Below are positions 1 to 14,286 of a DNA stretch of 14,286 bases, one piece after another; position 1 is the first letter of the stretch; each line of letters starts with the position of its first letter. Under the pieces are notes generated by a model that was given only the letters and a program-made list of their open reading frames with translations, had not been told where the DNA came from and ran no database searches. The DNA comes from Candidatus Undinarchaeota archaeon (GTDB lineage Archaea; SpSt-1190): positions 1 through 14,286 of the forward strand of contig CAYVAH010000020.1 of assembly GCA_964449215.1 (NCBI GenBank). Reading direction: 5' to 3'. A program made the position numbers and the translations under genes.

Positions 1-1
1 G

Positions 2-2593
2 GGAGGCGGAGGAGACAAGAACTGCTGCATAAACAGCCAGGAATTCTGGTGCAACGAGAGCACGGGCGTTGACAGGCTCTGCTACGGCGGGCTCGTCTAT
101 CCGTGCGACTACTGGTGTGACGTCTTTGGCCAGGTGGGCACATATACCTGCACTCCCGAAGCCGATGGGGACTGCACCTCCTCGACAACCTGCAGCGGAG
201 ATGAATGTGAGTGCTACAAGAGTGAAGGGACGTCGTGCACCTGGGACTCCGAATGTGCCGAAAACAACTGTGAGAGCTACACCAAGGAGACCCCGGCGGA
301 CCCAAGCCTCGGGAACATGTCGGGAAGCCTGATCGGGAAGGTCTGCTGCCCCGTGGGTCACTGCGCCTTTGACCGGGATAATGATGGCACGGTGGACTCC
401 TGCGCCGTGAACACCAGCGGGTCAATTGACGCTGACAGGGATAATGACCTGGACTACTGCTATGATGGAACCTGGAAGGAATGTCCGGACTACATAGCAG
501 AAAACCAGAAGGCCAGCGATTGTAGCTGCCTCGGGAATGGAATAGCTGTCAACAAGAGCGGGACATGGGTCTGCAGAAAACCACCTGTGAATCTCAACTA
601 TGACACCGACATTTCTTGCGGGACCCTTTGCGATTCGGACTCTGACCTCACGAATACTGAGCTGATTGATGCGAGCGGGAACTGTCATGTCTTTGAAACG
701 GCCTGCTCAAATGTGATGCCCGAATCCTGGTGGGAAGGGAACAGCTCCCTGATAGTAGGGCATGTCATGACTAACTGCCCATGCGGTGAAGCGGCGAGCT
801 GCAACATATCCGTCGAGAGCAACGGGCAAAGGGCGGCAAAGGAATTCTCCGCCCCGAGTGGGCAGAGCACAACCGTCACTCTGTTTCCGAACTTCGCTTA
901 CGGGGAGAACAACGTGTCAATAGCCTGCTCATGCTCAATGCTCGGAACGGTTTGCTGGGACAAGAGCCCCGCCACGGTAAGCAGCTCCGCCTCTATTCCG
1001 GCAACGGAGTGCGTGGCCGGCAAATCCTGCGACCTCAAACTAAACGTGTCGAATGTTGGAGGCGTTGATACCACAACAAGGGCATACCTGCAAGCCACTA
1101 GGGGCTTGCAGCAGCACATGAACTCCAGCAGTTATCTCGTGCAGGGGGGCACTTACCACGTGTTCAGCTACACCGACACCTACGCCTGCTCCTGGTATAA
1201 CGCAACCTGGCTCACCGGGAAGGCATCGGTACCCGTTGATTACGTTGGAACCGTGGAGCTCACGGACCTGTCCTATAATTACACCACCAACCGCACGGGA
1301 GAACTGAAGCAATGCGAGAGCGCGGCGGACTGCACCCTGTGTTGCTCAGGCTACTGGTGGTGCTGGGCCAACTCCTCGCAGTCCTCTGACTTCACCTGCT
1401 CTGGAGGTGTCTGCTGCCCGGCTGGGGAGCATTTCCAGAAGGGTGCGTGCTGTCTGTCCTCCGAAAGGTGCTGCCTGGTGGATGGCGACTGCAACACGGG
1501 AGAGTGGTGCGACAACTACACCACAGGCTTCCCGGAGGGGAATTTCTTCTGCAGGGAAAAGAAGGAACTCGGATATTCCTGCCAGCAGGACAGGGAGTGT
1601 GACTCCGGCTACTGTGGTGATGGCATATGCGCCGACCCCGAGCCGGTAACACTGAGCGAGTGGTTCGAGTGCAAGCCCTACCAGAGCAACTCCTTCTGCT
1701 CATATCAAAGTGTGAGCGGGGCGTACAACCTCGATCCCAAGGGCTGCAACTCAGACAGTGATTGTGGAAGCGGTTATTACTGTTACCTGCCGAGGCACGC
1801 CTGCCTCGAGTGTGCAACACCCAACACAATCTATGGAGAATTGAACGTGAGCGATGATGGACTCTGCCCGAGCACCTCCTGCATAGGGCATGACCTGGAC
1901 TGCTGCTCCACCGACAGCGACTGCTCCTCTGCGGAGTGGTGTGACGCCTCCGCATCCTGCACAGCCTGCTCGACCCGCAGCGACGGTGTGTGCTCCTCCC
2001 CGGCATGCATAGGAACGGACCCGGACTGCTGCTCCAGCTCCGGTGACTGTGGGGAGGGTCTCAGCTGTGTCTCCAACACCTGCACGGGGAATGTCGGGCA
2101 GGCCTGCAGCGGCGACGGGCAGTGCACAGGGGGACTCAAGTGCCTTGGGGGCGTATGTGCCAAGCAGAGCTTCATCGCGCTCAGCCCGGAAGGAAGCTAT
2201 GAAGCGGACCTCGGCGAAATACTAAAGCTCACGCTCATAGTAAGTGACCCACAGAACCAGCAGGACAGATACAAGGTGGAAGTTGACCCGGGTTATGTGC
2301 CTGATTCTGCCTTCGTGAGGATAGATGGCGAAAGGGAAGAGGAGTTTGAAATGGGCAAGGGCGAGGTCAGGAAGTTCCTCGTAACCGTAGCTGCTGCCAA
2401 GGTTCCAAGCATCAACACAGTGATTCACGTTAGCAGCATGACAAACTCCTACATCCACGACAATGCCAGCATAAGTGTTCAGGTCACACCCGTGACCACC
2501 GCAAACGTGCCCTCCGCCCCCGTGGGTGCCTGGCTCCCGGTGCTCATTCTCGGGTATATAATTGGTATGGTACTCACAGGTAAAAACTTATAA
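2..2593 (+). CDS. Large cysteine-rich, C-terminally membrane-anchored cell-surface glycoprotein (5'-truncated by window edge)
   Basis: The frame of ORF 134..2593 stays open back to position 2 (GGGGDKNCCINSQEFWCNES...), so the true start is outside the window. About 80 Cys in ~860 visible aa, with many CxxDxDC-type modules, DxDxD(G) motifs and N-x-S/T sequons. Two Cys-poor beta-rich segments look Ig/CARDB-like. The C-terminus is hydrophobic (VGAWLPVLILGYIIGMVL) followed by TGKNL-stop. Confidence 0.85.
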   Translation, partial: GGGGDKNCCINSQEFWCNESTGVDRLCYGGLVYPCDYWCDVFGQVGTYTCTPEADGDCTSSTTCSGDECECYKSEGTSCTWDSECAENNCESYTKETPADPSLGNMSGSLIGKVCCPVGHCAFDRDNDGTVDSCAVNTSGSIDADRDNDLDYCYDGTWKECPDYIAENQKASDCSCLGNGIAVNKSGTWVCRKPPVNLNYDTDISCGTLCDSDSDLTNTELIDASGNCHVFETACSNVMPESWWEGNSSLIVGHVMTNCPCGEAASCNISVESNGQRAAKEFSAPSGQSTTVTLFPNFAYGENNVSIACSCSMLGTVCWDKSPATVSSSASIPATECVAGKSCDLKLNVSNVGGVDTTTRAYLQATRGLQQHMNSSSYLVQGGTYHVFSYTDTYACSWYNATWLTGKASVPVDYVGTVELTDLSYNYTTNRTGELKQCESAADCTLCCSGYWWCWANSSQSSDFTCSGGVCCPAGEHFQKGACCLSSERCCLVDGDCNTGEWCDNYTTGFPEGNFFCREKKELGYSCQQDRECDSGYCGDGICADPEPVTLSEWFECKPYQSNSFCSYQSVSGAYNLDPKGCNSDSDCGSGYYCYLPRHACLECATPNTIYGELNVSDDGLCPSTSCIGHDLDCCSTDSDCSSAEWCDASASCTACSTRSDGVCSSPACIGTDPDCCSSSGDCGEGLSCVSNTCTGNVGQACSGDGQCTGGLKCLGGVCAKQSFIALSPEGSYEADLGEILKLTLIVSDPQNQQDRYKVEVDPGYVPDSAFVRIDGEREEEFEMGKGEVRKFLVTVAAAKVPSINTVIHVSSMTNSYIHDNASISVQVTPVTTANVPSAPVGAWLPVLILGYIIGMVLTGKNL
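2583..2593 (+). promoter_or_regulatory. Putative BRE/TATA for the 2615 gene, overlapping the upstream stop codon
   Basis: AAAAACTTATAA-like element ending at 2593, 21 nt before the ATG at 2615. Confidence 0.55.
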
Positions 2594-2614
2594 TCTGACA
2601 CCTCTCTTTTGGGC

Positions 2615-2971
2615 ATGGGTATAGTACGAAAAATACTCGGGGATGAAAAACCAACAAAGGAGGACCTCCTCACCATAAAGGACAATGTCGAAGAGGAGAT
2701 TGCCGAGGAACAGAAAAAACAGGAGGAGCTCAAGTCGGAGGACCTGGTCCCGAAGGGCATAGAAATGTTCGTGAGGCTCTCCGACTACAACAAAATTGTG
2801 TCACAGCTGAAACGCCTTGACACCGTCATAGACCGGATTGAGGAGATAGAGCGCATGCACACCGAACTCCAGGACATCCACGACAAGTTCACCGAACATC
2901 TCGAGACCACACTCACAGAGATGGAAGAAATCCGCGAGGAGCTCAGTTCCAAGCTCGGTCCTATGAAGTAA
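2615..2971 (+). CDS. Small acidic coiled-coil hypothetical protein with N-terminal amphipathic helix (118 aa)
   Basis: ATG 2615 is preferred over TTG 2609 given the TATA spacing. Starts MGIVRKILG, then an E/K-rich linker, then MFVRLSDYNKIV and a heptad-patterned helix to the end. Confidence 0.8.
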   Translation: MGIVRKILGDEKPTKEDLLTIKDNVEEEIAEEQKKQEELKSEDLVPKGIEMFVRLSDYNKIVSQLKRLDTVIDRIEEIERMHTELQDIHDKFTEHLETTLTEMEEIREELSSKLGPMK

Positions 2972-2974
2972 GCC

Positions 2975-2983
2975 AATTTAAAC
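2975..2983 (+). promoter_or_regulatory. Putative TATA box for tyrS
   Basis: AATTTAAAC, with TTTAAA at 2977-2982, 20 nt before ATG 3003. Confidence 0.5.
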
Positions 2984-3002
2984 AACCAGGAATAGGGCTG
3001 TA

Positions 3003-4082
3003 ATGGACACAAAGGAGAGATCCCGGCTCATATTGAGGCCCCCTACTGAGGAGTTTCTGGTCCCGGGAGAGCTCAGGAAAAAACTGGAAGCAGGGGAAAA
3101 GCTCAGGCATTATATAGGGTATGAGATTTCCGGGCTTGTCCACCTTGGACAGCTTCTCACTGCCTTCAAGATGGCGGACCTTCAAAAGGCAGGGGTGGAA
3201 ACAAGCGTGCTCATGGCCGACTTCCACACAGTGATAAACAACAAGCTCGGCGGGGATGTGGAGTTCATCCGCAAGGTCGCCAAAAACTACTTCAAGAAAG
3301 CTATGGAAATAGGAATAGAGGCGGCTGGAGGAAACCCCAGAGCCACTGAGTTTGTGCTCGCCTCTGACATTTATAATCAGGACTACTGGGAAACCGTGAT
3401 TCAGGTGGGCAAGGAAACCACCCTTTCAAGGGCGTTGAGGAGCATCAGCATAATGGGGAGGGAAGAACGGGAAGGAGTTCCCACAGCCTGGGTGGTCTAC
3501 CCGCTAATGCAGGCCGCAGACATATTCCATCAGAACGTTAACATAGCCCATGCCGGGATGGACCAGCGAAAGGTGCATGTGATAGCCCGGGAGGTTGGCC
3601 CGAAGGTGGCCGGTTACAAGCCCATGGCCTTGCACAATCACATGCTGCTCGGACTCCACAAACCACCTGTGTGGCCCGTTCCGGAGAACAAGGAGGGGAA
3701 GTGGCAGGCTTTCAAGATGAGCAAATCCATTCGCGGGAGTGCCGTGTTTCTGACAGACTCCTCCGAGGAGATCCGGGAAAAGGTGAGGGCAGCCTTCTGC
3801 CCCTCCGGAGCCAACTACAACCCTATCCTGGACTGGGTAAAACATCTTGTTTTCGCACCTCAGCTCGAGGGCAGGCTGGAGGTCCGCAGGAGCGAGAAAT
3901 ACGGGGGAAACGTGGAATACCTGGGGTATGAGGAGCTCGAGAGGGACTTCCTCTCCGGCGGGCTGCACCCATCAGACCTGAAAAATGCACTCGGGGAGTT
4001 CCTGGTGGAACTGCTTGAACCTTTCAACAGGCTCAGGAACAGCCCGATAGTGGCAGAGCTCAAAGCCAGGGTCACGAGATAA
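3003..4082 (+). CDS. tyrS: Tyrosyl-tRNA synthetase (archaeal type)
   Basis: YIGYEISGLVHLGQ (HIGH-equivalent), ADFH..INNK, YPLMQAADI, AHAGMDQRKVH, KMSKS and LHPSDLK motifs; 359 aa. Confidence 0.96.
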   Translation: MDTKERSRLILRPPTEEFLVPGELRKKLEAGEKLRHYIGYEISGLVHLGQLLTAFKMADLQKAGVETSVLMADFHTVINNKLGGDVEFIRKVAKNYFKKAMEIGIEAAGGNPRATEFVLASDIYNQDYWETVIQVGKETTLSRALRSISIMGREEREGVPTAWVVYPLMQAADIFHQNVNIAHAGMDQRKVHVIAREVGPKVAGYKPMALHNHMLLGLHKPPVWPVPENKEGKWQAFKMSKSIRGSAVFLTDSSEEIREKVRAAFCPSGANYNPILDWVKHLVFAPQLEGRLEVRRSEKYGGNVEYLGYEELERDFLSGGLHPSDLKNALGEFLVELLEPFNRLRNSPIVAELKARVTR

Positions 4083-5193
4083 GCTCCAGCACGGAGAACA
4101 GGAAGAACATGGCATAGAACATCCCGGTAGCAACAGCGGAGAGTCTGGGAAAAGGCGTCTTTGGTTTAAGCTTTGGGAGTGCCTTGATGAAAGCGTATGA
4201 GACGGTCACCGTGAAAAGTGGGAGAGTGAGTTCGCCGGCGAGTCCCAGAATGTCCAGAAACCCGAAACCCAAGACACCAGACCAGGTGAAGACTGCCAGG
4301 GGAGGCAGCATCACAAAGAGTGTGGAGACCTGCCGGGACAGGCGGAAATCAAACTGGTAGATGTGCCGCATTCCCAGGCCTATACCCAGGAAGGACGTGA
4401 AAAGGGCAGTCACCGTGAAAAGCGAAATAATGAGGCTGTAAACACCACCATAGTGGAGAGCCAGCCCCTGCGTGCCCAGCTCCGTGGTCTCTGGACCCAG
4501 CACGCCGACGGTGGTGAAGGCGAAGCCCAGGTAAAGGGCGAGACAGAGGAAGGTGGATATGGCATAGACCCTGGGGACGCGACCCTTGGAAAGGAAGTTT
4601 ATCTCGGGCACCACGTTCAACCCGAAAAGGGCGAAAAGCATTGTTCCCGTAAACTTCAGCAGGTTCCCGGTGCTGTAAGGACCGAACTCAAAGCTGGAGA
4701 TGCCCATGACATTCACCAGGGAAAGGAGAACCAGGAACCCAACAAGGGCAGCGGCGAGGGGCAGGTCAACCCGCTCTATAATCTTCGTCCCGCGGAAAAT
4801 CAGGTACCCGCACAGGGCAAAAAGCAAAAGCCCCCCGTAGAACACGGGAAGCCCCACAAGGGTGTTCAGCTGGGAACCAAACCCTATAAGGTAGGCGGAA
4901 AGCGCTCCATACATGGAAAATATCAGTGTCAGGTAGATGAAGTACTTCCACTTTTCCCCGAGTATGCTGGAAATCAATGCGGGAAGCTGCACTGGTTTTT
5001 TTTCCCCCTGGAGCATGTCCGAAAGCATCATGGCAGACAGGAGAATGAAAAAGGCCACCAAAAACCCCACCAATGCACCCACAGGACCCGCAAGGTAGAG
5101 GGCCCTTGGAAGACCGAGGACACCGGCACCTATCGTCGTGGAAATCGCGAGGGCAATCGCACCAAGCATGGAAAAACGGCACGGGACGGGCAT
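4072..5193 (-). CDS. Amino acid permease, aromatic amino acid (TyrP/Mtr-like, APC superfamily) type
   Basis: N-terminal TTIGAGVLGLP signature, YGALSAYLIG, LFALFGLNVVPE and TSFLGIG motifs, and roughly 11 hydrophobic segments. Alternative start ATG 5169. The 3' end overlaps tyrS convergently by 11 nt. Confidence 0.88.
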   Translation of the reverse strand: MPVPCRFSMLGAIALAISTTIGAGVLGLPRALYLAGPVGALVGFLVAFFILLSAMMLSDMLQGEKKPVQLPALISSILGEKWKYFIYLTLIFSMYGALSAYLIGFGSQLNTLVGLPVFYGGLLLFALCGYLIFRGTKIIERVDLPLAAALVGFLVLLSLVNVMGISSFEFGPYSTGNLLKFTGTMLFALFGLNVVPEINFLSKGRVPRVYAISTFLCLALYLGFAFTTVGVLGPETTELGTQGLALHYGGVYSLIISLFTVTALFTSFLGIGLGMRHIYQFDFRLSRQVSTLFVMLPPLAVFTWSGVLGFGFLDILGLAGELTLPLFTVTVSYAFIKALPKLKPKTPFPRLSAVATGMFYAMFFLFSVLELIS

Positions 5194-5213
5194 TTATGCT
5201 ATATGTTATTACT

Positions 5214-5227
5214 GAAAAGTATATAAA
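5214..5227. promoter_or_regulatory. Putative shared (bidirectional) TATA box between the divergent permease and metallopeptidase-like genes
   Basis: GAAAAGTATATAAA on +, reading TTTATATA on -. It is 21 nt from GTG 5249 and 26 nt from ATG 5193. Confidence 0.55.
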
Positions 5228-5248
5228 GGATAAACTCCCTTTTCCCGT

Positions 5249-5917
5249 GTGGACCCGGTACTGGAAAGGCTCTACAGGTATGGGGAACCCCTGAAAAACT
5301 TCATCGAGGGGTTGTATATAGTCCCGAAATACATACCGGAATCCTATGTTTCGGCATCCTGCACCCGGGGAAGCAATGAAATAAACCTGAGCATGGCACC
5401 CGGGCAGCGGGTGTTCTCCAACCGGGACGGCACGGTGACCTGGTTCCCCGACGCCGGGAATCCTGAGATTGAAAGGGACCTGAAAAGATACACTGGAATG
5501 AAGCTCCCGGATGCAATCTCAAAGGCAAAAAAGGAACTGGAAGAAGCAGGGTCAGAAAGGTCGCGGGTGATGGCAGAGCGGACCCTGAGGGACCTCTACC
5601 ACGAGCTCGCCCATAAGGTAATGGGATATATGATTCCAGAGATAGACCCCGTCAGGGAAGAAGGGTGTGCAATCCTGCTGGAAAACTTCTGGTTCGCCTA
5701 CTCCGAACTTGGATCGGAAAAGGCCGCCATTGAAAAGGCAAAGAACTACATAATCACCGAGCTGGGGAAGTTGAGGAAAGCTCCCAGAAAAACGGAGGAA
5801 CAACGGAGATTCTACAGGGACAAATTCTCACATCTCCAGAGAGCCATAGAGGCCTACGCCAGGCTTGAGGAGGGAACAAGCCCTGAAGAGCTTATTTTCG
5901 GTGGTTGTTACCACTAA
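5249..5917 (+). CDS. Hypothetical protein with zincin/gluzincin-like metallopeptidase motif
   Basis: 222-aa ORF with GTG start filling the gap downstream of a TATA box. HELAH at 5600-5614 is followed by EEGCA at 5657-5671. No signal peptide or TM segment is evident. Confidence 0.7.
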   Translation: MDPVLERLYRYGEPLKNFIEGLYIVPKYIPESYVSASCTRGSNEINLSMAPGQRVFSNRDGTVTWFPDAGNPEIERDLKRYTGMKLPDAISKAKKELEEAGSERSRVMAERTLRDLYHELAHKVMGYMIPEIDPVREEGCAILLENFWFAYSELGSEKAAIEKAKNYIITELGKLRKAPRKTEEQRRFYRDKFSHLQRAIEAYARLEEGTSPEELIFGGCYH

Positions 5918-5947
5918 ATAATTTAAAGGGACTCGACAGGGGAATGC

Positions 5948-6139
5948 ATGTCATACAACAGGGAAGAAGAGAGCTACGAGCTCCCTGGAAAGAAGCTCAC
6001 CATAGGGGAAATGGAAGAGCTCTATGCAAGAGATGGCAGGGTTATTCTGGACCCAAAAAAGGTCCACTATGGCGGCGGCCCCTTCGGCTGTGCGGCTTTT
6101 CCGGTGGCTGTGAAAGTCAAGAAGCTAACCGAGGACTGA
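5948..6139 (+). CDS. Small hypothetical protein (63 aa)
   Basis: ATG lies 20 nt after TTTAAA (5922-5927), the same spacing as tyrS. Composition is protein-like, and it fills the gap up to the convergent acdA stop (15-nt overlap). Confidence 0.6.
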   Translation: MSYNREEESYELPGKKLTIGEMEELYARDGRVILDPKKVHYGGGPFGCAAFPVAVKVKKLTED

Positions 6140-7441
6140 AAGCACTCCCGCGGCTTTTTCCGGAGAGGAAACCAGGGGAAGCTCTTCCACCAGGGAGTTT
6201 ATGCCACTGGCATAGGCCCCGGGGGGAGAGACCACAACTATGGGCTTGTCGCCCTTCGAGAAGCCGCGGAGAATATCAACTATCCCGGAGTTCAGGCGGG
6301 GGAGCTGCATCAGGAAAATTGCAACTATGGCATCAACCCCTTTGTCGCGGGACAGAACCTGCAGGGCGGTGGCAAACATCTCGGGAGTGGCATCACCAGT
6401 CAGGTCCACGGGGTTCTCCACTGAAACCCTCTTCGGGAACTTCTTTGCGAGCTCCTTCTTTGTGGCTCCACTGAGTTCAGCCATCACCATCCCCTTGGCC
6501 TCAATGGCGTCACTGGCCATCACACCAAAACCACCCCCACAGGTAACAACGGCCACCGAGTGCACGTCCCGCTTCCACATGCTCCTGGCCTTCAGGGAAA
6601 GCAGGAATTCCTCGGGATCCCTGGCCATCCCCCAGTCGAGCTGGCGGCAGATTCCACGAAAGACCTGATAGTCCCCGGCAAGTGCCCCCGTGTGGCTCCG
6701 GGCAGCCCTGACCCCCGCAGTGGTTTTTCCCGCCTTCAGCACTATCACTGGCTTCCCGCCCTCGCGAGCAACTTCGAGCAACCTGCGACCGTCCTTCAAC
6801 CCCTCCACATAGAAGCCTATAACTTCAGTCTCCTTGTCCCTGAGAAAATAGTCAAGTATCTCGTAGTCCGAAACATCAAGCTGGTTGCCATAGCTGGCAA
6901 CCTTCGCGACACCCAAGTTTATGGTGCTCGCCCAGTCAAGCACCGATGCGACCGTCGCCCCGGACTGGCTGAGTATGCTGACCTTACCCCTGGGGGGTAT
7001 TGGAAGCCTCGACAGGGGGAGGAAGGTCGCATTGAAGCTGGCGTGCGTGTTCATCACCCCGAGGCAGTTCGGGCCCCAGAGGCGGATACCGTGCTCGCTG
7101 GACACCTTCAACAAAGCCTCATCAAGTTCGCTCCTTCCCGATTCACCGAATCCCCCCGAAACCACAAGAGCCGCCTTGAGCCTGTCAGCCACCTGCTCGA
7201 GAGTCCCAGGCACAGCAGGTGCAGGAATCACAAACACACCCAAGTCCGCCTTCGGCACGTCCTCCGGGGAGTAACACTTCAAGCAATCAATTTCCTCCGC
7301 ATTCGGGTTCACGGGATACACCCTGCCCCCAAAACCACCATAGATAAGATTCCGGAGAAGAACCCGCCCGGGCTTCTCCAGGGTCCTGCTCGCCCCAAAG
7401 ACCGCCACACTCTTCGGCTTGAAAAACACGTCCAGCTCCAC
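6125..7441 (-). CDS. acdA: Acetate--CoA ligase (ADP-forming) alpha subunit / acyl-CoA synthetase (NDP-forming)
   Basis: FFKPKSVAVFGAS CoA-binding start, YPVNP, GPNCLG, SQSGA, GNQLD, KAGKT.AG.RAARSHTGALAG (phospho-His loop) and NPVDLTGDA; 438 aa with no fused ATP-grasp beta domain. GTG start, with TTTTATAT 19 nt upstream (7468-7461). Confidence 0.9.
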   Translation of the reverse strand: MELDVFFKPKSVAVFGASRTLEKPGRVLLRNLIYGGFGGRVYPVNPNAEEIDCLKCYSPEDVPKADLGVFVIPAPAVPGTLEQVADRLKAALVVSGGFGESGRSELDEALLKVSSEHGIRLWGPNCLGVMNTHASFNATFLPLSRLPIPPRGKVSILSQSGATVASVLDWASTINLGVAKVASYGNQLDVSDYEILDYFLRDKETEVIGFYVEGLKDGRRLLEVAREGGKPVIVLKAGKTTAGVRAARSHTGALAGDYQVFRGICRQLDWGMARDPEEFLLSLKARSMWKRDVHSVAVVTCGGGFGVMASDAIEAKGMVMAELSGATKKELAKKFPKRVSVENPVDLTGDATPEMFATALQVLSRDKGVDAIVAIFLMQLPRLNSGIVDILRGFSKGDKPIVVVSPPGAYASGINSLVEELPLVSSPEKAAGVLSVLG

Positions 7442-7470
7442 CCAAAAAGACAGGCGGGAGATATAAAACT

Positions 7471-9681
7471 CTACCTGAAATACGATGGTTCTTCCCCCGG
7501 TAGCTTGGTCCGGAAACTGCGTTGAAGCCCCGTATAGTAGTCAATTACCCTCTTGTTGAGGCTCGGCCCGACCTTCTTCACAGCCTCCTCAAAATCCTTC
7601 GCCGTCACCTTGTCCCTGTTCTCGCGGATAGCGAACATCGCAGCTTCCCTGCACACAGCCTCAAGGTCCGCACCACCAAAGTTCTCGGTCTCCCTGGCTA
7701 TCCTCTGCAGGTCAACACCCTTCAAAGGCATTGACTTTGTGTGGACCTTCAGTATCTTCAGCCTGGACTCTTCATCAGGGGCAGGAACATAAACAAACCT
7801 GTCAATACGCCCGGGCCGGAGAAGAGCTGGGTCGAGCAGGTCCGGGCGGTTTGTGGCAGCCACGAACACCACCCCTTCACGCTTTTCAATACCATCAAGC
7901 TCGGTGAGCAGCTGGTTCACCACACGCTCAGAGACCTTGCTGGAATCCGTCCCGCGGATGGGAGCAATAGCATCCACCTCATCAAAGAAAACTATGCAGG
8001 GGGAGAGCTGCCGGGCCTTCCGGAATATACGGCGAACTGCCTTTTCACTCTCGCCCACCCACTTGCTCAGCACCTCAGGACCCTTCACGGAAATAAAGTT
8101 CGCGTTGGCCTCATTCGCAACAGCCTTGACCAGCAGGGTCTTACCACAGCCAGGAGGACCGTAGAGCAGCACACCACGGGGAGGCTTTATCCCCATCCTC
8201 TTGAACTTCCCGGGCTCCTTTATGGGGAACTCAATGCTTTCCTTCAGCTCCCTCTTCACAGATTCAAGACCGCCCACATCCTCCCACTTCACGTTGGGTA
8301 TTTCCACCAGGACCTCTCGCAGGGCACTGGGCTCAACACTCCGGAGAGCCTCCACAAAATCCCTCATCGTGACCCTTATCTTCCCCAGAATCTCAGGGGG
8401 TATCTCCTCATCCAAATCAATCTTAGGGAGAATGCGACGGATTGCGAGCAATGAAGCCTCCTTCACGAGACCGGCGAGGTCAGCACCCGTGAACCCGGGA
8501 GTCATGTCAGCTATGCGGTCAAGATTCACATCCTTCACAGGCAGGCCCTTCACATGTATCTGAAGAATCTCCTTCCGCCCTTTCCGGTCAGGAACTCCTA
8601 TGGAAATCTCGCGGTCAAACCTCCCTGGGCGGCGGAGGGCGGGATCGATGGAGTCCGGGCGGTTGGTGGCAGCAAGAACTATCACCTGCCCGCGCTCGTT
8701 CAACCCATCCATCAGGGTGAGCAACTGCGCCACTATCCGCCCCTCTATGCCGTAGAGGTCATCCCTCTTGCTGGCTATTGCATCAATCTCATCGATGAAG
8801 ATTATGGCAGGGGCATTTTTCTGGGCACGATTGAAAAGGCGTCTGAGCCTTTCCTCGGCTTCCCCCGCAAACTTACCGACAATCTCCGGTCCATTTATGC
8901 TGATGAAGTGGGCATGCGTCTCATTGGCAACAGCCTTTGCAAGGAGAGTTTTCCCGCATCCAGGGGGGCCGTGCATCAACACGCCTTTCGGCGGCTCAAC
9001 ACCGAGCTGCGCAAATATTTCCGGGTGCTTCAGCGGGAGTTCCACAATCTCTCTCACCCGGGACAGGAGGTCACCCATCCCCCCAACATCCTCATATGTC
9101 ACAAACGGCCGGCGGACCGCCTTCTCCTCGGGTTTTTCCAGAAGGATGGAGGTGTCCTCCCCCACGAGGATAGCTCCCTTCGGCTCGACTGATTTCACCC
9201 TGAACTTCACCTGGGGACCAAAGAGCGGCATCACTATTTCGAGGTCATAGGAGTAATCCTCCCTGAGGCTCTTGGGTAAGGTCCGGAGTGAAATGAAGTC
9301 CCCCTCCGTCATGACCCTGCCCTTGAGCAGTCTGGCAAGGGTGGATGGGTCCATGGGAGGGAGCTTCAAACCACCAACAGGGGCGATTGCAAGCTTCCTT
9401 ATCGGGATTGCCTTTGCCCTGCTGACCCTCACCCTTTCCCCTATAGCTGCACCGGAGTTGGCGCGTATCAAACCATCCATGCGGACGACACCAAGACCAA
9501 TATCGCTCGGGTATGCCGTATCGACAACAGCGAAGGTAGCTTTTGGACCCTGTATCATCACAGGGTCGCCCGGGGTTACACCTATGACCCGCATGCTTCG
9601 GGAGTCAAGACGGACTATTCCCCTGCCCGTGTCATTCTGATTTGTCGGGGGGATCTCCGCAACCCTGAGCTCGATTTCCAC
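7471..9681 (-). CDS. cdc48: Cdc48/VCP (VAT) AAA+ ATPase
   Basis: N-domain (DTGRGIVRLD, VRMDGLIRANSG) and two AAA modules, each with GPPGCGKT, Walker B (FIDEID / FFDEVD) and SRH (ATNRPD..DPAL.RPGR). C-terminal SYFR tail. GTG start with TTTATTAA about 20 nt upstream. Confidence 0.97.
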   Translation of the reverse strand: MEIELRVAEIPPTNQNDTGRGIVRLDSRSMRVIGVTPGDPVMIQGPKATFAVVDTAYPSDIGLGVVRMDGLIRANSGAAIGERVRVSRAKAIPIRKLAIAPVGGLKLPPMDPSTLARLLKGRVMTEGDFISLRTLPKSLREDYSYDLEIVMPLFGPQVKFRVKSVEPKGAILVGEDTSILLEKPEEKAVRRPFVTYEDVGGMGDLLSRVREIVELPLKHPEIFAQLGVEPPKGVLMHGPPGCGKTLLAKAVANETHAHFISINGPEIVGKFAGEAEERLRRLFNRAQKNAPAIIFIDEIDAIASKRDDLYGIEGRIVAQLLTLMDGLNERGQVIVLAATNRPDSIDPALRRPGRFDREISIGVPDRKGRKEILQIHVKGLPVKDVNLDRIADMTPGFTGADLAGLVKEASLLAIRRILPKIDLDEEIPPEILGKIRVTMRDFVEALRSVEPSALREVLVEIPNVKWEDVGGLESVKRELKESIEFPIKEPGKFKRMGIKPPRGVLLYGPPGCGKTLLVKAVANEANANFISVKGPEVLSKWVGESEKAVRRIFRKARQLSPCIVFFDEVDAIAPIRGTDSSKVSERVVNQLLTELDGIEKREGVVFVAATNRPDLLDPALLRPGRIDRFVYVPAPDEESRLKILKVHTKSMPLKGVDLQRIARETENFGGADLEAVCREAAMFAIRENRDKVTAKDFEEAVKKVGPSLNKRVIDYYTGLQRSFRTKLPGEEPSYFR

Positions 9682-9710
9682 ACTGGTACTCCAGGCGCGG
9701 ATTAATAAAA

Positions 9711-10286
9711 TTAGTCTTTCCTCAGCCCGCGGATGGCACCGCTACCGTTGAGGGTTTCGCAGAGCTTGGCAATAGCCCTGTCAACATCCTCGACCCGCTT
9801 GAGGCCGACCAGCACACACTTTCCGCTGGAGAATATCAGAAAGGTCGCCGGCGGGTCATAAATCTTGAAGGTCAGCCCGGGAAACAGCTCGGGGGAGTAG
9901 TAGCTGTCATAGACCTCGTGGACAAAATGCTCCAGGTTTATTTCGACATGAAGGTCCAGGCTCAGCACGAGATTCTGTATTTCAATATCCACCTTGGTGA
10001 TTTTGATTCCAAGTTTCTCCTTGGCTTCCCTCTTGAACTTCTCGATGGCCGCGTGCATCTGGTCAAAACTCTTCACACCTGCAAGGACGGACTTCCCGTT
10101 CCGGAACAACAGGAAGGTGTACCCCTCGCGCTTCCGGTAGATTGCCCCTGGAAAGTTGCTCGGGTCATAATCCGCCCCGAGTATGCGTGACACCTCCGGA
10201 AGCTTGAAGCTCACATAGAAGTTCAGACTGGCCACGAGATTCTGAACTTCCCTTCCGACATTCGTCGGGTCAACCTTGACTCCCAC
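9711..10286 (-). CDS. tbp: TATA-box-binding protein
   Basis: Two direct repeats: VQNLVAS...YDPSNFPGAIYR...LLFRNGKSVLAGVKS and IQNLVLS...YSPELFPGLTFK...LIFSSGKCVLVGLKR; 191 aa. TATATAAA at 10317-10310 upstream. Confidence 0.93.
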   Translation of the reverse strand: MGVKVDPTNVGREVQNLVASLNFYVSFKLPEVSRILGADYDPSNFPGAIYRKREGYTFLLFRNGKSVLAGVKSFDQMHAAIEKFKREAKEKLGIKITKVDIEIQNLVLSLDLHVEINLEHFVHEVYDSYYSPELFPGLTFKIYDPPATFLIFSSGKCVLVGLKRVEDVDRAIAKLCETLNGSGAIRGLRKD

Positions 10287-10333
10287 AAAAATTTAGGGGT
10301 CGTCGAGTATTTATATATTGACCGGAGTGAACC

Positions 10334-11188
10334 TCAAAGGTATTTTAGGACCTCTTTAACGGGAGCAGATGGAGAAAGATACTTCTCTTCAGAAATCCTG
10401 GGGCAGGAAGCGTTTACCCAGAAATCAACCCTGAAATTGCGCACCTCAGGAGTTATAATGTCGCCTACAATCATTATCACCTTTTTACCCAGAGATTCAA
10501 GCTTATCTTTCACCAGAACTGCCTCTTTCTCGTAGTTCTGTCCCGGTTTCAGGCCGACTAGCACCCCTACCTTCTCAGCAGTGAACAGCGCCGCCACCGG
10601 GAACCTGGGTGGGTCAGCACGCTCCCCAAACCAGTTGAACGTCGGCTTTCCAAGTGCAGCCACTGCACCAGCATGGAAAATGCCATCACAAGCCACAACA
10701 AAACCGTCCACCTTGTCGAGGATCCGGCGAGCGGCCCCCACATCACAGCCCGTAACCTGGGCAGGATACGTCGCCATGAAGTCAGGGCGACCTCCCATAA
10801 CCACCTCCTTCCCGGCACGCTCGAGCTTCTTCGCATATTCCCCAACCACGTCCCTGTATTGAATCACGAAGACCAGCCCAACCCTGTGGAAGTCCGGAAC
10901 GAATTCCGGAACGCCCTGCAGCTGGACTTCAAAGAAGTGCACGTTCCCCGGGTATTTCAAACCAATAGGGCGGCTGTGACCGAAATTGAATACCGCATCA
11001 ACCTTGAGCCTGTCAAGGAGGTGCAGGGGAACATCACAGGCACCATAACAGGGATTCGAGAGAAAGACGGGCTCGGGTATCACCCTGGCAAGCTCTCCAG
11101 CGTCAGCCATCAAGCCCGCCGGGAGAAGGACCAGCACCTTGCGGTAGCCGTTGGACTGAACAACCTCCTTGACACTGTCAATGTTCAT
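10334..11188 (-). CDS. dph2: Diphthamide biosynthesis enzyme Dph2 (2-(3-amino-3-carboxypropyl)histidine synthase)
   Basis: Three Fe-S ligand cysteine motifs (CYGACD, QVTGCD, ASCPRI) plus FGHS, DGIFH and KPGQ. Start reassigned to ATG 11188 (MNIDSVKE), which overlaps the upstream HAD stop; 284 aa. Confidence 0.9.
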   Translation of the reverse strand: MNIDSVKEVVQSNGYRKVLVLLPAGLMADAGELARVIPEPVFLSNPCYGACDVPLHLLDRLKVDAVFNFGHSRPIGLKYPGNVHFFEVQLQGVPEFVPDFHRVGLVFVIQYRDVVGEYAKKLERAGKEVVMGGRPDFMATYPAQVTGCDVGAARRILDKVDGFVVACDGIFHAGAVAALGKPTFNWFGERADPPRFPVAALFTAEKVGVLVGLKPGQNYEKEAVLVKDKLESLGKKVIMIVGDIITPEVRNFRVDFWVNASCPRISEEKYLSPSAPVKEVLKYL

Positions 11189-11756
11189 GGAGCATCCCGA
11201 CCACAAGCTCCTCCAGCTCACTTGGCTTTTTCAGGGCGTCCACGAGGGCTCCCCTGCGGTGTTCCTCATCCAGAAACCAGAGCGCCTGGAAAGCCCTGAC
11301 ACCCATAGAGCGGAGCTTCTTCACAACAGCAGCCTTGTCATCCACAAATATGTCAACACCCAGGGCTGCCACCTTCTTCACCTTGTCATCATCCTCCTTA
11401 ACTATGAAAACCCTGGAATGAGGGAAGCCAACCAGCTTCTCCAGCTGGTGGCGGTTCCCGACCGACACTATGAAAATATCACCACCATTGGCGATGACCG
11501 AAGCAGCTATGGACTTCAACTCCTTGCTCATGTGTTCATCCACCCCGCTGAAAAGGATTCTCCTCACCTCCGCCTCGTTGAAGTCCCTCATCAGCACATC
11601 AAACAGGTAGTCAATACTCTTCCGCCCGGAAACTCCCTCGAAAACCTCTTCGAAGCTTCTCCCAATCCCGCGGAGACGCGAGTCAAGCGACCGGAAGTAG
11701 GCATTGGTATCGAATATCACCCTGTCGAGGTCAAACGCTACTTTAATAGCTCGCAA
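11178..11756 (-). CDS. HAD-superfamily hydrolase (putative phosphatase)
   Basis: Motif I VAFDLDRVIFD, motif II IVSVG, a Lys in DDDKVKK and motif IV FVDDK. Overlaps both neighbours. Confidence 0.75.
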   Translation of the reverse strand: MRAIKVAFDLDRVIFDTNAYFRSLDSRLRGIGRSFEEVFEGVSGRKSIDYLFDVLMRDFNEAEVRRILFSGVDEHMSKELKSIAASVIANGGDIFIVSVGNRHQLEKLVGFPHSRVFIVKEDDDKVKKVAALGVDIFVDDKAAVVKKLRSMGVRAFQALWFLDEEHRRGALVDALKKPSELEELVVGMLHEH

Positions 11757-12556
11757 AGGGCATCACCCAATTTCTCCGGGTCGTGGAGGTGACCATCAAG
11801 GGACATGTCCCTGAGAACCAGCCTTTCATCATGGAGGTCCACCTCCACCCCACCCGGCTTCTGCGCCAGCACGTAGTCAAACTTCATGAACTTCTCCACA
11901 TTTTCCAGATAGTCGGAAAGCTTGAACCCCCCCACAACGGGGAGGTCGTTGCGGATGCTCGTGACAAGAATCTTCGCAGGGATGTGGGAAAGCCTGGCCA
12001 CAAACCCGGCAGGGAGGAGGTGGGGCATGAGACTCGTAAACAGACTCCCCGGCCCAAGAACCATAGCATCCGCCTCCTCAACAAGGGCAAGAACCTCAGG
12101 GTTCACAGGGAGTTCCGGCTCCAGCCAGATTTTTTCCACCTTGCCCTTGCACCTGTCTATCTGGGTTTCCCCCACCACCTTCTCCCCGGAGACAACTGCC
12201 ACCAAATCACACGGCTCGAGAAACTGGGGAACAACCCTGTGATGCACTCCCATGGCTTCTCTGTATTCCTCCAGACCCTTGCGGAACCCGAGCCTGCGAA
12301 CCAGGTCAAGTATCACGAGGTTGCCAATGGCGTGACCCCCGTAACGGGATTCCATCGTGGAAGAAAGCGGACCGCCAAAAGAATCAACCACCCGCCGGAA
12401 GTCTCCAACCGCAGGGATACCGAACTCCTCGCGGAGCCTGCCGGTGCTGCCCCCGTTATCGGTGGTCCCGACCACCGCCGAAAAATCCAGCCCCTTAAGA
12501 AGCAGGGCGCGAACGGTAGCGCTCAGACCCTTCCCGCCACCAAAACAGACAATCAC
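11738..12556 (-). CDS. yvcK: YvcK/GlmR (UPF0052, CofD-like) UDP-GlcNAc-binding protein
   Basis: GGGKGLS, TTDNGGSTGRLR, GDFRR, GHAIGNL, GETQID, GPGSLFTSLMPHL and HDPEKL are YvcK-type signatures. The GTG start overlaps the upstream TGA (GTGA). Confidence 0.88.
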   Translation of the reverse strand: MIVCFGGGKGLSATVRALLLKGLDFSAVVGTTDNGGSTGRLREEFGIPAVGDFRRVVDSFGGPLSSTMESRYGGHAIGNLVILDLVRRLGFRKGLEEYREAMGVHHRVVPQFLEPCDLVAVVSGEKVVGETQIDRCKGKVEKIWLEPELPVNPEVLALVEEADAMVLGPGSLFTSLMPHLLPAGFVARLSHIPAKILVTSIRNDLPVVGGFKLSDYLENVEKFMKFDYVLAQKPGGVEVDLHDERLVLRDMSLDGHLHDPEKLGDALCELLK

Positions 12557-13767
12557 TTCATCACCCTCTTCTGAACAACATACAGCTTCTTTCCATCGGG
12601 AACATTACGGTCCACAATCGTCCCCGGACCCACCGTGACATTCTTCCCCACAAGAACACCGGGCATTATCAAAGCACCCACACCAACCCGCGTCCCATCG
12701 CCCACAGCACAGCCGAAATGCCCCCTCCCAAGCTCCTTCTTTTTCCCCTTCACCACAGAAACCACGCTCTTCTTGTCAAACCTGCGGTTGGCAGTCACCG
12801 CACCAAAACCAAACCAGACCTTCCTGCCCAGGACGGAATCCCCGACAAAAGAGTGATGAACGGCACAGCCCGGCCCCACAAGGCTCCGGGCGACCTCACT
12901 GCCGAATCCGACAACGGAACCCATCTCGACACAGCTTTGCCTGACAAGAGCGGAAGTCCCGACAAATGCACCCCTTCCAATATAGGCGGGCCCGATGATC
13001 CGGGCACCCCCCATCACCCTGGCGCCCTCATCAACAAACACATCCCCCTCGAGGGTGGCATCCACGGAAACCTCTCCCTTCACCTTGTGCTTGACCTCCT
13101 CAAGCAACCTCTCCATAACTGAAAGGGCGTCCCATGGATACTTGAGACTCGGCACCTCCTCCTTCGGGACTATCTCGAAGTTTGCAGGATGCTCGGAGAG
13201 ATAGGAGGAAAGAACCCTCTCAAATTTGTATTGCCCGCCCCCTCCGGAAGACGCAAGCCTCAGAACGAACTCGTGGCTGAGCCTGTATATGGAGCTCACA
13301 ACAAGGTTGGACTCCGGTTTCTTCGGCTTTTCCCTGATTCCCACAACAAAGTCCCCTTCAACCACAGCGACCCCATATTCACCCGGGTTGTCAACCTTTG
13401 ACAGGAGGAGCTTCGTCCCGACCCCCGAAACAAGTTTTTCGAGGGCGAACTTGCTGAACTGGTGACCGGAAACCACAAGCACATCATCGCCGTAGTCCTT
13501 TGCCCCGACAAGTATGGCATCCCACATTCCTCTCGGCCTTTCCTGGACACGGAACTCAACATCCTTGTTGAGCTTACAGTCCTTCAGGGCCTTGCTCACG
13601 CACTCGTCCGGTGGCTCCACAACCACAACTTCGTCAACCTCACGTGGAATGTTGTTTATGGTTCTCGCTATCAAGGGCTTCCCGAGAATCTCAACCAGGG
13701 ACTTGTGGCTGCCGCTGAAGGGCCAAAAACGGGAGGACTCCCCAGCGGCGAGAATCACGGCTCGCAT
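12553..13767 (-). CDS. glmU: GlmU-like bifunctional sugar-1-phosphate nucleotidyltransferase/acetyltransferase (archaeal type)
   Basis: True start is ATG 13767 (MRAVILAAGESSRFWP), preceded by GAGGATGGT. Contains GKPLI, YGVA, EKP and YPWD, then a hexapeptide-repeat left-handed beta-helix with HHSFVGDS and TANRRFD; 404 aa. The ORF-track extension to 13965 runs into the SRP RNA gene and is not real. Confidence 0.85.
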   Translation of the reverse strand: MRAVILAAGESSRFWPFSGSHKSLVEILGKPLIARTINNIPREVDEVVVVEPPDECVSKALKDCKLNKDVEFRVQERPRGMWDAILVGAKDYGDDVLVVSGHQFSKFALEKLVSGVGTKLLLSKVDNPGEYGVAVVEGDFVVGIREKPKKPESNLVVSSIYRLSHEFVLRLASSGGGGQYKFERVLSSYLSEHPANFEIVPKEEVPSLKYPWDALSVMERLLEEVKHKVKGEVSVDATLEGDVFVDEGARVMGGARIIGPAYIGRGAFVGTSALVRQSCVEMGSVVGFGSEVARSLVGPGCAVHHSFVGDSVLGRKVWFGFGAVTANRRFDKKSVVSVVKGKKKELGRGHFGCAVGDGTRVGVGALIMPGVLVGKNVTVGPGTIVDRNVPDGKKLYVVQKRVMK

Positions 13768-13807
13768 ACCATCCTCTGATTTCCTGATTAAAAAAGATTC
13801 CCAGGCT

Positions 13808-13820
13808 GAAAAGTTATAAA
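13808..13820 (+). promoter_or_regulatory. BRE/TATA promoter of the SRP RNA gene
   Basis: GAAAAGTTATAAA ends 20 nt before the helix-1 5' strand at 13841. A separate minus-strand TTTTTTAAT (13795-13787) is placed appropriately for glmU. Confidence 0.7.
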
Positions 13821-13840
13821 TCTCAGATGTGAGGGGTATA

Positions 13841-14112
13841 TGCCCGGCTAGGCCGGGGGGCTGACGTCCCCTACTCCGCAAATCGTCTTGGCGGGGCCGA
13901 AGTCCCGGGGAAGGGGTACACTGCATGAGGGGACGCTCTGAAAGCGGGGCGTCGAAGCCCTGCACTGTGGTGGCCCCATAAGTGCTGAACTGGGCCAGGT
14001 CCGGGAGGAAGCAACCCTAAGTGCTTTTTGGGGTGCCCGCAGACCGCAGGGTGGAGTCCCACTCCGGAGAAAAACCTCGTGGAAGAACTTCGACCCCGGG
14101 ACGTGCCGGGCA
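13841..14112 (+). ncRNA. ffs: Archaeal signal recognition particle RNA (7S), ~272 nt, apparently lacking helix 6
   Basis: Terminal helix TGCCCGGC (13841-48) / GCCGGGCA (14105-12). Archaeal 5' signature GCTAGGCCGGGGGG...TCCCC. Alu loop-loop complement GACG (13863-66) / CGTC (13884-87). Long helix 5, e.g. GTCCCGGGG/CCCCGGGAC, CATGAGG/CCTCGTG and GCCCTGC/GCAGGGT. SRP54-binding helix 8 motif GCCAGGTCC-GGGA-GGAAGCAAC at about 13994-14015. Confidence 0.95.
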
Positions 14113-14125
14113 CTCCCATTCAACA

Positions 14126-14134
14126 GCTTTTTAA
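14126..14134 (+). terminator. Possible oligo-T terminator of SRP RNA (could alternatively be a TATA box for a downstream transcript)
   Basis: TTTTT at 14128-14132, about 15 nt after the end of helix 1. Confidence 0.4.
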
Positions 14135-14172
14135 TCGGCAGATGATGCATATAACACTGAGAAACAGAGCTT

Positions 14173-14250
14173 CCATCAACGAAACCGAGCGGGTCCCGAC
14201 ACAGCAACCATCAACGATTTCGCGACGAGGCGAAGCTCGTTCCGTCAACG
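14173..14250 (+). repeat. Three short direct repeats CCRTCAACG at 34-35 nt period
   Basis: CCATCAACG at 14173 and 14208; CCGTCAACG at 14242. Confidence 0.6.
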
Positions 14251-14286
14251 CTTTGCAAGGAGCCCGACCCGAAGGGGAGGGCGACG

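What the first reader, a model, noticed from the sequence alone, without database searches (positions are those of the whole stretch)
13955..14052. Archaeal SRP RNA without helix 6 (no SRP19 binding site)
Seen: hand folding gives a continuous rod. GCCCTGC (13957-63) pairs with GCAGGGT (14046-52), CTGTGG (13965-70) with CCGCAG (14037-42), and CCCCA (13974-78) with TGGGG (14029-33). After only a 1x2 U-rich loop comes helix 8, AAGTGCT (13980-86) / AGTGCTT (14020-26), capped by the CAGG-TCC-GGGA-GGA-AGCA motif. No sequence is left for the ~35-nt helix 6, and the total is ~272 nt rather than ~300. Known: archaeal and eukaryotic SRP RNAs normally have helix 6, which SRP19 clamps to helix 8, whereas Alu-plus-helix-8 without helix 6 is the Bacillus-type large bacterial architecture. 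Inference: an SRP19-independent archaeal SRP that converged on the bacterial large form. Reduced SRP RNAs may already be reported in some archaeal lineages, so novelty needs checking.
Basis: partly seen in the sequence, partly recalled or inferred. Interest (0 to 1): 0.8.

Follow-up and report, generated by a model that had tools for sequence, protein, structure and literature searches.

The report
Archaeal SRP RNA lacking helix 6
This is the real gene for the RNA core of the particle that delivers membrane proteins in a small-genome archaeon; it lacks the arm that textbook archaea use to hold protein SRP19, that protein is missing too, and a few relatives keep a half-sized or damaged arm.

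Summary
Confirmed. Window 13841-14112 (+) is a 272-nt archaeal SRP RNA (RF01857, 114 bits) with all 40 helix-6 columns deleted. Helix 5 runs straight into helix 8; covariation supports this rod. The genome has SRP54, FtsY and SecY; SRP19 was not found. In its phylum SRP54 is found in 17 of 17 genomes and SRP19 in 0 of 17; a control phylum has SRP19 in 23 of 26, with full-length RNAs. The short form is widespread: 10 genomes of other families and a second phylum (SRP19 0 of 29). This scan reported the same form at least 8 times on other DNA; ten literature searches found no description. Added here: intermediate states. Two same-class genomes keep a 24-nt UUCG-capped helix with the canonical base and AA bulge. 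One control-phylum genome lacks SRP19 at its syntenic slot and has lost the GNAR loop. This family's SRP54 also lacks about 15-18 residues of the insertion-box region. Best reading: a working one-protein SRP, reached by loss. Primitive absence is not excluded. No expression or binding data.

The parts
13841..14112 (+). SRP (7S) RNA gene, 272 nt, helix 6 absent
   Evidence: RF01857 114.4 bits, full model, 40 helix-6 columns deleted; 65% GC against 52.5% for the genome
13808..13821 (+). Archaeal promoter: purine-rich BRE-like stretch and TATA box starting 27 nt before the 5' end
   Evidence: Sequence; a TATA-like box at -26 to -29 in 10 of 10 RNAs of the phylum examined, own included. Function inferred
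13841..13899 (+). Alu (small) domain, 5' part: helix 1 (pairs with 14105-14112), helices 3 and 4; loop-loop complement GACG 13863-66 with CGUC 13884-87; the UGUNR motif is not kept
13954..13956 (+). 3-nt bulge of the 5e hinge motif
   Evidence: CM alignment, consensus fold
13957..14052 (+). Unbranched rod: distal helix 5 continuous with helix 8
   Evidence: 89% of cells paired, 18 of 39 pairs with two-sided change, 0 of 500 shuffles reach the covariation score, slid controls 42-51%
13978..13980 (+). Junction where helix 6 would branch; one unpaired U opposite UU 14027-28
   Evidence: strand offset 2 nt against 39-43 in helix-6 RNAs
13987..14019 (+). Helix 8 SRP54-binding site: asymmetric loop, symmetric loop CAGG/AGCA, GGGA tetraloop
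   Evidence: role from the literature on helix 8 (PMC4605306 passages)
14128..14132 (+). T5 tract, possible archaeal terminator
   Evidence: sequence only; not tested
13932..13953 (+). Alternative 9-bp AAAG-capped hairpin of the computed MFE, 5' of the 5e bulge; not conserved, not a displaced helix 6
   Evidence: 0.9 kcal/mol better than the canonical helix 5; 48.8% paired in relatives, 228 of 500 shuffles as high
12553..13767 (-). Divergent neighbour: GlmU-like nucleotidyltransferase with hexapeptide repeats. The 470-aa ORF call from 13965 is a spurious extension over the RNA gene, as are the 82-119 aa ORFs across it

Best explanation
A functional, minimal archaeal SRP: one RNA plus SRP54. 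The RNA is transcribed from its own TATA promoter and folds into an Alu domain joined by a long helix 5 directly to helix 8. The SRP54 M domain binds the helix-8 loops, recognises signal sequences at the ribosome exit, and docks on FtsY to hand the ribosome to SecY. With no helix 6 there is nothing to clamp, so SRP19 is not needed and its gene is gone, as in the bacterial large SRP. Shown here: gene, fold, helix-6 absence, presence of SRP54, FtsY and SecY, non-detection of SRP19. Inferred: expression, SRP54 binding, targeting, Alu action on the ribosome. Likeliest history (about 0.65-0.7 within this reading): SRP19, dispensable in archaea, was lost first; the helix-6 loop then decayed, and the helix shortened and was deleted.
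For: RNA. SRP54 (429 aa, M-domain RNA-binding motif intact), FtsY (268 aa), SecY in G000. SRP19: no Pfam match at E<=10; own profile of 12 SRP19s against 14,616 ORFs, best E 2.5; tblastn best E 0.08; none beside rps8e, its neighbour in 6 of 12 SRP19 loci. Phylum: SRP54 17 of 17, SRP19 0 of 17, RNA found in 15 of 17, 13 without helix 6 and 2 with a short one. Relatives set: SRP19 over cut-off in 0 of 23 helix-6-less, 0 of 2 short-helix and 12 of 13 full-length genomes. Control phylum: SRP19 23 of 26, RNA 24 of 26, all with helix 6. Second short-form phylum: RNA 28 of 29, SRP19 0 of 29. Intermediates: G010/G012, G061. SRP19 deletion is harmless in Haloferax and archaeal SRP54 binds without it (PMC2905702 section 4).
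Against: No expression or binding data. All genomes are MAGs: SRP19 was also missed in 3 of 26 control genomes, two of them (G017, G058) with an intact GNAR helix 6. The Pfam search itself rang in only 3 of the 4 archaeal controls. A very divergent SRP19 cannot be excluded. In Thermoproteus SRP54 binds only weakly without SRP19 (PMC4731332 passages). The order of events rests on three genomes and a single-gene quick tree with weak deep support. Kin are not independent.
Confidence: 0.85

Rival explanations
1. Primitive absence: helix 6 and SRP19 were never present in these lineages. The Alu-plus-helix-8 form is ancestral and shared with Bacillus-type bacteria, and helix 6 with SRP19 arose after this group split from other archaea. 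The short hairpin of G010/G012 is then an independent insertion or a proto-helix.
For: The state is not tied to tiny genomes: SRP19 is missing in a phylum of 1.0-2.4 Mb genomes (0 of 29) and in 3.6-3.8 Mb genomes. On the SRP54 tree one origin of the label is not ruled out. Fresh hairpin insertions occur elsewhere in these RNAs (G003, G009, G016, G088). A root of archaea next to DPANN has been proposed (recalled, not read).
Against: The G010/G012 hairpin sits at the helix-6 position with the canonical 5-bp base, 3' AA bulge and UU linker; AA at that offset is seen in 26 of 36 full-length RNAs against 22% of random 7-nt windows. G061 shows that loss with loop decay does happen. These lineages shed other parts too.
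Confidence: 0.2
2. SRP19 is present but unassembled or too divergent to detect, or helix 6 is supplied by a displaced hairpin or a second RNA.
For: G000 is 94.9% complete in 49 contigs; 3 of 26 control genomes lack a hit; the MFE holds an AAAG-capped hairpin at 13932-53.
Against: 0 of 17 and 0 of 29 against 23 of 26. The hairpin is not conserved and lies outside the 5e bulge. One SRP RNA match in G000. A helix-6 profile found nothing above background in the genome, but that test has little power.
Confidence: 0.05
3. The RNA is a bacterial large SRP RNA acquired by transfer, or the contig is a bacterial contaminant.
For: RF01854 passes its cut-off, 82.4 bits.
Against: The archaeal model scores higher (114.4). 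TATA promoter; archaeal neighbours TBP, Cdc48 and a diphthamide-synthesis gene; orthologues in 15 of 17 genomes of the phylum; SRP54 is closest to Pyrococcus/Methanocaldococcus structures; no HU-family gene.
Confidence: 0.02
4. A decaying, non-functional gene.
For: UGUNR motif lost; several relatives fall under the Rfam cut-off.
Against: Compensatory changes along the whole RNA: 47 of 79 consensus pairs have a two-sided change; promoter and helix-8 motif kept; SRP54 and FtsY intact.
Confidence: 0.02

Closest known systems
Archaeal SRP (7S) RNA, Rfam RF01857 (Methanocaldococcus jannaschii, Archaeoglobus fulgidus, Pyrococcus furiosus)
   Same: Helix 1, Alu helices 3 and 4, long helix 5 with the 5e bulge, helix 8 with the SRP54 motif, TATA promoter, archaeal SRP54 and FtsY
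   Different: No helix 6, no GNAR loop for the helix 6-8 clamp, no SRP19 gene, UGUNR not kept. The 2010 review says SRP19 is in all archaeal subgroups and coexists with helix 6 (PMC2905702, section 4)
Bacterial large SRP RNA, Rfam RF01854 (Bacillus subtilis scRNA type)
   Same: Alu domain plus helix 5 plus helix 8 with no helix 6; about 270 nt; passes the family cut-off
   Different: Archaeal host, promoter and sequence; scores 32 bits better on the archaeal model; no HU-family gene found (HBsu binding in Bacillus is recalled)
Haloferax volcanii SRP19 deletion mutant and the Thermoplasmatales AAAG helix-6 loop
   Same: Archaeal SRP working without SRP19 or with a relaxed helix-6 loop (PMC2905702, section 4)
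   Different: Those keep helix 6; here the helix itself is gone and the state is lineage-wide
Other non-canonical SRP RNAs (permuted Thermoproteus RNA; Cryptococcus RNA)
   Same: SRP RNAs that depart from the family model
   Different: Both keep helix 6 and SRP19 (PMC4731332, PMC4605306, passages)

Membership tests
SRP RNA (all domains) | Helix 8 with symmetric and asymmetric loops (SRP54/Ffh site) | tested here: met
SRP RNA (all domains) | SRP54/Ffh and FtsY encoded in the genome | tested here: met
SRP RNA (all domains) | Expressed and bound by SRP54 | not testable with these tools
   no RNA run could be laid; no binding assay
Canonical archaeal SRP RNA (RF01857) | Score above the gathering cut-off over the full model | tested here: met
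   114.4 against 96.5
Canonical archaeal SRP RNA (RF01857) | Helix 1 and Alu helices 3/4 with complementary loops | tested here: met
Canonical archaeal SRP RNA (RF01857) | UGUNR motif | tested here: not met
   reads UACU at 13872-75; deviations are known in several archaeal groups (PMC2905702 passages)
Canonical archaeal SRP RNA (RF01857) | Helix 6 with GNAR tetraloop | tested here: not met
   40 columns deleted; rod covaries
Canonical archaeal SRP | SRP19 gene | tested here: not met
   genome 94.9% complete
Bacterial large SRP RNA (RF01854) | Alu plus helix 8, no helix 6; score above cut-off | tested here: met
   82.4 against 60
Bacterial large SRP RNA (RF01854) | Bacterial host and best family match | tested here: not met
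   archaeal context and higher archaeal score

The most novel reading that the evidence does not exclude
The Alu-plus-helix-8 SRP without SRP19 is the ancestral state, kept by DPANN-type archaea and Bacillus-type bacteria. Helix 6 with SRP19 is then a later invention of the other archaea and eukaryotes, and the 24-nt hairpin of G010/G012 is a parallel or proto form. Helix 6 would be a rare structural marker for rooting the archaeal tree with these lineages first.
Probability: 0.2. Interest if true: 0.85.

Novelty: new variant of a known kind. Interest (0 to 1): 0.52.

Why it matters
Reviews describe archaeal SRP as RNA with helix 6 plus SRP19 and SRP54. A broad set of small-genome archaeal lineages instead seems to run a one-protein, bacterial-shaped particle. 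The intermediates make the order of loss testable. The presence or absence of helix 6 is a discrete character that bears on the position of DPANN and on when the archaeal/eukaryotic S domain arose. Practical point: 9 of the 15 RNAs found in this phylum fall under the Rfam cut-off, and one is called only as bacterial small SRP, so annotation misses or mislabels them.

Tried and rejected
Displaced helix 6 at 13932-53: rejected, not conserved. My first hairpin-sampling test was confounded by this and similar upstream hairpins in G000, G007, G009 and G016, so I replaced it with a strand-offset measure. Offsets were -1 to 3 in 21 of 23 short RNAs (G007 and G014 misfolded) and 39-43 in 32 of 36 long ones (2 not anchored, G023 no value, G061 55, but 40). 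The measure gave no value for G010/G012; one search gave 29 for G010 and a misfold for G012. One stem was typed one base out of register and corrected. Three RNAs were mis-anchored and the profile held one row; both were redone. Helix 6 in trans: inconclusive, low power. G017 as helix 6 without SRP19: probably an assembly gap, since the neighbouring hemD gene was not found either and its congener has SRP19. Expression: no RNA holder was listed. SRP54 tree: the careful search did not finish; quick tree only. The sigma-70 scan does not apply to archaea. Literature: searches found no description of a helix-6-less archaeal SRP RNA. The SRP passages of PMC7203096 lie beyond the held text. Three held supplements of PMC7414124 had no SRP19 term; its large gene tables were not seen and may show the absence.

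Full report
Observation. They are the S domain of a 272-nt SRP RNA at 13841-14112 (+). Rfam Archaea_SRP matches over the full model at 114.4 bits, E 7e-26, with the 40 helix-6 positions matched by nothing. Bacteria_large_SRP also passes, at 82.4 bits. The RNA folds far better than shuffles (z -4.66). A TATA box starts 27 nt upstream, and a similar box lies at -26 to -29 in 10 of 10 RNAs of the phylum examined. The ORFs called across it are spurious; the real neighbour is a divergent GlmU-like gene starting at 13767.

Is the rod real? On an unfitted MAFFT alignment of 9 RNAs (8 of the family, 1 of the class), the 39 pairs from helix 5 to the tip of helix 8 are formed in 89% of cells. Eighteen pairs show two-sided changes, no shuffle of 500 reaches the covariation score, and slid controls fall to 42-51% (the structure was taken from G000, which favours it over slid versions). 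RNAalifold gives the same unbranched S domain independently. The computed MFE of G000 has an AAAG-capped hairpin at 13932-53, 0.9 kcal/mol ahead of canonical helix 5. It is outside the 5e bulge and not conserved (48.8% paired, 228 of 500 shuffles as high), so it is not a moved helix 6.

Partners. G000 (788 kb, 94.9% complete) encodes SRP54 with an intact M-domain RNA-binding motif, a 268-aa FtsY and SecY. SRP19 was not found by Pfam at E<=10, by a profile of 12 archaeal SRP19s run without filters on 14,616 ORFs (best E 2.5) or by tblastn (best E 0.08). It is not beside rps8e, its neighbour in 6 of 12 SRP19 loci, in G000 or in five other genomes of the phylum.

Lineage. The six archaeal records with the closest SRP54 (59-70% identity) are labelled Ca. 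Altiarchaeota (4), Ca. Undinarchaeota (1) and Nanobdellati (1). The organism is therefore DPANN-type; Undinarchaeota is my guess for the 17-genome phylum.

Distribution. Own phylum: SRP54 17 of 17, SRP19 0 of 17, RNA 15 of 17, of which 13 lack helix 6 and 2 have a short one. In the 41-genome relatives set the RNA was found in 38. SRP19 passes the cut-off in 0 of 23 helix-6-less genomes (one weak hit in G006, E 0.086), 0 of 2 short-helix genomes and 12 of 13 full-length ones. A control phylum of MAGs has the RNA in 24 of 26, all with helix 6, and SRP19 in 23 of 26. A second short-form phylum, with 1.0-2.4 Mb genomes, has the RNA in 28 of 29, at 267-284 nt except one of 309 nt whose extra hairpin is 3' of helix 8, and SRP19 in 0 of 29. 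Kin are not independent, so no p-value is given.

Intermediate states. (i) G010 and G012 (same class, 3.6-3.8 Mb, 98-99% complete) have 302-nt RNAs with a 24-nt hairpin at the helix-6 position: a 5-bp base, a 3' AA bulge, a 4-bp tip and a UUCG loop in place of GNAR. Their helix-8 loop is altered too, and SRP19 was not found by Pfam or NCBIfam. AA at that offset occurs in 26 of 36 full-length RNAs against 22% of random windows. Two bulged helix-6 adenosines contact helix 8 in M. jannaschii (PMC2905702, section 4); that these are the same two is inferred. This favours a relic (about 0.55) over a fresh insertion (about 0.45); insertions do occur elsewhere in these RNAs. (ii) G061, in the control phylum, keeps a full-length helix 6 but has no GNAR loop; 34 of the 36 full-length RNAs show GNAR in the MFE and one more can form it in another register. 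In G060 and in G061's family relative G062, SRP19 directly follows hemD; in G061 hemD is followed within about 80 nt by another gene on the same contig. Against a strict link: G058 has an intact GGAG loop yet no SRP19 hit and none after hemD; G017 is probably an assembly gap.

History. The quick SRP54 tree (41 rows, SH-aLRT only) clusters the labels strongly (3 changes against 12.6 shuffled) and puts G010/G012 among helix-6-less lineages, but deep branches are weak and one origin is not ruled out. Stepwise loss is my best reading. Primitive absence remains open, because larger-genome lineages lack SRP19 as well.

Mechanism. SRP54 binds helix 8 directly, recognises signal peptides and docks on FtsY for hand-over to SecY; the Alu domain, with its loop-loop complement intact, presumably contacts the ribosome. 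Archaeal SRP54 binds RNA without SRP19 and SRP19 is dispensable in Haloferax (PMC6098224 passages), though binding without SRP19 is weak in Thermoproteus. None of these steps was tested on this RNA. The family's SRP54 is further trimmed: 54-60 residues between the G1 and G3 motifs in 9 of 9 measurable family members against 69-75 in 29 of 29 others; 3 rows could not be measured.

What is known. I read section 4 and passages of PMC2905702, and passages only of PMC4731332, PMC4605306, PMC6098224, PMC8091004 and PMC10266531. The last reports a nanohaloarchaeal SRP RNA, and its passages name no SRP19; its structure figure was not seen. The relevant part of PMC7203096 is not held; three supplements of PMC7414124 had no SRP19 term and its large tables were not seen. 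Ten searches found no account of an archaeal SRP RNA without helix 6; subscription journals are not covered. Earlier notes of this scan describe the same form in at least 8 findings on other genomes; a look-up for the short UUCG helix returned nothing.

Verdict. A real SRP RNA, not a member of the canonical helix-6 archaeal type, working most likely like the bacterial large SRP. It is a new variant of a known kind, shared by many lineages, with intermediates and an open question of loss against primitive absence. Interest 0.52.

Noticed in passing
G000:C9 (L002:1048-2337, minus) and family f1 loci L111-L120, L123: SRP54 of this family lacks about 15-18 residues of the insertion-box region of the G domain (54-60 residues between G1 and G3 against 69-75), while the DxxR motif is kept and FtsY keeps the full region.
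   Followed up: partly
L018:1501-1802 (G012), L019:144-445 (G010): 24-nt UUCG-capped helix at the helix-6 position, altered helix-8 loop, no SRP19; a tRNA gene follows 18 nt downstream.
   Followed up: yes
L092:1501-1816 and L275 (G061): Full-length helix 6 without a GNAR loop and no SRP19 at its syntenic slot after hemD, in a phylum that otherwise keeps both: an apparent independent loss.
   Followed up: partly
G003, G036, G037, G038, G010/G012, several G071-G098; loci L148-L227: Helix-8 loop variants UGAC, UGAU and UGGC recur in place of GGAA, mostly in helix-6-less RNAs but also with full helix 6 and SRP19 (G038).
   Followed up: partly
L207: Metagenomic SRP RNA with a UUCG-capped hairpin in the helix-6 region and a UGAC helix-8 loop; host unknown.
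   Followed up: no
G003, G009, G013-G016, G033, G088: Lineage-specific hairpin insertions in the Alu domain, helix 5 or helix 8 of SRP RNAs.
   Followed up: no
SRP54 alignment, G000 positions 180, 183, 207: Residues after the G3 motif and at position 207 differ systematically between helix-6-bearing and helix-6-less sets; may be only a lineage signature.
   Followed up: no
window 2-2593 (+): 5'-open, very cysteine-rich 863-aa ORF with a C-terminal hydrophobic anchor and no Pfam match; likely a large surface protein.
   Followed up: no
window 5249-5917 (+), 2609-2971 (+), 11178-11756 (-): Three ORFs without a Pfam match; by eye the first has an HExxH-like motif and the last a HAD-like start.
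   Followed up: no
G032: Groups with helix-6-bearing archaea on the SRP54 tree, yet neither SRP RNA nor SRP19 was found (95% complete, 110 contigs).
   Followed up: no
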